Shown: positions 1 to 64,000 of the stretch, piece by piece | Layout of the letters: every line of letters starts with the position of its first letter | Numbering within the stretch: position 1 is the first letter of the stretch | Assembly (NCBI GenBank): GCA_016840065.1 | Contig: JAEOTB010000010.1 | Coordinates: forward strand, 1 to 64,000 | Length of the DNA stretch: 64,000 nt | Origin: Candidatus Hermodarchaeota archaeon | GTDB lineage: Archaea; Asgardarchaeota; Hermodarchaeia; Hermodarchaeales; Hermodarchaeaceae | Direction of reading: 5' to 3' | The notes under the pieces: generated by a model | What the model was told of the DNA's origin: nothing | The model's database searches: none | Seen by the model: the letters and a program-made list of their open reading frames with translations, nothing else | Program-made: the position numbers and the translations under genes

Positions 1-32
1 AGGTTTAAAGGCTGTAGAAGAGGCTCTCAAGG

Positions 33-1412
33 GTGAAGAAGTGGGGTGGTAGTATACCACGTTTTCTTGATTTGTTTGTACAAGAGCTGCGAGGAGCTAA
101 ACAGGATCTTCTACGAAGGGTTCTAACAGGAGAAGAATCGAATGAGGTTGACCGTTATCTCCACCAAGCCTTCCTAGAGGATTGGCGAGAACTACCAACA
201 CCGCGAAAGGAGAATCTGCAAGTCGTTGCGGTTGACAGTGGCCGAGCACTTCGGAGGTACTCCTCAGGTGCATTCATGTATATCACCCGTGCCATCGCTT
301 CTTCATCTTGGGGGAAATCGTACAGGAATATGATGTTCAACTCCCATGTTGTCGCTTCTACCAGTATCCAAATCGCTAATATGGTCGGGTTGCGGTCAGA
401 ACTCTGTGAACATACAGCTGTTCTGGATGCGTTAAACGACTCCGACGATGTTGATGTAGTGCTAGTTGATGGCTCACTCTATGGACGAATAAATCAAGTT
501 CCTGAGACCTTCAATTATCGAGGAGAAAGGGATCTTTATCTTAGATTCATGGACTCGTTCAGTAAGCTTGTAGAGAGGTGTCGCCAAAGGAATATACTCC
601 TGGTAGGGGTCAGCAAGGATTCTGTCGCCAACCATTTAACAAAGACTCTTATGAGGAATATCCGCCAAAGCATCATCGAATCATTGGAGGATGAACTACG
701 CCCAGAGCAGATAACCCAGCTGATTGGTCTGCTGAATGAAGTTGGGAAGAGCGCGAGACCCCTAAATGAACTTGTCCGGAATCTCCCACTGAATAAACAA
801 CAGTATGAGGATCTTCAAGGTTTAGTGACTGAACTTCGACGCCCTCGACCTGACTTCTCTTTAATCTCTGCTTGGGCAGAGACGCCTGGCTATACAACGC
901 CAATCGAACCTCATCCAGATGTTCCGCTTTTCAAGTATGAGGCTAAGAACCCGCGGGACTATGCTTTAAGGCGATTTGCCAGTGCAAGCGGTGACCATCC
1001 AGGAGAAGAGGATGCCTTCGAAGAATGGTCTGTTAAGGTAATGGAAAAGGTGTTCGGTCTCCCCGCGTTCGTAACTGTGTGTGTGAAATTAGCGCCCAAT
1101 GATACACCCCTGCGTATTGATGTTCCCGCTTCAACAATAGGTCTTCCAGACCGTTTGATAGATTTGAAGGAGCCGAAAAGACTTGATCCGCCACCTGAAA
1201 AACTAATGCAGGCTTTAGCGTTACTGCAGGCAGAGTATGGGGGTCTTGATTTGTATAATGTGTGGCTGGTTCAGGCAGACCAGGAGGCTCGTCTACCTGT
1301 TCGGGATGTGACTAATTTATACGAGCCCCTCATCGAGAAGGAACTACGCATTTCTCTATCACCGTTAAGAAGAGATAGAAGGATTCGTAGAGCTACTCGC
1401 CTCTCCTCGTAG
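33..1412 (+). CDS. nurA: NurA 5'-3' nuclease
   Basis: VVAVDSG and VLVDGSL catalytic Asp motifs, VGVSKDS, RIDVP; directly upstream of herA-mre11-rad50. Confidence 0.88.
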   Translation: MKKWGGSIPRFLDLFVQELRGAKQDLLRRVLTGEESNEVDRYLHQAFLEDWRELPTPRKENLQVVAVDSGRALRRYSSGAFMYITRAIASSSWGKSYRNMMFNSHVVASTSIQIANMVGLRSELCEHTAVLDALNDSDDVDVVLVDGSLYGRINQVPETFNYRGERDLYLRFMDSFSKLVERCRQRNILLVGVSKDSVANHLTKTLMRNIRQSIIESLEDELRPEQITQLIGLLNEVGKSARPLNELVRNLPLNKQQYEDLQGLVTELRRPRPDFSLISAWAETPGYTTPIEPHPDVPLFKYEAKNPRDYALRRFASASGDHPGEEDAFEEWSVKVMEKVFGLPAFVTVCVKLAPNDTPLRIDVPASTIGLPDRLIDLKEPKRLDPPPEKLMQALALLQAEYGGLDLYNVWLVQADQEARLPVRDVTNLYEPLIEKELRISLSPLRRDRRIRRATRLSS

Positions 1413-1504
1413 AGATGGATGGAAGAGATGAAAAATGTTAAACATACAATTAATGGTAATACCGGTTTCTAGAAAGACACAAAGCATTGATGTAAAAAAA
1501 GAGT

Positions 1505-3151
1505 GTGATATTGGTGTTGCTTGATTTATCCGCTGAGGAGTCTGTTGGCTACATAGTAGACGAAGGAAGGTCCACCGAATTTTATTTCGCTAGTGACCGA
1601 AAACGATATCCGCCCAAGTTTGAGTACTTGACGGTGCGGTCAGAGGAATTCGTGGGGGATAAACTCGAACCAGTGGATGTTCTCGCTCAGGTACAACGTA
1701 TTTCCACTCTTAGCCTCGCACTACGCAGGGATCTCGATATTGAGGCTATTCACCGTATCAAAGAGGCAGGCATAGACGATGTTAAAACATGGGGGGTAGC
1801 CAGAGTGCTTGGGTATATCTCTCCAGCAAGTAAAGGTGGGAAACCACGTGTTTTGCTTCCTCGCCGCGCCGTTATACCTGGTCAACCTATTTATGTGGCA
1901 CCTGACCACTTTCTCAAAAGATTCTATGAATATCCAGCATCGGAAGCCCTCTACATAGGCAACCTCATCACCAGGCCCAAGGTGCCTGCACATATCACCA
2001 TCAATGGGTTCAGGCGACACTTAGCCATCCTTGCACAGACAGGTGCGGGTAAGAGCTACCTAACAGGTGTTCTCATCGAGGAGCTAATGGCACACGGCGC
2101 TACAATTCTGATTGTTGATCCCCACGCAGATTATGTACTCCTAAACCAGACTGCAGATGGTGGGAAACATGAATTTTCCGACCGAGTCACTGTCTTTCAG
2201 AACCCCGAGAGCACTAGCCGATACAGTCAGAAAGACATCGGAAAGGTAGAATCCTATACCGTCAAACTCGCCGATGTTCCTTTTGATGAATTATGTAGTA
2301 TCTGTGGCATCGGTAAAGGTTATACTAACATCCAAGATGCATTACAAAAAGCGCTAGACCGTCTCAAGAAACAAGGAATCGTCTACCTAGTTGAAGATAT
2401 TGAAGACGCTCTAAAGAGTATCGTACAGGATGAGGAGTTAGAACGGAAAACTCGACAAAGTGCTCAATCGGCTATCAAATATGTTCGTAAACTCCGTAGA
2501 CTTCGCGTCTTTTCACGCAGCGGCGTACCAATAGAAAATATCCTTCAACCTTGCCAAACCTCAGTAATCGATCTCTCAGGATTGGAAAGCCAAAGCACTG
2601 ACTATATCGTCAGCCGCCTCCTAAACGACTCCTTCACTGCCGTTGCATCCAAATCCTTTGACTATCCAGTTTTTCTTGTAGTTGAAGAGGCTCACAATTT
2701 CATTCCTGCTGGTGAAGAGAGGAACCGCTCTCTCCCTGTAATTCGTCGCATTGCTGGTGAAGGCAGAAAGTTCGGGATCTTCCTGATTGTAATCAGCCAA
2801 CGTCCTGGAAAAATTCATGCTGACACCCTAAGTCAATGCAATAGCCAGATAGTTCTCAAAATCACCAACCCATCAGACCAGACTGCCATAGCTAACTCCT
2901 CAGAAAGGCTTAGCGAAGAACTCACCAATGACCTCCCAGGCCTAAATGTGGGAGAAGCTGTTATCGTCGGTGAAGTCACACGGTCACCTGTAATGATTAA
3001 GGTAAGAACGCGCAGAACACGGGAAGGCGGGGCGGATATTGATGTTGTATCTCGTTTACGGAAGGCCCGTAAAGCTGCAGGAATTGATCGACAACTCGCA
3101 AAAGATCGTCGTCAACAGACAAGAATGAAAGGGAGATTCTCTGAGGTCTAG
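1505..3151 (+). CDS. herA: HerA bipolar helicase/ATPase
   Basis: N-terminal HAS-barrel-like region, RHLAILAQTGAGKS Walker A, DPHADY, VVEEAHNF Walker B, EGRKFG, SQRP, LSQCNSQ; true start may be a few codons downstream. Confidence 0.92.
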   Translation: MILVLLDLSAEESVGYIVDEGRSTEFYFASDRKRYPPKFEYLTVRSEEFVGDKLEPVDVLAQVQRISTLSLALRRDLDIEAIHRIKEAGIDDVKTWGVARVLGYISPASKGGKPRVLLPRRAVIPGQPIYVAPDHFLKRFYEYPASEALYIGNLITRPKVPAHITINGFRRHLAILAQTGAGKSYLTGVLIEELMAHGATILIVDPHADYVLLNQTADGGKHEFSDRVTVFQNPESTSRYSQKDIGKVESYTVKLADVPFDELCSICGIGKGYTNIQDALQKALDRLKKQGIVYLVEDIEDALKSIVQDEELERKTRQSAQSAIKYVRKLRRLRVFSRSGVPIENILQPCQTSVIDLSGLESQSTDYIVSRLLNDSFTAVASKSFDYPVFLVVEEAHNFIPAGEERNRSLPVIRRIAGEGRKFGIFLIVISQRPGKIHADTLSQCNSQIVLKITNPSDQTAIANSSERLSEELTNDLPGLNVGEAVIVGEVTRSPVMIKVRTRRTREGGADIDVVSRLRKARKAAGIDRQLAKDRRQQTRMKGRFSEV

Positions 3152-3157
3152 GTTCCT

Positions 3158-4327
3158 ATGACTGTCAAAATCCTACATTTCTCCGATTCCCATCTTGACG
3201 TTCCAGCCACTAAGTTTGGCCCCCGCCGCTTTGAACGTAAGCAAGACTTTCTACAAACCTTTGATACAGTCGTTGAGTACGCATTAGAGAAACAGCCTGA
3301 TATTCTTCTTCACACAGGCGATCTCTTCAACGGCATCAACCCACGAAATCCAGCACGAGCACATGTTATGACGGCGTTCCGTAAACTCCACTCTAAGGGA
3401 ATCCGAATATTCATCATTTCAGGGAACCACGACGTACCTCGTGCGCGACAAACAGGCATTTCCCCACTTGTTGAATACGCTAATGCCGGCTTCATCACTC
3501 TCTTTGAAGACTGGGAGAAGATTGGGTCTGAAACGATAAACGTAGATGGGTTAGATGTGGAAATTTCTGGGAAATCGTATGATCCTACCATCCCGGCAAG
3601 TTCAACGGTCGATCCTCTTACTCAGGTCTCTATCCCTGGAAAGGGAGATATCAACATCCTCCTAGTACACTACAACGTTGAGGGATTTCGCGGGACCTTT
3701 CCCACTAGCCCGACAATTCGCTTGAAATCCATTCCAAAGAACCTTACCTATCTTGCGGTTGGGCACATACACGAACACCAACAGCAGACGGTGGGCAATA
3801 CCACTATCTGTATGCCGGGTAGCACCGAACACGTATCCTTTGCTGAGGAGAAACACAAGAAAGGCTTCGTCTGGCACGAAGCCAACGCGGAAGGTGTCCA
3901 ACAATCAAAATTTATCTCCGTTAAGACCCGCCCCATGCGGACAATTCCAGTTACAATCCCTGCTGATGCTGACATCAATAACCTCCTCTTCAGGGAAATT
4001 AACAAGCTCCGAAACCCCCAACTCATTGTCCGTTTCTTGCTAAAGGGCGTAATGACCATCAAGTCCGCAGAGAAGTACCGTCGCTCGGAAGTAATCCGTA
4101 AAGGAATTGCTCAGTGTTTCTCAGTCGAAATTGTAGATAATCTCGAGTACATCAGCCCCGAACTCACAACCCCTGCAGGTGAACTCGCCCTTAAACCTCC
4201 CATCACAGAGTATCGCGACTACCTTACTGCAGCTATCGAACAAGAAAAGAATCCTGTGCGCAAGGCACAGCTACAAAAGGCGCTGGAACAGGGCATTGCG
4301 CTTCTTGAAGAAAAAGGAGGTTGGTAG
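3158..4327 (+). CDS. mre11: Mre11/SbcD DNA repair nuclease
   Basis: Phosphoesterase motifs SDSH, GDLF, GNHD, VH, GHIH, PGS; operon context. Confidence 0.92.
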   Translation: MTVKILHFSDSHLDVPATKFGPRRFERKQDFLQTFDTVVEYALEKQPDILLHTGDLFNGINPRNPARAHVMTAFRKLHSKGIRIFIISGNHDVPRARQTGISPLVEYANAGFITLFEDWEKIGSETINVDGLDVEISGKSYDPTIPASSTVDPLTQVSIPGKGDINILLVHYNVEGFRGTFPTSPTIRLKSIPKNLTYLAVGHIHEHQQQTVGNTTICMPGSTEHVSFAEEKHKKGFVWHEANAEGVQQSKFISVKTRPMRTIPVTIPADADINNLLFREINKLRNPQLIVRFLLKGVMTIKSAEKYRRSEVIRKGIAQCFSVEIVDNLEYISPELTTPAGELALKPPITEYRDYLTAAIEQEKNPVRKAQLQKALEQGIALLEEKGGW

Positions 4328-6691
4328 ATGGTCCTCCTACGCCGTTTAATCACCCGTGACTTCAAACACCTCGATGTTGACATAGACTTCCCTGAGGGCA
4401 TTCTATCAATTGGAGGTCCCAATGAGTCAGGTAAGTCCTCTATCTTTGAAGCGATTCTCTATGCCTTCTTTGGCCGCACAAACAAAGCCCCACGCGGCGA
4501 AAAAGACCGGCTGATAAACTATGATGCCAGCGAACTGTTTGTACAGCTATTTTTTGAATTACAGGGCAAGCAATACCGTATCACTCGTCGTATCCACAGG
4601 AAACGGCCAACACTGGCTACACTCCATGAGGTTGCTCCAAATGGCCAAGCCACGCTTTTAGCTCGAAGCGTATCTGACCTAGATGAAGCTGTTTCGAAAT
4701 TACTTGACGGCGTGGGTTTGAGCGATATGCTAGCCAGCAACGTAGTTCTCCAGAAAGATTTGGATCGACTCGCTAAACTCGACCCGACACAGCGCAGGAA
4801 TGTTGTTAATGCTATGATGGGCCGGGAATGCTTCTCCAAGGCAGTCGACCATCTCAGCAAGGACTCTAGCCCCCTCCGACGGTCACTCGAACCAGAACGC
4901 CAACATTTAGAATCCTTGGGACAGCTTCTAGTCCAATACCAGCAGAACACCCAAGAGCTTCAAAGAAAGCAGAAGGAGCTTGTTCAACTCGATGAACAGC
5001 TCAAGGAGCTAAGCCGCACCTACGCCATTGTGAATAAACGTTACAAAGCGTTAAAGGCCTACAAAATTGCAAAGGACCAAAAAGATTCACTTCAACAATC
5101 CCTCACAAATAAAACGGAACTCCAAATACAAAATTCTAGAACACTAAAACGGCTTGCTAGCCTTGAACAAAAGCGGGATCGGCTTCTCTCTCAGCAAGAA
5201 CGCCTAGCTCACATCGACTCCGACACTGTTGTCTTTGGAAGAATCAGCAAACAGGCGATTGAATTACAAGAAAAAATTAGCCTTCAGAAAGCCGCCCAAG
5301 ACTCAGTACAGAGAACACAGAAACAACTTACGAAATTTGAACCTCTAAGAGATAAGCTCACTGAATATCAAAGTGTTAAAGAGCAGCGTATCGCTGCTGA
5401 GACACGTCAGCGTCGAATGGTTTCACCGCTTCTCTATGTTATATCCATAGGATTACTAGCAGCAGGGGTTGGAGTCATCTTCTTCAATATGGTCATTGGG
5501 TTAATTCTCGCACTTGCTTCAATTCCTTTCATCATCTTTCTCGTGAAAACCTCACTCAACTATCGTGGTCTAGAGCCCCGTATAACCGCTCTTCGACAAC
5601 GTGAAGAGAAGTTACGTAAACACGCCGCCAAAGCTGAAACGTTAGTACAACTTGAAAGTCAGCTACAAGAGGATAAAGCTCGGTTAGATGTTCTCTCTAA
5701 AGAAATTAAGCGCCTCCTCAAGAGGATTCGAAAACAAATGCGCGCTCTATCTCCTGATTTGTTTGACTTGGACAAGCTCCCACCAGACGCTGAGCCTGCC
5801 AAGGTTCAAACTGCAATTAAGTCAATCGAAAAACGGCTCTTGAAACTTCGAACCACTCAGGAGAGCCAAAAGGAAGAACTTGATGACCTCAGAGAACAGC
5901 TTGCCTACCTTGAGCAACTAAAACAAGAACAAAAAGCATTAGCAGAAGATGTTGCCGCTCTTGAGACCAAACTTGCGGCTCATCAACTACCTAATCTCCC
6001 ACCAGAAGTATCTCCCTACACTCCAGATAGTTATGCGGAGTTAGAATCTCAAGAACAAGAACTGGGTAGGGCCAAAGTCGGAAAGCAGACTGATAGACAG
6101 CATGTTGTAAGACGCATTGAGGAGCTAACCGCTCATATCGCAGAGCACTCGGATGCCCAAGAAGAATTCGAATCCAAACAGGAGGAGTTGGCTCAAAAAG
6201 AAGAAACGCTTAAAGTTGCTGACCTTACAATCAAGGCGCTTCGTGAGGTCGCTGAGCGGTCACGTGAGCGAGTGCGACCAAGTGTTGAGCATGCTATGGG
6301 TCCTATCTTGGCTACTATCACTGGCGGGAAATACCGGTTTCCTAAACTAAGCGAAGATTACAGCCTGAAGGTCTATTCGGGAATGGCTGGCGAGCATGTC
6401 AGAGCGGATTTGTATAGTGGGGGTACAGAAGACCAGTTTCTCCTCGCCCTTAGATTGAGCTTTGCCATTACGCTATTAGGCGGTCGTGGAACCGCACCTC
6501 AATTCCTATTCCTCGATGAGCCTTTCGCTGGTTCAGACGGTTCCCGACGAAACAACATCATCCGTTTACTCCAAGATGAACTCACAAAGGTCTTTAGACA
6601 GATAATCGTAGTCAGCCACCTGCAAACCGTTCTTTCCGCCTCAGAGCATCATTATCGCATGGTAAACGGGCGATTATTCCCATCGGAGTGA
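4328..6691 (+). CDS. rad50: Rad50/SbcC-like SMC ATPase with a central hydrophobic hairpin instead of a zinc hook
   Basis: Walker A GPNESGKSS, Q-loop, long coiled coil, YSGG signature, FLDEPF Walker B, VSH; abuts mre11; no CxxC. Confidence 0.88.
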   Translation: MVLLRRLITRDFKHLDVDIDFPEGILSIGGPNESGKSSIFEAILYAFFGRTNKAPRGEKDRLINYDASELFVQLFFELQGKQYRITRRIHRKRPTLATLHEVAPNGQATLLARSVSDLDEAVSKLLDGVGLSDMLASNVVLQKDLDRLAKLDPTQRRNVVNAMMGRECFSKAVDHLSKDSSPLRRSLEPERQHLESLGQLLVQYQQNTQELQRKQKELVQLDEQLKELSRTYAIVNKRYKALKAYKIAKDQKDSLQQSLTNKTELQIQNSRTLKRLASLEQKRDRLLSQQERLAHIDSDTVVFGRISKQAIELQEKISLQKAAQDSVQRTQKQLTKFEPLRDKLTEYQSVKEQRIAAETRQRRMVSPLLYVISIGLLAAGVGVIFFNMVIGLILALASIPFIIFLVKTSLNYRGLEPRITALRQREEKLRKHAAKAETLVQLESQLQEDKARLDVLSKEIKRLLKRIRKQMRALSPDLFDLDKLPPDAEPAKVQTAIKSIEKRLLKLRTTQESQKEELDDLREQLAYLEQLKQEQKALAEDVAALETKLAAHQLPNLPPEVSPYTPDSYAELESQEQELGRAKVGKQTDRQHVVRRIEELTAHIAEHSDAQEEFESKQEELAQKEETLKVADLTIKALREVAERSRERVRPSVEHAMGPILATITGGKYRFPKLSEDYSLKVYSGMAGEHVRADLYSGGTEDQFLLALRLSFAITLLGGRGTAPQFLFLDEPFAGSDGSRRNNIIRLLQDELTKVFRQIIVVSHLQTVLSASEHHYRMVNGRLFPSE

Positions 6692-6695
6692 AATG

Positions 6696-7652
6696 TCAAA
6701 GAGGTATTGAAAGGTAAGCCTCTTCCCCTTGAAGAGTAAAACCGACTGCTTCAAGGAGCCTTTGATGAGATGGAAAGGAATATGCATTCAATTGGCTAAC
6801 ACCGATTCTTCTGCTCAGCTTTTCAGTAACCCTAAGCGCTGTGGCTAAGAAATCTGAGGCATCCTGAGGTGAATGCCAGAGTCGCACGAAGTTGTGGGCA
6901 ACGGTTACCGCTTCTGTTTCTTTCTGTCGAAGCAACCACAGTTTTGGTGATGGCTTATCTAAATCCATCAGCTCGTAGAGCTTACCCATATGGCGGAGAT
7001 AGGCCCATGTATAGGAGGGTGTATAGTTGTTCCCAAATACAAGTTTGAAACCTAAAGGTGGCCGGGGGCGCTGTTTCCATTCCAAGGGAAGCATTTGCAC
7101 ATCATCAATACGCATAGACGCGGTCTCATTTCCGAGTTCTTTAGAGAAGAAGAGAAGCCTATTCATTTTTTGAAAATTTAGGGATTTGTAGAAGCTGTAG
7201 GAGTCTTGGTCTTGAGAGGATACAGTCACGTACTGGCATCCCAGATTCGTTGCAAGCTCTCGAGCATGCTTCACAAGGAGGGTGCCTACACCCTTTCGTT
7301 GCCAGGCTGGATCAACAACCATCCAAACGATATGCGCGCGGCCTCTCTCTGGCGACCCCATGTCGTATACCACCTCTAGTTCACCTATGATTTCTCCCTT
7401 TTGGCGCGCAACAAGAACCGTTCCCCCAGCTTCTTCTAATATCCTGAGGTGCAGCGATAAGAGGTTAAAATCCAGCCACGGACCACCATGCCTCCACCTC
7501 TCCCATGTCGAGAGTTCCTTCCAGGTTGAGGGTGCGCCCCGTGTCCCATCTTTTGTGTAGTGGTGCCACTCTGCTATCTCCCTGCAGTTTAGCGAGACTA
7601 ATGCTTCAATGTCAGTTTCTGGGTTGACCGCTTCAATGGTTGGACCTGTCAT
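6696..7652 (-). CDS. GNAT family N-acetyltransferase
   Basis: VVDPAWQRKGVGTLL acetyl-CoA motif A, FYKSLNF; second degenerate GNAT-like half. Confidence 0.8.
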   Translation of the reverse strand: MTGPTIEAVNPETDIEALVSLNCREIAEWHHYTKDGTRGAPSTWKELSTWERWRHGGPWLDFNLLSLHLRILEEAGGTVLVARQKGEIIGELEVVYDMGSPERGRAHIVWMVVDPAWQRKGVGTLLVKHARELATNLGCQYVTVSSQDQDSYSFYKSLNFQKMNRLLFFSKELGNETASMRIDDVQMLPLEWKQRPRPPLGFKLVFGNNYTPSYTWAYLRHMGKLYELMDLDKPSPKLWLLRQKETEAVTVAHNFVRLWHSPQDASDFLATALRVTEKLSRRIGVSQLNAYSFPSHQRLLEAVGFTLQGEEAYLSIPL

Positions 7653-7775
7653 ATTTCATCGTGAATGCTACCAATCGAAATAAGCCTTTCACTATCTTAG
7701 GGTTAATCCGATAAGTAAATAGAGTCTAAACATTCCGATAACATGCTAGTAGTTTGAATTAATGGAGTTTGAGAC

Positions 7776-9119
7776 ATGGCGTCATCGAAGACGATTCTTA
7801 GCCGCTGGCGGAAAGCCTTCCCTCTGGCAGGGTTTGAGCCAGCATTGAATGAGCCTAGCAAAGACGACCAACGTTTAGCTGAGCAATTCGCCCCTCTCAT
7901 CTATGCTGATTCGAAACTCGTTGAGGAAGAAAAAGAAGATCTTGCACGGAACCTTGGTATCGACTCTCCGAGTGGCGGGTTCAGCGCAATACGCGATAGG
8001 TTACGCAGGCGTGATATAGGTGGAGTAACTGACGCACTTCACCTCTTCCGGGTAGGGCGGTTCCCCGATGATATGACTGGTGCGCGTATCGGCATCCTCG
8101 GTGTTGACTTGCCAGAGAGCAAGTTCCCTTGGGACAATGAAATGCGTAAGATGTTGAAGCAAATCAGCGAACGGTTACGTAATGAATACGCAGAGAAATA
8201 CTTCAATCATGTTCGAAGGCTCTTTGACACCATTTTCCCCTCAAAGTCTACACCCACATGTGTCATCAAGTATAGGGTTTGTAGGGATCCAGCTAACACG
8301 GATATCTATTGTATCCAATACTTTGCCTACTGGCCAATCCAATTATTCCCACGGCACTGGTACGATTATGAGCCTTTCTATGTGATAGTCCGGAAAGAAG
8401 GTAGAAGGTACACACCATTATTGATTACATATAATGCGGACTTTGGTGTAAGACCTCTCGTCTCTGGTAAGCGCCCAGGTCATATAATCCGAACGTTTAT
8501 CAATTGGGATTCAAAGGACATCCAGATCAGTCCCGGCGACTTCGATTCCATGGCTAGTTATATGACAAAGGCATACGGAGGGCGGTATCATTATCAGTCC
8601 ATGCCCAGCGATAAACGCAAGTCTCATACCGATGTTCTCTTTGGTTCTCGAGACCGGCCTGCACTCCATATCCCCAAGAAGTGGCACTCCTTTGACCTGT
8701 GTTCACCCGACGTGCTTCACCGCAATCCACCTCTCTCTTGTGAACTTCATCCTCTGAAGTCACAGGACTTGCTTCATATCGGATGGGAGGTCCTTAATCC
8801 CTTCCAAGCACCTTTCCTTTATCCCACCAGAGGTAAGGATAACGCGCTCATGCATTTTCCGCTGAACGCTGCAACTCTTTGGCATGGTCCAACTTATCAT
8901 CGATGGAATGATTACGCTCTCTTTGAGATGCACGTTAAACAGGAACGTCCATCGAAGACGGTCTCTAACATCTACTCATATCAAGTCGGGCTCCTAATTA
9001 ATCTCTTCTCAGAACTCTCAGGTGAGAGTATGGGAATTAGTGTTTGGCCATTAATAGAAGCGCGTGAAAGAGAACTCGAAGACACTCTTTCCCTAATTCG
9101 AGGTCTAAAAAGCGATTAA
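7776..9119 (+). CDS. Hypothetical protein, possibly Vps62/NPP1-like
   Basis: 447-aa ORF; LAEQFAPLIY, IQYFAYW...HWYDYEPFYV and RPALHIPKKWHSF resemble Vps62-family motifs. Confidence 0.5.
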   Translation: MASSKTILSRWRKAFPLAGFEPALNEPSKDDQRLAEQFAPLIYADSKLVEEEKEDLARNLGIDSPSGGFSAIRDRLRRRDIGGVTDALHLFRVGRFPDDMTGARIGILGVDLPESKFPWDNEMRKMLKQISERLRNEYAEKYFNHVRRLFDTIFPSKSTPTCVIKYRVCRDPANTDIYCIQYFAYWPIQLFPRHWYDYEPFYVIVRKEGRRYTPLLITYNADFGVRPLVSGKRPGHIIRTFINWDSKDIQISPGDFDSMASYMTKAYGGRYHYQSMPSDKRKSHTDVLFGSRDRPALHIPKKWHSFDLCSPDVLHRNPPLSCELHPLKSQDLLHIGWEVLNPFQAPFLYPTRGKDNALMHFPLNAATLWHGPTYHRWNDYALFEMHVKQERPSKTVSNIYSYQVGLLINLFSELSGESMGISVWPLIEARERELEDTLSLIRGLKSD

Positions 9120-9192
9120 CGCAATCCGTCATGCTTAAAACCAATACCAGCTGTGAAAGGTGAAATACTATTGCGTTAATTGGGTGGTCTAC

Positions 9193-9618
9193 ATGGTTTT
9201 TGAGAAAGTGAGAGCTACTGAGCAACCAGCAGCAATGCCTAGCCGCGGAAATCAGCCCCTCTTCTGGGCACTTCTCATCACAATTACACTAATTTGTGCT
9301 GCTTTGGGATTCTTTAATCCTCCTCCTTACAATCAAATTCTTTGGGTCTTGGCGGGCATTGCATTCATCTTATTCCTAGTACTTCTACGTCGAAACTATC
9401 GAGGTATCCCACGTATCGAGGCAACCGAGGTACGTAGACTCATTGCATGTGATGCATGTAATGTAGAGTCGGAAGGACCATTCGAAAAGGGTGACTATGT
9501 CTTTAGAGAAGTTGGGGAGTGTCCACGTTGTGGTGGACAGCTCTACGTTAAAGCTCTCTATGGCGTCGACGAGAAGACGCCGCTTAAGCGCCAACAGCCC
9601 ACTAGCAGTCAATCTTAA
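9193..9618 (+). CDS. Small membrane protein (2 TM) with C-terminal Zn ribbon
   Basis: Two hydrophobic helices followed by CDAC...GDYVF...CPRCGG; ATG 9193 preferred over 9160. Confidence 0.7.
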   Translation: MVFEKVRATEQPAAMPSRGNQPLFWALLITITLICAALGFFNPPPYNQILWVLAGIAFILFLVLLRRNYRGIPRIEATEVRRLIACDACNVESEGPFEKGDYVFREVGECPRCGGQLYVKALYGVDEKTPLKRQQPTSSQS

Positions 9619-9659
9619 CACGACTATTGATTCACTCGTTTATCACAAGGAGGGCTATT

Positions 9660-10916
9660 CTATTCATAGCGGAGGGCTTGAACTGGGTCAAGCTTTGCAG
9701 CCTTACGAGCCGGGTAAAAAGCGAAGATCATGCTAATCACTACAGCGAAGGCGAGTGCGAATAGAATCGTATCCACTCCCAGATGTGGTTGTAGGTAGAA
9801 TTCACTTCCAAAGATATACTCTAACCCAAGGGCCGAAATCAACCTAGGGGCTAATTGACCAAGGGCGTAGGCCAAGCCATATCCCAATCCTATTCCGATG
9901 AGGCCTCCAATAAATCCAAGTAGCGCAGCCTCTGCTAAGAATTGAAAGAGGACAGTACGGTTCCGAGCTCCCAGAGCCTTCATAACACCGATTTCACGGG
10001 TGCGTTCCAATACAGAGACCAGCATGATATTCAATATGGACACACCTGCTACTAGCAAGGCAATTGAGGCAATCGCCAACAGGAACAGATTGATTACTTG
10101 AAAGAGGCTATCTAATGTTTCAATGACTTCGCTTGGTACAAGAACCAATACATTGTCGAAGTAGTAGTCACGGATTTCTTCTGCTATTGCATCAGCTTGA
10201 TTGGGATTCTCGATTTTTACAACTATGGAATCAATAAATTCGTAATTGTGAATCTCTATACAAGTGTCTAATGGAATGAAGAGGCTGCGGTCGATTGTTA
10301 CGGCGCCAGAATATCCAACTTCTTCAAGGATTCCCGAAATCGTGAAAGTGTAGTTAGCGAATTCAAAACCACCCGTAGCATTCCGGACAAGAATCTCTGC
10401 TTTAACCACATCGCCTGCATGGACAAAGGATTCACTTAAACTGCCTAGAATCGCCGAATTGTTCTCCACAGGGTCAGGCATGCCACCTTCAACGAAGTTT
10501 AGACGATGACCGTAAATCTGTTGTAGCTCCGAGAAGTTTGCACCCATTATTCTGGTTTCAATGAATTCGGAATCGTCATCAATTTGATAAACAACTGCAC
10601 CTCTGACCTGAAGTGGCATGGTTTCCTGGACGCCCTCCATTTCTTCGATATCATTTGCTTCGTTTATAGTTAAAAAATCTAAGCCCCATGAAGTAAACAA
10701 ATCACTAGCCGGAAGTACAGTAATGATGTCTGGTTCGAATCCCTCTAATAACCTGGTACTAACTTCTTCGCGAAATCCAGTACCTAACGCCGAAATCGAA
10801 ACTGTTGCCATAATACCGATGATAATCCCTAATGCTGTCAAACTGGTGCGGAATTTTCGGCGGCTCATATTTGTCCAAGCTAGTCCTAAAACTCGTCTCG
10901 CTTTCATGTTTCTCAC
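9660..10916 (-). CDS. ABC transporter permease, MacB/FtsX family
   Basis: RTSLTALGIIIG, NIMLVSVLERTREIGVMKALGA, YPARKAAKLDPVQALRYE. Confidence 0.93.
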   Translation of the reverse strand: MRNMKARRVLGLAWTNMSRRKFRTSLTALGIIIGIMATVSISALGTGFREEVSTRLLEGFEPDIITVLPASDLFTSWGLDFLTINEANDIEEMEGVQETMPLQVRGAVVYQIDDDSEFIETRIMGANFSELQQIYGHRLNFVEGGMPDPVENNSAILGSLSESFVHAGDVVKAEILVRNATGGFEFANYTFTISGILEEVGYSGAVTIDRSLFIPLDTCIEIHNYEFIDSIVVKIENPNQADAIAEEIRDYYFDNVLVLVPSEVIETLDSLFQVINLFLLAIASIALLVAGVSILNIMLVSVLERTREIGVMKALGARNRTVLFQFLAEAALLGFIGGLIGIGLGYGLAYALGQLAPRLISALGLEYIFGSEFYLQPHLGVDTILFALAFAVVISMIFAFYPARKAAKLDPVQALRYE

Positions 10917-11635
10917 TATCCTCTTTTTCCTGCCCTCTCGCTGATGAATTGTCCGTCCCTCATTTCGATGACCCGATCTGCAACAGCAGTTAACCTCTGG
11001 TCATGGCATACAACAATGACAGTTTGTTCCTGTTTTTCATTGACCTCTCGTAGTAATCGAATAATATCTGCACCCGTAGCGGTATCTAAGTTTCCAGTCG
11101 GTTCATCAGCTAACACAATTTTCGGCTGATTTGCTAGGGCCCGGGCGATGGCAACGCGCTGTTGCTCTCCACCACTCAGCTCAGTAGGACGGTGATCACA
11201 CCTATCAGAGAGACCAACTAGTGCAAGAAGCTCTGAACTCCTTTCATGCGCCTCCCTAACAGGCGCGTCTGCTAGGAAAAGGGGAAGTTCCACGTTGGCT
11301 TGTGCTGTTAATTGTGGCATGAGGTTAAAGAATTGGAAAACAAAACCAACTTTATGAAGCCGCACATCTGCAAGTTGGTTGTCGTTGAGTTCCGACAAGT
11401 CCTCCCCCTCGATGAAGACTCGTCCTTCTGTTGGTCGGTCTAGACCACCAAGTAGATGCAATAATGTTGATTTGCCACTACCAGAAACGCCGAGAATTAC
11501 TACAAACTCACCATGTACAACTTGTAGGTCAACACCACGTAAAGCGCCTACTTCTACGCTACCCATTTCGTAGATGCGGTGAAGATTTTCGGCTTCTAAG
11601 ATAAATTCGCTAGACACTATTCTCACTTCATGCAT
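10916..11635 (-). CDS. ABC transporter ATP-binding protein (LolD/MacB-like)
   Basis: GVSGSGKST, GFVFQFFNL, LSGGEQQRVAIARAL, LADEPTGNLD. Confidence 0.95.
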   Translation of the reverse strand: MHEVRIVSSEFILEAENLHRIYEMGSVEVGALRGVDLQVVHGEFVVILGVSGSGKSTLLHLLGGLDRPTEGRVFIEGEDLSELNDNQLADVRLHKVGFVFQFFNLMPQLTAQANVELPLFLADAPVREAHERSSELLALVGLSDRCDHRPTELSGGEQQRVAIARALANQPKIVLADEPTGNLDTATGADIIRLLREVNEKQEQTVIVVCHDQRLTAVADRVIEMRDGQFISERAGKRG

Positions 11636-11728
11636 CTGACTGTAAGTTCTCTCAGATACCTCCGTATCTTTTTAAAGGTGATTCCGCTTCGATTTTCTTA
11701 GTCATCGCCAAAGATGAGGTAATTTCTG

Positions 11729-12409
11729 ATGTCTGAGAACATGGAATCGAAACCAAAGGTTGAGGAACAAAGTGTCACGTTTACTTGCGGTGATTTCCAA
11801 CTGGAGGGAATTCTTCAACTTGTTGGCAAGGCCGGACAACCCGGCATAGTCTTCTGCCATCCACATCCCCTCTATGGAGGTTCTATGGATGATGAGCGCG
11901 GACGCGCAATTGTCGAGGCTGCTGGGGACCTTGGTTATAATGTTCTCCGTTTTAACTTCCGTGGGGTCGGCCGCAGCCAAGGTACATATAACAACGGTGT
12001 TGGGGAGGTCCAGGATGCAATCGCAGCAATCGGGTTCCTACGTCAGCATCCCCACATTGATAGTTCTCGTGTGATACTAATTGGTTACAGCTTTGGAGGA
12101 AGCATCGCCCTTGCCGCAGCATTTCATACTAGTCCAGCAGCCCTAGTCACTCTAAGTGCTCCAATCCGGCTTGATAACACTGATCCGACTCTTGTTACTG
12201 AAGCCCTCCGCTACATCAGTTGTCCCACATATATCATACATGGAAGTGATGATACGACAGTTCCTTTAGCAGAGGCAGAAGCCATTCACGCCCAACTGCA
12301 AATACGTAAGAAGTTCATCCGGATAATCAAGGGAGCTGATCATTTCTACCAAAATCACATGGATGAAGTATGTCACAAAATATTCGCATTTCTTGTTGAC
12401 AATACCTGA
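11729..12409 (+). CDS. Alpha/beta-fold hydrolase
   Basis: HPHPLYGGSM, RFNFRGVGRS, GYSFGG nucleophile elbow, HGSDD, GADHF. Confidence 0.9.
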   Translation: MSENMESKPKVEEQSVTFTCGDFQLEGILQLVGKAGQPGIVFCHPHPLYGGSMDDERGRAIVEAAGDLGYNVLRFNFRGVGRSQGTYNNGVGEVQDAIAAIGFLRQHPHIDSSRVILIGYSFGGSIALAAAFHTSPAALVTLSAPIRLDNTDPTLVTEALRYISCPTYIIHGSDDTTVPLAEAEAIHAQLQIRKKFIRIIKGADHFYQNHMDEVCHKIFAFLVDNT

Positions 12410-12529
12410 TTTCCAAGCAAGAGTATCACATTCCCGCTGATTTATGTAATTTGCACGTAAAGTCGAACAATAATCCTTATTAGTAAAGGGTTCTGGCTAT
12501 GGTCAAAGCATCAAGGCGAGGATCAAACC

Positions 12530-13870
12530 GTGGTCAAAGTATATGGTCGTCCAGCAGAGGAAGTGACGAATCTTCTGCGCCAATCTAAGGTAACGATTGA
12601 TGTCGTGGGCATTGGCAATATGGGGCTTCCTGTAGCTGTATCCTTTGCCAAAGAGGGAGCAAAGGTAATCGGGGTCCGTACAAGACAGGATGTTGTTGAC
12701 CGAATTAACCAAGGTGAATGCCCCTTCATCGGCGAACCTCAAATACCAGAACTACTTCAAAAAATGGTTAAAGCTGGGAAACTCCGGGCGACGACCGACG
12801 GTGTAGAGGCTGCACGTGAATCTGATGTGGTCATTATACTAGTCCCTCTTCTCGTAGATGAATTGGGCAAAGAAGATTATAGCATAATTCGCAGTGCTGC
12901 AAGACAAGTTGGGAAAGGATTAGAAAAGGGTCATCTTGTAATCACTTCCACAACAATGCCGCCTGGTGCGACCGAAAAAATAGTACGACCAATTCTAGAG
13001 GAGGAGAGTGGTCTTGTGGCTGGGAAGGACTTTGGGTTAGCTCATAGCCCAGAAAGGTTGATGGTTGGTCGTGTGGTTCGTAACCTCTACAGGTTTCCAA
13101 AGGTTGTAGGTGGTCTTGATAAGGCTAGCTGTGAAGCTGCAGCGGGTGTATATGGGGTGTTTGGTGAGGTTCTACAAACATCCTCACTACTAGCAGCTGA
13201 ATTGGCCAAAGTATTCGAAGGTACTTTTCGCGACGTTAACATTGCCTATGCAAATTTCTTGGCAAAGCTTTGCGAACCCTTGGGAGTAGATGCATGGGAG
13301 GTCATACACGCCGCAAACAAGGATACCGGAGAGCATTGCATGATTCATCGCCCAAGCAGCGGAGTAGGGGGACACTGCATACCAGTGTATCCGTGGTTTC
13401 TCATTAACAAGGCGAAAGAACTTGGAGTTGACGCAACTCTTCTTCGTCAAGCTAGACATATCAACGATACCATGCCCCAACACACGGTAGACCTTGTCAT
13501 TCGATGCCTGAATGCTCAAGGAAAACCTGTGAAGGGCTCCCGCATTGGTCTTCTCGGTCTATCCTTCCGTTCTGATGTAAAGGAAACTCGGTTTGCGTCT
13601 AGTCTAATAATTAGGGAAATTCTCAGTGAATATCAACCAGAAGCAATCCTAGCCCATGATCCTCATTTCTCTAAGGACGAAATTCGTAAACTAGGTTTCA
13701 CTCCAGCCACTCTCGCTGAAATACTAGATGCTGAATGTGTAATTCTCATAGCCGCACACAAAACCTATCGCGAATCCTTAGCTAAACTGAAAAAGATAAA
13801 GAATCGCCTTGTGGATACCACGAATCTGCTCTCAGATGCTCTATGGAAAGTAGGAAAGATACAACTGTAA
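12530..13870 (+). CDS. Nucleotide-sugar dehydrogenase (UDP-ManNAc/GlcNAc dehydrogenase, WecC-like)
   Basis: VVGIGNMGLP Rossmann motif, SPER, FRDVNIA, GVGGHCIP catalytic Cys. Confidence 0.9.
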   Translation: MVKVYGRPAEEVTNLLRQSKVTIDVVGIGNMGLPVAVSFAKEGAKVIGVRTRQDVVDRINQGECPFIGEPQIPELLQKMVKAGKLRATTDGVEAARESDVVIILVPLLVDELGKEDYSIIRSAARQVGKGLEKGHLVITSTTMPPGATEKIVRPILEEESGLVAGKDFGLAHSPERLMVGRVVRNLYRFPKVVGGLDKASCEAAAGVYGVFGEVLQTSSLLAAELAKVFEGTFRDVNIAYANFLAKLCEPLGVDAWEVIHAANKDTGEHCMIHRPSSGVGGHCIPVYPWFLINKAKELGVDATLLRQARHINDTMPQHTVDLVIRCLNAQGKPVKGSRIGLLGLSFRSDVKETRFASSLIIREILSEYQPEAILAHDPHFSKDEIRKLGFTPATLAEILDAECVILIAAHKTYRESLAKLKKIKNRLVDTTNLLSDALWKVGKIQL

Positions 13871-14057
13871 CAGCTTTTCCTGTGTCAATGCGGAACAGGG
13901 TACGATTTCTCTATATTTTACCAGTTGATGCAGACATTTTTCGCTAAAGATACATAAATAGTTGTGCTTTTTAAGAAAAAACTGATGTTTCTATTGCTAT
14001 TGTGGCGGTGCTATAAAAAGCCATGAAGCACACCTTTCTAGTGAGGTTATAATACCT

Positions 14058-14987
14058 TTGACATATGAAGTCGAAGATGCTCCAAATGGAGCTATCACAA
14101 AGCACGCAAATGTCGCAAAGTGCCCCGATTGCAGTTCGCAAGATATTGTCCATGACCCGCAACGAGGAGAACTCATCTGCTCGGGTTGTGGAGTTGTGCT
14201 CTCTGAAAGTCTAATTGATCATCGTCCAGGAATGCGTGCTTTCACCCCAGAAGAAAAAGCGCGGAGAACCTCTAATGGGCTTCCTCTGACTCAGATGCTA
14301 CCTGATTTCGGTCTCTCTACTACTGTGTCTCACAGAGTGAATGGGTCTGGTATATCTGCTGAACGCCATAGTCGACTAGAACGTATTATGCGATGGAATT
14401 CTCGTTCGTCTTGGCGACGGCGAAACTTCACCATCGCATTTACTGAAGTCAGGCGGCTTGCAGAAAAGCTTAGTCTCCCAGGTCACATCCGGGAAACCTC
14501 TGCAATTTACTACAGGAAAGCCTACAAAAACGACCTTCTCCGTGGCCACAGCATCAAAGCAATGGTCGCTGCTTGTATATTTGCAGCCTGTAAGACCTGT
14601 GGCTTCCCAGTTACCTTAGATAGTGTTCTGAACTCGTCAGAAGAGGAGGAACGAGTTATCAAACGATGCTATGTTCTCCTTGTAAAGACGCTTGATTTGA
14701 AGCCGAAAAGACAAAATCTCGCAGAGATTGTACCCCGCTTTACTAGCATCCTAGGGCTTTCCATTCAAGTCGAACAAAAGGCAAAGAAAATCCTTGCCAT
14801 AGCAGCAGAGAAACTCCGATTATCAGGAAAAGATCCAAAGGGATATGTTGCAGCAGCCATCTATCTCGCAGCGAAACTTCTTGGAGAACAACGCTCACAA
14901 CAAACTGTTGCATCAGCTCTCGGTATTACCGAAGTGACCTTACGATCTCGCTTCAGGGAAATCGCCAAATTTGTAGAAAGCCACTAG
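14058..14987 (+). CDS. tfb: Transcription initiation factor B (TFB/TFIIB)
   Basis: CPDC...GELICSGCGVVL Zn ribbon, RAF B-reader, two cyclin repeats, GKDPKG and ITEVTLRSR helix-turn-helix. Confidence 0.92.
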   Translation: MTYEVEDAPNGAITKHANVAKCPDCSSQDIVHDPQRGELICSGCGVVLSESLIDHRPGMRAFTPEEKARRTSNGLPLTQMLPDFGLSTTVSHRVNGSGISAERHSRLERIMRWNSRSSWRRRNFTIAFTEVRRLAEKLSLPGHIRETSAIYYRKAYKNDLLRGHSIKAMVAACIFAACKTCGFPVTLDSVLNSSEEEERVIKRCYVLLVKTLDLKPKRQNLAEIVPRFTSILGLSIQVEQKAKKILAIAAEKLRLSGKDPKGYVAAAIYLAAKLLGEQRSQQTVASALGITEVTLRSRFREIAKFVESH

Positions 14988-15063
14988 TACAAGTCGATTA
15001 CTCTACTCTTGGAGCAAGCCTTATAGGCGTCTTGAAGACTCCGATGACACCATAAGCCATGTT

Positions 15064-16482
15064 TTGGCTGGTGATGAATTGGAGCCTTCAGAGTCATCGT
15101 TGTCTCAGCTAGATAATCTTCTCAATCCAAAATCAGTAGCAGTGATTGGTGCTTCAGACAAGACTGGCAGAATCGGGTTTGTAGTTGTAAACAGTTTGAT
15201 TCAAGGAGGTTTCTCTGGACCAATTTATCCAGTGAATCCTCGCCTAACTCGCTTGCTAGATATACCAGCTTTTCCATCTATCGGATCTGTTCCTGGTGAA
15301 GTAGACTTAGCAATAATTGTACTTCGAAAGGAGCTTGTATTGAAGGCTATGGAGGATTGTGGGCGAAAGGGTGTCCGGGCAGTAATAGTGATGAGTTCGG
15401 GCTTTAGTGAACTAGGAGATGACGAGGCTGAAGAGGCGCTGACTTCCAAAGCTCGACAATATGGAATGCGATTCTTGGGACCAAATTGTGCTGGGTATGC
15501 AGCACCTTGGGAAAGTGTTTACGCTAGCTTCGAAAACCGAGTACAAACAGGAAATCTCGGTTTCATATCGCAGAGTGGAGCAATGTGTGCAGTATTTCTA
15601 GCCCTTGCACGTGCTGAAGGTTTAGGTCTGAGTATATTCGTCAGCTACGGTAACGCCGCTGATGTTGGCCCAGATGAATTACTCAAATATCTCAGCAAGC
15701 ACGAGCCCAGCCACCTAATTGTTGGTTATCTTGAGGGGCTTGTTCAGCGTCAGGCTCGAAAGTTCCTCTCTGCAGCTCGATCAATTACTCCTCACAAACC
15801 AGTTCTAGTACTAAAGCCTGGAACCACTGGAGCCGGAACTCGTGCGATAGCTAGTCATACGGGGGCTTTAGCAGGCGAACAAGCAATTTATTCTGGGGCG
15901 TTTCGTCAAGCTGGTATCCTTCAAGCAAACACATTGTACGAGTTCATTGACGCATGTAAGACGTTGACTACACTACCTTTACCTTCTGGCAACAGAGTAG
16001 CTATCATGACAAATAGTGGGGGACCAGGCGTACTAGCTGTTGATGCATGTGCTCGCGTTGGGCTATCAGTTCCACGCTTTGAATCTAGCTTCATGCAACA
16101 TCTCAATGAAATCCTACCGCCCTCCTGTTCAGTAGATAATCCAGTAGATGTTGGACCTGAAGGCAATGAAGGAACCTATCAGCAGATTGTACAGCTGCTT
16201 CTTGCCAATAATGAAGTCGACATTGTGCTTGTAGTCTGTGTTCCTCCGGCCTTTAGTGACATCCGAGCAATCACAAAGGCAGTAATAGCAGCAAAAAGAA
16301 CATGTACCTCAAAGCCCCTTGTCACCTGCTGGATGGCAGGGGATATTGTAGCGGAGAGCTTACCACTGCTTGAGAGAGCAACGATTCCCAACTTTCCCAC
16401 ACCGCAACGTGCAGCTACAGCTCTATCCTTCCTAGTTCGGCGAGCAAGATGGCTCAGTAACCTACCTAAAACCGAATCGTAG
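15064..16482 (+). CDS. ADP-forming acyl/acetyl-CoA synthetase alpha subunit
   Basis: PKSVAVIGAS, GPNC, SQSGA, SHTGALAG phospho-His, TNSGGPGV, NPVD. Confidence 0.9.
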   Translation: MAGDELEPSESSLSQLDNLLNPKSVAVIGASDKTGRIGFVVVNSLIQGGFSGPIYPVNPRLTRLLDIPAFPSIGSVPGEVDLAIIVLRKELVLKAMEDCGRKGVRAVIVMSSGFSELGDDEAEEALTSKARQYGMRFLGPNCAGYAAPWESVYASFENRVQTGNLGFISQSGAMCAVFLALARAEGLGLSIFVSYGNAADVGPDELLKYLSKHEPSHLIVGYLEGLVQRQARKFLSAARSITPHKPVLVLKPGTTGAGTRAIASHTGALAGEQAIYSGAFRQAGILQANTLYEFIDACKTLTTLPLPSGNRVAIMTNSGGPGVLAVDACARVGLSVPRFESSFMQHLNEILPPSCSVDNPVDVGPEGNEGTYQQIVQLLLANNEVDIVLVVCVPPAFSDIRAITKAVIAAKRTCTSKPLVTCWMAGDIVAESLPLLERATIPNFPTPQRAATALSFLVRRARWLSNLPKTES

Positions 16483-16557
16483 ACAATTGAGTGGTATTTG
16501 AGAAGCCCACAAGACTAAAGAAGTGTATAACAGTCGAAAAAATGGAGAGATGTTGCC

Positions 16558-18342
16558 ATGCGCGTGGCTGTACTAGATCCAAAATCCTGTAACCCACCAA
16601 AATGTACTAAAGAGTGCCGCCGCTTTTGCCCGGCTGTTCGAATGGGAGAAGATGCAGTGGTCTTTGAGAAAGAGGACAGCCAACCACGTATTGTTGAGAT
16701 ACTGTGCTCAGGTTGTGGTATATGCACGCGTAAATGTCCCTTTAAGGCAATCAGCATTGTAAATATTGCAGACGAACTGGAGAAGGATACCTCGCATCGT
16801 TACGGACCCAATAGCTTTCAATTATTCAGGCTGCCAATTCCAGCTCCAGGTGCAGTAACTGGACTTGTTGGTGCCAATGGCACGGGCAAATCTACTGCCC
16901 TCAAAATACTCGCCTTACAGTTGAAGCCAAATCTAGGAGAGTTCGAGCAGCCTCCAGAATGGCCAGAAATTATACGTTATTACCGTGGCTCAGGTCTTCA
17001 GCCTTACTTCGAGAAGGCAGCCCGAGGTGAACTGAAGATAGCCTATAAACCCCAGACTATCTCAGCAATTCCAGAAACCTACAAGGGTACGGTGGAACAA
17101 CTACTCGCCGCTACTGATGAAAGGGAAATCCTTCCAGAGATTGTGAAGCAGTTAGAGCTGAAAGGTGTGCTGCAGCGAGATATCAAAGTCCTCAGCGGAG
17201 GCGAGCTTCAACGTGTAGCTATCGCTGCTGTTATGACTCGTGATGCGGACGTCTATCTAATTGATGAACCCACCTCATATCTAGACGTTTATCAAAGAGT
17301 CAGAACAGCAAGGGCCATACGCTCCTTGGCAGCCGAAGGAAAGACCGTTATCAGCGTAGTTCACGACTTAGCTGTAGCCGATTATATATCCGATTACGTC
17401 TGTATATTCTATGGAAAGGCCGGGACTTACGGTATCGTATCACACCCGCATGGAGTTCGCGAAGGCATCAACATATACCTTAATGGATACCTACCGGACA
17501 GCAACGTTCGATTCCGCGAAGAGGAAATACGCTTCTCGACACGACCGCCAACAGCAGAGTATTGGGATTCTGTGGAAGTCCTTCTAGAATATGAGGCGAT
17601 GACTAAAAGTTTTGAAGACTTCAAACTTATCGTTGAACCAGGTCAAATACACCGAGGCGAAGTAATTGGAATCCTAGGCGCAAATGGCATTGGAAAGACA
17701 ACCTTCGTTAGGCTACTAGCAAAGGAGGTTGAACCTGACATTGGTGCCTTACCAGAAACCGAAATCAAAGTCAGCTACAAACCCCAATACATCAAGGCAG
17801 AAGAGGACATCACTGTGATTGAAGGACTCCAAGCTGCAGGTGGAGCCGTAGTACTCACAAGCGTCTTCAAATCGGATGTATTACGCCCTCTGGAACTAAC
17901 GGAAATGGAGGATCGCCTACTCACCGAACTTAGCGGCGGCGAACTCCAACGTGTAGCAATCGCAGCTTGCCTTGCCAGAAAAGCTGACCTCTATCTTATT
18001 GATGAGCCCTCAGCGTTTCTAGATATTGAGCAGCGTCTCGCCACAGCAAAAGTCATACGTCATCTCGTTCATGAACAGGGCAAAGCCGCCCTAGTAGTAG
18101 AACATGATATGGTCTCAATTTCTGCATTCGCAGATACAATAGCAGTCTTTAGTGGACAACCTGGGGTTGAGGGAATAAGCCACTCCCCAGTTGACATAAG
18201 AACTGGCATGAATTCCTTTCTAAAAGAGATGAACGTGACCTTCCGTCGCGATCACGCCACTGGAAGGCCAAGAGTCAACAAACAAGACAGCAGACTAGAT
18301 AGAGAACAGAAACAACGGGGAGAATACTACTACGTCGCATGA
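16558..18342 (+). CDS. ABCE1/RLI ribosome recycling ATPase
   Basis: N-terminal FeS Cys motifs, two NBDs with LSGGELQR, TFRRD...GRPRVNK, GEYYY C-terminus. Confidence 0.97.
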   Translation: MRVAVLDPKSCNPPKCTKECRRFCPAVRMGEDAVVFEKEDSQPRIVEILCSGCGICTRKCPFKAISIVNIADELEKDTSHRYGPNSFQLFRLPIPAPGAVTGLVGANGTGKSTALKILALQLKPNLGEFEQPPEWPEIIRYYRGSGLQPYFEKAARGELKIAYKPQTISAIPETYKGTVEQLLAATDEREILPEIVKQLELKGVLQRDIKVLSGGELQRVAIAAVMTRDADVYLIDEPTSYLDVYQRVRTARAIRSLAAEGKTVISVVHDLAVADYISDYVCIFYGKAGTYGIVSHPHGVREGINIYLNGYLPDSNVRFREEEIRFSTRPPTAEYWDSVEVLLEYEAMTKSFEDFKLIVEPGQIHRGEVIGILGANGIGKTTFVRLLAKEVEPDIGALPETEIKVSYKPQYIKAEEDITVIEGLQAAGGAVVLTSVFKSDVLRPLELTEMEDRLLTELSGGELQRVAIAACLARKADLYLIDEPSAFLDIEQRLATAKVIRHLVHEQGKAALVVEHDMVSISAFADTIAVFSGQPGVEGISHSPVDIRTGMNSFLKEMNVTFRRDHATGRPRVNKQDSRLDREQKQRGEYYYVA

Positions 18343-18400
18343 AGAGGAAAACGCTGATAATCGTTAGGCATCCATTCCAAAATCAATCAAATGTCACTTA

Positions 18401-19324
18401 TTATACGGTAAGTGGTCCGAAGCGGCCTTTATGTGGTCTCAGGATTTTCACAATATTTCTTCCTTTCGTGACACCCAGGGATCGAGCGACAGGTTCACAT
18501 TTTGTACGAAGCAGGTGTGCAGTTGGCTTAGGAACTGAAAACTCAGGTAAGGTCTCCCAATGTCCCATTCCCTTTGCCACAACAAGGTCAACTTCATCGA
18601 ATCGACTAAGGAATTCCCTGGAACACCATTTAGGAATAACACCAACAGCGCCACCGCCAGTAGTAATTACCTCTGCAAATTCCTCCAATCGTGCAGCTGA
18701 TGCATCTTCTAGGGTTGCGTCATTCAAAACCGGTGCGCCCTTCACAGCTACAGTGACTTTAATCCCTAGCTCAGATAATATCTTCAAAAGGGGGCGATCA
18801 AATACGACTTCACCAGCGTTATCAGTTAAGAAGAGAATTGACCCAGTATTTCGAAGCTTACGCCAAATTTGGTCGGTTTCATCAATTGCCATCTCCCCTT
18901 GAGCACAAGATACCATCCCATCAAGTGAATCCCAAGGTACCTCGTGACCTGAAACACCATATTCAATAACATTCCCTAGCGAGGCTGCAATGCATGCTCG
19001 TTGGAATCTGTTTTCTGGGGTCTTCGCGGCCTCGACGAAGTCTTCTAGCCTTGGAAGCAAACGTAACGCAGTTTCATTAGACTGACGCTTAAGTGCCGCA
19101 TAGGGATCTGCGCAACCAGTCATTTTCTGCACTGTTTGGTCTCTTGCAGTTCCAATATAGGCAGGTATTTTCTCTACACCTTTACCCTTTGTCAGCGAAT
19201 AGTGCATACCCTTCACTAACTCGGTCATCACGCGAAGCTGTAGTGCCCTATCTGTAGTTGCCAGTTGTGCTTCCTCTAAGCCACGGTGGAGAAGACAACT
19301 CACGCACTGACTATCCATTTGCAC
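18401..19324 (-). CDS. DUF89/ARMT1-like damage-control phosphatase
   Basis: CxxC N-terminus, DPY, GNVIEY, DNAGEVVFD, LNDAT, KGMGHWE, KC. Confidence 0.88.
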   Translation of the reverse strand: MQMDSQCVSCLLHRGLEEAQLATTDRALQLRVMTELVKGMHYSLTKGKGVEKIPAYIGTARDQTVQKMTGCADPYAALKRQSNETALRLLPRLEDFVEAAKTPENRFQRACIAASLGNVIEYGVSGHEVPWDSLDGMVSCAQGEMAIDETDQIWRKLRNTGSILFLTDNAGEVVFDRPLLKILSELGIKVTVAVKGAPVLNDATLEDASAARLEEFAEVITTGGGAVGVIPKWCSREFLSRFDEVDLVVAKGMGHWETLPEFSVPKPTAHLLRTKCEPVARSLGVTKGRNIVKILRPHKGRFGPLTV

Positions 19325-19428
19325 AATCTACAACCTCTGAAATGATTAGGAGAATCACAATCGAACCCCTAAAAACCTTTTAGTTTGACTATCCAAGATA
19401 AAAGCCGTTCACAGACAAAAAAAGGAAA

Positions 19429-19504
19429 TGGCGGGCCCTCGGGGATTTGAACCCCGGATCTCTAATTCCGCAAACTAGCGCCTTAACCACTAGGCCAAGG
19501 GCCC
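19429..19504 (-). tRNA. tRNA-Arg(GCG), intronless, CCA encoded
   Basis: Minus strand GGGCCCT-TG-GCCT AGTGGTTA AGGC-G-CTAGT TTGCGGA ATTAG-AGATC-CGGGG TTCAAAT CCCCG-AGGGCCC-G-CCA; complete 76-nt cloverleaf. Confidence 0.96.
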
Positions 19505-19540
19505 GTATTTGTTGGTGTGCGATGAGTTTGAGTGGAACGC

Positions 19541-19555
19541 ATTTAAAGGCTTTTC
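19541..19555 (-). promoter_or_regulatory. Probable BRE/TATA promoter of tRNA-Arg
   Basis: Minus strand GAAAAGCCTTTAAAT, about 37-50 nt upstream of the mature tRNA 5' end. Confidence 0.5.
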
Positions 19556-19672
19556 TTCAAGCCTTGAAAAATTCAGCAATTCCTAAAATCCTTACTCTTC
19601 AGTTAGCTGATGCGGCAAGATATCTGATATTATGCGAGCCAACGCAGGATTAACCCAGCTATTGTCTCGCAG

Positions 19673-20179
19673 TTATGCTTCCTGAGCCAGGATACCACGC
19701 CAGTTATCAATCTCGGAGAGCAATCCTTCTCGATGCTTATCGGAAATGTTTTGATTAATCTTATACTGCTCAAGAGTACGGATCCAACGCGCCCAGGGTC
19801 CCATAAGACGAGGATCGAATCCGACTAGTCTGTGAGACAACTCTCTCCTCTTGCGCATTGCCTGCAACACATCTACCGCTCTAGTCAGTCGTTCGATTTC
19901 ACTGCGCATAGCGTCCACCTCATCTAGAATCGGGTTTGTTCCATATTGAGCTGAACGAACAGCTTGCTTCTCTAGTATCGCTTCAACTTGGGGGAGGGGC
20001 AATTGAGCAGCTCGAAGTGCCTCGTCACACATCCTTGAGGCTTTCTCGATTATTGCAGAAAGAACTACAATCTTATTTTGCGCAACAACATTTGGGGGCT
20101 GCTCCAAGGTAGATTTACAATCTGTAAGGAGGGTCTCCAAGACCTGTTTATGTGCTCTAACTTGCTTCTCAAATGACAT
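19673..20179 (-). CDS. Hypothetical all-helical protein
   Basis: 168-aa ORF filling the gap, amphipathic helices, no recognised motif. Confidence 0.6.
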   Translation of the reverse strand: MSFEKQVRAHKQVLETLLTDCKSTLEQPPNVVAQNKIVVLSAIIEKASRMCDEALRAAQLPLPQVEAILEKQAVRSAQYGTNPILDEVDAMRSEIERLTRAVDVLQAMRKRRELSHRLVGFDPRLMGPWARWIRTLEQYKINQNISDKHREGLLSEIDNWRGILAQEA

Positions 20180-20302
20180 CTATCGCTTAACCTTCCTGTG
20201 AAAAGACAGACTAGGTATAAGAAAATATAGTCAGGTTGGAGTAAAAATGTTTTCTCAGCCCCTAGACGAGAGGGGAATCTGTTCATTGAAGGCTTCTCAG
20301 GC

Positions 20303-21412
20303 TTAAACGGTGGTTAGCGGGACCTCATTGAGCAGTGTAAAGGTTTCATCTTTTTGGTGTACTATCATATCACATAGATATACACCACCCAATTTGGGGC
20401 GATGAAGACCTGTTTCAATACAAAATACCTGACCTGGGATAATTGGTGTGTCATTGTCGAAGTTAAACAAGGGCTGTTCTCTTGGTTGGAGTCCGATGCT
20501 GTGGCCCATGGTTCCAAAGAGGTTTTCAGCATAACCTTGCTCTTCTGCAACACTGTATACTAAGAGGGCAATGTCGCGACAGCTAATCCCTGGAGTCAAT
20601 TGCTCAATTGCTACCTCTAAGCTGCTGCGCGCGCATTCAAAGAGGTGTTTTTGACTTTTGTTTGGTTTCCTGGTGATTACTGTGCGAGCCACATCAGAAC
20701 AGTATTCTTGGTAAACAGCTGAAATTGCGATAACTACGAACTCGGAATCACGGATTTCACGGTTGCTTGCCCTAGCATAGGGGCATCTAGTATTCGGACC
20801 TGAAGCAATGACCGTGGGATAACCTGTTCCGGTGGCTCCTGCTTTTCGTAATGTATGCTCAACTTCAGCAGCCACTTCGATTTCAGTAATTCCTGGTTGA
20901 ATCACTTCGATGGCTGTACGAACACCACACTCGGCAATTTTAAGGGATGCCTTTAGATGTTCGATCTCTGCTTCGTCCTTCGCCATACGAAGCTCTATCA
21001 GAATCGAAGAGATATCCTTGAAACCTGCTTCAGGGAAAAGGTGCTTCAGTTTCTCAAACCACCGTGCTGTAACGAAGTCAAGCTCGACACCTATGATTCG
21101 CGAAGTAAGGTTAAGACTTTCAACAACCTCTTTGATACAATTCTCTAAAGCAACCGATTCGGTGGCACTAGATGGGAGAGGATTGGACTGATAGGGTCGG
21201 ATATTCTTAATCCAAGACGATTTAGCTAGCTCTAAATCGAGCTGTGGAACGATAAGCCAGGGAGCCCCATCCTTTGTCAGAATCAAAGCTGAGGGGCCAA
21301 GTCCTTCCGTTGGTTTGTGTCCCGTCAAATACCTAATGTTGAAGGGATTGAAGAGGAGAAAACCGTCAACCTCTTCACGGGTCATGGTACGCTTAACTCG
21401 ATTCAGACGCAT
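20303..21412 (-). CDS. M24 (Xaa-Pro peptidase/creatinase-fold) protein with degenerate metal site
   Basis: NIRYLTG N-domain, LRMAKDEAEIE, SDVART, GHSIGL; first Asp and last Glu ligands replaced. Confidence 0.85.
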   Translation of the reverse strand: MRLNRVKRTMTREEVDGFLLFNPFNIRYLTGHKPTEGLGPSALILTKDGAPWLIVPQLDLELAKSSWIKNIRPYQSNPLPSSATESVALENCIKEVVESLNLTSRIIGVELDFVTARWFEKLKHLFPEAGFKDISSILIELRMAKDEAEIEHLKASLKIAECGVRTAIEVIQPGITEIEVAAEVEHTLRKAGATGTGYPTVIASGPNTRCPYARASNREIRDSEFVVIAISAVYQEYCSDVARTVITRKPNKSQKHLFECARSSLEVAIEQLTPGISCRDIALLVYSVAEEQGYAENLFGTMGHSIGLQPREQPLFNFDNDTPIIPGQVFCIETGLHRPKLGGVYLCDMIVHQKDETFTLLNEVPLTTV

Positions 21413-21528
21413 CGCAGAATCTCCATTCCATCAATTCCTAGAGGCATTAAAATTTCTATCTACCATGCTAGCTTCGTGCCTGAAGTCCTTAAATGAGTGA
21501 CTCATCAAAGCTCGTACTTCAACCCCCT

Positions 21529-21598
21529 GGGCCCATGGCCAAGTGGTTACGGCGCCGGATTCCGGATATCCCGCGTTCAATTCGCGGTGGGACCGCCA
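21529..21598 (+). pseudogene. tRNA-Arg(CCG)-like gene lacking 6 nt of the anticodon loop (pseudogene or assembly collapse)
   Basis: GGGCCCA-TG-GCCAAGTGGTTACGGC-G-CCGGA-T-TCCGG-ATATC-CCGCG TTCAATT CGCGG-TGGGACC-G-CCA; 70 nt, D and T arms and CCA intact, one G-A mismatch in the acceptor stem. Confidence 0.75.
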
Positions 21599-21624
21599 TC
21601 TTATTATCTATATCTCAGGGCGGG

Positions 21625-22830
21625 TTACTTTGCCTTAGGTTTTATACAGATGAGTTCTTGTTGGGGGGTTGAAAGGAATCGACAGCCGTTCTTAGTAACT
21701 ACAATATTCTCTTCAAGGCTGACTTGCCCAAAATTCCTAGTCGTAACGTACAGTTCGAGTGTAAAGACATTACCCTTTTCAACGGTACCCATCGGGCTAT
21801 CCCCGTAGCGGTCCCAGAGGGGGGCTAAGAGTGTGCCGCCATCGTGAACATTCCTTCCAACTTGATGACCTAGTGCATGTTGGTATTCGTCATAACCTCG
21901 ATCTTGGATGAAGCTGCGGGCAACAGCGTCAACTTCGTGACCTTTTCTGCCAGCCTTGACGAATCGGGCGGCAGCTCTGATGGTGTCGCGGACAGTTTCA
22001 AAAGCGGTCTGAACCTCCTCAGGAATTCCCTTTTCTTCACCAAAAAAGAACATTCGCTGAATGTCAGAGCAGAATCCTTGATAGGCGACACCAAAATCGA
22101 AATGTAAAAGGTGCCCTACCTTTGTTTTATTCTCGGTGGGTCCTGCGTGTCCGAACTGCTTATCTGGGCCAGCATCAACTGCAGGGTTCCTCTCAGCTTC
22201 CCAAGCTGAGGTGACACCGTATTCCCTCATTCTCTCGTGGAAGAATCTGTGTATCTGTTGTTCTGTAAACCCCACTCGTAAATACTCTGCAGCATCAGTG
22301 AAGATTTGCTCAGTTATTTCAATAGCTTTCTGAATGCGAGAAATTTCAGTTGGGGTTTTACGTCCGCGGAGTCGACTGATAAGGGACTCTGCACTTACAA
22401 ATCTCTCCAGAAAGGGGGTACCCTTGAGGTAATCTAGAAGTAGTTCATGCATCCCTACAGTGAGACCATCAGCTGCAACATCGTTTCGGCTGTAATTTAG
22501 AGCAATTTGACTAGGATTGATTCGGTCAAGCTCCATGCGGAGTTTTTCCCTGATACTTTGAGTATAAGGAATCACCTGGTCGAAGAGTCTAAGATCTTCT
22601 ATTCCATCGGAATCAAAATTACCAACGATAGCAATTTTTTCGCCGCTCTTTGTGAAGATGAGGGCTGACTGCCAAACAAGGTCGCTACCAAGAACTAACT
22701 TGAGAACCGGATCTGCCATCTGAGCCGTCTCTCGAACCCAAATCATCCAAACATCTAGGTCTAATTCTTGGAGTATTTCACATGTTTGTTTACATTTTTG
22801 CCGTTCCAATTGTCGTGTCATTCTAAACAA
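21625..22830 (-). CDS. M24 family Xaa-Pro aminopeptidase
   Basis: Intact ligands DFG...SDIQR, HALGH, TLE, LEEN. Confidence 0.9.
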   Translation of the reverse strand: MFRMTRQLERQKCKQTCEILQELDLDVWMIWVRETAQMADPVLKLVLGSDLVWQSALIFTKSGEKIAIVGNFDSDGIEDLRLFDQVIPYTQSIREKLRMELDRINPSQIALNYSRNDVAADGLTVGMHELLLDYLKGTPFLERFVSAESLISRLRGRKTPTEISRIQKAIEITEQIFTDAAEYLRVGFTEQQIHRFFHERMREYGVTSAWEAERNPAVDAGPDKQFGHAGPTENKTKVGHLLHFDFGVAYQGFCSDIQRMFFFGEEKGIPEEVQTAFETVRDTIRAAARFVKAGRKGHEVDAVARSFIQDRGYDEYQHALGHQVGRNVHDGGTLLAPLWDRYGDSPMGTVEKGNVFTLELYVTTRNFGQVSLEENIVVTKNGCRFLSTPQQELICIKPKAK

Positions 22831-22914
22831 TCCTGCTTAGGTGTCGATGGAAACTTTTATCCTTTGGGGCGCAGGGAACTGAAAGTTAACACGCAAATAC
22901 AGTTGGCGCATGCA

Positions 22915-24324
22915 ATGGCAAAATATTTGGTTATCGACTCACAAGGTAGAGAGCATCCCCTCGACTTAGATAATATTGACAGTTGTGAACCTTTAGTGGG
23001 TGAATTACGCACATTCGTCGAAGTCGAGGAGCTAGGTCGAGGTGCTCGGGGGGAGCCTCCCCATATTAAGGTGATGCGTCAGCTAGAGCTAATAGACTAC
23101 GAGCCCGCATCAGATGTTGGGCACTTTCGGTTCTACCCCAAAGGTGCCTTGGTCAAAGAGCTGCTAGAGGAGTTTTGCCACCAAGTAGCGGTAGATTTGA
23201 TTGGCGCTATGCGAATCGAGACGCCACTGATGTATCGGCTCAGTCAAAAGGATATCGCTGAGCAAGCCGCGAAATTCCTCGAAAAGGACTACAGGATTAA
23301 ACTAAGTAAAGACAAAGAACTCCTCCTCAGGTTTGCTGGTGACTTTGGTCTATTCTCTATCATGAAGAATGTGCAGATGTCCCATCGCCAGCTTCCTATT
23401 CGCGTTTTCGAATTATCCCCCTCCTTCCGGCTAGAGAAACGAGGAGAGTGTGTAGGGCTTCGCCGACTCCGCGCCTTCACAATGCCAGATATCCACTGCT
23501 TCTGTCGCGACTATGAACAGGGGAAGGAGGAGTTTGCCATGATAACGGAACACTATGACAAGCTAGTTCGGGCCTTGGGCATCGACTATGTTCTCGTGTT
23601 TCGTATAGTAGAGGAATATTACGAACAAACGAAAGATTTGCTTTTCCTACTAGCCAAGAATCTTAAGCGCCCAATATTAATCGAGTTCCTCCCTGAGATG
23701 GCACATTATTGGAATGTGAAAAACGAATTCCAGTTTGTAGATGCTGCTGAGGGAACTGGTCAACTTAGTACAGTTCAACTTGATGTTACCGACGCTGAAA
23801 GATACGGAATTACCTATATCAACGAGGGAGGTGAAGAAACTGGGTGCATAATAGTGCACACTAGTATTAGCAGCATTGAACGGCTTATTTACGGGCTCCT
23901 AGAAAGCGCTGTAAAGCGTCAACAGGAGGGGCAACTGCCTTCACTTCCAACTTGGCTTTCTCCAGTACAAGTTACTGTGATTCCTGTAACTGAAAAACAT
24001 CAGAAATATGCAGAAGGAGTGGTCTCGAAGTTACGTAACAAACATGTACGCGCTGTGCTTGATGACAGGGGTAAGACGGTTGGCTGGAAGATTCGTAACG
24101 CTGGTAAGCATTGGATACCTTTCGTTGCTGTAATTGGTGACAAAGAGTTGAAGGACAAGACCTTGGCTGTAACCATTAGGGAAAAATCAACGTTAAAACA
24201 ACCTAAAACTGAGGCTATGAAGATGTCTTTATTAGTGAAACTAGTTCACTCAGCTTGTGACGGTAAACCGTTTCAACAATTATCAATGCCAGTACGAATG
24301 TCTCTCTGGCCGATCTTCATATGA
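22915..24324 (+). CDS. thrS: Threonyl-tRNA synthetase (catalytic and anticodon domains, no N-terminal editing domain)
   Basis: LRFAGDFG, SFRLEKRGE...LRRLRAFTMPDIH, QLSTVQLD, HTSISSIER; ATG 22915 preferred because the ORF-track start 22768 overlaps the divergent gene. Confidence 0.93.
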   Translation: MAKYLVIDSQGREHPLDLDNIDSCEPLVGELRTFVEVEELGRGARGEPPHIKVMRQLELIDYEPASDVGHFRFYPKGALVKELLEEFCHQVAVDLIGAMRIETPLMYRLSQKDIAEQAAKFLEKDYRIKLSKDKELLLRFAGDFGLFSIMKNVQMSHRQLPIRVFELSPSFRLEKRGECVGLRRLRAFTMPDIHCFCRDYEQGKEEFAMITEHYDKLVRALGIDYVLVFRIVEEYYEQTKDLLFLLAKNLKRPILIEFLPEMAHYWNVKNEFQFVDAAEGTGQLSTVQLDVTDAERYGITYINEGGEETGCIIVHTSISSIERLIYGLLESAVKRQQEGQLPSLPTWLSPVQVTVIPVTEKHQKYAEGVVSKLRNKHVRAVLDDRGKTVGWKIRNAGKHWIPFVAVIGDKELKDKTLAVTIREKSTLKQPKTEAMKMSLLVKLVHSACDGKPFQQLSMPVRMSLWPIFI

Positions 24325-24345
24325 CAGACGTTCTAGGAGTCAACT

Positions 24346-25719
24346 CTACTTGCCCGAAGATGCTTGTTTTCGAATCATCTTTGCTATGAAGAATCCCTCA
24401 GTCTCATTTCGGTGAGGGAATAGGCGTTGGCAATTCGTGAGCCCCTCAAAGGCTGGACTTCCAATCCAGGGCTCAGTCGGTACAGTCTCAAACTCTGGGT
24501 TGTTCGCAAGGAATTTCCTGATTACATCTTCATTCTCTTCTTTGGTTATAGAGCAGGTAGAGTAAACTATGTGTCCATCAGATGCGACGAGTTTACTACC
24601 TTGCTTAAATAGTGCGAGCTGAATCTTGCTCATTCTTGAAACGATTTCAAGGGTAAGACCCCATTTGACTTCTGGTCGAGTTTGTAATACTCCAGTACTG
24701 CTGCAGGGGGGATCGACCAATACACAATCAGCACGGAATTCCTCTTTGAAGGGTAGGCTCATTCCATCAGCAAGGATAATATGTGTATTCCGCACGCTTT
24801 GCCTAGTCAGGACTTTCTCAAACTCGCGTAAGCGCAGCGTTGACCAATCCAAAGAAATGATATTTCCCTTATTTCCCATCAGTTGAGCTAGATGGGATGT
24901 TTTACTTCCAGGGGCTGCACAGAGATCTACAAGAATAGTCTGTGGAAATGGATTTACTACGCGCCCCACAATTACACTAGCCAAATTCTGTAAGTAAATG
25001 GCACTTCGCTGGTATGTCGAAGTCTTTGTGACAGGTCTGCTCCCTTTCTTAAGCCTGAATATTTCTGGAATTTTTGGGATAGATAAACATTCAAAGCCCT
25101 CCTTTTCCAGTTCCTGTTTCACTTCAGCAATCGAACCAATCAATGTATTAACCCGAACATACACTGGAGGATTTTCAAGTCCTGAGGAAAGGAATGCATG
25201 TGCTTCTTCCTTTCCCAACAGGCGCTCTGTATACTCTACCAACCACTCAGGAACACTGAATTTCAGAGCCGTGCTCTGTGTTTCTGGCAGTGACCTGAGT
25301 AACTTTTCAAAGTCAAAGAGCTGTACTTTTCGGAGTACTGCATTTATGAAACCACCCAACTTCCTGCTTCTTCGACGCTTGATAATCGTCACGGCTTCAT
25401 TTGTAGCTAGTGCTGCTACGCCTTTACCAGAAAATATCAGATAAGTGGCAACTCTAAGCAGATTTCGAGTGAAAACATCTAGATTCAATAACTTACTTCT
25501 ACTAAGCACTTGGTCGAGAACCCAATCGATAGTATTTAGGCGCCGCATTGTTTCGAAGACAAGTGAATGAATCGCCGTACGAACTTTCCAGTCAGTAATA
25601 TCCTGATTTTTTGAGAATCGATTAAGTGCCTTTCGGAGAGAGAGATACTCCTCCTCCCAGAGAACAAGTACATCTGCTGCGGCTTCCTCACGACTCAAAG
25701 ACGCTACCAAATAAGACAC
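24346..25719 (-). CDS. RsmB/NOP2/Sun RNA m5C methyltransferase with NusB-like N-terminal domain
   Basis: FINAVLR NusB motif, RVNTL, DLCAAPGSKT, DPPCSSTG, YSTCS, EENE. Confidence 0.93.
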   Translation of the reverse strand: MSYLVASLSREEAAADVLVLWEEEYLSLRKALNRFSKNQDITDWKVRTAIHSLVFETMRRLNTIDWVLDQVLSRSKLLNLDVFTRNLLRVATYLIFSGKGVAALATNEAVTIIKRRRSRKLGGFINAVLRKVQLFDFEKLLRSLPETQSTALKFSVPEWLVEYTERLLGKEEAHAFLSSGLENPPVYVRVNTLIGSIAEVKQELEKEGFECLSIPKIPEIFRLKKGSRPVTKTSTYQRSAIYLQNLASVIVGRVVNPFPQTILVDLCAAPGSKTSHLAQLMGNKGNIISLDWSTLRLREFEKVLTRQSVRNTHIILADGMSLPFKEEFRADCVLVDPPCSSTGVLQTRPEVKWGLTLEIVSRMSKIQLALFKQGSKLVASDGHIVYSTCSITKEENEDVIRKFLANNPEFETVPTEPWIGSPAFEGLTNCQRLFPHRNETEGFFIAKMIRKQASSGK

Positions 25720-25893
25720 ATCTACTCGAAATTCCTATCGTACAATACAAGAAATTATCTAGACTCCTATGTATTCGATGATTCTAGCCACAAACAAAAG
25801 GATTTTTGATACCCCATTCATATCTCTCGACCACAAAAATCTAAAGTGGATATTTCCCTTCTCTTAACTAATGTTCTTAAGGAGTGTTTCTAT

Positions 25894-26703
25894 TTGACAA
25901 CTCTTTGGTCCATACTTGCCACTCTCTCTAAACTGGCCCCAGATACCTTTAGACCACCAGGTGATGCCTACGGAATCCAGTGTGGTGTTGGGGATGAAGC
26001 CGGACAGAAACGACTTAAGATTTCAGCGGCAGCTGTGTGTCTGGACGTAACAATTCCAGTAATTATCAAAGCTGGTGAATTAGGTGCAACTCTCCTTATT
26101 GCTCATCGGTCTCCTATTAATCAACCAATAGCAAAACTAACAGGATACCCGTATCTTCTGTTTCAACAAATAGTAAAAAGAAAAGTCAATATTAGCGCAC
26201 TTCACTACAGTTGGGCAGCTGTAGAAGGGGGGCTAAATGACACGCTGGCAGAGGTTTTAGGCTTCAATGTTTCAGGTATCTTTGAAACTGAAATCAATGG
26301 GAAAATCATACCTTTGGGTCGTATCTGCCAAGTACCTAAAGAAACTACTCTAAAGGCTTTCAGTCAATATGTAGCAAAACGACTGGATGTGCCTGCCCTA
26401 ACATATACTGGGAATCCAAATGATGAAGTCGAAAATCTTGTAATGGTTGCTGGAGATGGTTTAACTCCAGAGAGACTAAATAACGCTTGGGAAAAGGGAT
26501 ATGACACCTACCTAACAGGAATGCTGACACACGAGTTGGCTACACAAGCTAGACAGCTCAAAGTGAAAATCGTCGCAGTCCCACAGGCTGCTACTGAGGC
26601 TCCAGGGATGAGGCGCCTTACTCAAATCCTTCGTGTGAAGCACCCTAGAATTAACTTCACCTTCATCGAGCCTTTGATTCCATATTCGACTTTCATAACC
26701 TAG
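25894..26703 (+). CDS. Nif3/YbgI (DUF34) family protein with degenerate metal ligands
   Basis: D-x-x-G-I-Q-x-G, CLDVT, LLIAH, GGLNDTLA, GRI, YLTG, ATE; TTG 25894 follows an AAGGAG ribosome-binding site. Confidence 0.8.
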   Translation: MTTLWSILATLSKLAPDTFRPPGDAYGIQCGVGDEAGQKRLKISAAAVCLDVTIPVIIKAGELGATLLIAHRSPINQPIAKLTGYPYLLFQQIVKRKVNISALHYSWAAVEGGLNDTLAEVLGFNVSGIFETEINGKIIPLGRICQVPKETTLKAFSQYVAKRLDVPALTYTGNPNDEVENLVMVAGDGLTPERLNNAWEKGYDTYLTGMLTHELATQARQLKVKIVAVPQAATEAPGMRRLTQILRVKHPRINFTFIEPLIPYSTFIT

Positions 26704-26757
26704 CATATGTTCTGTCAAATGAACACACTGAGATTAGTTAGTAATTGAGGAAAGTAA

Positions 26758-27789
26758 ATGGCTTTACCACCAACTTTAATCATTGACTTAGGCAGCGGCT
26801 ATTTGAAGTATGGTTATGTTGATCAGTCTTCACCGAGAGTTCTGCCTGCATGTTATGCAGCGCCTGAGGGTGAGGCGGAATCCTCCTCTTTACTCACCTT
26901 TGATCCTGGAAGGGAGGGGTGGGTCTTCCCTTTGGAAAATGGAATTGTAACCGACTGCAACAAAATCGCCCCACTCCTTGAACTTGTTTTTGATGAGATT
27001 GGAATGAAAGCGTCTCAGTTCGGTAAAACCGATTTCGAACTACTGGTCTTCGCCTCATGTGACGCTAAAAGGGTCGATGGAATTTGCAATGAACTTGAAG
27101 AAATTCTAGCATTTCGCAATGTGACCGCCTCACTGCAGCAAGTAACAACACTGATGGATCTCGACCGAGCTACAGGAATCATAGTTGACATCGGCTACTC
27201 AGTTTCCATCGTAGCACCAATCTTTCAAGGCTTTCTGCTCCATGATAGGGTTATGACCTCTGCAACTGGCTCCTTTTTTGTATCTGCTGTTCTCTCTCAT
27301 CTGCTTCTGTTAATGGCTGAAGCCGAGCCTAAACCGGAAGCGATACTCTACGAAAAACTCTCCAAGAACTTAGACGCGATAGAGTTCATTAAGAGAAATT
27401 TGTGTCGAGTTGCTATTAAACCAGCAGAAAGAGAGACAATATCAAGCGGGATAAAATACCAGCAGGAAGGGTTAGATCTACCACTGGGTAAAATGGTATG
27501 GATGGCTCCTGAAGTCTTGTTTGACCCAGGTCTAATCGATATACGCGACATTGGAATCAGTAATTTGGTTTCTGAGGTCCTGCAGCGAGTAGATTTGTCA
27601 ATGAGACCTGAATTAGCGCAGAACGTATTTTTAACTGGTGGAGGCTCGATTTTTCCTGGTCTTGGAGAGCGGTTTCATGCAGAATTAAGAGGGAAGTTTC
27701 CGAATCTTCCGATGAATGTCCATGTCCTCGATGACCCATTTGAACGCGTCTGGTCTAGTGCAGTTCATTTGGCGCGAATGAGGATTTAA
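26758..27789 (+). CDS. Divergent actin-family protein (Asgard actin-related protein)
   Basis: IIDLGSGYLKYG, FPLENGIVTD, TGIIVDIGYSVSIVAPIFQG, APEVLFDP, RPELAQNVFLTGGGSIFPGLGERFHAEL. Confidence 0.9.
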   Translation: MALPPTLIIDLGSGYLKYGYVDQSSPRVLPACYAAPEGEAESSSLLTFDPGREGWVFPLENGIVTDCNKIAPLLELVFDEIGMKASQFGKTDFELLVFASCDAKRVDGICNELEEILAFRNVTASLQQVTTLMDLDRATGIIVDIGYSVSIVAPIFQGFLLHDRVMTSATGSFFVSAVLSHLLLLMAEAEPKPEAILYEKLSKNLDAIEFIKRNLCRVAIKPAERETISSGIKYQQEGLDLPLGKMVWMAPEVLFDPGLIDIRDIGISNLVSEVLQRVDLSMRPELAQNVFLTGGGSIFPGLGERFHAELRGKFPNLPMNVHVLDDPFERVWSSAVHLARMRI

Positions 27790-27800
27790 TAAACAACACA

Positions 27801-27957
27801 AGGGTCTCTGAGCCGCTGGCTCAACACAGAACCAGGCAGGTTCATTTGAGCTCTATCTAGACCCTAAACGCCTGGCTGAGGCGGGAGGTCGCAACCCCGG
27901 CTGGGGTGGTGCCCGCCTATGATGCAGGAACCAAACACCAACCTTGGTCCAGCGTCA
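27801..27957 (+). ncRNA. Candidate structured RNA (multi-stem, pseudoknot-capable), family unknown
   Basis: At least six complementary stems in a GC-rich island within an AT-rich intergenic region; G-U pairs mostly favour the + strand. Confidence 0.55.
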
Positions 27958-28068
27958 GGATTGGATAAGATTTGGACAACGGTATAGATTAGCAACTGTT
28001 TTCAGGCAGAAAAAACTATTATATTGTGTGTTTGCGTTCTGTAATTATTAGTTCTTGGGGAATATAGC

Positions 28069-28467
28069 GTGTCAGTTGCTGCCAGCGTAAAAGAGATTGT
28101 TGAAAAAATTGGGCACCGCCTTGACTCATTATCTGAAGAAATGAAGGAACTCCGTGTGGCTGTGGAGAAGCTAGCTGAAGAATCTGAAAAAAGAATGAAA
28201 AAGGTCCTTGAGCAGGCTAATACGTTGATTCAGTTACTTCAGCAAGAGGTTTCAACCTTCGAAGAACAACGTCATCTACTAGAGTCACAAATCACAGCTG
28301 AACTGGATAGAGTGAAAAGAATAACTCAACTTAGTGACCTAGAAGATGCAGTCCACACCGTTTCAGAAATCGTAGATGAATTTGTAAACAACATTGACCT
28401 GGATAAAGTGCTTGAGGCTGTCCAGCAGCTTGAAGCAAAGCATGGTACTGATTCAGAAGGCGGGTGA
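28069..28467 (+). CDS. Coiled-coil hypothetical protein
   Basis: 132 aa with continuous heptad pattern; GTGA overlap with the next gene. Confidence 0.7.
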   Translation: MSVAASVKEIVEKIGHRLDSLSEEMKELRVAVEKLAEESEKRMKKVLEQANTLIQLLQQEVSTFEEQRHLLESQITAELDRVKRITQLSDLEDAVHTVSEIVDEFVNNIDLDKVLEAVQQLEAKHGTDSEGG

Positions 28468-28937
28468 GTATGTTGACAGAGAAGCCAAAACCCGATAAAT
28501 CCGCATCCTCTCAGCAATCAGACGATTCCACGCTGATTCCCTTTCTCACTCAGGCTTTTTCTAATCTTTTCAGCCGAGTTACTGCGGTATCTGACGAGCT
28601 AGCAAAATTGAAGGCAACAGTTGGTAAGATTGACGAGTTGAACAAGTCAGCCTTAGCAAGCGTGGTGCCAAAATTCGAGGAGATCCTACTGAATCTCCAG
28701 AAGCAGCGAAGAAGCAGCGTGACTCATCTTTCTCGGCTTGCTGAAACAATTACTCAGGAGTTTGAAGCACTTAATGAAACCCGCTCCGCAAGCGTGGACC
28801 AAAGAGTTCTATCACTTCTTGCGAAGACACTCCACGCGACCCAACAAGCCCTCTATTGCCTTCGCTTAGAAGGCTTCATCAGGAGAATCATGGAACTTAA
28901 GCAGGAATTGAAACCTGCTAAAGAGAAGCCCAAATAG
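28464..28937 (+). CDS. Coiled-coil hypothetical protein
   Basis: 157-aa helical ORF translationally coupled to the upstream gene. Confidence 0.7.
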   Translation: MSMLTEKPKPDKSASSQQSDDSTLIPFLTQAFSNLFSRVTAVSDELAKLKATVGKIDELNKSALASVVPKFEEILLNLQKQRRSSVTHLSRLAETITQEFEALNETRSASVDQRVLSLLAKTLHATQQALYCLRLEGFIRRIMELKQELKPAKEKPK

Positions 28938-28945
28938 TGACGAGT

Positions 28946-29488
28946 TCATTCTAGGAGGCTTCCTGGTTCTTCTTTCAGACCGTACTTTCGCTTCATTTTT
29001 TCTCGCCAGTCCCCTCCAACTTGATCCCCTGTGACTACCTCAGGCTCACCTGTTGTCTCCTCTGCTGCGGGTGCTTCCTCAGATTCGCTGCCTGTAGATG
29101 TGCTAGCTTTAGATTTTGCTGCACGGGCTGCAGGCGCTCCGGTCGAGGATAGGCGTCTTGGTGCAACGACAACCCTTGAAGGTGCTGCTGTCGCCGCGAC
29201 GGGTGCGGTACTACGCTCTAGCTGCGTCAGCATCTCAGTTATCGTAAACATTGATACCCGCTGATCGATTTGAGTGATAGCACGGGATAGCCGCTGGGTC
29301 ATTTCTTGTAATGCTTTAGGGCTTGACTCAGATTTGCTCTGGCTAAGTCTTTTTACTTGTTTTGTGAGGTCAGCGATCTGAATTGTTAGCTTCTCTTCCA
29401 GTTCCGTCATCTTGGCTAGAGTTTGTTTCAGGATATCTGTAAGTTGCCGAAAGGCCTCGGCGATATCTTGTTGTTGTGGTTGCGACAT
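28946..29488 (-). CDS. Coiled-coil protein with low-complexity Ala/Ser/acidic tail
   Basis: Start MSQPQQQ at 29488; heptad N-half, disordered C-half ending DWREKMKRKYGL. Confidence 0.7.
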   Translation of the reverse strand: MSQPQQQDIAEAFRQLTDILKQTLAKMTELEEKLTIQIADLTKQVKRLSQSKSESSPKALQEMTQRLSRAITQIDQRVSMFTITEMLTQLERSTAPVAATAAPSRVVVAPRRLSSTGAPAARAAKSKASTSTGSESEEAPAAEETTGEPEVVTGDQVGGDWREKMKRKYGLKEEPGSLLE

Positions 29489-29560
29489 TACTCTCAATGT
29501 AATGTGTCTAGACGAAGACTTATCAAGATTACGATATCCGTGCAAGGAAAGGTTTTTCCA

Positions 29561-30586
29561 ATGGATTTCTCAGCTAATATTTCTTCTGAAAAGGCGCGAA
29601 GGATAGGGCTCCATTTTAGAAAACTCAAACCAGAAGCTGAAGATTTCTTAGATGATCGATTCTTCCCTAGCGCCGAGGAGGATTCAGAAAATGTGGCGCG
29701 GTTTTTCTTCTTCATCACTGGAATCGATCACCGCACCAGTCCGCCAGGGAAAAGCTTTGAAGGGTTCGTAGATGACGAATATTTCCAAGGTGCTGACCTG
29801 CTATGGCATCTTGCATTAAGGAAGTACCGCGAAAACCCGGGCTTCTTTGAACCACTACAAATGGCTCGAATTACTACAAAGGATGTTGAGAATTGGTTAA
29901 CCGTATATCAACCTGTTCGGGTCACAATACGTAATCCAAGCCAGCGTGCTGATCTGCTTAGTGATTGTGGACAGAAACTAGCAAGCCTCTATGGTGGTTC
30001 AGTGCTCACTCTTCTTAATCAAACCAAAAATAGAATATCAGCGCCCTCAAGTAATGTACTTGGGCTTCTAGACCGCCTCGCTGGGTTCAAGGCTTATGAG
30101 GATCCCGTCCGGAAGAAGAGTTTTCTTCTACTCAAGTTCATCATACGTCGGCGGCTCTGGACTCCTGAGGATCCAGAGAATCTCCGTATTCCTGTTGACA
30201 ACCACTTGATTCGGATAGCTTTACGCACAGGTATAGTCAAAGTTTCTTATGGTTTTGAAGAGACATTACGTGATGGACACGCAATAACAGCTGCCAATGA
30301 TGTGGTTCTACGCCAAGTTGTATCTGATGCATTTTCAGAGGTAGCCCATTATGCGAAACAACCAGTTCTTGAGCTAGACGATTTCCTATGGCATTTTGGT
30401 AGGCTCTGCTGCACTGCAGCTTCGCCGGTATGCAATCAAGGTTGTTCAACTCGTTGTTTTGTCGCAACTGAATTACTTCCTTCTTCTTGTGAACTTCAAT
30501 GTCCTCTAGCTGAAGCGTGTACTGCGAATACTGAAATCTTATACCGCGAGATAAAGGAGCCAAAACTCGATACTTGGTACTACTAG
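29561..30586 (+). CDS. HhH-GPD/DNA-glycosylase-fold protein with C-terminal Cys cluster (possibly queuosine-salvage-related)
   Basis: DPVRKKSFL, IPVDNHLIRIALRTG, LWHFGRLCC...C...C...CPL...C; ATG 29561 avoids overlap with the divergent gene. Confidence 0.65.
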   Translation: MDFSANISSEKARRIGLHFRKLKPEAEDFLDDRFFPSAEEDSENVARFFFFITGIDHRTSPPGKSFEGFVDDEYFQGADLLWHLALRKYRENPGFFEPLQMARITTKDVENWLTVYQPVRVTIRNPSQRADLLSDCGQKLASLYGGSVLTLLNQTKNRISAPSSNVLGLLDRLAGFKAYEDPVRKKSFLLLKFIIRRRLWTPEDPENLRIPVDNHLIRIALRTGIVKVSYGFEETLRDGHAITAANDVVLRQVVSDAFSEVAHYAKQPVLELDDFLWHFGRLCCTAASPVCNQGCSTRCFVATELLPSSCELQCPLAEACTANTEILYREIKEPKLDTWYY

Positions 30587-32349
30587 CTACCAGAAGGGGG
30601 AGTGTCGGATTTATGTCTGTAAATGTATTTTCCGATAAACCGTTCCTGGCTTTTCAAGATTGGAGGAGACCAAGAGACTATAATGCCATTTTCTGCTTCT
30701 CTGATATTTGGTTCTGGAATTTCCTCGGGAACTGCAACATATTCGAAACTCGGTGGAATGAGATCCCAAAGCTTGGGACGAGCGAGGCTAGACTCGCTCA
30801 TATTGATAAATGTCAGAGTAACAGTTAATTCGCCCTTATTGGGGCCTGGTGATACAGTACGAGTTTTATGAAGTTTACGAAACGCTTTTTCTACTTTTAA
30901 TGTCGGCGCAGTCAGTGCCAACAAAGTAGCACTAGCTGCAGGACCTGGGGGGAAGGTATTCGCCTCTACCGTCAGGGGAAGGATGTGTTCCTGTTCAGGT
31001 TCTGGTGTTCGAGCAATCGTTGTATACTTCACTATCATCTGCTCTCCAGGCTCGACAGCGACTTGTCTTTCAAACAAGTCAGTAACGTGGATAGTAACGA
31101 CACGCTCTGTGGGTGAATCTCTCTTCTTAGGGCGAACAGTGACTTTGATTTTCTGTGTAATCGGCTTCTCTTCTATCCAGACTTGAACCTGGACCTTATC
31201 TGGTGCATCAAAGCCAGCAGGAATCGTATCAAAGAAGGTAACCTCGTTAAAGTTAGAGGTTCCGATGTTCTTTGCTTCAAGTGAAATAGCTACTGGGCTA
31301 GGCTCCCAAGCAGGCAATTCCGAAGGCCTAACGGTTTTATTACATTCTATCCGTAAAACTGGGACACTGGCTTCTTCTTTCTCAACTGTCCCTACTAAAC
31401 TCTGAACGATGGATGCCTCTACTCGATAGAAGGCGACAATATCAAATTCGGGGTTCTCTTCCTTTGTATCAAACTCGTAACCCCAAAACTCTCCAGGTTC
31501 TAGCTTGTGATCCAGTGTTCCTTCAAAGAGTACCCTGCTGTCTGGGGCAGTCATGACCACTTGTATTCGTTCAATCCGGATAGGAAAATCACTAGTGTTC
31601 TTGAGTGTAGCATTGCAGCGCCAAATTCCTCGCCTAGTTGAATCCTCTGTTTTCTCAATGTTTACCTCACACTCTGTAACTCCTCGCATTATTGGCATCA
31701 GTCGACTGCGACTTAGATTAGGAATATTGTAGGTAACATTGAGTTTTCCTGTTTGGACTGGTGTCGAGTCATCAGCGGTAAGGGTGGCCCGAACCAGCAG
31801 AATGGCTACACGCTCAGGTTCCAATTCCTTGATTGTCCATACGACCTTTCCAGCTTGTTGATCGTACTCCATCATTCCAATAGGAATGTTCTGTGGTTCA
31901 ACTCCCTTGAAAGCAGGGGGAATTGTTTTGGTTACCACGATATCCGAGATTTTCCCACCTGAACGGTTTCGAAGGGTGATGGTGAACTCGACAGGCATTG
32001 AATGCCCAAACACAAACGCTTTGTTTATCCCAGATCGCTCATAACATGTGTCAACAACCTCGGACACGGAAAGCATCGGCACATCCAAATCCTTAATGAT
32101 GAATTCCTTTTCCCATTCTCCGAGTGGATCAAGTTGACCGATTTGAAATGAGTCAGTTCCAAGAGTGGACCTATTCGGGCTATTAGGTTCCATTTCAGCA
32201 TCCCAAATTGATACCCGTCGCGACATATTGCGAACTGTCACTCTCCCTCGTGGATCAAATCTAGAAATCGAATTGTCAGCATTTAAGACAGTATGTTCAA
32301 ATTCTCTTATCTTAATAGTAAGCCCAATCGGTTCGTCCGCCACGCCCAA
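30583..32349 (-). CDS. Cytoplasmic beta-sandwich repeat protein with mu-homology-domain-like N-terminal half
   Basis: No signal peptide or TM; repeated N-x(10)-(D/K)-x-IP-x-x-F units; segments resemble the adaptin mu/delta-COP C-terminal domain. Confidence 0.65.
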   Translation of the reverse strand: [588 protein letters not shown]

Positions 32350-32427
32350 CGCTAATCACCCACTCACTACTAGTAGTTTTCTGACAGATTAATGTCTTTC
32401 TGGCATGGTAAATTATCCCTAAATTAA

Positions 32428-32922
32428 TTAAAAATGAAGGAGTGCGAGGTTGAAGGCGTTGTCTTGTAGTCTTCTCAGAGTCCCTGAGGCTTTTAGGAGG
32501 GTTAGCTCAGCCGTAGGATACACTAAACACCCCTCTAGAAGGTGTCCCCCTTGGGTGTTTCTCTGATAGCCTTTCAAGACGATGTGACCATGAACCACTA
32601 CCTCTTCTTCACGTTGGGCAATATTACCTACACAAGAGAGTATTTCTAAGGCGCGTACATCACCGAAACCGGGTTTGAATTTAACTAAGCGGTAAGTTCG
32701 CTTTGCAGGGTCATAGAACCCAACCTTTGCGGATTCAAGAGCGCCAATCAGGTTAAACATGCCTGCAGTTACGTTATATTCTTCTGCTAATGCTTTGATG
32801 CTAAGTAATACATCTTCACCAACATCAAGTCGTGCAACTATCATTTCAGTTATAGGAAAACTAGAGCTTCGCAGATTAATCACCTGCACCAGGATTAGAA
32901 TCAGATTTAGAAGAGAGCCCAA
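32428..32922 (-). CDS. PPC/DUF296 domain protein
   Basis: ARLDVGEDV, IGAL, EILSCVGNI, HGHIVL, GGHL, TAE; true start likely downstream of 32922. Confidence 0.88.
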   Translation of the reverse strand: MGSLLNLILILVQVINLRSSSFPITEMIVARLDVGEDVLLSIKALAEEYNVTAGMFNLIGALESAKVGFYDPAKRTYRLVKFKPGFGDVRALEILSCVGNIAQREEEVVVHGHIVLKGYQRNTQGGHLLEGCLVYPTAELTLLKASGTLRRLQDNAFNLALLHF

Positions 32923-32969
32923 AGGCTAAAAACATAGGCGTTATATTTCGAATGTGGAAGCGATAGTCT

Positions 32970-35648
32970 GTGAGTGAAGATCTCACGTCCTGGATTCAGG
33001 GCACTAAACCTGAAGAGGAAAAACCTGCTAGTAACGAGTCTGGGCCTACCCCTGCTAGCAGACGCTCTTTATTACAGACTATCATGGAAAGTTTTTCAAC
33101 TGAATCAATACGTCCTGACTGGTATCCTCGGGTCCCAAAATCTGCGCTCCCTGGGGTTCTACTCAATATTGAATACGATGGTCAGACTGGCTTAGCAAAA
33201 CTCAAACTGTATAACCCTAGCTCCATGAAAATTTATGAATGGCTTGACAACTCGGGGCATCATCCCTACTGTCTAACAGATTACAGCCGTAGTGAAATCG
33301 AAAAAATCAAGGATGTTATTGAACACAAGGGTTTCCTGAAAATGGAGGAAACGACAAAAGTCATTCTTCTTCACGATAAAGAACAGAAACTCGTCTCTAT
33401 TGTAGTAAGAGACCCACTTGCGATTGGCGGAAGGCGTGACTCTATCAGAGAGCATCTGGGGAGAGAGCACAGTTGGGAGGCAGATATCCGATACACAAAG
33501 TGTTATACCTATGACAGAGCGCTGACACCTGGTCTCTATTATAAGATTAAAGAAGGCAACCTCCTTCCAGTTCCTCAGAAGTTTTCCGTACAAGACGCTA
33601 AAAGAATCAGAGGACTATTCGAAACAGGCTCTGAGGAATCCAAGCTAGTAGAAGAATACTTGCCTCTCTTCTTGTCTCCTGCCGCTTATTTGCCCCGACT
33701 TTCTCTTGACATTGAAGTTGAGTCTCCTATAGCTGATAGAATTCCTGACCCCGTGGCAGCGGAGAATCCAGTCATCACGGTGGCTCTGTCAGATGACACT
33801 GGTACAGGTGTAGTGTTTCTACTCCTCCGAAGCAATGAACAAGATGCCAAAGAACCAAATTTGCCTGAAGGAGTCTCCCACAAATATTTCACTGAAGAGC
33901 GCCAGCTCCTTGAGGCGGTTTTCCACATTCTCTGGCGGACTCCCATTCTAGCTACATTTAACGGAGATAATTTCGATCTTCGATATCTAGTAAACCGCGC
34001 GAAAAGGTTTGGAATCCCTACATCCGATATTCCAATTCGTTTGCGCCAAGGATTGGGTAGTAATTTCGAAGCCCACCTGAAATATGGCGTTCATATTGAC
34101 CTTTATCGGTTCTTCAATAATAGATCAATCCAGATCTACGCTTTCCGTAATCGCTATCGTGAATTTCGTTTAGAGGATATCAGCCAGGCCCTTCTGGGTG
34201 AAGGAAAACGCGAGCTTCCCGACTTGATTAGCCGCCTCCCCCCCGATATTCTCGCAGATTACTGCTGGCAGGACACGCATCTTACTATGAAACTCACCCA
34301 ATTCGACAATAATCTAGTCCTCAGCCTTATTTTGCTTCTAATGCGAGTATCACACCAAGGGTTGCATGATCTCACACGTTCAGCAGTATCCAATTGGATT
34401 CGCAGCCTCCTTTACTACTCCCACCGACAGCGGGGTTACCTCATCCCACGAAAAGAGGAAATCGAAGCTCTGAAAGGAAAAGCTACCACCGAGGCGGTAA
34501 TCAAGGGTAGAAAATACCTAGGAGCTATCGTCGTCGAACCTGTGGCAGGACTCCACTTCGATGTCACAGTCGTAGATTTCGCATCCTTGTATCCCAGTAT
34601 TATGAAGGCATATAACATAAGTTACGAAACAGTGCGATGTACTCATCCTGAATGTCGTAGCAACGAGGTGCCGGGCACTTCTCACTGGATATGTACCAAA
34701 CGAAAGGGTCTCACAAGTCTCATCATAGGAATTATCCGCGATGTACGCGTTGAACACTTCAAACCCCGCTCGAAAGACAAAACTATGACAGAAACACAAC
34801 GAAGCTGGTACAGCGTCGTAGAACAAGCCCTAAAGGTCTTTCTCAACGCGTCCTATGGTGTCATTGGGGCCGCCCACTTTCCTCTCTATTGCGCTCCTGC
34901 AGCTGAATCTATTACTGCGTACGGCCGGTATGCCATTACGGAGACTATCAAACAGGCTGAGTCACTCGGAGTTACCGTTCTGTACGGAGATACGGACAGC
35001 CTGTTCTTGGCGAAGCCGACAAAGGAGCAGCTGCGTAAGCTCATAGACTATAGCGAGCAGGCATTACGAGTAGAGTTGGATGTCGAGAAGGAATATCGAT
35101 ATCTCGCTCTTTCGAGCCGGAAGAAGAACTATCTCGGAGTGACTAAGTCTGGTCACGTGGATATCAAGGGTTTAACTGGTAAGAAGCGGAACACGCCGCT
35201 CTTCCTTCAGAAGGCGTTTATGCAGATGGTTGATATTCTCCGCCAGGTTCAAACACCAAGAGATTTCTCAACTGCGAAAGATAGGATTCTACGACTTGCA
35301 CGCGAACACCTAGCCAGACTAGAACGCCGGGAGTATCCTATTGAGGAACTGGCTATTCGAATGCAGATAACCAAACCCCTTGAAAGCTACGTAAAGACAA
35401 CTCCCCAGCATGTCAAAGCTGCTCGCCAACTCCAGGATGCTGGACGAGACGTATCCGCCGGTGACATTATCGCTTTCGTCAAGACCGTTGGTGGTGTCAA
35501 ACCAGTAGAACAGGCATCCATTCAAGATGTCGATATTGCGAAATACAAGGATTTAGTGAAAAGCACCTTCGAGCAGGTACTAGATGCTCTTGGAATCGAG
35601 TGGGTTGAAACCATCGGAATCCGTACGCTCGATACGTTCTTCGGATAA
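32970..35648 (+). CDS. polB1: Family B DNA polymerase, PolB1 (Dpo1-like) type
   Basis: LLNIEYDG N-terminus, DIEV/FNGDNFD/YC..D exonuclease motifs, DFASLYPS, KVFLNASYG, YGDTDSLF, KKNY, KGLTGKK; no intein. Confidence 0.93.
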   Translation: MSEDLTSWIQGTKPEEEKPASNESGPTPASRRSLLQTIMESFSTESIRPDWYPRVPKSALPGVLLNIEYDGQTGLAKLKLYNPSSMKIYEWLDNSGHHPYCLTDYSRSEIEKIKDVIEHKGFLKMEETTKVILLHDKEQKLVSIVVRDPLAIGGRRDSIREHLGREHSWEADIRYTKCYTYDRALTPGLYYKIKEGNLLPVPQKFSVQDAKRIRGLFETGSEESKLVEEYLPLFLSPAAYLPRLSLDIEVESPIADRIPDPVAAENPVITVALSDDTGTGVVFLLLRSNEQDAKEPNLPEGVSHKYFTEERQLLEAVFHILWRTPILATFNGDNFDLRYLVNRAKRFGIPTSDIPIRLRQGLGSNFEAHLKYGVHIDLYRFFNNRSIQIYAFRNRYREFRLEDISQALLGEGKRELPDLISRLPPDILADYCWQDTHLTMKLTQFDNNLVLSLILLLMRVSHQGLHDLTRSAVSNWIRSLLYYSHRQRGYLIPRKEEIEALKGKATTEAVIKGRKYLGAIVVEPVAGLHFDVTVVDFASLYPSIMKAYNISYETVRCTHPECRSNEVPGTSHWICTKRKGLTSLIIGIIRDVRVEHFKPRSKDKTMTETQRSWYSVVEQALKVFLNASYGVIGAAHFPLYCAPAAESITAYGRYAITETIKQAESLGVTVLYGDTDSLFLAKPTKEQLRKLIDYSEQALRVELDVEKEYRYLALSSRKKNYLGVTKSGHVDIKGLTGKKRNTPLFLQKAFMQMVDILRQVQTPRDFSTAKDRILRLAREHLARLERREYPIEELAIRMQITKPLESYVKTTPQHVKAARQLQDAGRDVSAGDIIAFVKTVGGVKPVEQASIQDVDIAKYKDLVKSTFEQVLDALGIEWVETIGIRTLDTFFG

Positions 35649-35754
35649 TCTGTGATAACTTTGAAAGTGCTTTCGCACTAATCTATTGATAGGTAACTTT
35701 ATCATTAATCTTGTACACTTCTTTCTAGGAGATTCTATAGGAGTTGATGTTTAA

Positions 35755-36762
35755 TTGGAGCTCCGAGATTTATTGGTACGCGGCATAAACCCAATCTTAA
35801 ATCCCCATGGATTGAACTCTAGTCTTGATGAGTTTCTTTCTGTTTATGGCGGTGGATACCTAAAAAACATCACATCAGTTGTCAAAGATGTAACTGGCCG
35901 CACTTATTACTTGAGTAAAATGGCGCCGGCTGACGAGAAGTATCCCTCTTTCTTCACCGACCTTCTAGATGCAGCCGAATCAATTGGGTTTGTAGTTAGT
36001 GCCTACGTCAACGTTTTCGCTGATACGTTCTATGCTACAGATACAAGGTTTGCAGCTCATCGTGGTAATGGTCAAGGTCTCGAAGTGTTTGTATGTCCGA
36101 ACAAACCCGAATTTCACAAACACATGATTACAGTCGTGAAAGAAGTAGCAAAATACCCAATTCCAAGGCTTTTCCTAGGGAATCTGGGTTATGCTAGAAA
36201 AGACTGTTGTGTATGCGAGGATTGTCGCGCTGAATTTTCTAAGTATCTTGGTATTCGATATGAATTAGAAGGACCAAGTGCAATGGACCAAGAACAATAT
36301 CAGAAGTGGGTTTTCTGGCGTCTGATGAAGATTAATGATATTGTACAACGTCTTGTAGAGGCAGCGAAGGAAGTGAATCGCGATTTGGACGTTATTCCTA
36401 CTTTTCCCGTTGACTCTGAACTAGGTTTCTTGGAGAATTTCAAGACAGGGTTTGGCATAGACATTCAAACTATAGCAAGAACCGCCAATCATTTGGCTCT
36501 TGAAATAAGCCCCTACACACCTATTCTACCCGATCCTGATGGTCCTGAATTCACTAAATTTGTAGATAATCTAAGTTTCATTTCAGACCTTCGCAGTGAA
36601 GGAGTTGACATCCATATTATTCATGGGGTCCTAGAGAATGAGGAGGAATATAGCCACGCAAAAGCACTCGCTGAAGCAGTTGGACTTAGGCAATTCTATA
36701 CTCAGATGACTTATCCTCCTAGGTTTCGAACACTCCGTGAGGAAAGGCTAGGGCTCCGCTAA
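35755..36762 (+). CDS. Hypothetical protein, glycoside-hydrolase-like TIM barrel with CxCxxC
   Basis: VKDVTGRTYYLS, FVCPNKPEF, CVCEDC..EF, W..WR, GIDI pattern typical of GHL/DUF187-like proteins. Confidence 0.6.
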   Translation: MELRDLLVRGINPILNPHGLNSSLDEFLSVYGGGYLKNITSVVKDVTGRTYYLSKMAPADEKYPSFFTDLLDAAESIGFVVSAYVNVFADTFYATDTRFAAHRGNGQGLEVFVCPNKPEFHKHMITVVKEVAKYPIPRLFLGNLGYARKDCCVCEDCRAEFSKYLGIRYELEGPSAMDQEQYQKWVFWRLMKINDIVQRLVEAAKEVNRDLDVIPTFPVDSELGFLENFKTGFGIDIQTIARTANHLALEISPYTPILPDPDGPEFTKFVDNLSFISDLRSEGVDIHIIHGVLENEEEYSHAKALAEAVGLRQFYTQMTYPPRFRTLREERLGLR

Positions 36763-36778
36763 ATCGGGGCGAAAGATT

Positions 36779-37417
36779 ATGACAGAAGCAATTTCTCGAC
36801 TCGAAGAACTTTACCGTTGGCTAATAAGTGCAGAAGTAACTACGAAACAAGAAATGGCAGCAAAAGCTGAAATTCTCTCCCTTCTTCCTCAAGTCAAAGC
36901 TGCGATACATTCAGAAGATTCACCTGAAGCAAGACAACTAGCTGAGAAGTTTGAGAAACTCCATGAACATATCACCCGATGGAATCCACTAACAGCTTGG
37001 TTCCGCGATGATGAAGTCATTGGGGAAATCTTCTTTGAACTCCTCTCAAAAGTTCGGCTCATGTTGATTAGGCAGCAAGGTTCATCCTCTGGCCAATCAG
37101 CTTTAGTTACTGAGAGTCTGGAGTCAATACGCCAGACTGTCACTCAGCTTGCGGCTCGCGTTGATGAGCTTCAGAGTACGATGAAGATTATTCGTGAAAT
37201 CATATCTCCAACCGAGGAGCAATGGCAGTTATACCAACGCATCGTAGGGTTATCTAACCGAGCCAATGAGCTAGAGCGCCGCATTGCAGAATTTGAATCC
37301 GGTGATGCTCCAAAAACCGAAGCTGATAGAGCAAGGATTGTAAAATGGAAAGAGGGTTTCCAAAAGCTGAATAAGCAAATTATCGCACTACGTAAACTGG
37401 CACTTCAAAGCAGATAA
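36779..37417 (+). CDS. Helical-bundle/coiled-coil hypothetical protein
   Basis: 212-aa ORF 16 nt after the previous gene; helical N-domain, Ser/Gly linker, coiled coil. Confidence 0.7.
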   Translation: MTEAISRLEELYRWLISAEVTTKQEMAAKAEILSLLPQVKAAIHSEDSPEARQLAEKFEKLHEHITRWNPLTAWFRDDEVIGEIFFELLSKVRLMLIRQQGSSSGQSALVTESLESIRQTVTQLAARVDELQSTMKIIREIISPTEEQWQLYQRIVGLSNRANELERRIAEFESGDAPKTEADRARIVKWKEGFQKLNKQIIALRKLALQSR

Positions 37418-37452
37418 GCCTACTAAACGCCTTCTCATTCTCGGGAAATCTG

Positions 37453-38259
37453 TTATTTCTGACTCCTTCTACAACGAGTGCAGAAATCAACTCCCACTCG
37501 CAAATCCTGTCCACAATGAACACAAAAACGGTGGAAAGTACCAGTGGTTGAGCTAGGTGCAGTTGAATGTGTAGGGTGTTCGTGTCTTTGTTCCTCTTTG
37601 GCATATCTTCGCTTTGGGGTAAATGGTGCCTGTGGGGTGGTTCTATCACGAGAGGCGCTAGCAGTTCCGGAATGATGCTTATAACCACCGGAGCTGCTCT
37701 CAAAAAGACCACCAATATCGATTATAGTGTCTGAAGTTTTTGAGTGATGGGGTGCCGTGTGAGTGCTACCTCTTTCGTGATGAGTAGCTTGTGCTGACCA
37801 ACCTCGTCTAGTTTCAAGGCTTCTCTCACCCGTTGCTACTGCTGCAGAATGAGGAGTTGGTTGAGGTGCTGGTTGAATTAGTATTTCGTGGGGCCATCTC
37901 CGCTCCGCTGAATGTAAGAAGCGCTGATGACACTCTTGTTGAATCGAACTGTATTCATCCTTACTCATTCCTAACAGCTGGAGTGCATCATCTCTAAGGC
38001 GACATTCTCGGGAAAGATCGCAACAAAAAGCAAGACTCCCGAAACAGGTGACTGACATGGCCTGAGCAGCTGATATCTTTGTGAGAGGGCGAATACGATG
38101 ATTCCCGATGAAAAGCACGCCACCAACATCGCGTACTTGTGTCATTGCCTGCTCTTCTAGAGCACTTATGACCTCTCTAGCAGAATAGGCTTGTCCATTA
38201 ATGATAACAAGTCCTCGCCGCTGATACTGACCCATAATTATCTGAACCTCCGCTCCCAA
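37453..38259 (-). CDS. Methanogenesis-marker-9-like Cys domain protein with C-terminal double Zn ribbon
   Basis: TCFGSLAFCCDLSRECRLRDDALQLLGMSKDEY; His/Thr/Ser-rich linker; FCVHCG...FCTRC. Confidence 0.7.
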   Translation of the reverse strand: MGAEVQIIMGQYQRRGLVIINGQAYSAREVISALEEQAMTQVRDVGGVLFIGNHRIRPLTKISAAQAMSVTCFGSLAFCCDLSRECRLRDDALQLLGMSKDEYSSIQQECHQRFLHSAERRWPHEILIQPAPQPTPHSAAVATGERSLETRRGWSAQATHHERGSTHTAPHHSKTSDTIIDIGGLFESSSGGYKHHSGTASASRDRTTPQAPFTPKRRYAKEEQRHEHPTHSTAPSSTTGTFHRFCVHCGQDLRVGVDFCTRCRRSQK

Positions 38260-38430
38260 AGAAGGCGACTTAATTCTTTAATTTTACCTATCGTTGAAAT
38301 AGGTGTAGAGCCTCTGAAACATCGTTTTAAGAATGCAAAAACTGGGAATATCACTGTTTATTAGGTTTGTGCGCCCTTTCATCACAGAAAACCTTTAAGC
38401 TAAAGGGGAAAAACTCGCGTTGAGAAAGAA

Positions 38431-38619
38431 ATGACTATTGTCACGTGCCCGAAATGCCAATTCCGATTTGATACAACGTACGGTCGTGCTATGGCCTGTG
38501 GGGGTTGTCCATCAGCCACATTGGGCAATTGTGGGCATGCTAAATGTCCAAAATGCCAGCACGAATTCTCACTAGATACACAATCAGAAGGAACAACATA
38601 TGGACGCCGCGTCACATGA
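38431..38619 (+). CDS. Small Cys-rich metal-binding protein
   Basis: CPKC...ACGGCP...C...KCPKCQHEF, 62 aa, fills the gap, TTTAAG TATA-like element upstream. Confidence 0.7.
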   Translation: MTIVTCPKCQFRFDTTYGRAMACGGCPSATLGNCGHAKCPKCQHEFSLDTQSEGTTYGRRVT

Positions 38620-38640
38620 TATACTTTCTCTATTCTCTGC

Positions 38641-41535
38641 TTAAACAAGATAAAGGGCTGGACGTCCAGGCAGTGCCTTAGATGCGCGGTTCTCAGGATC
38701 TTCCGATGGATTATCCGAATCTTGGATAATTACAGTAAGTCCAGTTTCGGATTGGATGAGGTCAATGCTATCGGAAAGTGCCTGTAGCTCAGTAGCTTTG
38801 TCCGCGAAAGTCCAGAAGCCACCAGCTTTAGCGACAGCTTTAACAAGTTCGCCAATATCCTTTCCTCTCTCACGATGGTCTGGATCTGACATCAATACTG
38901 GCATTAGGTCCTTGATAGTTAGAGGTTTTTGTGAGGCATGAAGTTTTGAAAGGGCATCAAACTTCCAACTTGGACTAGTGTAGATGTGTACAGTTTTTGG
39001 TTGTTTGCTTTTGAGTAAACCCTTGACTTCCTTAATGTCAGCGATTGTCTGTAAAACTACCTCAATAGCTTTCTCCACTTTTTCGTCTTGGAATTGTTTT
39101 TCAACACCTGGCCATGACTCAAGTGAAATGAATGAGATGTTACCCATTCTCTCCCAAATCTCTTCGCAAAGATGAGGAATGACTGGTGATAGAAGCTTCA
39201 CCCATCTTTCAGCTACATAGCGTAGAACTTTGTTTCGCTCAGGTTCATTGTTCTTCATTCTACGTTGGTAATACTCAACATGATTTTGGAGCTTGAAGAA
39301 AGCTTCTAGAATGTAGGTTCGGAATCGATACTGTTCTAAGGCTTCTGTGGCTATATCGATTATTGTATTGACCTTAGATAGAAGCCATCGACTCGTGAGA
39401 TTCAAACTTGCTGGCTCTAACGAAGCGAGTTCAATCTTAGTACTTGAGACAAGTGTGCGAACTAGCCGGTTCAGCCTTCGACGAATAGTAACTACTTCTT
39501 TGTCGCGCCAATCAATCAAGGTCGCTAAATCGCCTATCTGACTGATGTATAGTCGGAAAAGATCAGCAGAATAACGCTTGGGAATCTCGGCCATCGGTAT
39601 TACATTGCCCTTGCTCTTACTCATCTTCCTGCCTTCTAGAATTACAAATTCGTTCAACGTTATTGTCTTTGGCCAGTGGCGTTCAGGGAAAATGGCTGTA
39701 TGATGATAGATGAAGAAGGAAAGATGATTCGGTATGTGGTCATATGCGGTGTGGCGGTGCTCGTTTGGATACCAGTACTCAACTTCATTTCGCATAGTTT
39801 CAAGTAACGAGGGAGGTATTTTTGTTTGCTTTGCTACTTTGTCGATTTCTCCTTCTCCTAGCAATACAAAATCGAAGAATCCTTGGGTTAACTGGTCTGC
39901 CTTGATTCTATGCTCGCGTAAGTGATGGATGATAAGGTAGAAGCTCATATAGATTGTTGAGTCTGAGAGGGATTCGATTATCCAGCGCTTATCGAAGGGA
40001 AATGGTGTGCCTAGTCCGCGTCTACGGGCACAAGGTCGTTCCCCAAGCCAATCGAATGTTGTCTCAAAAAGGCGCCTATAGCTTTCAGGAAATATTACCA
40101 TCTGTTCTAAGGCTGAAGTCGCTTGTTCCTTCCATTCGGGGTCGCCGTAATTTATGAACCATTGATCTTGTAGTACTGCGACAATCGCATCAGTGCCGCA
40201 GCGGCAGATTACAGGTTTTCGATCAGGCTGGTAGAATCGAAAGGCTCGATTCTGCTCCTCTAAATATGCGATGACATCATCCTTGATTTCATTAACGCGG
40301 CGTCCGGCGAATGGTCCACAGTTGTCTTTCATGGTGCCTCCGTAATATTCAGCTTTGTATAGGATTTCGGTGGCTTCCTCTAATTTATCTGCCTCTTCTT
40401 GGCTAGTGATTTTCATCTTCTCTACAATCTCTACTGCAGGGTGTTCGCCATACCCTTCAACAGTAATTATCGAGATTGGCTGAATTGACCTAGTTGCATA
40501 GGTACCAAGCTTGAAACTTCGTATCCTCTTGACATCTGCTTGAAGGTCACGAAGCGCCGCCCAATCAAAAGGCGCATGTGAAGGGACACTGTAGACGACG
40601 CCTGTTGCATTCTCAGGGTCTACAAAATCGGCAGGAAGAATCGGAATATCTCGGTCTTCAACCGGAGATGAGCAGGATTTTCCAATGAACTTCTGTCCTA
40701 AATGTTCGGATACGTGTACTACTTTATGGCCTTGTTTGCGTAGCTTGTTTATTGCGGGTTTGGCTATATACCAATACTCCTCTCCAACTTTGATTTTTAC
40801 AATAATGCTTTTCGGGTTCACCCAGATGTTGGTCAACCCATAAACAGTTTCAGGGCGAAGAGTAGCAGCCACTAGAAAACCATCATTAAAAGGAAATTTG
40901 ATGGCTACGAACTCTGATATCTTGGCATGCTCGCCTTCTAAAAGATCATCCTCGCCTACTGCATTGTTACAGGATGGGCAATAGAGAATTGGGTAAGCAC
41001 CTTTGGTGATATATCCTCGCTTCTTCAACTTGTTGAACTGCCAAGTAACGAAGGCATGATACTCTGGGTCGTTTGTTGTGAATTTCCTCCGCCAATCAAC
41101 CGAATATCCCACCTTACGGAAGTCTCTTTCAATGTTTCCACTGAAAAACCGTGCTATGGACATGGGGTCAGTGAAAGAACCAAGAATCGTCTCAACTTCT
41201 TTCTTAGGGCGATAAAGCCTGATGTGCCCACGATACTCCTTCAAGATAGTGGGGTCCTTGTCCTGGATACGTCTAGCGACACCGAAAACTGGAGTACCAG
41301 TTACATGTGCAGCCATTGGCCAAAGGACATTGAAGCCACGCATGCGTTTGTAACGTGCAATGATATCACCAATAGTATATGGGCGACCATGACCCACATG
41401 TAGTGGTGCGTTAGCATATGGATAAGGCACCGTTATGTAAAACTTAGGTCGTTGTGGGTCTGGATCTGCTAGGAATGCCTCAGCTTCACGCCAACGCATC
41501 TGCCACTTCGGTTCAATATCCTTAAAGTCAATCAA
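38641..41535 (-). CDS. leuS: Leucyl-tRNA synthetase (archaeal/eukaryotic type)
   Basis: PYPYAN..LHVGH, AATLRPET CP1 editing motif, IESLSDSTIY, KMSKS, KALPGRPA C-terminus. Confidence 0.97.
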   Translation of the reverse strand: MIDFKDIEPKWQMRWREAEAFLADPDPQRPKFYITVPYPYANAPLHVGHGRPYTIGDIIARYKRMRGFNVLWPMAAHVTGTPVFGVARRIQDKDPTILKEYRGHIRLYRPKKEVETILGSFTDPMSIARFFSGNIERDFRKVGYSVDWRRKFTTNDPEYHAFVTWQFNKLKKRGYITKGAYPILYCPSCNNAVGEDDLLEGEHAKISEFVAIKFPFNDGFLVAATLRPETVYGLTNIWVNPKSIIVKIKVGEEYWYIAKPAINKLRKQGHKVVHVSEHLGQKFIGKSCSSPVEDRDIPILPADFVDPENATGVVYSVPSHAPFDWAALRDLQADVKRIRSFKLGTYATRSIQPISIITVEGYGEHPAVEIVEKMKITSQEEADKLEEATEILYKAEYYGGTMKDNCGPFAGRRVNEIKDDVIAYLEEQNRAFRFYQPDRKPVICRCGTDAIVAVLQDQWFINYGDPEWKEQATSALEQMVIFPESYRRLFETTFDWLGERPCARRRGLGTPFPFDKRWIIESLSDSTIYMSFYLIIHHLREHRIKADQLTQGFFDFVLLGEGEIDKVAKQTKIPPSLLETMRNEVEYWYPNEHRHTAYDHIPNHLSFFIYHHTAIFPERHWPKTITLNEFVILEGRKMSKSKGNVIPMAEIPKRYSADLFRLYISQIGDLATLIDWRDKEVVTIRRRLNRLVRTLVSSTKIELASLEPASLNLTSRWLLSKVNTIIDIATEALEQYRFRTYILEAFFKLQNHVEYYQRRMKNNEPERNKVLRYVAERWVKLLSPVIPHLCEEIWERMGNISFISLESWPGVEKQFQDEKVEKAIEVVLQTIADIKEVKGLLKSKQPKTVHIYTSPSWKFDALSKLHASQKPLTIKDLMPVLMSDPDHRERGKDIGELVKAVAKAGGFWTFADKATELQALSDSIDLIQSETGLTVIIQDSDNPSEDPENRASKALPGRPALYLV

Positions 41536-41790
41536 TTGTATGGACCTCCATTGGCTTTCGAATATGTAATTTGAATAATCTTCTGCTGCAAGTCTTTACA
41601 ATCGCAGAGGGATTTGGCATAATATCTACAAAAGAAACACGGTGTTGATTGTGAGAACGCTATCCCTCATTTCATAACACCAAGAAAAACAATAGCCACC
41701 TCTTACAAAAACCTTTCCCATTAGGTTGCTATTATTCTTACTGAGAAACACAAAAGAAGAAAAGCCTAATCCGCTTTAACCCTAGACAGA

Positions 41791-42549
41791 ATGTCTACTC
41801 TTCGATGCCCTCAATGCCACCATAGAGTCCATCCACAGGATCCGACTTGTGGGTTCTGTGGCTTTAGGTTTAGATATGATCGGTTTGAGCGGGTTCTTCC
41901 CTTTATGCGGAGACCAGAACGTCGCTGGCAGGGACGGCTTTCACTAAGGCAACGTTTGTGGTCGACACTAACTGTTCCAAGCATCGCTTTCTGGGACATC
42001 GCCCGGGACCCTGACAGAGCCGGACCGTTTCTAATATTCCTTGGAAACATTCTCTCCATATCTCTCTTTTACCTCCTGATAATAATGAAGACCACTAGTA
42101 CTGCGAGTCTTCTCTATGGCTTTTTAGGGGTCTTCCTGATATATTCTCTTCTTCATCTGGTCTACAATCTACTCTTCTACGGTATAATACACATCATTAT
42201 CCGTCTTTCAGGAAGGAAGGGGCCGTTCGGGGACACATTCATCCTTGGTCAATACTCTGCATTGCCTCTGCTGCTCGCTAATCTACTATCACTAGTAGTT
42301 CTGGCAATGTTTCTACCTTCTGTTCCAGTTTCAGAATTAATGTTCATAGTCTATCCTTACCAGTCTATCTGGCTTGTTTTCTGGATTCTCACAGCCATAG
42401 CCTCACTGTGGGGAGCAGTTCTCCTGGCATTGGGAATTCGTGAGCGCTATCATATGTCAACCAGTTTAGCATTCATGGCTACATTCACGGTAACGGTGAT
42501 AGTTGTAATGCTAGGAATATTTGCCAGACTTTCATTGCCGATTATTTAA
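41791..42549 (+). CDS. Yip1-domain membrane protein with N-terminal Zn ribbon
   Basis: CPQC...CGFCG, then L..P...FW.I, about 5 TM helices, L.GRKG.F, YSALP, W...L...GI. Confidence 0.75.
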   Translation: MSTLRCPQCHHRVHPQDPTCGFCGFRFRYDRFERVLPFMRRPERRWQGRLSLRQRLWSTLTVPSIAFWDIARDPDRAGPFLIFLGNILSISLFYLLIIMKTTSTASLLYGFLGVFLIYSLLHLVYNLLFYGIIHIIIRLSGRKGPFGDTFILGQYSALPLLLANLLSLVVLAMFLPSVPVSELMFIVYPYQSIWLVFWILTAIASLWGAVLLALGIRERYHMSTSLAFMATFTVTVIVVMLGIFARLSLPII

Positions 42550-43573
42550 TGAGAACAAGAAGCTTTAGGGGTTGAGCGAGGCTCTTATCATTAATGAAAA
42601 TTGGCTCCTTCTTCTTCACGCGCATTCGCCCGAGAATCTGGTCGTCGGATAATATTCGTCCCCGGAACATAATCTTGGGGGCTAATAGCCCAAAGGTCAT
42701 GATGAGCCTGTTCTTCAACTCGGTTACGGATTCACCTCGACCAACCGTGAATATCTCACCTTTTATCCGGAACCGATCACTGCAAAGAAAACAATTTGGA
42801 TTCAAAGCTAACTTGAGAGTGGTGAATCTCTGGTAGAGGCCATCATAGAAAAGGAAATTATCAAGGGCTTTACCAATACCCAGCAAATGCTTAAGCGCTT
42901 CTTGAAACTGAATACCAGCGATGACAGTAGCCACACTCAATAACGCAGGAAACTTGGGAGGCGGCTCCTCAGTCTTACGACGCTGACCTGGTGGAGTGCA
43001 AGCCTTCTGTAAACGCTCTTGAGGGATGAGGGGCTGACATTCTAAGCAGGGAGTCTGAAACGGAATAACCCGTTGCACATTTCCCCACCACCCAAACATA
43101 CCTCCATGGATTAGTGGTTTCTTTTTTTGTACGCAGAGGGAGTTGAGCCAGCGGCGTGCTTCGAAGTTGTCAAGCCCATCTACAATGAGGTCTACTTCGT
43201 CCCAGATGGTGTGGGGGACCTGCTGGATGGCTCTGTTTAGTGAGAGGACTTGGACATCAGGGTTTGCTGCTCGGAGTCTTTGGCCTGCTATAACCGCCTT
43301 TGGTTCTCCAATATCTTGGTCAGTGTAAAGGAATTGTCGGCTCAGATTAGACATTTCAATTGTATCGTAGTCAACAACTACTACTTTTCCTATCCCTGTA
43401 AGAACAAGATCAAGTGCAGTTATGGTACCTAGTGCGCCAACACCAGCCACGAGCACAGAGGAACGTGCCAGTTTTTCCTGATCCCAACCATCCATCAAGA
43501 GTTGCCTTGCATATCGATCAAATGTATGATAGATAGGTGGGCGCTTTTCCTCTGGCTTTGCTTGTTCTACCAC
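42542..43573 (-). CDS. Ubiquitin-activating enzyme E1 (ThiF/UBA) with C-terminal ubiquitin-fold domain
   Basis: DRYARQ, VAGVGALG, DTIEMSNLSRQFL, DGLDNFEAR, PCLEC, KACT catalytic Cys, NCFLC; GTG 43573 follows GAGGT, just after the E2 stop. Confidence 0.92.
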   Translation of the reverse strand: MVEQAKPEEKRPPIYHTFDRYARQLLMDGWDQEKLARSSVLVAGVGALGTITALDLVLTGIGKVVVVDYDTIEMSNLSRQFLYTDQDIGEPKAVIAGQRLRAANPDVQVLSLNRAIQQVPHTIWDEVDLIVDGLDNFEARRWLNSLCVQKKKPLIHGGMFGWWGNVQRVIPFQTPCLECQPLIPQERLQKACTPPGQRRKTEEPPPKFPALLSVATVIAGIQFQEALKHLLGIGKALDNFLFYDGLYQRFTTLKLALNPNCFLCSDRFRIKGEIFTVGRGESVTELKNRLIMTFGLLAPKIMFRGRILSDDQILGRMRVKKKEPIFINDKSLAQPLKLLVLIK

Positions 43574-43575
43574 AG

Positions 43576-44037
43576 CTAAGACCTCTGTATTTGGTCCCAT
43601 CCAGCATGACGGCGTATCCATTCACGGACGGTTCGTTCAAACTGCGCTGGGTTCTGTTTGACTTGGCGTGCAGCACTCTGATTTAGCGGGTCATCGGGGT
43701 TAGGGAAGTTCAAGAGATTACGCAAGGTTTCAACGAGACCAGTTAGTGAAGTGCTAGGTAACCAATCCTTTCCTATAATCCCAACACACACTCGTCCCCT
43801 ATGAATGTTAGGGTGCCATATCTTGGTTACGAATCGAACCTTTGGCGGCTCATATGGGAACGCTCGAGGAACTATAATCTGAATTACAAAGACTCCTCCG
43901 TCGTAAACCCCAGTACCAAGGATGAAGCCCTGCCAGCGTCTAAGATCGCCATTGATTGGCTGGAATGAGGGCTCCTCAGTTTCCATGCTCTTCGCTTCTA
44001 GGGCAAGCCTTGCCCAAAAGTCCTCTTCTGATAGCAT
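43576..44037 (-). CDS. Ubiquitin-conjugating enzyme E2
   Basis: YDGGVF, FPYEPPKVRFVTKIWHPNI..GRVC (catalytic Cys), W.P, PNPDDPLN. Confidence 0.95.
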   Translation of the reverse strand: MLSEEDFWARLALEAKSMETEEPSFQPINGDLRRWQGFILGTGVYDGGVFVIQIIVPRAFPYEPPKVRFVTKIWHPNIHRGRVCVGIIGKDWLPSTSLTGLVETLRNLLNFPNPDDPLNQSAARQVKQNPAQFERTVREWIRRHAGWDQIQRS

Positions 44038-44233
44038 ATATGATACGCCTCGGTGGGAAAAACGTTCCCTGACTCAGAGATTTGTCATCTGCCTTGAATA
44101 TTTTTTCGGTATAAAAATATATATTTCGGACGAAATTGCCCTCGTCTATCATAAATTTAGCATAACTTCTCGATAGAGTTGCATAATAAAGGGAGGGAGT
44201 GGCGCCCGTGAGGTGCACCATTCCTAAAGAACC

Positions 44234-44470
44234 TCAGCCACCTTCAGTTCGAGTGATGAGGTACAAAACATCCGAGTGTGTTATTCCTTCTCCCTTTATG
44301 GTCTGTTCATCGTTCATCTGATGACCACGGTAGCTTAGAACGACGATGTTCGGAGGGATGCGTCGCATCTGAGCAACCTTCCGTCGGATTTCGCCGATCG
44401 TAGTGTTCGGTTCAACCTCTAGGAAGACTGAATCGCCACCACCGATTGCAGGTCGGATTTCAATACGCAT
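44234..44470 (-). CDS. Ubiquitin-like modifier (78 aa, C-terminal GG)
   Basis: LEVEPNTTIGEIRRKV, IPP, L.Y.G.QM.D..TI, ends RTEGG-stop; between E3 and E2. Confidence 0.95.
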   Translation of the reverse strand: MRIEIRPAIGGGDSVFLEVEPNTTIGEIRRKVAQMRRIPPNIVVLSYRGHQMNDEQTIKGEGITHSDVLYLITRTEGG

Positions 44471-44479
44471 TTTAACTAC

Positions 44480-44725
44480 TCACCTTTTGACGGGTTTCAA
44501 TTTTCTCAATGGGATGCGCGAACGACAAATCGGGCAGACTCCTTTGACCTTCACCCATTCAGCGAGGTGGCCGTAATGGGCGGGGTTTCCGCATTTCGGA
44601 CAGAACACTTTGGTCTGTCCTTCGCGAATCGGTAATCCACAGACGCTGCATTGTTGCTGAGGAGTGGTCCAATCCCACGTCCCAATTTCTTTGATACGTG
44701 TGATTACGAATCTATCCTCAGTCAT
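44480..44725 (-). CDS. Small RING-finger E3 ligase
   Basis: CSVC...CPKC...H..HLAEW...CPICR; 9 nt upstream of ubiquitin. Confidence 0.88.
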   Translation of the reverse strand: MTEDRFVITRIKEIGTWDWTTPQQQCSVCGLPIREGQTKVFCPKCGNPAHYGHLAEWVKVKGVCPICRSRIPLRKLKPVKR

Positions 44726-44889
44726 TGTAGCATTCCTTGTCGTTTTCGCTTGGCTCCTCTACTAAGCGCGTTAATAAAAATCTATGCAACTAGAGCTGAT
44801 TAATTGTAGATACTTGTGGAGTGATTAATCAAAGCTTTTAAGGCTGGTGTGAGTTACCTTGAACGTGCGCTTCAGGGGCGGATAATGCT

Positions 44890-45417
44890 TTGTCAGAGGC
44901 ACCAAAGTTTAAAATTGAGATTGAAGCAATTAAGACACCCAAAGGATTAGTGCCTACTGTTGAATCTCTGAGGCGAATAGTCAAAGCGCTCAATGTACTT
45001 GACGCAGATTTTAATCGGATGAATCTTAAAATGGAGGCAAATATTCGTGCGCTCCTTCGGGAGGTAAAAACACTACAGAAGCTAGTGGCTGACGACACAA
45101 TAGCCTCCGAGTCATCTGTGGAGAGACTTGGCATCCTTGTTGAAAGAATGGATTCGCTAGAGAAGAACTTGAGAAAACGAAAGGCAGCACCTGCTGACGA
45201 CTCTACAGCCGCATCTTTGAAGGCACTAAAGCGGGAGATCACTCCTACTCTTACAAAGGCTGCTAAGCGTTTGGAGGAAACAATGGCGCTCTTTGAACGA
45301 CGTCTTGACGAGTTTCTCCGCGAACTTAAGAGTAGTATACTTCTTGCAGTTCGCCAAGCCACTTCTACATCTTCTTCTCCAAAGTCTACTTCAAGAAGGC
45401 GCTCTGGAAGGAGCTAA
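44890..45417 (+). CDS. Coiled-coil protein, first gene of the ESCRT-I/II operon
   Basis: 175 aa; beta-hairpin-like N-terminus, long heptad region, Ser/Arg tail. Confidence 0.7.
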   Translation: MSEAPKFKIEIEAIKTPKGLVPTVESLRRIVKALNVLDADFNRMNLKMEANIRALLREVKTLQKLVADDTIASESSVERLGILVERMDSLEKNLRKRKAAPADDSTAASLKALKREITPTLTKAAKRLEETMALFERRLDEFLRELKSSILLAVRQATSTSSSPKSTSRRRSGRS

Positions 45418-45491
45418 ACTCGAATTGTTGCATCCCTTGCTAAAGATTAAATTCCCGCTCTCCCTAACATGATTCGAACACAAACGTCACG

Positions 45492-46259
45492 GTGAGTTTT
45501 ATGGCACAAGCAGTGCGAAGGAAAACAGAAATGGCGATTGCTCGCGAAGCCCAGTTGATGTTCCGCAGGGCCCCAACATTCGCTCCTGTAGGCAACAATC
45601 TGCGTCGATGGCGCGGAAAAATTAAGGGTGGTCCACGTGGTAGAAAGGAATTCCTCGTTGAAATCATTGTGCCACCCAACTTCCCGGCTCAGCCGCCAGT
45701 TGCTCGCATGTTGACGCCAACGAAACATCCTCGAGTAGATAGTGAATCTGGTGCTATTCATTTACGAATCGTAACTCAATGGCAGCCTCATTATCACATC
45801 TACCAAGTTGTAAACAGTATCAAGGGCCTCTTTGCTAGAGAACCTCCAAAAGTGGATGAAACCCAAGAACCTCCAGAGGTTGAGATGCCTGAAAGCGAAG
45901 AACTTCTGCAACGACGGTATCAAAGACTGGAACGAGAAGTCTCTCAACTCACTAGGAAGATTCAGGAACGTGATGAGCAGATTGCTCGGTTGTCTGCTCA
46001 AAGAGACACACATCGAATTCCAGTGAGTGAAGCATCAGGTGAAGAAGAAATCGATGCACTAATCCTACCAAGTGATCCAATGGAACGTCAAAAACTTGAG
46101 CTAGAGAGTGAAAGGCTAGCCATTGAAGATTTGCTACAAAACTTAGAGGAGAAGTTTGAAAACGCTGAAATTACAGCCACAGAGTATACCAAGCTCTACA
46201 AGCGGTACAAGCGTCGTCTCTACCAAATCGAGAAAGCTCTTCAGGAGCTAGGTAAATAG
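45492..46259 (+). CDS. vps23: ESCRT-I Vps23/TSG101 homologue (UEV-coiled coil-steadiness box)
   Basis: E2-like fold FPAQPP..HPRVD..GAIHL with His at the catalytic Cys position; coiled coil; AIEDLL..LEEKFENAEIT..EY.K.Y steadiness box. Confidence 0.9.
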   Translation: MSFMAQAVRRKTEMAIAREAQLMFRRAPTFAPVGNNLRRWRGKIKGGPRGRKEFLVEIIVPPNFPAQPPVARMLTPTKHPRVDSESGAIHLRIVTQWQPHYHIYQVVNSIKGLFAREPPKVDETQEPPEVEMPESEELLQRRYQRLEREVSQLTRKIQERDEQIARLSAQRDTHRIPVSEASGEEEIDALILPSDPMERQKLELESERLAIEDLLQNLEEKFENAEITATEYTKLYKRYKRRLYQIEKALQELGK

Positions 46260-46282
46260 AATAAAGGCTGAGGCGAGATTCC

Positions 46283-46924
46283 ATGGCTGTACGAGAACGG
46301 CGGCGCGAGCGAAGGCGGGTCCAAGAACTAAAAGCAGATTTGTACGGGAGCATTGCAACCCTCGATAGCATCGTGAGGAAGTTCGAAGAGGGTGATCTGA
46401 ACCCCACACTCTACAAGCGTCAACTCCGCTCTTTGGTTCGAGACACAATAACAGCACGGCAGCTGCTTGAGGCAGAGGGCTCCAGTTGGGAAGAGTTTCT
46501 ACTCGAGGAACACATTACGGAAAGATTTCCCGAAGCCTCTGGAAAACTTCAGATTGCAGAACAGGCTCCTCAAGGAGAAACGCCTGAAGAATTTACGGGT
46601 CAAACTTCTGCCAAAATGGCAGCAAAAGCAGCGGACATTGTCTCTGACATAATAACCCTAATTGATATCGCCAAGCTTGGTGATGTCGCTAGGATGGATC
46701 TAATAGTTCCCTTACTTGATGATGCGATTATTCTACTCACGAAATACCCGAATTTTCCTCCTGATTACTGGATTCTCGTTGCAATAAAAGAGTGGAGGGA
46801 TAGGCTTCAACAGCGAGACCCGCGTGACAAACTCTCACCTGAAGAGGCGAAACATCTAGAATTCCAGTCGATACGCTGGTTGAATGATTTCAAAAGACGT
46901 CTCCGGGAGATGGCTACCGAGTAA
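46283..46924 (+). CDS. vps28: ESCRT-I Vps28
   Basis: RERRR...ADLYGSIATLD, Y...L..L, FPEA...L, C-terminal four-helix bundle IITLID.AKL...L.PLL...W...L..EE. Confidence 0.9.
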   Translation: MAVRERRRERRRVQELKADLYGSIATLDSIVRKFEEGDLNPTLYKRQLRSLVRDTITARQLLEAEGSSWEEFLLEEHITERFPEASGKLQIAEQAPQGETPEEFTGQTSAKMAAKAADIVSDIITLIDIAKLGDVARMDLIVPLLDDAIILLTKYPNFPPDYWILVAIKEWRDRLQQRDPRDKLSPEEAKHLEFQSIRWLNDFKRRLREMATE

Positions 46925-46945
46925 TCATGTCGAGGCCGATAGTTG

Positions 46946-47239
46946 ATGAAGGGTTCGGCGTGGTCATATGCAGAGATGCGGGAGCGGCTGGTGAACGTTA
47001 TAAACAAAGCCAACCTACAAATCAATGCCGAGTATGTCCTTGAGGACCTCGATGTCGTTGTTGCCTTCGCTCAAGCGATGCTAGGTGAAAATCACCACAT
47101 TACAAACGAGGCACAAGAATGGTATGCGTATTTCTGGGATAAGTATCGATACAACCTAGAACAACATGTAGAGGAAAATGAGGCGCGGCGTTTTGCAATG
47201 TGCGCAGAGATGTGGCTGAATCATATTCGTCGAATTTAG
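46946..47239 (+). CDS. Stand-alone Vps28 C-terminal-domain-like protein
   Basis: Colinear similarity to the CTD of the adjacent Vps28 (I..A.L, LD, EW, EA......WLN..RR). Confidence 0.65.
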   Translation: MKGSAWSYAEMRERLVNVINKANLQINAEYVLEDLDVVVAFAQAMLGENHHITNEAQEWYAYFWDKYRYNLEQHVEENEARRFAMCAEMWLNHIRRI

Positions 47240-47251
47240 GAGGAATTAGGT

Positions 47252-47989
47252 GTGTGTGGGCTTCATGAAATAGAAAAACGGGTGGAGATGGATGCCGCTT
47301 ACCGGCGGAAACGTGCAAAGCTTATGCTCAAAGAACTGGAACATATGCTCCAAACCGTAGCAGAACTCGGTAGCCAAGCAGAAAACTTCGAAAAATCTTA
47401 CGGAGAAATCCTGGAAGATATGCCAGAACTTGGCGAAAAGGTTGCAGCAATTGCCCGGGAACTTGGGATAGCTCTACCTAGTGTTTCTACACCCACTGAA
47501 GTTGAAGATAAGCCAGGGCTGTTTGAGCGCATCACAGGACGTGGGCGTTTTTACGAACAGCTAGGATTACAGATACTTGATTTAGCTAAAAGGCGGAGGA
47601 GCGAAACAGGCGGAATTATGACTCTGGCTGAAGTCGTAATTCTAGTGAATAAACGTCGCCGTCACAACGTTTCACAAGTTGATGTAGCACGTGCTATCCA
47701 CCATCTTACCAGTGCTAAACTGATTCCTGGGCTTCACAAACTCAAGTCCGGTATAAAAATCGTCGAGTTTGTACCCCGTGAATTTACTGAAGACCAAGTC
47801 ATCGTGCTTTCCCTTGCCAGCCGAACTGGCTTTACAACACTTGAAGATGTTATGACTCAAACCCGATGGAACAGAGAACGTGCACTCGCAGCACTTCAAA
47901 GCCTCAAAGAATCTGGCGCTGCGAAACTTGACGAATCATATGCTCATGGAACGCGGTACTTCTTCCCTGGGCTAACTCCTTCGGCATAA
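47252..47989 (+). CDS. vps22: ESCRT-II Vps22/Vps36 (EAP30) homologue
   Basis: GL..I N-terminal helix, FYEQLGLQI, TGGIM.L, VS..DV.RAI, VP.EF..DQ..VL, W..ERA...L..L...G...LD, YFFP. Confidence 0.9.
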   Translation: MCGLHEIEKRVEMDAAYRRKRAKLMLKELEHMLQTVAELGSQAENFEKSYGEILEDMPELGEKVAAIARELGIALPSVSTPTEVEDKPGLFERITGRGRFYEQLGLQILDLAKRRRSETGGIMTLAEVVILVNKRRRHNVSQVDVARAIHHLTSAKLIPGLHKLKSGIKIVEFVPREFTEDQVIVLSLASRTGFTTLEDVMTQTRWNRERALAALQSLKESGAAKLDESYAHGTRYFFPGLTPSA

Positions 47990-48038
47990 AAAAGACTCTA
48001 CTAGAGAGTTTTATCCAACACCAAATTCATTAAGCGTT

Positions 48039-48776
48039 CTAAATTTTTATTTCGAGAACTTCCTGTTCCTTGTCTAGCCAGCGGGCCCTCTTCTGTTTCA
48101 CAAGAATGTCAAGGATTTCGCGTAGTTCAGACTTTGGAAGGCTTTCTAGATCATCACGGTGCTCTTTTAGCTTGAATAACGTAAATGTTGTACGTCCAGT
48201 CTCTAATGCCCAACGGTGAATCTCGTCTGCCCACTCCTCGTCTGTCTTCCAGAAAACACGGATTATTCCCTCCGCTTCATCAATCCAGCGACCTAATTCC
48301 TGTTTCACAAGACTCCCAAGTATGAATCTGACGGCACGCTGACGGTCAGAACGAATATCATTGAAGGGGCTAAGCATTACTAGCCTACGAGTGGAGACAA
48401 TATGTAGGAGGACTTCCCTGCAGAAATCAAGTGTGAATCCTGCCCATTCAGCGCTCCACTGTTCAATGTCTCCTTCTGAACTGGGAATCGCGAACATGAA
48501 AGCATAGCGACCTCGCTTTGCAATCCAGACATATCTTGATTTGAGTTGTTTTACTGCTAGTCTCGCAAGCTCCTCAACACTTCTCTCTTCTTCCTCTTCA
48601 ACAGGGAGTACAAGAACCGCAGCCTCTTCCTCTGGTTCATCCTCTTCTTCAGTTGAACGGCTAGTCTCTTGTTCTGCCTTTTCAAGGACCTGGATGTACT
48701 CCTCCTCGCTGAGGTGTACTGGTTTGGGTTTATCCTCCTTCTCCCTTGAACGCCTTCTTGGCTTCTCCTTGACCAA
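48039..48776 (-). CDS. vps25: ESCRT-II Vps25 homologue with acidic N-terminal extension
   Basis: W...W....LDFC, PF, IL..LV..G.W, VFWKT.EEWA..I..WA..G....TLF.L, LVKQ.RA tandem winged helix. Confidence 0.85.
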   Translation of the reverse strand: MVKEKPRRRSREKEDKPKPVHLSEEEYIQVLEKAEQETSRSTEEEDEPEEEAAVLVLPVEEEEERSVEELARLAVKQLKSRYVWIAKRGRYAFMFAIPSSEGDIEQWSAEWAGFTLDFCREVLLHIVSTRRLVMLSPFNDIRSDRQRAVRFILGSLVKQELGRWIDEAEGIIRVFWKTDEEWADEIHRWALETGRTTFTLFKLKEHRDDLESLPKSELREILDILVKQKRARWLDKEQEVLEIKI

Positions 48777-48790
48777 TATTCATCCCCTTT

Positions 48791-49954
48791 CTATGAGCCG
48801 TGCTTCTCTTCCCATTCTTTATACTTCTGTAATTCTTCCGGTGTTATTGTAGTATGAATGTGGCTCAAACTCTCAACAAAATCCTTCTGAGTGACAGGTC
48901 TAACTGGTTTCTCCTTATCTCGGATGTCTCCTGTGAGATCCAGTTCACGAATCGGTTCAAGAGAAGCCTCCCGGCAAATATGGGCAATATCTGAACCGGC
49001 ATAACCCTCAGTCATATTTCCTAACTGTTCAAAATCCACATCACTATCTAACTCGATGCCCCTCGTGTGTATCTCAAAAATCCGTACACGAGCATCTTGC
49101 TCGGGTGTGGGAACATAAATACGCCGCTCAAAACGACGACGAAAAGCAGGATCGATATCCCAGGGCCGGTTTGTTGCGCCTAATACAACTACTCTGTCTC
49201 CCTTCCGGCTCTTCATACCATCAATTTCAACAAGGAATTGAGTCTTCAGACGCCGCTCTCCACCCACTTGATCACTACCCCGCTCAGCTGTTAAAGCATC
49301 AACTTCATCTAGAAAAACAATAGATGGCTGAGAATTCCTTGCAGCAGTAAAAAGCTGCTTAACCAGCCTTTCCGATTCTCCCAACCACTTAGAAACAAGC
49401 GACCCGGCGTCCGCGTTGAAGAAGGTGGCCTCTGTTTCATTAGCTACGGCTTTAGCAATCAAGGTTTTTCCGCAGCCTGGAGGTCCGAAGAGCAATACTC
49501 CTCTCCAAGGTCGGCGCGCTCCAGTGAATAAATCCGGACGGAGGATTGGTAGAATAATGGCTTCGCGTAAAGCTTGCTTTGCTTCTTCTAGATTCGCCAC
49601 ATCATCCCATTTCACACTGGGTTTCTCTCGAACAACCAAGCTCGCAATATCATCCTGCAACTCCGAATCTGGACCCTCAACCTCTGTATCCCCAATATCG
49701 GGGCCAGAACCCCCTACTCTAACACGCCCACTCCTTAGTAATTTCGCCCGGGCAATATACTGCTCTGCCCTCTCCAAGGCAATAATACGCATCTTAGGCA
49801 TCCTAGAAATCCTTGCTGCCTTGGCAAGAATATCAGCAGCTTCGATGTAAATGGAAGCAGCCTCTGATCGCTTCCCCGCTCTATCGTATTCAGCTGCCTT
49901 CCCCGCTTTTTCTTCAGCGATTCTCATAAGGTATTGTGCACTGCTCAACTCCAA
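48791..49954 (-). CDS. vps4: Vps4 MIT-AAA+ ATPase
   Basis: N-terminal MIT helices, KPSVKWDDVANLE.AK.ALREA, GPPGCGKT, SKWLGESE pore loop, FLDEVD, ATNRPW, RRRFERR; start TTG 49954 or 49948. Confidence 0.96.
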   Translation of the reverse strand: MELSSAQYLMRIAEEKAGKAAEYDRAGKRSEAASIYIEAADILAKAARISRMPKMRIIALERAEQYIARAKLLRSGRVRVGGSGPDIGDTEVEGPDSELQDDIASLVVREKPSVKWDDVANLEEAKQALREAIILPILRPDLFTGARRPWRGVLLFGPPGCGKTLIAKAVANETEATFFNADAGSLVSKWLGESERLVKQLFTAARNSQPSIVFLDEVDALTAERGSDQVGGERRLKTQFLVEIDGMKSRKGDRVVVLGATNRPWDIDPAFRRRFERRIYVPTPEQDARVRIFEIHTRGIELDSDVDFEQLGNMTEGYAGSDIAHICREASLEPIRELDLTGDIRDKEKPVRPVTQKDFVESLSHIHTTITPEELQKYKEWEEKHGS

Positions 49955-50025
49955 TCAACCTACCAGACAGGTCACAAGCCACTAGTAATAAAACGCCTTC
50001 TTTAAGATATTGTGCGCTGCTCAAC
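49927..50025. repeat. 23-nt direct repeat pair (21/23 identical, 76-nt spacing), each an imperfect palindrome
   Basis: TAAGGTATTGTGCACTGCTCAAC (49927-49949) and TAAGATATTGTGCGCTGCTCAAC (50003-50025). Confidence 0.9.
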
Positions 50026-50187
50026 ATAGAGTCTATGCGGAACGTAAGGGAGTAGAACCTCTCGTGCGTGTTACACGTCCCAGCAATGACAGCCATTTAC
50101 AAAGACTTAATTTGTTGTATTCTAATTAACTTATGTCGAAAAGATAATAAGCCTCTCTTTAGCTGGAGGAAACTGGAAGCTAATAAA

Positions 50188-50799
50188 ATGTCAGCAATAA
50201 GACGATTTAAGCAATGGCTCGGAGGCAAGCCTTCACTCAAACAACTTATCTTTAGACTTGATGTTTTCTGTCGGAAATTAGATTTGCAGCGGAAGATGTT
50301 AGAGAAGGAGGCTAGTAAGAGTCGTCAGAAGGCGAAGAGGTATCGGCTTCAGGGTAACATGGATGCTGTTCGTCTTTATCTACAGCATCATTTGCGTTTT
50401 CAGAAATGGGCTCTTTCTGTTGACGCATATCGCTTACGTATTGAAGGGTTACAAACCCAGTTACGACAGAGCGAGGCAATGGGAGACCTTGCGAAGATTC
50501 TTGGCCAGCTAAACGCTGCTTTGGGTGGATTGAAAACCCAGGTCAAGGTGCCCGAAGTTGCCCAATTGGTGGATCAGATTGAAGGGAACCTTCGACACTT
50601 TGAAATGACCCAAGAGATTGCTGATACGGGTATGGAACGTATGTCGGTTTCAACTGAAGTTACTGATGGTGAAGTTAGCCAGGCATTAACTGATCTTGAC
50701 CAAGAAATCGAAGTAGAAACTGGTACAGCACTTCCACAGCCAGAACAGCGAGTTTCACAATTAGAAGAAGAGATTAGGAGACTAAAGGAGGAAAGCTAG
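50188..50799 (+). CDS. ESCRT-III, Vps2/24/46 class (ESCRT-IIIA)
   Basis: Amphipathic N-terminus IRRFKQWLGG, basic hairpin with GN..A.R.Y, acidic half, C-terminal LEEEIRRLK; ATG 50188 preferred over 50068. Confidence 0.88.
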   Translation: MSAIRRFKQWLGGKPSLKQLIFRLDVFCRKLDLQRKMLEKEASKSRQKAKRYRLQGNMDAVRLYLQHHLRFQKWALSVDAYRLRIEGLQTQLRQSEAMGDLAKILGQLNAALGGLKTQVKVPEVAQLVDQIEGNLRHFEMTQEIADTGMERMSVSTEVTDGEVSQALTDLDQEIEVETGTALPQPEQRVSQLEEEIRRLKEES

Positions 50800-51456
50800 A
50801 TGGCAAAAGGAAGATTTAGCTCTCTCTGGGAGAGACTTTTCCCAAGGAAGCCTGAGCCAAAGGAAGACACTGTAGCTCGTATTCATCGTGTCGTCGATTT
50901 ACTTGAGGTTCGCGGTCGGCAATACGAGACAAAAGCAAAGGATTCTCGGGTCAAGGCGATTCGTTATGTGAAACGCGGAGACCGGAAAGCGGCAAAGCTT
51001 CAGCTTAGGAGGCGTTCAAGATACCTCCGAAAAGCTAGACTGGTTGAACAAGAAATCGACCTAATGGAGCGAGGAGTCGAAGCAATCGAGCAAGCCAAAG
51101 GCGAAGCAGAAGTCATGGGAGCGCTTCGCGGTATCGGAGCCACCCTCGAACAGCTACGTGAAACTGCGTCACCTGAATCTGCCCGGGAAACCATCCTAGA
51201 AACCCAAGCACTGATTGAGGAAGCAGAGTCAACAGAAGAAATTCTTGGTCTTGGCTTAGACGACGAAGAGTTGGATGCAGATGTCGAAGCAGAGCTGGAA
51301 GACATCGAGACATTAGTCGCTCTTGAAGAAGCAGGACAACTACCTACAGTTCCTGTAGGCGAGTCAGAGACTACAACAGGAGAACTAACGTCAGAGGAAC
51401 GACGTGAGCGTACCCGCAAAGAACTTGATCGCCTTAGGAAGGAATTAGAAGAATAA
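50800..51456 (+). CDS. ESCRT-III, Snf7/Vps20/32/60 class (ESCRT-IIIB)
   Basis: LWERLFP N-terminal helix, GDRKAAKLQLRRR..Y, DDEELDADVEAEL, LPTVP, ELDRLRKEL. Confidence 0.9.
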   Translation: MAKGRFSSLWERLFPRKPEPKEDTVARIHRVVDLLEVRGRQYETKAKDSRVKAIRYVKRGDRKAAKLQLRRRSRYLRKARLVEQEIDLMERGVEAIEQAKGEAEVMGALRGIGATLEQLRETASPESARETILETQALIEEAESTEEILGLGLDDEELDADVEAELEDIETLVALEEAGQLPTVPVGESETTTGELTSEERRERTRKELDRLRKELEE

Positions 51457-51503
51457 TCGGTCGGAGCCAACCTGAATCGTCAGTCTTGTTGCCTGAGCCT
51501 TCA

Positions 51504-53000
51504 TTAAAGGAAGGATTCATCAGTTACAGAGTGTTCTCCAGTGGCTTCACTTATTCTAGTTTCAACAAGATAAAGCTCCCGGCTCAATGAACGATATTGC
51601 TTGAAGAAACTTTCGTTAGAGATTTTTCCTTCATCGAATTGCCGCTTCAATAACTTCAACGTAGCTTGGAGGCTATACTTCTGTTGCCGTAACTGAAAGA
51701 TATGGTCGTGGGTGAGCGGACCCACCTTGCTTCTAGAAGGGGGGTAGAGTGTAGGTGTATGGCTTTGCGGTGAAGTAGGATGAGGGCGCCGAATCGAGGG
51801 AACTGAGGGGAGATCATTGGTAACTGCCTGATCTATTAGTTTATCTAGCGCATTGCGTAGCGCCATAATATCCACTTTCAGTTCTGTCACTCGTATAGAT
51901 CCCTTTATAGTAACAAGACTGTGTTCGCTGAAATTCTGGGCTAAAGTAATGGTCTTTGAAATCTCCTGGAGTGTTTCAGAAGACCCCCGAAGCCTTAATT
52001 CCTCATCATCAGTAATGACAATAAGTCTTCGGCGGAGGCGCCCCTCCTCTCTTATACCAGTAATCGCTGGCAGAGGTAGAGAACGAATCACAGATGTGTC
52101 ACGCTTAATCAAACCGGTTTGACCTAGAAACAGGAGTCGTCGGGTTGTCACGAAAAGAGTGCCTTGGCTCATCCTTTTTCCTGTCTCTGTTTTACCCAGA
52201 CTGATAGAGGGAATTGCAGCAACAGCCTTTTCCTCTTCACCGATGTCAAGGTGATCAGAGTATTTAGTAAATATCGTGTGCCAGCGCTGCAGAGGTTGTA
52301 GGTCTTGTTCGATTGTCTCTAACACATCTTTTAATTCCTTAACTAGCTCTATGCAATACGTTTCGTAATCGTCGATGTCCTCTTGGATGCCCTCTATTAG
52401 TCCTGCTAGAAGTGGAAAATCTGAAACCTGCCATTTTTCTGGATGGATGAATCTTGCTTTGCTTGCTCTGTGTCGTTCAACTATCTTTTGAGCTCGAAAT
52501 AATATTCGTTCATTTACTGCTGGAATAGCTTTCGTGATAAGTTCCAGTAAATTCTTCTCTATCTCAGGATTGTGGAGAAAACCGCCTGTACGAAGCTCTC
52601 TAATCTGCCACCGTACTGTTCTCAAGCGGGTAGCAAACCCTGTTAGTAATTCATGTCCCACTCGAAGCTCATAGTAAGCTGTGCGAAATCGGCTAACTAG
52701 GTTCTGCCGCATGTTGTGTATTGGTGTCACGTTGTCTGAATTGCAGTTAACACATAGGTTCTCACGGCGGGTTGCAAGTTGTGCTGGCTCTCCGCATTCT
52801 CTGCAAACTGTCCCCTCATCAGTTTGCTCAATGGCACTAGGACCACACCGACTACAGGTATCGAATTCACTTACTTTGTGTCGAGAACATTTAACGCAGA
52901 AAACATAACCACAATCCATGCAGCACCGCTCAACTACACGGATGCGGCACACGGGACACAACGAATTGTTACTTTGTGGTCCTTGTTTTGGTAGGGACAT
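51504..53000 (-). CDS. Multidomain FYVE-like Zn finger / coiled coil / PH(GRAM-GLUE-like) / Pro-rich / steadiness-box protein
   Basis: Six CxxC pairs including CMDCGYVFCVKCS; GTLFVTTRRLLF; PHPTSP; SLQATLKLLKRQFDEGKISNESFFKQYRSLSRELY. Confidence 0.75.
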   Translation of the reverse strand: MSLPKQGPQSNNSLCPVCRIRVVERCCMDCGYVFCVKCSRHKVSEFDTCSRCGPSAIEQTDEGTVCRECGEPAQLATRRENLCVNCNSDNVTPIHNMRQNLVSRFRTAYYELRVGHELLTGFATRLRTVRWQIRELRTGGFLHNPEIEKNLLELITKAIPAVNERILFRAQKIVERHRASKARFIHPEKWQVSDFPLLAGLIEGIQEDIDDYETYCIELVKELKDVLETIEQDLQPLQRWHTIFTKYSDHLDIGEEEKAVAAIPSISLGKTETGKRMSQGTLFVTTRRLLFLGQTGLIKRDTSVIRSLPLPAITGIREEGRLRRRLIVITDDEELRLRGSSETLQEISKTITLAQNFSEHSLVTIKGSIRVTELKVDIMALRNALDKLIDQAVTNDLPSVPSIRRPHPTSPQSHTPTLYPPSRSKVGPLTHDHIFQLRQQKYSLQATLKLLKRQFDEGKISNESFFKQYRSLSRELYLVETRISEATGEHSVTDESFL

Positions 53001-53070
53001 GGTTCAACGTCAATGGAGTTGTAGAAATAGTTTTCGTGAGACTACGAGACGCCTACAGAATGCAAAGAGG

Positions 53071-53820
53071 TCAGGTCTCGGGGCGACGAGAAGAAGATTG
53101 AGGGCGCCTAATAAGGAAGCTCTCTAACCCGCGGGGAGATGGAAAATCAATTAATAAAATCCTCTTGCGAAGAGGTAAAGCTACATTGAAGATAGGTGTT
53201 GTTCCCACTAGACCTTGTTTTAACCCTTGGTGAGCGTGACCATGAACAGCCAAGGTTGGATTGTGCTTCTTGAGTAGTGCTTCAACGCGGCGGGACCCCA
53301 TCTGGGGAAGTGCACGTCTCATTTCACCACTGAGAGTCTTGAAAGATGGAGAATAATGCGAGAGAAGAATAGTGTGTTCAGCTTCGGAACTTGCTTTAGC
53401 GAGGAGTGTATCCAATGTTTTTACACGTCTAGTGTAACGATTACGGATTCCTTTCACATATCTAGACTGCCAGAAGGTCGGCTGATCAAGAACACCTCTC
53501 GTGCCCACAATCGCTACCCGCTCCGCGTTTAATGAGGTGATTCTCATCTCGTCATCTAGAAAGGTGATGACATCTTTAGTTCTCCTCCGTAATTCATCTT
53601 TTATTGTATCGTACTCGTCATTACCAAAAACTGCAAATATTGGGCAGTTTAGCTCTGCCAGAAGTTCTGTTAAAGGGTTTATGGCATCGACGTTACCACG
53701 ATTTACCAAATCGCCTGCCAGTAATAACAATGATGGACTACTAGATAGTTGGTTCAGGGACTTAACAAAGGATTCCCTGAATCGGGGCCAGTGTATGTCG
53801 CTTGTTGCGGCGAGATGCAA
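53071..53820 (-). CDS. Calcineurin-like metallophosphoesterase (Icc-related)
   Basis: SDIH, AGDL, FGNDE, SHY, HGHAH. Confidence 0.9.
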   Translation of the reverse strand: MHLAATSDIHWPRFRESFVKSLNQLSSSPSLLLLAGDLVNRGNVDAINPLTELLAELNCPIFAVFGNDEYDTIKDELRRRTKDVITFLDDEMRITSLNAERVAIVGTRGVLDQPTFWQSRYVKGIRNRYTRRVKTLDTLLAKASSEAEHTILLSHYSPSFKTLSGEMRRALPQMGSRRVEALLKKHNPTLAVHGHAHQGLKQGLVGTTPIFNVALPLRKRILLIDFPSPRGLESFLIRRPQSSSRRPET

Positions 53821-53844
53821 GTGTTTTTCCTCTTTAATTAAGTG

Positions 53845-54771
53845 TTAAAGGGCAGCAAAGATGAAATTTATTAGACCTAGGAAAGCACCGAGTTTATCAG
53901 CTAGGCTAGCGCGGGAGGCATTTTTCCTCGGATTTCGCAAGATTAGGATGGCAGAGGCAGCAACACAAATGGTTCCTGGGACGAGTAGAATTATGTAAAG
54001 GGGACCGGTCCAAGGTAAACCAAACCACGTCCACCCAACCCAATTCACGAGATATGGCAATAGGAAGCCTGAAACACCAATTACATTGAATACAGCAGCA
54101 ATTCTTGCAGCTGTACGTACCCCATATTTCCGCGCAAGAGTTTGTACATCGCGTAGCTCATCACCCTCAATGTCTTCTATCCCCTTTATCGCTTCTCGAC
54201 CTTGAAGGACACTGGCAGCAGTAATGAAGTAAATCCAAATGACTGGAGGTATTAAAGGAGAAGTGATAAGTGCGCCATAGAATAAGCCAAAGGCGAAGCT
54301 AACAGAAACAGCGAAATTACCCAAGAGACCCATTACCTTTCCCTTTGCGGCATAGAGTAGGCCAACAAGGCAGAAGAGGGCGGCAATTGCTAATGTCCAA
54401 ACCTCAACAGCGGACAGAGATATTGTAAAGAAGGAAAAAAGAAGACCAAAGAAGACAAGAATAACTGTCCATACTTTGGCTTGCCGAATCGACATTTCCC
54501 CACTTGGGAGTGGGCGGGTGGGTCGGTTTACCTTGTCAATTTCAAGATCGTAAATGTCGTTTACGACATTCCCTGCAGCGGCAATGCACAGATAGGTTAT
54601 CGAGGCTAGAAGTAAAATCCACCCTAATGGTGTTGTAAATAAGTGGGTCAGGTCAAAATAACCGGTGCCAGTTGTAAATCTGTAGCTTGTCAGAACTCCA
54701 ATTATAACGGTAAGGGCTCCGACGAAAGTGTTTCCTGGACGTGTGATGGTGATGAATGCCTTCAGAGACAT
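53845..54771 (-). CDS. UbiA prenyltransferase, probable digeranylgeranylglyceryl-phosphate synthase
   Basis: TRPGN, NDIYDLEIDKVNRPTRPLPSG, GN..V, REAIKGIEDIEGD, multiple TM helices. Confidence 0.85.
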   Translation of the reverse strand: MSLKAFITITRPGNTFVGALTVIIGVLTSYRFTTGTGYFDLTHLFTTPLGWILLLASITYLCIAAAGNVVNDIYDLEIDKVNRPTRPLPSGEMSIRQAKVWTVILVFFGLLFSFFTISLSAVEVWTLAIAALFCLVGLLYAAKGKVMGLLGNFAVSVSFAFGLFYGALITSPLIPPVIWIYFITAASVLQGREAIKGIEDIEGDELRDVQTLARKYGVRTAARIAAVFNVIGVSGFLLPYLVNWVGWTWFGLPWTGPLYIILLVPGTICVAASAILILRNPRKNASRASLADKLGAFLGLINFIFAAL

Positions 54772-54947
54772 GGAATATTGCCTCGGTTACTGTTTCTGTT
54801 GTGTCTCTTGTTATAAATAGACATTACGTTTAGTACAAGGTCAAGGAATAGTTTCGATGAACACCCCTTTCGTTGTCTGTCTACCATAATTTCTTGTCAT
54901 GAATACCCAATTAAAGGTAGTCTAACCTGGAAAAGACTGGGTTTTGC

Positions 54948-55925
54948 ATGGAGTCCGATGGAGCACCTCACATTATTCGGGAGCTCCCTAGTTTAAAGAG
55001 CCAGATAAAACTCGGTTATACGATAAAAGGGAGCGAGGCACACCCTTTCAATCTCATGCTGAAGGATTTCCGTAACCTAGTAATTTTGGGTGAACATGCT
55101 AAGGATATCTACTACCTTTTCTTAAGTCAGCTCTGTGACCAACTTCAGTTACCAATTGTAGTTCTCAAAGAAAAAAATGAAGATGACCTTGAGAGCTTGA
55201 TTTGTGAGATTCCAATCTGGCATCTAGACACTGAAGTCAGTCAGTTAATCCTAAATCCATTAGATTTAGGAGACAAGGCCACACCTATTCACGCCCACAT
55301 CCTAGCCAGCATACTCTCGCATACTTACAAATTATCCCTTAAAGCACAGAAGCTTCTCCAAGTTGCGATATGGAGTACCATCAAAACTAGTCCAAAGCCG
55401 TCACTCCAAGAACTTCGCCAAAGCCTTCAATATTTTGAAGAACATGAAGCTACTCACAACGAACTACATTACTTGCTAGAGGCTCTTGACAAAGCCAACA
55501 TCTTTGGTTCCTTCGACAATGTATCACTCGGTCGGTTTCACTCTGTACCAACAATCCTCTCAGTGCCAAGAAATAGTAGAGGCCGCCTCGTAGCAAATCT
55601 ACTTCTATTGAAGCTCCTTGCGGGTCAAGTTTTAGCTCTGCCCCCTCTGGTAATCTTCGATCTTCCCCTTGATACTCTTCTTATCGAATTACTCTTCAGG
55701 AGTTATGCGACTAGCGGTGATTTTCTCCTCTTTCTTGATTCAAAGGGGAGGTTCCCTCAACTAGAATCACAGATTCCCTATAATTTAATTTTCTCAGCTT
55801 TGAGTGAATCCTCCACTTTTTGCAGGCAATTATCAACAAAAGAACGTGACATTCTCCAAAGCCATCATGATTTAGTCGCTGTGAAACTATTCAACAAACC
55901 CCTACAGCTAGTAAATGTATTCTAA
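54948..55925 (+). CDS. Degenerate HerA/VirB4-like protein lacking the Walker A motif
   Basis: IKLG...PFNL...DFRNLVILGEHAK, LPIVVL, LNPLD, PSLQEL, LVIFD: HerA-like scaffold without GxxGxGKT. Confidence 0.5.
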   Translation: MESDGAPHIIRELPSLKSQIKLGYTIKGSEAHPFNLMLKDFRNLVILGEHAKDIYYLFLSQLCDQLQLPIVVLKEKNEDDLESLICEIPIWHLDTEVSQLILNPLDLGDKATPIHAHILASILSHTYKLSLKAQKLLQVAIWSTIKTSPKPSLQELRQSLQYFEEHEATHNELHYLLEALDKANIFGSFDNVSLGRFHSVPTILSVPRNSRGRLVANLLLLKLLAGQVLALPPLVIFDLPLDTLLIELLFRSYATSGDFLLFLDSKGRFPQLESQIPYNLIFSALSESSTFCRQLSTKERDILQSHHDLVAVKLFNKPLQLVNVF

Positions 55926-55981
55926 GCTGGATTTGGGCGAATATTTATCTAGTAATCCTATCTTGGAAAATAACGGTTGCA

Positions 55982-56182
55982 TTAGACGAGTTTCTGTAAT
56001 TTCTCATCAACTCGAGCTATTTGATCCTTATCACCGAGGCGCACATACATATCTCTTGCCTGTGTATAGAGCTCCTTCGCCTTTTCTATCTCACCAATGC
56101 TCGCGTGATGATCTGCTAGCTCCTCAAGGTATGCAGCCTTTTTCTGGAAATATCCGCTAATCTGATCACTTGGCTTCGACAT
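55982..56182 (-). CDS. Small TPR/SNAP-like helical repeat protein
   Basis: A..LEELAD....GE.EKAKELY.QA...Y..LGD TPR pattern; follows aspS in the same orientation. Confidence 0.65.
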   Translation of the reverse strand: MSKPSDQISGYFQKKAAYLEELADHHASIGEIEKAKELYTQARDMYVRLGDKDQIARVDEKLQKLV

Positions 56183-56242
56183 AGGTTTTCAATAATCACT
56201 TTCGCAGAATTGCATATTAAGCTAGTGATGCATCTACTCAGT

Positions 56243-57604
56243 CTAAGGAACAAGACGTGTACGATCACGAGGGAAGAGACAGGTTTCTCGGATATTCTTG
56301 TAACCGAGCATCTGCATCGTTAGACGTTCCACACCAACAGCAAGCCCCCCGTGCGGCGGGGCACCATATTTGAAAGGCTCGATATAGAAAGCAAAGGTTT
56401 TGGGGTCAAGACCAGCTTCCTTCAGTTTATCTACAAGCATATCATATTGGTGAATTCGTTGACCGCCAGTTGTAATCTCCATTCCTCGATAGACGAGATC
56501 AAATCCTCGAGTAAGGGTGGGATCAGAATCTAGCGGCATCGTATAGAAGGGACGAATTGAAGCAGGATAGCGGGTTAGGAAATAGAAATCCTCTCCAGTC
56601 TCTCGTTTTACATATTGATGCAGCATCTCTTCGCCTTCACTGGAAATATCAATATCAGAGAGTATTTTCAGCCCCTCACTCCTCAAAATTTTCACAGCCT
56701 CTTCTATTTCGATTCGTCGAATCGGGAGGCGTGGTGTCTGAATGTCTACGCCAAGTTCTTTCAGCTCTTCTGAACAATACTTCTGTACGGCTGTAAAGGT
56801 TGATTTCAGCATTTTTTCTTCCATTTGCATGACGTCTTCTTCGTTACGAATCCAAGCCATTTCGAAATCAAAGCTAGTGTACTCGTTCAGATGGCGTGGA
56901 GTATTGTGTTTCTCTGCACGATACACCGGTGCTACTTCATAGACCCTGTCGAAGCCACCTACAAGGCATAGCTGTTTATAGAATTGAGGGCTTTGGGCTA
57001 GGAAGGCCTCTCTTTCAAAGTATTTAACGGAGAACAGGTCGGCTCCTCCTTCAGTCGCTGTTGCAACAATTTTCGGTGTATGAATCTCTCGAAACCCCTT
57101 GGTTTCTAGGAAGCGTCGCATCCGCGAGATTGTAAAATGTTGGATCTTGAAGAGCAATTGGTTTTCATGGCGGCGCAGATCAATAACTCGGTGGTCAAGT
57201 CTGGTGTCTATATCCGCCTTGGTCTTTCCTGATATATCTAGAGGCAGAGTAGCAGGTGCGTGGTTTATGATAACTATGCGTTCAGGTACAATTTCGACAC
57301 CCCGTCGTGCTTGTTCCTCTCTTTTTACCCGTCCTACAATTGCTACAGCATATTCGTTGTCTAGTTTCTCCAAGATTTCCAGTAATTGTGGGTCTGTCCG
57401 TTTGTGATGTAAGATACACTGGGTGAGTCCTTCCCGGTCTCGTATAATTAAGAAGCTAAGCTTCCCGAGTGGTCGGATACGCTGAACGTGTCCCATTATT
57501 GTTACACGTCGACCTTCCATTTCAGGCTTCAATTGAGAGGAGTAGTGGGTTCGGTTAAGCCTACCGAGGGGATTAGCAGGGCTAATAGTTCGTGAAGGGG
57601 TCAT
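56243..57604 (-). CDS. aspS: Aspartyl-tRNA synthetase (archaeal type)
   Basis: RTHYS OB fold, [54 protein letters not shown]. Confidence 0.96.
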
Positions 57605-57653
57605 CGAGAAACGCCTCGCCCTTTCCTAAGCTAATGGCGACTTAAACTTTTAG

Positions 57654-58232
57654 CTAAAGACCAATTAAGCGGCGCAGTTCCTTCATAATTTTATCAATCG
57701 CTGGAGTATTCAGGGCTGCAACCGCTTTCTCGGCAGGCTCGATGAAGTCTTTGAATAGGGATTTAGGAGAACGACCTGCTTGAACCAACTGAAGAGCATG
57801 AAGAACATTGGCCAGCCGATCAGCCGCCTCAACTATGAGGGCTTCTCGACTCGACTGCCCCTGATAATCTTTCCACGCCTCTTCAAGGGGAGGACGAAGC
57901 TTTGAGGGGAGTTCACCAATAAGAGAAGACATTACTTGGTTTTCTGCTTCCCTTTTCACATCAAAAAATTCTTGGAGTTCCTCTGTTGGGTCACGCGGAA
58001 TATCTCCTAGACGAGATTCTGGTAGGTCATGGAACATCGCCATCAAGAATATCCTTTCGATATCTACCTTTTCACCAGTTAATCTGGCTAGAAGATAGGC
58101 AATGACTGTTACTGAATGAGAGTGAGCAGCTACATTTTCCGCAGTAGCTGATGGAATACCACGTAGCAACCAGCCAACTCTTAGAACCCATTTTAGATTA
58201 TCAGCAGCCTGTAAGAAATCAAGTATACCCAT
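57654..58232 (-). CDS. HD-domain 5'-deoxynucleotidase (YfbR/HDDC2-like)
   Basis: LK...R.GW, ENVAAHS, HDLPESRLGDIP, EA..V..AD.L. Confidence 0.9.
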   Translation of the reverse strand: MGILDFLQAADNLKWVLRVGWLLRGIPSATAENVAAHSHSVTVIAYLLARLTGEKVDIERIFLMAMFHDLPESRLGDIPRDPTEELQEFFDVKREAENQVMSSLIGELPSKLRPPLEEAWKDYQGQSSREALIVEAADRLANVLHALQLVQAGRSPKSLFKDFIEPAEKAVAALNTPAIDKIMKELRRLIGL

Positions 58233-58255
58233 TTGAAAACACCAACTAGTTACGA

Positions 58256-58648
58256 TTATTTAAAGAGCTTTGATATTTCTCTACCAAAATGCCTAAACAC
58301 TGAAACAGTATGTCCAAGTGCTTCAATTTTAACCCCTGCGCCAATCAGAACAAGTGGCCCAGCGTCAGTAACAATGATATAGCCCTTTTCTCCCCGAACA
58401 ATGAGTTCGTATAATGGATCAAATTTCAACTTGGTAGCTGCTTCGACTCCAGTCTGTAATAAGACTGCTGAAATTGCCGACATCAAGTCTGGGTCGATAT
58501 CCACTCCTTTTGTTGCGCTATAGGCAACACGCCGTCCACCTTTCGTGACTGCAGCTAGGGTCTCTAACTCGGTGAATTGGGTAATCTCCCGCAGCATCAA
58601 TACTAGTTGCTGTGCTTCGTTCTCGCCCATCACAAACGGTTGCAACAA
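58256..58648 (-). CDS. Roadblock/LC7 domain protein
   Basis: AAVTKGG..VA, D.DLMSAISA.LL..G, ELIVRGEKGYIIV..AG, LG. Confidence 0.9.
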   Translation of the reverse strand: MLQPFVMGENEAQQLVLMLREITQFTELETLAAVTKGGRRVAYSATKGVDIDPDLMSAISAVLLQTGVEAATKLKFDPLYELIVRGEKGYIIVTDAGPLVLIGAGVKIEALGHTVSVFRHFGREISKLFK

Positions 58649-58684
58649 TTTTCCCTCTTTGATGTTAATCTATACCTGCAAGCC

Positions 58685-59503
58685 TTACCTACTAGCCTCC
58701 GTTCCAGAAGATCGCACCAGTTCTGCTAGATGACGTTTTTCAACTTGATACTCCTGTTCTTTGACCTGTTTCAGGAATTCCACAGCTAGTACTTGTCCAT
58801 TCTGAATCACTATTCTAGGAGTGTAACCCTGCGCGAAGAGGACACCTTCAGGTAAGCTATCTATCCGTTGTAGTCGATGGGTTACTGTTCTCTTTCCTAA
58901 AACAGATGTTGCTTCTTCTGTAATAGCAAAGGCGTCAAATCCTACTAGTACAAATTCCCTCCGAAAGCCAGGAACGGGCTCTAGCTGTTTTACTTGTTCG
59001 ATGATTTCCTCACTTGTATGAGGAACCTGAACCGTTTTTTGTCTTGAAGTTTGTGTTGCTGTCCTAGCTGCTACAACGCTACTATAATCAGGACTAGGCT
59101 TTGGAGTCGCAGCTGGTTTCGGTTTTGCTACTGGCTTCGGAGTTGTATCTGACGGCGGTGTGAAGGGAGTTTCTGAGGGTTTTGAGGCCGCATCGTCGGG
59201 ACGTGAGGTAGGCGCTTGACCCATGGCTTGAAGAAACTCCTCATCCTCTTCTCCCGCATCTTCTGACACAATCTTATAAGCCAGCCCTCTACCACCACGA
59301 ATACCCTGTGCAGACCGGGCGGCAATGAATTTCTTCCGGACAGGCGCATCAGCACCTTTCCAAATCCAGATACGCTTCAGCTCATCATCAATGACGATAA
59401 GGACTTGATCTACTTTCATATGAGAGCTAGCAGGTTCATCACCAGTAATCTGATCGACTTCGCCCGTATCTCTAACACTAAGCAATACCAAATTGTCGGC
59501 CAA
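58685..59503 (-). CDS. Asgard gelsolin-domain protein (1DGelX-like)
   Basis: DQVLIVID....IWIWKG..A.VRKKFIAAR.A...D.GEE.EEF gelsolin domain, Pro-rich linker, C-terminal PVPGFRREFVLVG domain. Confidence 0.85.
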   Translation of the reverse strand: MADNLVLLSVRDTGEVDQITGDEPASSHMKVDQVLIVIDDELKRIWIWKGADAPVRKKFIAARSAQGIRGGRGLAYKIVSEDAGEEDEEFLQAMGQAPTSRPDDAASKPSETPFTPPSDTTPKPVAKPKPAATPKPSPDYSSVVAARTATQTSRQKTVQVPHTSEEIIEQVKQLEPVPGFRREFVLVGFDAFAITEEATSVLGKRTVTHRLQRIDSLPEGVLFAQGYTPRIVIQNGQVLAVEFLKQVKEQEYQVEKRHLAELVRSSGTEASR

Positions 59504-59682
59504 CAGAAGTTCAGCTCCAGCTCAATAGTTTACCTTTTGTATTAATAATATAAAGCGTTTATCTACCAACAGCCAAGATATTACAGTAACCAATAACTCG
59601 TACAAAGAAAACTTTTTGTGTTCACACCTCTTAGAAGGCGTAGCGAATTTAAACATCTATCTATTGATTAGGAGAGCATAAT

Positions 59683-60318
59683 ATGCGTCTAATTCTTCTT
59701 GGTGGAATGACTACGGGCATCGCCCTAACTTTACTTGGGATAGCGATATTTCTTGACCCAAGTATCGCCTTTCTTGCCTATCTCGGTTGCGTGGTTTGCA
59801 CAGGGATAGTTGTTGCTTGTGCAGTGGTGAATAGCTTAACGACCTGGCCTGGGTTTGTACACCCTGATGACAGGCTCTGGTCAAACATCCTAGCCTACCT
59901 CCTCACCCTCTTTTCAATTCTTACTCTTGGCCGCTTCCTTAAAGAAGACATACGTGCTGATTGGTGGTTCACTTTACTGTTCAACATTGGTACATTACTC
60001 CTGTTGGCTCTGATTTTAGTCCTAAGCCTTATTGGTTTAAGTGGCAGATTTCGACCGAAGGGTCTCACAGAGAAAGAAAAAGCCAAGGACCGTTCCAAGG
60101 AGGTTGCGTCTCGTCTAATCCTCTTTGCACTACTCGTCGGTGCAGTTATGGCAGCTGGCCAAACAGGCCTAATACTTCTATGGGATTACTTCTATACAAC
60201 GTACGGTTCGCCCCTTAGTTACTACTATATCTCAGTCACTATTGGAAGTCTAACGACTCTAATCCTGTTCAGTCTAGGGATTGTACTACGCGCAAAATAC
60301 GAAGCGGTTCGAACATAG
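59683..60318 (+). CDS. Integral membrane protein (about 6 TM), unknown function
   Basis: Multiple hydrophobic helices; AGGAG ribosome-binding site upstream. Confidence 0.75.
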   Translation: MRLILLGGMTTGIALTLLGIAIFLDPSIAFLAYLGCVVCTGIVVACAVVNSLTTWPGFVHPDDRLWSNILAYLLTLFSILTLGRFLKEDIRADWWFTLLFNIGTLLLLALILVLSLIGLSGRFRPKGLTEKEKAKDRSKEVASRLILFALLVGAVMAAGQTGLILLWDYFYTTYGSPLSYYYISVTIGSLTTLILFSLGIVLRAKYEAVRT

Positions 60319-60388
60319 TAATCACTGAATAATTTAGCTCTGTACAAAGAATGAAGTGGGTTAGCATACAGCAAACTCGCTTCACTTT

Positions 60389-62728
60389 CTAATATCGGAG
60401 GAACGGTTTACCTTTGACAATACGGCTAATAATCGAGTTAATTTTCGCTCGCTTTACAAGGTCTTCAAAGCGCCGTTTAATATGTAGCATATTCACCTTC
60501 TCAGGTTTCACACGAAGTTTCTTGGCTAGTGCTATGAAGAGGCGCTCGAAATCATAGATTAGAAGCCTCTTCTCCTCCTCACCTTCACCGACGGCGAGTC
60601 CCTGCTCAATGGCAACACGCAGCTCGTTTATGTAGTACACCTTCGCCTTTTCAAAGCTCATTTCCTTTTCTTTTATTAGCTCCTGTAAGAAGGGGAGGCC
60701 AAATTTTGACCGGGCTATCTTCTCAAGACGCGCTAAGAGGGCGTTTAGAACGTCATCATGCGACAACTGATCGTAGTCTTCAAGCTTGGTCGGAATCTGT
60801 CTGACAAGTTCCTGATCTTCAGTCAATGAACCAGAAAGTGGTACAGGCTCTGTAGTTATCGTGGTCTGTGTCTTCGGTTTTGGTGTAGTTCTTGTTTTTG
60901 GTTTGGTCCTAGTTCTTGTTTTTGGTTTGGTCCTAGTTCTTGTTCTAGTTCTGGTCTTTGGTGTGGTTTCGGTCTCTACTGTTGGCTCTGGAACTGTAAT
61001 CTTTACTGTCGGCTTTGGCGTAGTGATTTCTACCGTTTTTTGTGGTAGGATTTCTACTGTTGGTTCTTGTGTTGTAATCCTTATTGTCGGCTTTGGCGTA
61101 GTGATTTCTGTAGTTGTTGGCTCGATAGCCGCATGGCTTGGTCTTGGTGCTGCCGGTTCTTGAGTTGGCTTTGGTACACCAGCATCACGGGCCCCTCTTG
61201 GTTTTGGCTCGATAGTTTCATGTGCAACATCAGGTACAGGGGCATCAGTAACTGTCGTCGGTGGGGGAGTTACAGGGTCTTGTTTTGGTATCGCTTTTGG
61301 AGTCTTGAACTGTCGCTTAGCGGTAACCTTTGGAATCTTGGTCTTTGGTTGTTGTTCAGTTGCTGAAGGAGTTTTAGGCACTTGCTCCGTTTTTCCTTTC
61401 AACTGTGGTCTAGGTGTAGGATCCATATCGAAGCTCAGAATTTTCTTACCTTGTGCAAGTCGTTGGACATCATCTTCAGTCAAGGTAAGATGCTGAGTAA
61501 GGAGCCACCGGGTTCTGACGCGAATCATGTTATTCGGTAAAGTAGGATTAACAACAAGGAACCTAGCGAGCGTTAAACGAGAAATCTCGTCGATGAGAGG
61601 TGTTTGGTTCTGCTCACCAATAGATTGGTCCAGCAGATGCTGAATCGTCTTTTGTGATTGCGGCGAAATAATGCGACCTAGTCCTAGAGTATTGAATTGA
61701 TCAAAAGCCTTGTAATCGAGATCCCTAGGAGACTGAGTGGCCACCATACAGATAATACCATACTTTCGGGCTTGACGGAAAAGCATCAGAAATGTATCCT
61801 TAGGACCTGGCTTAAGGGTACCTGCTGGCACAAAAGGCGCAATCTCGTCTGTGAAGAAGATTAGCCTCGGTGTTTTCGATGATCCTTGCTGAAGCATCCA
61901 AGAATACATCTGACTTAGGAGGATGGAAATGAAGAACATCTTCTCCTCCTCGCTCCTTAGTGTTTTCAAGAAGAAGATGTTTAGCGGAGTTTTTCCATCT
62001 ACTTTCTCAATAACTCTTGAGAAGTCGATGGGTTCACCAGTGCTGAAGAGGAGTTGAGAGGTTCCTATCGTTAAGCTGCGTATCGCATGGCTCAAGCGCA
62101 CCCGCTCAGCTGGTTTCATGTACTTATCTAAAGGGATTCCCAGCTCCTCTGGTGTGAGGGCAACCAAATCAGCTAGCTCGGATAAGTTGCTTATTTCACG
62201 CTTTCTGTCCCAGAAGAACTTCAATATCTCAAAGATAACCGCAAAGGCTCGGCTCTCATGAGTTCCTGGCAGTCCTGCGGTTTTAATTAACACTCGAACG
62301 AGTGTACGTGACGAGTTATCTATAATCCGAATTACGTCCTCTGGGTCAGCCTTGCGACTGGGCAAGACAAGTGGGTTAACTGAGATGCGAGAGCCCTTTG
62401 AGCTAGCTGGGGTGAAAATTCGAACCGCGACTTTCTCCTTGAATTCCTCTTGCAGCTCCCGGCTTATACCATTTCTTTCTAGCTCCTCGGGATTACCTGG
62501 CATGGCTAGACTCGCAAGGTCTCCCTGTGGATCAAGAGCAATAATAGGGATTCCATGACGCGCCGCCTCCTCGAGAATAATCTTACAGAAGACGGTTTTA
62601 CCTGAACCTGTCGTTCCAAACGTTCCAAGATGACGCCTAAGCATATTAGCATCGAGATGGACAAGTTTGTCAGTGATTTCCCCGTCTGCAGTAAATTCAT
62701 AGCCAATCCAGAACTTCATCATACACAC
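60389..62728 (-). CDS. HerA/DUF87-like ATPase with long Thr/Pro/Lys-rich repeat linker and C-terminal domain
   Basis: RHLGTFGTTGSGKT, DPQGDLASL, IFTP.S..G, TDEIA, RQARKYG, ATQSP.DLDYK. Confidence 0.85.
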   Translation of the reverse strand: MCMMKFWIGYEFTADGEITDKLVHLDANMLRRHLGTFGTTGSGKTVFCKIILEEAARHGIPIIALDPQGDLASLAMPGNPEELERNGISRELQEEFKEKVAVRIFTPASSKGSRISVNPLVLPSRKADPEDVIRIIDNSSRTLVRVLIKTAGLPGTHESRAFAVIFEILKFFWDRKREISNLSELADLVALTPEELGIPLDKYMKPAERVRLSHAIRSLTIGTSQLLFSTGEPIDFSRVIEKVDGKTPLNIFFLKTLRSEEEKMFFISILLSQMYSWMLQQGSSKTPRLIFFTDEIAPFVPAGTLKPGPKDTFLMLFRQARKYGIICMVATQSPRDLDYKAFDQFNTLGLGRIISPQSQKTIQHLLDQSIGEQNQTPLIDEISRLTLARFLVVNPTLPNNMIRVRTRWLLTQHLTLTEDDVQRLAQGKKILSFDMDPTPRPQLKGKTEQVPKTPSATEQQPKTKIPKVTAKRQFKTPKAIPKQDPVTPPPTTVTDAPVPDVAHETIEPKPRGARDAGVPKPTQEPAAPRPSHAAIEPTTTEITTPKPTIRITTQEPTVEILPQKTVEITTPKPTVKITVPEPTVETETTPKTRTRTRTRTKPKTRTRTKPKTRTTPKPKTQTTITTEPVPLSGSLTEDQELVRQIPTKLEDYDQLSHDDVLNALLARLEKIARSKFGLPFLQELIKEKEMSFEKAKVYYINELRVAIEQGLAVGEGEEEKRLLIYDFERLFIALAKKLRVKPEKVNMLHIKRRFEDLVKRAKINSIISRIVKGKPFLRY
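60886..60944. repeat. In-frame 24-nt tandem repeat (about 2.5 copies, RTKPKTRT)
   Basis: TAGTTCTTGTTTTTGGTTTGGTCC at 60886 and 60910 plus a partial copy at 60934. Confidence 0.9.
60975..61109. repeat. In-frame 57-nt imperfect repeat with 78-nt period (EITTPKPT..IT..EPTVE x2)
   Basis: TCTACTGTTGG...TGTCGGCTTTGGCGTAGTGATTTCT at 60975 and 61053. Confidence 0.85.
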
Positions 62729-62880
62729 TTCAATGCCTTGAGGAATTCCTCTCGATTAGTTACGTCCTCTTTTGTGATAATTCTATTCAAAGGCTTTAAA
62801 CTATCGGTTTGCAAGAGCTAGCAATTATCGAAGTTCATCTATTTCGCAGATACCATTTTTCTTTTAGAATTGGTGTTCTG

Positions 62881-63999
62881 CTAACTTTTTCGCATATGAA
62901 GTGGCGTGATAAACTTGAGTGGGGCTGCCTCTATGGGCTTCAAGTATTTCTGCAGAACCTTTGGAATAAGGATTCGACCATCAGGCTGAAGATTATTCTC
63001 AAGCACTGCTGTAATAGCACGAGTAGTCGCAATCACGGTTGAATTCAATGTGTGTACGAAGCCCTTTGTGGGGTGTCCACGCTTTTCTGCATACCTGATA
63101 TCGAGCCGTGCGGACTGATAGTCAGTGCAGTTACTACAAGAAACCATCTCCCGATACTTGCCCTGGGATGGCATCCACACTTCCATATCATAGGTCTTTG
63201 CAGATACTTGTCCAAGGTCGCCACCACACATGTTCACAATCCTAAAAGGAAGACCAAGAGGCTCCCAAACCTCTTCAACAACCTGGATCATTTTTTCAAT
63301 CCATTCCCAAGAATCATCAGGATGACAGAACACAAACTGCTCAACCTTGGAAAATTGGTGAACACGAAAGATTCCTTTTGTATCCTTACCATGAGCTCCA
63401 GCTTCCTTTCTATAGCAGGGGCTATATCCTGCAAGAAGTAGGGGCAGCTCATCAATCTCAAGGACTTCGCGCATGTATCGTGCAGCAATTGGGTGCTCAG
63501 AGGTCGCAATCAGGTATAAATCGCGGTCTTCTAGTTTGTAAAGAGCATCTTCAAAGGCACCTATGTCTGTAACTCCGCTGTATGCATCATGATTCAATAA
63601 GTGAGGAGGTAAAACAGGAGTGAAACCTCGGCGCGTGATTTCGTCTAGTGCATATAGGCCAAGAGCTTGATTCAACCAAAATATATGATCAAGTAAGAAG
63701 TAGTACCTCGCACCTGTTGTCTTTGCAGCTCGTTCAGTGTCAATAAGACCGGTCTGCTCAGAGATATCATAGTGGCTCAACGGCTGCTCTTCTGTAACGA
63801 TACACTTCACTGAGAGTCCTTGAGCATCAGCTAGAAATTGATCGTGGTGTTCTCGCCAAACCAGTGGTTTACCGATATACTTGACTGGGCGGTTCTCTGT
63901 ATCATCCTTTCCCTCAGGAACACTTTCATGTGCAATGTTTGGGATACTACGAAGTACAGCTGTTCTCTGCTTGTCAATCTTCTCGACCCGTCGTTCTTC
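62881..63999 (-). CDS. serS: Seryl-tRNA synthetase (5' end lies beyond the window)
   Basis: Frame open to the window edge (..IPNIAHESVPEGKDD..), YLIATSEHP, CYRKEAGAHGKDTKGIFRVHQFSKVEQF, SCSNCTDYQS, HTLNST. Confidence 0.96.
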   Translation of the reverse strand, partial: EERRVEKIDKQRTAVLRSIPNIAHESVPEGKDDTENRPVKYIGKPLVWREHHDQFLADAQGLSVKCIVTEEQPLSHYDISEQTGLIDTERAAKTTGARYYFLLDHIFWLNQALGLYALDEITRRGFTPVLPPHLLNHDAYSGVTDIGAFEDALYKLEDRDLYLIATSEHPIAARYMREVLEIDELPLLLAGYSPCYRKEAGAHGKDTKGIFRVHQFSKVEQFVFCHPDDSWEWIEKMIQVVEEVWEPLGLPFRIVNMCGGDLGQVSAKTYDMEVWMPSQGKYREMVSCSNCTDYQSARLDIRYAEKRGHPTKGFVHTLNSTVIATTRAITAVLENNLQPDGRILIPKVLQKYLKPIEAAPLKFITPLHMRKS

Positions 64000-64000
64000 T

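Follow-up and report, generated by a model that had tools for sequence, protein, structure and literature searches.

The mu homology domain (MHD) is a two-subdomain beta platform of the AP mu subunits, delta-COP and the muniscins (FCHo, SGIP1, Syp1), and it binds short peptide motifs of cargo or accessory proteins. Mu and delta-COP also carry a longin domain, which holds them in the coat tetramers. The muniscin and delta-COP MHDs are preceded on their N-terminal side by an F-BAR, APA or longin region. A second group relevant here is defined by the DUF11 domain, and its typical members are long exported repeat arrays.

Asgard homologues of the mu domain have already been reported, as the first-pass annotation of the present locus noted. 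Eme et al. 2023 (Nature; PMC10307638) list the family described here in Supplementary Table 3, under the Adap_comp_sub (PF00928) candidates. In the passages of that report concerned with the family, the mu C-terminal domain is present, the other adaptor domains are not fused to it, and the distribution is termed sparse; they provide the Pfam label and the sequences only, with no fold, layout or DUF11 relation. In N-terminus and length, the Hermodarchaeia entries agree with homologues P0013 and P0019 (52-53% identity to our protein), and those from Thor, Loki, Hel and Jord belong to more distant subfamilies also recovered in this work. Judged by eye from their sequences, at least some rows of the same table appear unrelated, for example helical Gerd/Heimdall and signal-peptide-bearing Loki entries. 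Since the family is already in this table, the gene adds no new family. The novelty is smaller than the first-pass annotation assumed, as close Hermodarchaeia relatives had been tabulated and their unfused state had been stated. In the passages covered of other recent work, adaptor proteins are touched on only in passing (Koestlbacher et al. 2026, PMC12962969; PMC13734099) and the family is not mentioned (Makarova et al. 2024, PMC10936438). Our literature search found no paper pairing Asgard with the mu homology domain or with Adap_comp_sub by name. What is new is the whole-domain fold support, the domain layout, the internal-repeat evidence for a DUF11-type subdomain B, and the recovery of a match in 225 of the 301 genomes sampled from the phylum.

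Gene and domain layout

The gene lies in a window of 64,000 nucleotides (contig JAEOTB010000010.1) from a Hermodarchaeota-type Asgard archaeon and is present as a single copy in the source genome. Three DNA runs from one study contain the source stretch, and no RNA runs carrying it are listed. The ORF and its parts are given in Table 1. Alignment of N-termini places the start site of the 588-aa protein at the same position as in its orthologues, whose N-termini lead directly to the first conserved strand without a hydrophobic leader. A hydropathy scan found neither a signal peptide nor a membrane segment in the protein (highest 19-residue Kyte-Doolittle mean, 1.3), in agreement with the cytoplasmic location first proposed from the absence of a signal peptide. 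The AF2 model of the full protein has a pLDDT of 90.4 and a pTM of 0.72.

Table 1. Coordinates of the ORF and its predicted domains within the window
Feature	Coordinates	Strand	Description or basis
Whole ORF	30583..32349	minus	588 codons plus stop, TTG start; soluble all-beta protein
Residues 7-115, first part of predicted MHD subdomain A, six main strands	32005..32331	minus	Structural alignment, model residue 7 onward to mu2 from residue 170
Residues 116-218, predicted MHD subdomain B, DUF11-type beta-sandwich by sequence, with motifs 2 and 3	31696..32004	minus	Pfam, HMMER, hhalign
Residues 219-326, return strands 220-235, five-strand extension 243-312, closing strand 313-324	31372..31695	minus	Model strand list
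Residues 329-490, ~160-residue beta-sandwich, DUF11-related by profile	30880..31365	minus	Resembles Gram-positive pilin domains and cohesins
Residues 491-584, C-terminal DUF11-type Ig-like domain	30598..30879	minus	hhalign, Pfam on homologues, strands

Several positions are strongly conserved in the family alignment, both in subdomain A (E16 in 61/67 sequences, G35 in 64/67, N41 in 67/67 and W49 in 61/67) and in the five-strand extension (W243 in 64/67, N251 in 60/67 and S253 in 59/67), which eukaryotic MHDs lack. The structural alignments stop at model residue 325-328, corresponding to the last residue of each MHD. Residues 241-326 resemble residues 7-115 (internal hhalign, probability 68, E 4.7e-5). 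When residues 236-588 were folded alone, strand 313-324 was lost and pLDDT fell below 50 at 314-320, which fits a strand returning to the N-terminal sheet. A second MHD-like module at 241-468 was considered and is not supported: the model of 236-588 matched pilin and cohesin domains, with no MHD among the best 50 matches listed.

The strands of the C-terminal domain span 493-579 with pLDDT about 90. Residues 469-584 align with subdomain B (hhalign probability 90.6, E 1.3e-6), and the equivalent domain of Thorarchaeota homologues scores 52-75 bits with Pfam DUF11. The extra beta-sandwich units proposed beyond the MHD are thus present in the model. Their number, put at about three Ig-like units, is roughly right, although the model distributes them as the extension within the MHD-like module, the ~160-residue sandwich and the DUF11-type domain.

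Relation to the mu homology domain

A Foldseek search of the model against the PDB returned many AP mu C-terminal domains, with E-values of 1e-10 to 1e-9 and a target-normalised TM-score of about 0.6, at 9-14% identity. In a structure search of 48,161 chains, ranks 1-10 were all MHDs aligned over the whole domain, exceeding the best non-MHD match on that region by about 5.7 Z units and about 85 aligned residues. In this comparison of a predicted structure, the alignment to mu2 leaves out about 97 of the 320 module residues. The model has the two-subdomain all-beta fold, with B inserted in A, and superposes on the whole MHD. Thus, the MHD-like fold proposed in the first-pass annotation is supported by the model, which does not show the outcome that would have contradicted it, independent Ig domains with no such topology. 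Residues 236-588, which contain the same repeat types, served as an internal control and behaved differently, as noted above.

Support at the sequence level is weaker. Adap_comp_sub matches residues 117-217 of the protein over profile positions 124-228 of 259 (E 2.4e-5), but the 24.3 bits fall below the gathering cut-off of 31.6 bits and cover subdomain B only. In a family scan, 33/34 members match PF00928 at E<=0.01. The cut-off is passed by 4 of the 10 members examined (P0009, P0011, P0013 and P0022) and likewise by P0115 and P0176. Homologue P0082, which aligns with the source protein over its full length (BLASTP E 1e-38), reaches 40.9 bits, its match spanning positions 12-236 of the 259 in the profile and hence both subdomains. 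The best PDB matches of family profiles A1 and A4 are AP mu chains (E 4.8e-4 and 6.3e-4), and mu subunits make up most of the 31 matches of A4. Profile A3, built from the N-terminal module of Hermod and Thor sequences and weighted toward Thor, gave a weaker E of only 0.11. A single-sequence phmmer search of the PDB found no mu chain, only chance-level matches such as alkylmercury lyase (E 0.05). The family-wide PF00928 matches, together with the strong structural match, indicate more than a chance resemblance to mu.

The first-pass annotation had pointed to three AP-mu-like segments in the right order, at residues 13-40 (in the first part of subdomain A), 158-178 and 203-217. In the proposed register, the second and third are covered by the HMMER alignments between the family profile and the mu chains of AP-3 and AP-1, and they also fall within the Pfam match. 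The first segment shows that register against AP-1 mu1 in one sub-alignment only, which by itself is insignificant (score -2.0). Taken together, fold and sequence make it very probable that the N-terminal ~320 residues are an MHD by fold and homology, and we infer common descent with the eukaryotic MHDs.

The YxxPhi pocket of mu2, reportedly described by Owen and Evans in 1998, is said to be formed by Asp, Phe, Lys, Trp and Arg residues. Inspection of this pocket could place only the tyrosine-binding Asp; a collinear HMMER sub-alignment, individually insignificant, sets it opposite Lys13. The position is not conserved in the family (D 11, E 10, T 8, R 7, N 7 and K 6 of 67). The ligand is probably not a canonical YxxPhi signal.

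Subdomain B and the DUF11 repeats

DUF11 (PF01345) scores 38.6 bits at residues 120-198, above its gathering cut-off of 24.6 bits, so that the source protein is a DUF11 protein by this measure; it outscores Adap_comp_sub there, and DUF11 matches 34/34 members in the family scan. Internal hhalign comparisons link residues 116-218, 330-468 and 469-584 at probabilities of 86-91, with subdomain B matching the two C-terminal units at 85.8 and 90.6. By sequence, subdomain B is a DUF11-type unit. The language-model neighbours of residues 1-330 are likewise archaeal DUF11 clusters (0.94-0.96), the first eukaryotic Adap_comp_sub cluster appearing at rank 29 (0.79). The generic protein P0047 (3026 aa, 24 DUF11 repeats) reaches 289.9 bits against positions 128-208 of PF00928, so the PF00928 match on the subdomain-B part of the profile (~124-228) is non-specific. 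A direct link from DUF11 to mu was sought with P0047 as phmmer query against the PDB and rejected, as no mu chain was retrieved.

One family member is annotated in one source as an "uncharacterized repeat protein (TIGR01451 family)", and the likeness to DUF11/TIGR01451 proteins lies in DUF11 matches above the cut-off, which fall on subdomain B and, in homologues, on the C-terminal domain. Compared with typical DUF11 proteins, the Asgard protein is short and has no signal peptide. Its first DUF11 unit sits as an insertion within another sandwich, which gives the MHD arrangement. The suggested connection of DUF11 repeats with vesicle-coat cargo adaptors is supported for the DUF11 relation by Pfam and hhalign, while its cargo and coat part is a proposal.

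A tentative, rather doubtful extension of this relation is that the eukaryotic MHD descends from an archaeal beta-sandwich repeat array, with subdomain B a DUF11-type unit inserted into a second sandwich type, which recurs at 241-326. The near-universal Asgard family might then keep the ancestral longer form (MHD, extension and two DUF11-type domains), which eukaryotes might have trimmed and fused to a longin domain (mu, delta-COP) or an F-BAR domain (muniscin), and a stand-alone motif-binding hub might predate the coat complexes. Our literature search found no paper joining DUF11 with mu homology.

Coat partners, rival readings and significance

In contrast to the mu1, mu2, mu3 and mu4 subunits, the Asgard protein has no N-terminal longin domain, and it adds the five-strand extension and two more sandwiches. 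Unlike in muniscins and delta-COP, its MHD is N-terminal and is followed by sandwiches. The module begins at residue 7, and no longin or Clat_adaptor_s Pfam match was found in the protein or in 52 further family members scanned, confirming the longin-less architecture. On this ground we do not class the protein among the orthologues of mu or delta-COP.

The Hermod-type loci are syntenic (NIF3, actin, three coiled-coil genes, AGOG-like, the MHD-like gene, PCC and PolB), and none of these neighbours was found in the Thor loci, where the neighbours are a 363-aa protein of no recognised family and an archaeosine-TGT-like gene (each in 21/21), together with a helicase (19/21). These are housekeeping genes that differ between the two lineages, and gene context was rejected as a functional clue.

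The protein could instead be a plain multi-domain array of DUF11/CARDB-type sandwiches, in which the first two pack like an MHD by convergence or from common building blocks, with no tie to coat adaptors and a structural or unspecified role. Such an array would account for the higher DUF11 score on the same residues, its occurrence in every member, the P0047 cross-match, the DUF11 language-model clusters and the weak sequence E-values to mu chains (4.8e-4 to 0.11). We nevertheless regard it as unlikely, because MHDs fill the first ten structural ranks over the whole domain, whereas the second half, built of the same repeat types, retrieves none among its best 50 matches listed. Moreover, P0082 passes the PF00928 cut-off over a range that includes subdomain A, which is not DUF11-like, and a search with the single sequence of P0047 retrieves no mu chain from the PDB. 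Export to the cell surface as an adhesin-type protein, suggested by the DUF11, pilin-like and cohesin-like sandwiches typical of that location, would need an unrecognised export route. We consider it very improbable in view of the hydropathy scan, the leaderless orthologue N-termini and the ~590-aa architecture, which is conserved and single copy in most sampled genomes, unlike that of variable adhesins.

A further possibility is that the protein is the medium subunit of a true Asgard AP/COPI-like coat, with HEAT large and longin small subunits encoded elsewhere, sorting membrane cargo into vesicles. An Extended Data legend of Eme et al. 2023 (PMC10307638) gives all five adaptor Pfam domains as present in Asgard archaea, the source genome has HEAT-repeat ORFs with weak Adaptin_N (PF01602) matches, and in two family members, P0169 and P0172, the module is preceded by fused HEAT_2 repeats at the N-terminus. 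Against this, the longin domain is missing, and neither the sigma-like Clat_adaptor_s (PF01217) nor the alpha-appendage (PF02883) has a match in the source genome, which is 83.9% complete. The Adaptin_N matches are below cut-off or also ring in three control genomes, for example Bacillus subtilis. No conserved linkage to trafficking genes was seen, and the tyrosine-pocket Asp position is not conserved. We judge such a coat quite improbable.

We consider it likely, overall, that the protein represents a soluble, cytoplasmic, Asgard-wide family, homologous to the MHD, that serves as a stand-alone interaction hub. The absence of a longin domain makes this mode of action the most likely one; taken by itself, with peptide binding and partners presumed, we give it an even chance. 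The protein would act alone as a cytosolic protein-interaction platform, like the muniscin MHDs. Partner proteins may dock on the edges of its sandwiches through linear motifs or surfaces, and the C-terminal sandwiches may supply added binding or spacing surfaces.

The phylum survey (matches at E<=1e-10; 73/90 genomes in the high-quality subset) indicates that the family is common in the phylum and not sparse. At E<=1e-3, 439 clusters were found among 1.84 billion representatives, and every source name given was an Asgard lineage (10 clusters looked up, 6 without a name). The Pfam label of the family also rests on more than a DUF11 cross-match, since the prediction covers the entire MHD fold and is of high confidence. 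Adaptor and coat-part homologues in Asgard archaea bear on the origin of eukaryotic membrane traffic, and the relation to DUF11 offers a concrete, testable origin for the MHD. With its predicted MHD fold and common occurrence, the family lends itself to work in cultured Asgard archaea on the role that the MHD may have had before AP complexes.

Sequence evidence for a probable mu homology domain

The first-pass annotation had likened three motifs of the MHD-like protein (588 aa) to the C-terminal domain of AP mu and delta-COP, the mu homology domain (MHD). Its observation is confirmed and its reading is supported overall; we consider MHD fold and homology very probable. Motifs 2 and 3 (residues 158–178 and 203–217) keep the AP-mu register when family profiles are compared with AP mu chains, whereas motif 1 (13–40) aligns with mu1 only in a sub-alignment scoring −2.0.

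In Pfam scans, DUF11 matches residues 120–198 at 38.6 bits (cut-off 24.6), and Adap_comp_sub matches residues 117–217 at 24.3 bits (E 2.4e-5; profile 124–228 of 259), under its cut-off of 31.6. A word-indexed search gave 43 relatives, namely a ~581-aa group with 50–82% identity, a ~594-aa Thorarchaeota group with 24–30%, and one Lokiarchaeota protein. In the aligned set, DUF11 was matched by 34/34 members and Adap_comp_sub by 33/34 at E ≤ 0.01. When ten members were scanned individually, four passed the Adap_comp_sub cut-off, and every match lay on profile ~111–228, corresponding to subdomain B (residues 116–218). A match limited to subdomain B cannot alone separate an MHD from a DUF11 repeat, because P0047, which carries 24 DUF11 repeats in 3026 aa and comes from a 94 kb ENA contig, scores 289.9 bits against Adap_comp_sub positions 128–208. 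When annotation is automatic, this giant protein probably gives rise to false Adap_comp_sub assignments. The language-model neighbours of residues 1–330 are also archaeal DUF11 clusters (0.94–0.96), the first eukaryotic Adap_comp_sub cluster appearing at rank 29 with a score of 0.79.

Profile searches of the PDB point to mu subunits. The single sequence retrieved no relevant match there, and P0047 as a single-sequence query found no mu chain. The 34-sequence family profile matched AP-3 mu1 best (E 4.8e-4), and a 67-sequence profile of diverse members (A4) matched 31 chains at E ≤ 1, mostly AP-1, AP-2 and AP-3 mu subunits (best E 6.3e-4). A Thor-weighted N-terminal profile reached E 0.11 at best. 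Additionally, the more distant member P0082, which aligns with the MHD-like protein over its full length (BLASTP E 1e-38), has an Adap_comp_sub match of 40.9 bits that spans profile 12–236 and thus takes in both subdomains.

Predicted fold and internal repeats

The AlphaFold2 model, built on the 34-sequence alignment, is all-beta (mean pLDDT 90.4, pTM 0.72). Foldseek against the PDB returned many AP mu C-terminal domains at E 1e-10 to 1e-9 with a target-normalised TM-score of ~0.6; long multi-Ig proteins were also among the matches, with very high rmsd. About 97 of the 320 residues of 7–326 are unaligned to mu2, the surplus lying C-terminal to subdomain B. Nine strands are modelled within 219–326, where eukaryotic MHDs, going by the mu2 structure, have about three. 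When residues 236–588 were folded separately with 30 sequences (pLDDT 84.2), the five strands at 243–310 were kept and the 313–324 strand was lost, with pLDDT below 50 at 314–320. From these models we infer that strand 313–324 returns to the N-terminal sheet of the module. Structural alignments to MHDs stop at model residue 325–328, on the final MHD residue, in agreement with such a return.

Blocks taken from the family alignment were compared using hhalign. Subdomain B (116–218) paired with 330–468 and 469–584 at probabilities of 85.8 and 90.6, and these two paired with each other at 90.4. The first sandwich (7–115) paired with 241–326 at 68 (E 4.7e-5), and every other pair stayed below 4. 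By these values the protein consists of two kinds of repeat in the order X-D-X-D-D, the first X-D pair forming the predicted MHD arrangement. In its C-terminal DUF11-type domain (positions 520–596, equivalent to residues ~491–584), the A4 profile gives weak gamma-adaptin ear/appendage matches (1gyv_A, E 0.038; 2a7b_A, E 0.27), and Pfam Alpha_adaptinC2 does not match the protein.

Genomic setting and distribution

Features at the MHD-like locus
Feature	Window position	Strand	Remarks
MHD-like gene	30583..32349	-	single open frame, 588 codons, TTG start
PCC-domain gene	32428-32922	-	PF03479, E 1.1e-25; 79 bases upstream of MHD-like gene, same strand
AGOG-like ORF, 387 aa	29423-30586	+	convergent; overlaps stop codon of MHD-like gene
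Actin-family gene, short (343 aa), then three small coiled-coil genes	26758-29545		Pfam Actin E 1.7e-33

The start position is common to the protein and its orthologues in alignment. The N-terminus is polar and the 19-residue hydropathy mean peaks at 1.3; therefore, neither a signal peptide nor a membrane segment was found. The PCC-domain gene, which may share a transcript with the MHD-like gene, adjoins it in 16 Hermod-type loci and in 0 Thor loci. The 387-aa ORF is kept beside it in 17 loci; its AGOG, Q_salvage and DUF2400 matches are all weak, and its C-terminus is Cys-rich. A family-B DNA polymerase gene and the actin-family gene also lie nearby. The actin/coiled-coil block is syntenic in Hermod-type loci (actin in 15/48, two coiled-coil genes in 16/48 each); one of the three coiled-coil genes has a Syntaxin match of 21.2 bits, under the 26.7 cut-off. 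Among public genomes, the nearest loci are those of Hermodarchaeota MAGs (79–82% identity). Genes flanking the MHD-like gene are of housekeeping type, and they are not the same from one lineage to another.

Searching 1.84 billion cluster representatives with an HMM of the N-terminal module gave 439 matches at E ≤ 1e-3, falling to 230 at 1e-10 and to 63 at 1e-30. Most of the 150 representatives listed match profile ~5–325, so the extension (residues 243–312) is part of the module. Ten clusters were looked up, and the four with a source name were all Asgard (Thor, Jord, Borr, Promethearchaeota). Of genomes sampled evenly across the phylum, 225/301 are matched at E ≤ 1e-10 (73/90 high-quality genomes, 58/70 genera). 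The source genome and most sampled genomes carry one copy, with up to four in one family of genomes.

Asgard archaea have been described as encoding a mu subunit C-terminal domain, unfused to other adaptor domains and sparsely distributed, and Supplementary Table 3 of that work has 44 Adap_comp_sub rows (Eme et al. 2023, PMC10307638). Within its rows 2–41, Hermodarchaeia entries share N-terminus and length with our related proteins P0013 and P0019, and Thor, Loki, Hel and Jord family members are also present; the family is therefore already in print (PMC10307638). Judged by eye from the sequences printed there, some candidates (rows 3–5, 27, 32 and 41) look unrelated to the family, among them Gerd/Heimdall proteins that are helical, Loki proteins whose N-terminus is hydrophobic and a Thor protein of 222 aa. 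No description of the fold, the layout or the DUF11 relation was found in the literature searched, which lay outside subscription journals and the Supplementary Information text of Eme et al. 2023.

Possible mode of action

No tie between the MHD-like gene and a coat was found. Clat_adaptor_s and the alpha-appendage have no match in the source genome (83.9% complete), and its Adaptin_N matches are weak HEAT matches, as in three control genomes. A longin domain is absent from all 52 further members scanned with Pfam. Among these, two 739-aa proteins (P0169, P0172) have N-terminal HEAT_2 repeats (55–57 bits) fused to the module, and one member has TPR. HEAT repeats form the adaptin trunk, yet they are frequent in prokaryotes too. 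One member, P0152 (1322 aa), combines the MHD-like module (64–393), a second Adap_comp_sub-like stretch (568–657) and a NACHT NTPase domain (1008–1123); P0193, in the same cluster, is named Candidatus Borrarchaeum sp. Given this combination, the module may also be used by a STAND-type protein for sensing or binding.

Lys13 is collinear, in the sub-alignment scoring −2.0, with the mu Asp that binds the tyrosine hydroxyl. This column is variable in the 67-sequence family (D 11, E 10, T 8, R 7, N 7, K 6), in contrast to E16 (61/67), G35 (64/67), N41 (67/67) and W49 (61/67) and, in the extension, W243 (64/67), N251 (60/67) and S253 (59/67). The putative ligand is probably other than YxxPhi. This conservation pattern, the lineage-specific neighbours and the missing coat tie lead us to favor, with about even confidence, a mode of action in which the MHD-like protein would be a stand-alone cytosolic interaction platform, working as muniscin MHDs do.

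Follow-up and report, generated by a model that had tools for sequence, protein, structure and literature searches.

Here, we assign the protein encoded at 51504..53000 (-) of the window, the 64,000-nucleotide stretch of DNA analysed, to the Asgard-wide Znr_CC_PH_SB family, as its member from a Hermodarchaeia Asgard archaeon (genome 84% complete), a placement that we regard as practically certain. From its domains, distribution and gene linkage we further propose, with modest confidence, that it acts as an adaptor through which the Asgard ESCRT machine is anchored at the membrane. The family, Znr_CC_PH_SB (also Znr_PH_CC_SB; cog.011556), was described by Makarova et al. (mBio 2024, PMC10936438) as three zinc ribbons, a coiled coil, a PH domain and a steadiness box. 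These authors considered it a likely ESCRT-I component that is probably ancestral in Asgard, expected its PH domain at the membrane by analogy with Vps36, and presented a Lokiarchaeum example two genes away from a Vps20-family ESCRT-III gene. The same cog.011556 was used as a steadiness-box family by Lu et al. (10.1101/2023.07.25.550441). The original prediction had introduced the window protein as a candidate missing ESCRT adaptor, a description that has to be given up because both the family and its ESCRT-I/membrane hypothesis have been in print since 2024.

Membership was judged from architecture, range and neighbourhood rather than from the asCOG profile itself. The window protein has six CxxC pairs, long helices, a PH domain and a steadiness box, together with an Asgard range and an ESCRT neighbourhood. 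It thus shares with the published family the three zinc sites, the helical region, the PH domain and the C-terminal steadiness box, as well as the adjacency to Vps20-family ESCRT-III genes, and we found no difference of kind. Our results refine the published description in that the "three ribbons" resolve into one cross-brace finger and one inserted, dispensable ribbon, and in that the window copy has a short linker (about 35 aa). We add that searches of Odin-like genomes did not find the family. Close homologues of the window protein are 48-77% identical to it, and those that are named belong to Hermodarchaeota.

Domain architecture of the window protein

The predicted 498-aa open frame is present at 53000-51504 (-), and every feature listed for it was recovered at its residues:

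51504..53000 (-), Znr_CC_PH_SB gene (Asgard cog.011556 family), 498 aa; from the ORF, homologues and family description
52743..52958 (-), zinc domain, residues 15-86, a B-box-like two-zinc cross-brace finger (C15/18, C27/30, C35/38, C83/86)
52794..52856 (-), inserted zinc ribbon (C49/52, C66/69) capping a long beta-hairpin (model strands 40-49 and 74-82)
52248..52721 (-), long helical region, residues 94-251, three long helices (DSSP of the model), no specific family
51921..52244 (-), PH domain of the GLUE/GRAM/bacterial-PH group, residues about 253-360; from fold and profile
51714..51806 (-), disordered, variable linker, residues 399-429 (pLDDT under 50)
51768..51779 (-), non-conserved PTSP in the linker
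51540..51713 (-), steadiness box, a Vps23-type helical hairpin, residues 430-487 (Pfam Vps23_core 26.8 bits, at the cut-off)

The six CxxC pairs, with a zinc ribbon inserted into a cross-brace core, are as predicted. The inserted ribbon is absent from five homologues of family f21, possibly Hodarchaeales, which retain the core cysteines. These divergent insert-less members (L136-L139, L141) stem from genomes of 2.4-5.9 Mb, and one cluster member is labelled Heimdallarchaeota. The core had been read as a FYVE-like finger of the kind found in Vps27. Its eight ligands do have the cross-brace two-zinc spacing that FYVE requires, and to this extent the reading stands; this spacing, however, is not diagnostic because it is common to B-box, PHD and RING-like folds. 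Among 46 members, the Pfam zf-B_box profile matched 39 (best 1.4e-6) and FYVE 17 (best 2.3e-4), the insert-less forms gave no FYVE profile match, and none of the 161 homologues carries the PI3P-binding motifs WxxD, HHC or R[RK]HHC. Vps27/Hrs and the window protein thus share the CxxC-x4-CxxC cross-brace spacing, whereas the FYVE lipid motifs, a conserved PSAP-type motif, VHS and UIM were not found in the latter. TRIM-type proteins offer another likeness, with a B-box-like finger followed immediately by long helices.

Searches of the helical region against Pfam and the PDB returned generic coiled-coil matches only and gave no consistent match to BAR or spectrin. Rejected were RhoGEF (DH-PH) proteins, the top whole-chain Foldseek matches, which are PH-driven (TM about 0.2, rmsd about 20 A). 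A PH domain of the GLUE/GRAM/bacterial-PH group was confirmed by fold and profile searches, in which GRAM and bacterial PH profiles score as well as or better than GLUE. It is basic in 46 of 53 members, with four conserved K/R positions (R288, R300, R324 and R325); the net charge of only +2 in the window copy counts against the adaptor model, as does the failure to find a PI3/PI4 kinase in this 84% complete genome, where an inositol-phosphate synthase gave a weak match only. The Znr_CC_PH_SB gene is the sole match to the family PH profile in the genome. In the GLUE domain of Vps36/EAP45 (PF11605; PDB 2CAY, 2HTH, 2DX5) a zinc insert splits the PH fold, whereas in the window protein the zinc domain precedes it and is not of NZF type. 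The tandem winged helices of Vps36 (EAP30) are absent as well, and within the family only the f20 relatives have them. As a lead only, the ESM Atlas contains Chloroflexota proteins with helices and a GRAM/Vps36-type PH domain that resemble residues 83-358 (TM 0.64, normalised by the shorter protein).

Across the family the linker ranges in length from about 25 to more than 350 residues. Its PTSP had been proposed as a ligand of the UEV domain, which conservation argues against: the motif was seen in a single homologue of 145, and the other 26 aligned Hermod sequences lack it; P[ST]AP occurs in 3/145, and P[ST]xP is about as frequent as expected by chance (22/145 observed, 18.8 expected from shuffles). 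A PTAP-type ligand was thereby rejected, and the PTSP is best read as a chance occurrence. The dipeptide Y-P is common in Hermod linkers; a conserved YPxL motif was not found. With neither a FYVE motif nor a conserved PTSP, and with B-box the more frequent match, the proposed Vps27/ESCRT-0 part of the protein falls.

The C-terminal hairpin, by contrast, is the predicted Vps23-type steadiness box. The best PDB sequence match of the window protein is the yeast Vps23 hairpin, and a 45-member family profile retrieves yeast Vps23 (E 5e-10) and TSG101 (E 3e-3). Vps23_core matched 34 of the 45 members, CdvA two and SHOCT, the alternative named at the outset, one. The hairpin is detectable in 145/161 homologues; its degenerate or undetected state in some Heimdall-side families counts against the adaptor model. 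Like Vps37 of the eukaryotic ESCRT-I headpiece, the protein has a C-terminal steadiness-box-type hairpin that could take the third place. It differs from Vps37 in that its hairpin matches Vps23/TSG101, in that no stalk helix directly precedes the hairpin, and in its additional zinc and PH domains; Mod_r was not among 13 Pfam families, nor a Vps37 chain among the PDB matches to E 1. Complex prediction with the C-terminal part of Vps23, the N-terminal part of Vps28 and the steadiness box, each given an alignment, scored 0.00 in two runs in which the controls did not fold, and thus bears on their assembly in neither direction. A second clear steadiness box in the genome (G000) ends a 366-aa protein with a helical-repeat-like N-terminal part (C84:14735-15832, +), and weaker hairpin candidates lie at C88:348-1241, C85:51478-52347 and C10:26420-27358. 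There are hence several candidates for the third headpiece place, if it exists.

Gene linkage and distribution in Asgard archaea

The Znr_CC_PH_SB gene forms the end of a contiguous ubiquitin-ESCRT cluster that occupies a single 10.5-kb stretch inside the window:

42542..44725 (-), RING E3, ubiquitin, E2 and E1 genes (Pfam)
45492..46259 (+), UEV-Vps23 with steadiness box (Pfam UQ_con/UEV and Vps23_core)
46283..46924 (+), Vps28 with N-terminal hairpin (Pfam VPS28)
47252..47989 (+), Vps22/36-type subunit, closer to Snf8/Vps22
48039..48776 (-), Vps25 (Pfam ESCRT-II)
48791..49954 (-), Vps4 (MIT, AAA and Vps4_C)
50068..50799 (+), second ESCRT-III gene, of the other class (Pfam Snf7, tree)
50800..51456 (+), ESCRT-III gene with an LPTVP MIM2-like motif (Pfam Snf7)

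The last of these lies tail-to-tail with the Znr_CC_PH_SB gene, 47 bases from stop to stop. The Vps22/36-type subunit has no GLUE domain, as had been noted. Several smaller genes accompany the cluster. A 98-aa ORF between Vps28 and Vps22 (46943-47239, +) keeps its position in several families, and one of its homologues also matches the Vps28 profile; it would fit the stand-alone Vps28 C-terminal domain of Makarova et al. (PMC10936438). A 175-aa helical ORF 5' of Vps23 (44890-45417, +), conserved in Odin-like and f21 loci, is, judged by position only, probably asCOG005522 of Lu et al. (2023). Flanking E1 is a membrane protein with a Yip1 domain and a zinc ribbon at its N-terminus (41791-42549, +), which Odin-like and f21 clusters also contain. 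Upstream of the Znr_CC_PH_SB gene and on the same strand, a metallophosphoesterase and a UbiA-family prenyltransferase (53071-54771, -), the latter possibly with a role in archaeal lipid synthesis, form a pair that also lies upstream in Hermod loci and in family f20.

The neighbourhood sample comprised 67 loci from 20 families, in which kin are not independent. In 58/67 loci, covering 16/20 families, an ESCRT gene is no more than 2.5 kb away, so the homologues are linked to ESCRT loci, as the original prediction demanded. Much of this adjacency may be inherited gene order. The link nevertheless survives rearrangement: in f21 the gene stands between Vps28 and Vps22 inside the ubiquitin-ESCRT cluster, in f24 it lies upstream of Vps23, in f8 it adjoins Vps25, and in f4 it is found upstream of ESCRT-III. 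ESCRT-III is the commonest neighbour and an ESCRT-I gene lies within 2.5 kb in only 6/67 loci, which counts against the adaptor model.

With a wide profile, 259 of 301 Asgard genomes proved to carry the family, almost always in a single copy. The gene does not track UEV-Vps23. It is kept in 73/76 f6 and 64/68 f9 genomes (presumably Thorarchaeia and Lokiarchaeia, respectively), where the window UEV-Vps23 as query found no match at 1e-20. These lineages still have a hairpin partner, because free-standing or Vps22-fused hairpins occur there (PMC9192718; fetched loci). In f6 (L043-L077), Vps22 begins with a Vps28-like hairpin, and just one ESCRT-III gene separates Vps4 from the Znr_CC_PH_SB gene.

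By contrast, no family member was found in four tubulin-bearing f2 genomes with Vps23, presumably Odinarchaeia (1.3-1.4 Mb, 93-98% complete, one a single contig of 1,418,269 bases). Two Odin-like loci (L117, L118) have the window gene order from E1 to the ESCRT-III pair but lack Znr_CC_PH_SB and the 98-aa ORF, and unrelated genes fill the slot after ESCRT-III. A hidden copy was rejected, as the weak hairpin matches are P-loop ATPase-like or unrelated ORFs without zinc or PH parts; the terminal hairpins of the P-loop ATPase ORFs (L142:1851-3308, L143:1910-3223) give weak matches to the steadiness-box profile. The Odinarchaeum Vps23:Vps28 complex, the only measured Asgard ESCRT-I stoichiometry that we found, is 2:1 and assembled without Znr_CC_PH_SB (PMC9192718), a result that counts against the adaptor model. 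Since Odin-like genomes yielded no family member, this stoichiometry cannot speak for lineages that have the gene.

In family f20 the zinc-helix-PH core continues into ESCRT-II winged helices (Pfam EAP30) in place of the hairpin, a Vps36-like architecture. The gene was found in 3/3 genomes beside a separate Vps22 (L078:9016-10839, L121:13392-15203, L080:1641-3446; P0084, P0174, P0175); two copies are complete and show the fusion, one is cut at a contig end, and three database clusters confirm the fusion. Full-length Vps36 was not found in Asgard by Hatano et al. The PH domain of one copy matches Pfam Vps36 (E 1.8e-4), and Snf8/Vps22 scores better than Vps36 on the winged helices. Recent duplication of the genomes' own Vps22 is not supported as the source: in the tree, the fused winged helices group neither inside the supported clade of f20 Vps22 nor as sister to the genomes' own copy. 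The core tree lacks resolution at depth, and we propose no sequence of events from it. A tubulin-like protein is also encoded in the one f20 genome that was checked for it. The fusion ties the zinc-helix-PH core to ESCRT-I/II function, and a core that may be attached either to an ESCRT-I plug or to an ESCRT-II core fits a role as membrane anchor.

Proposed membrane anchoring and alternative readings

In the adaptor model, the basic GLUE/GRAM-type PH domain would bind anionic archaeal lipids, while the steadiness box on its floppy linker would pack with the Vps28 N-terminus, with Vps23 where present, or with a free-standing or Vps22-fused hairpin. This packing would tether the ESCRT-I/II platform to the membrane as the site of ESCRT-III nucleation, in an order of events that we propose. 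The B-box-like zinc domain and the helical region may serve protein contacts or self-association. The protein would thereby take over the membrane-targeting task of the eukaryotic Vps36 GLUE domain, with neither a FYVE lipid site nor a PTAP-type UEV ligand. Presence of the gene where UEV-Vps23 is unmatched, ESCRT-III as its usual neighbour and the other hairpin proteins in the genome argue against an obligate ESCRT-I role. A literature search for experiments on the family found none, which we also count against the model.

Because the adjacency to ESCRT-III is strong, the main rival is an ESCRT-III recruiter like crenarchaeal CdvA or Bro1/ALIX, which would be membrane-bound, self-associate through its hairpin and helices, and nucleate Vps20-class ESCRT-III without ESCRT-I. 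We consider this possible but not likely. The gene lies tail-to-tail with ESCRT-III in 49/67 loci, mostly with the class of the copy adjacent in the window (50800..51456), and in the fetched loci of the Loki-like f9 ESCRT-III was the only ESCRT gene detected. The f6 and f9 genomes that lack a UEV-Vps23 match point the same way, as does the resemblance of the steadiness box to the CdvA hairpin (PMC10936438). Convergent genes, however, are not co-transcribed, and their order may come from one ancestral cluster. Moreover, the neighbour in f6 is the other ESCRT-III class, the f21 gene lies between Vps28 and Vps22, and, for the hairpin, matches to Vps23 greatly outnumber those to CdvA.

The full model of the original prediction, an obligate third headpiece subunit in the role of Vps37 that also binds phosphoinositides by a FYVE-like finger and docks on UEV by its PTSP, is improbable. 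Its FYVE and PTSP parts are refuted by the motif counts given above, and a family that is common where UEV-Vps23 was not found, in genomes with other hairpin proteins available, hardly suits an obligate subunit. What speaks for it is the true steadiness box, the FYVE-compatible cysteine spacing, especially of the insert-less f21 form, and the failure to find the family in Odin-like genomes, where a Vps23 dimer fills the third place.

Still less probable is a RING-like ubiquitin ligase or ubiquitin-binding zinc protein that acts on ESCRT cargo. Although RING domains are among the best sequence and fold neighbours of the zinc domain and the cluster includes a complete ubiquitin system, the C3HC4/C3H2C3 spacing is not found (CxxC-x4-CxxC leaves four residues between ligands 4 and 5, and there is no histidine), the cluster already has its own RING E3, and the gene is kept in f6, the presumed Thorarchaeia, which are reported to lack ubiquitin (PMC9192718). 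A generic bacterial-type PH and SHOCT protein beside ESCRT genes by chance is very unlikely and largely refuted by the linkage and profile results, including the several gene orders, the f20 fusion to ESCRT-II and the single SHOCT match, even though the PH domain closely resembles bacterial PH families and bacterial PH-SHOCT and Chloroflexota helix-PH proteins are among the structural look-alikes.

It is tempting to extend the adaptor model to a scenario that we offer tentatively and would not ourselves expect to hold in full. Most Asgard archaea might possess a three-gene ESCRT-I in which Znr_CC_PH_SB supplies the third hairpin and a GLUE-type anchor; the Odinarchaeum Vps23 homodimer would then be derived by loss, and the GLUE domain of Vps36 would descend from the family PH domain through an f20-like swap of hairpin for winged helices.

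As the family and the hypothesis have been published, the value of the present analysis lies in a sharper test and not in a new discovery. The 10.5-kb ubiquitin-ESCRT set together with Znr_CC_PH_SB is a convenient system for reconstitution. Asgard ESCRT has been described as having neither Vps37 nor Vps36, and so no known ESCRT-I/II membrane anchor (PMC9192718); the nearly universal single-copy Znr_CC_PH_SB gene is the strongest candidate for it.
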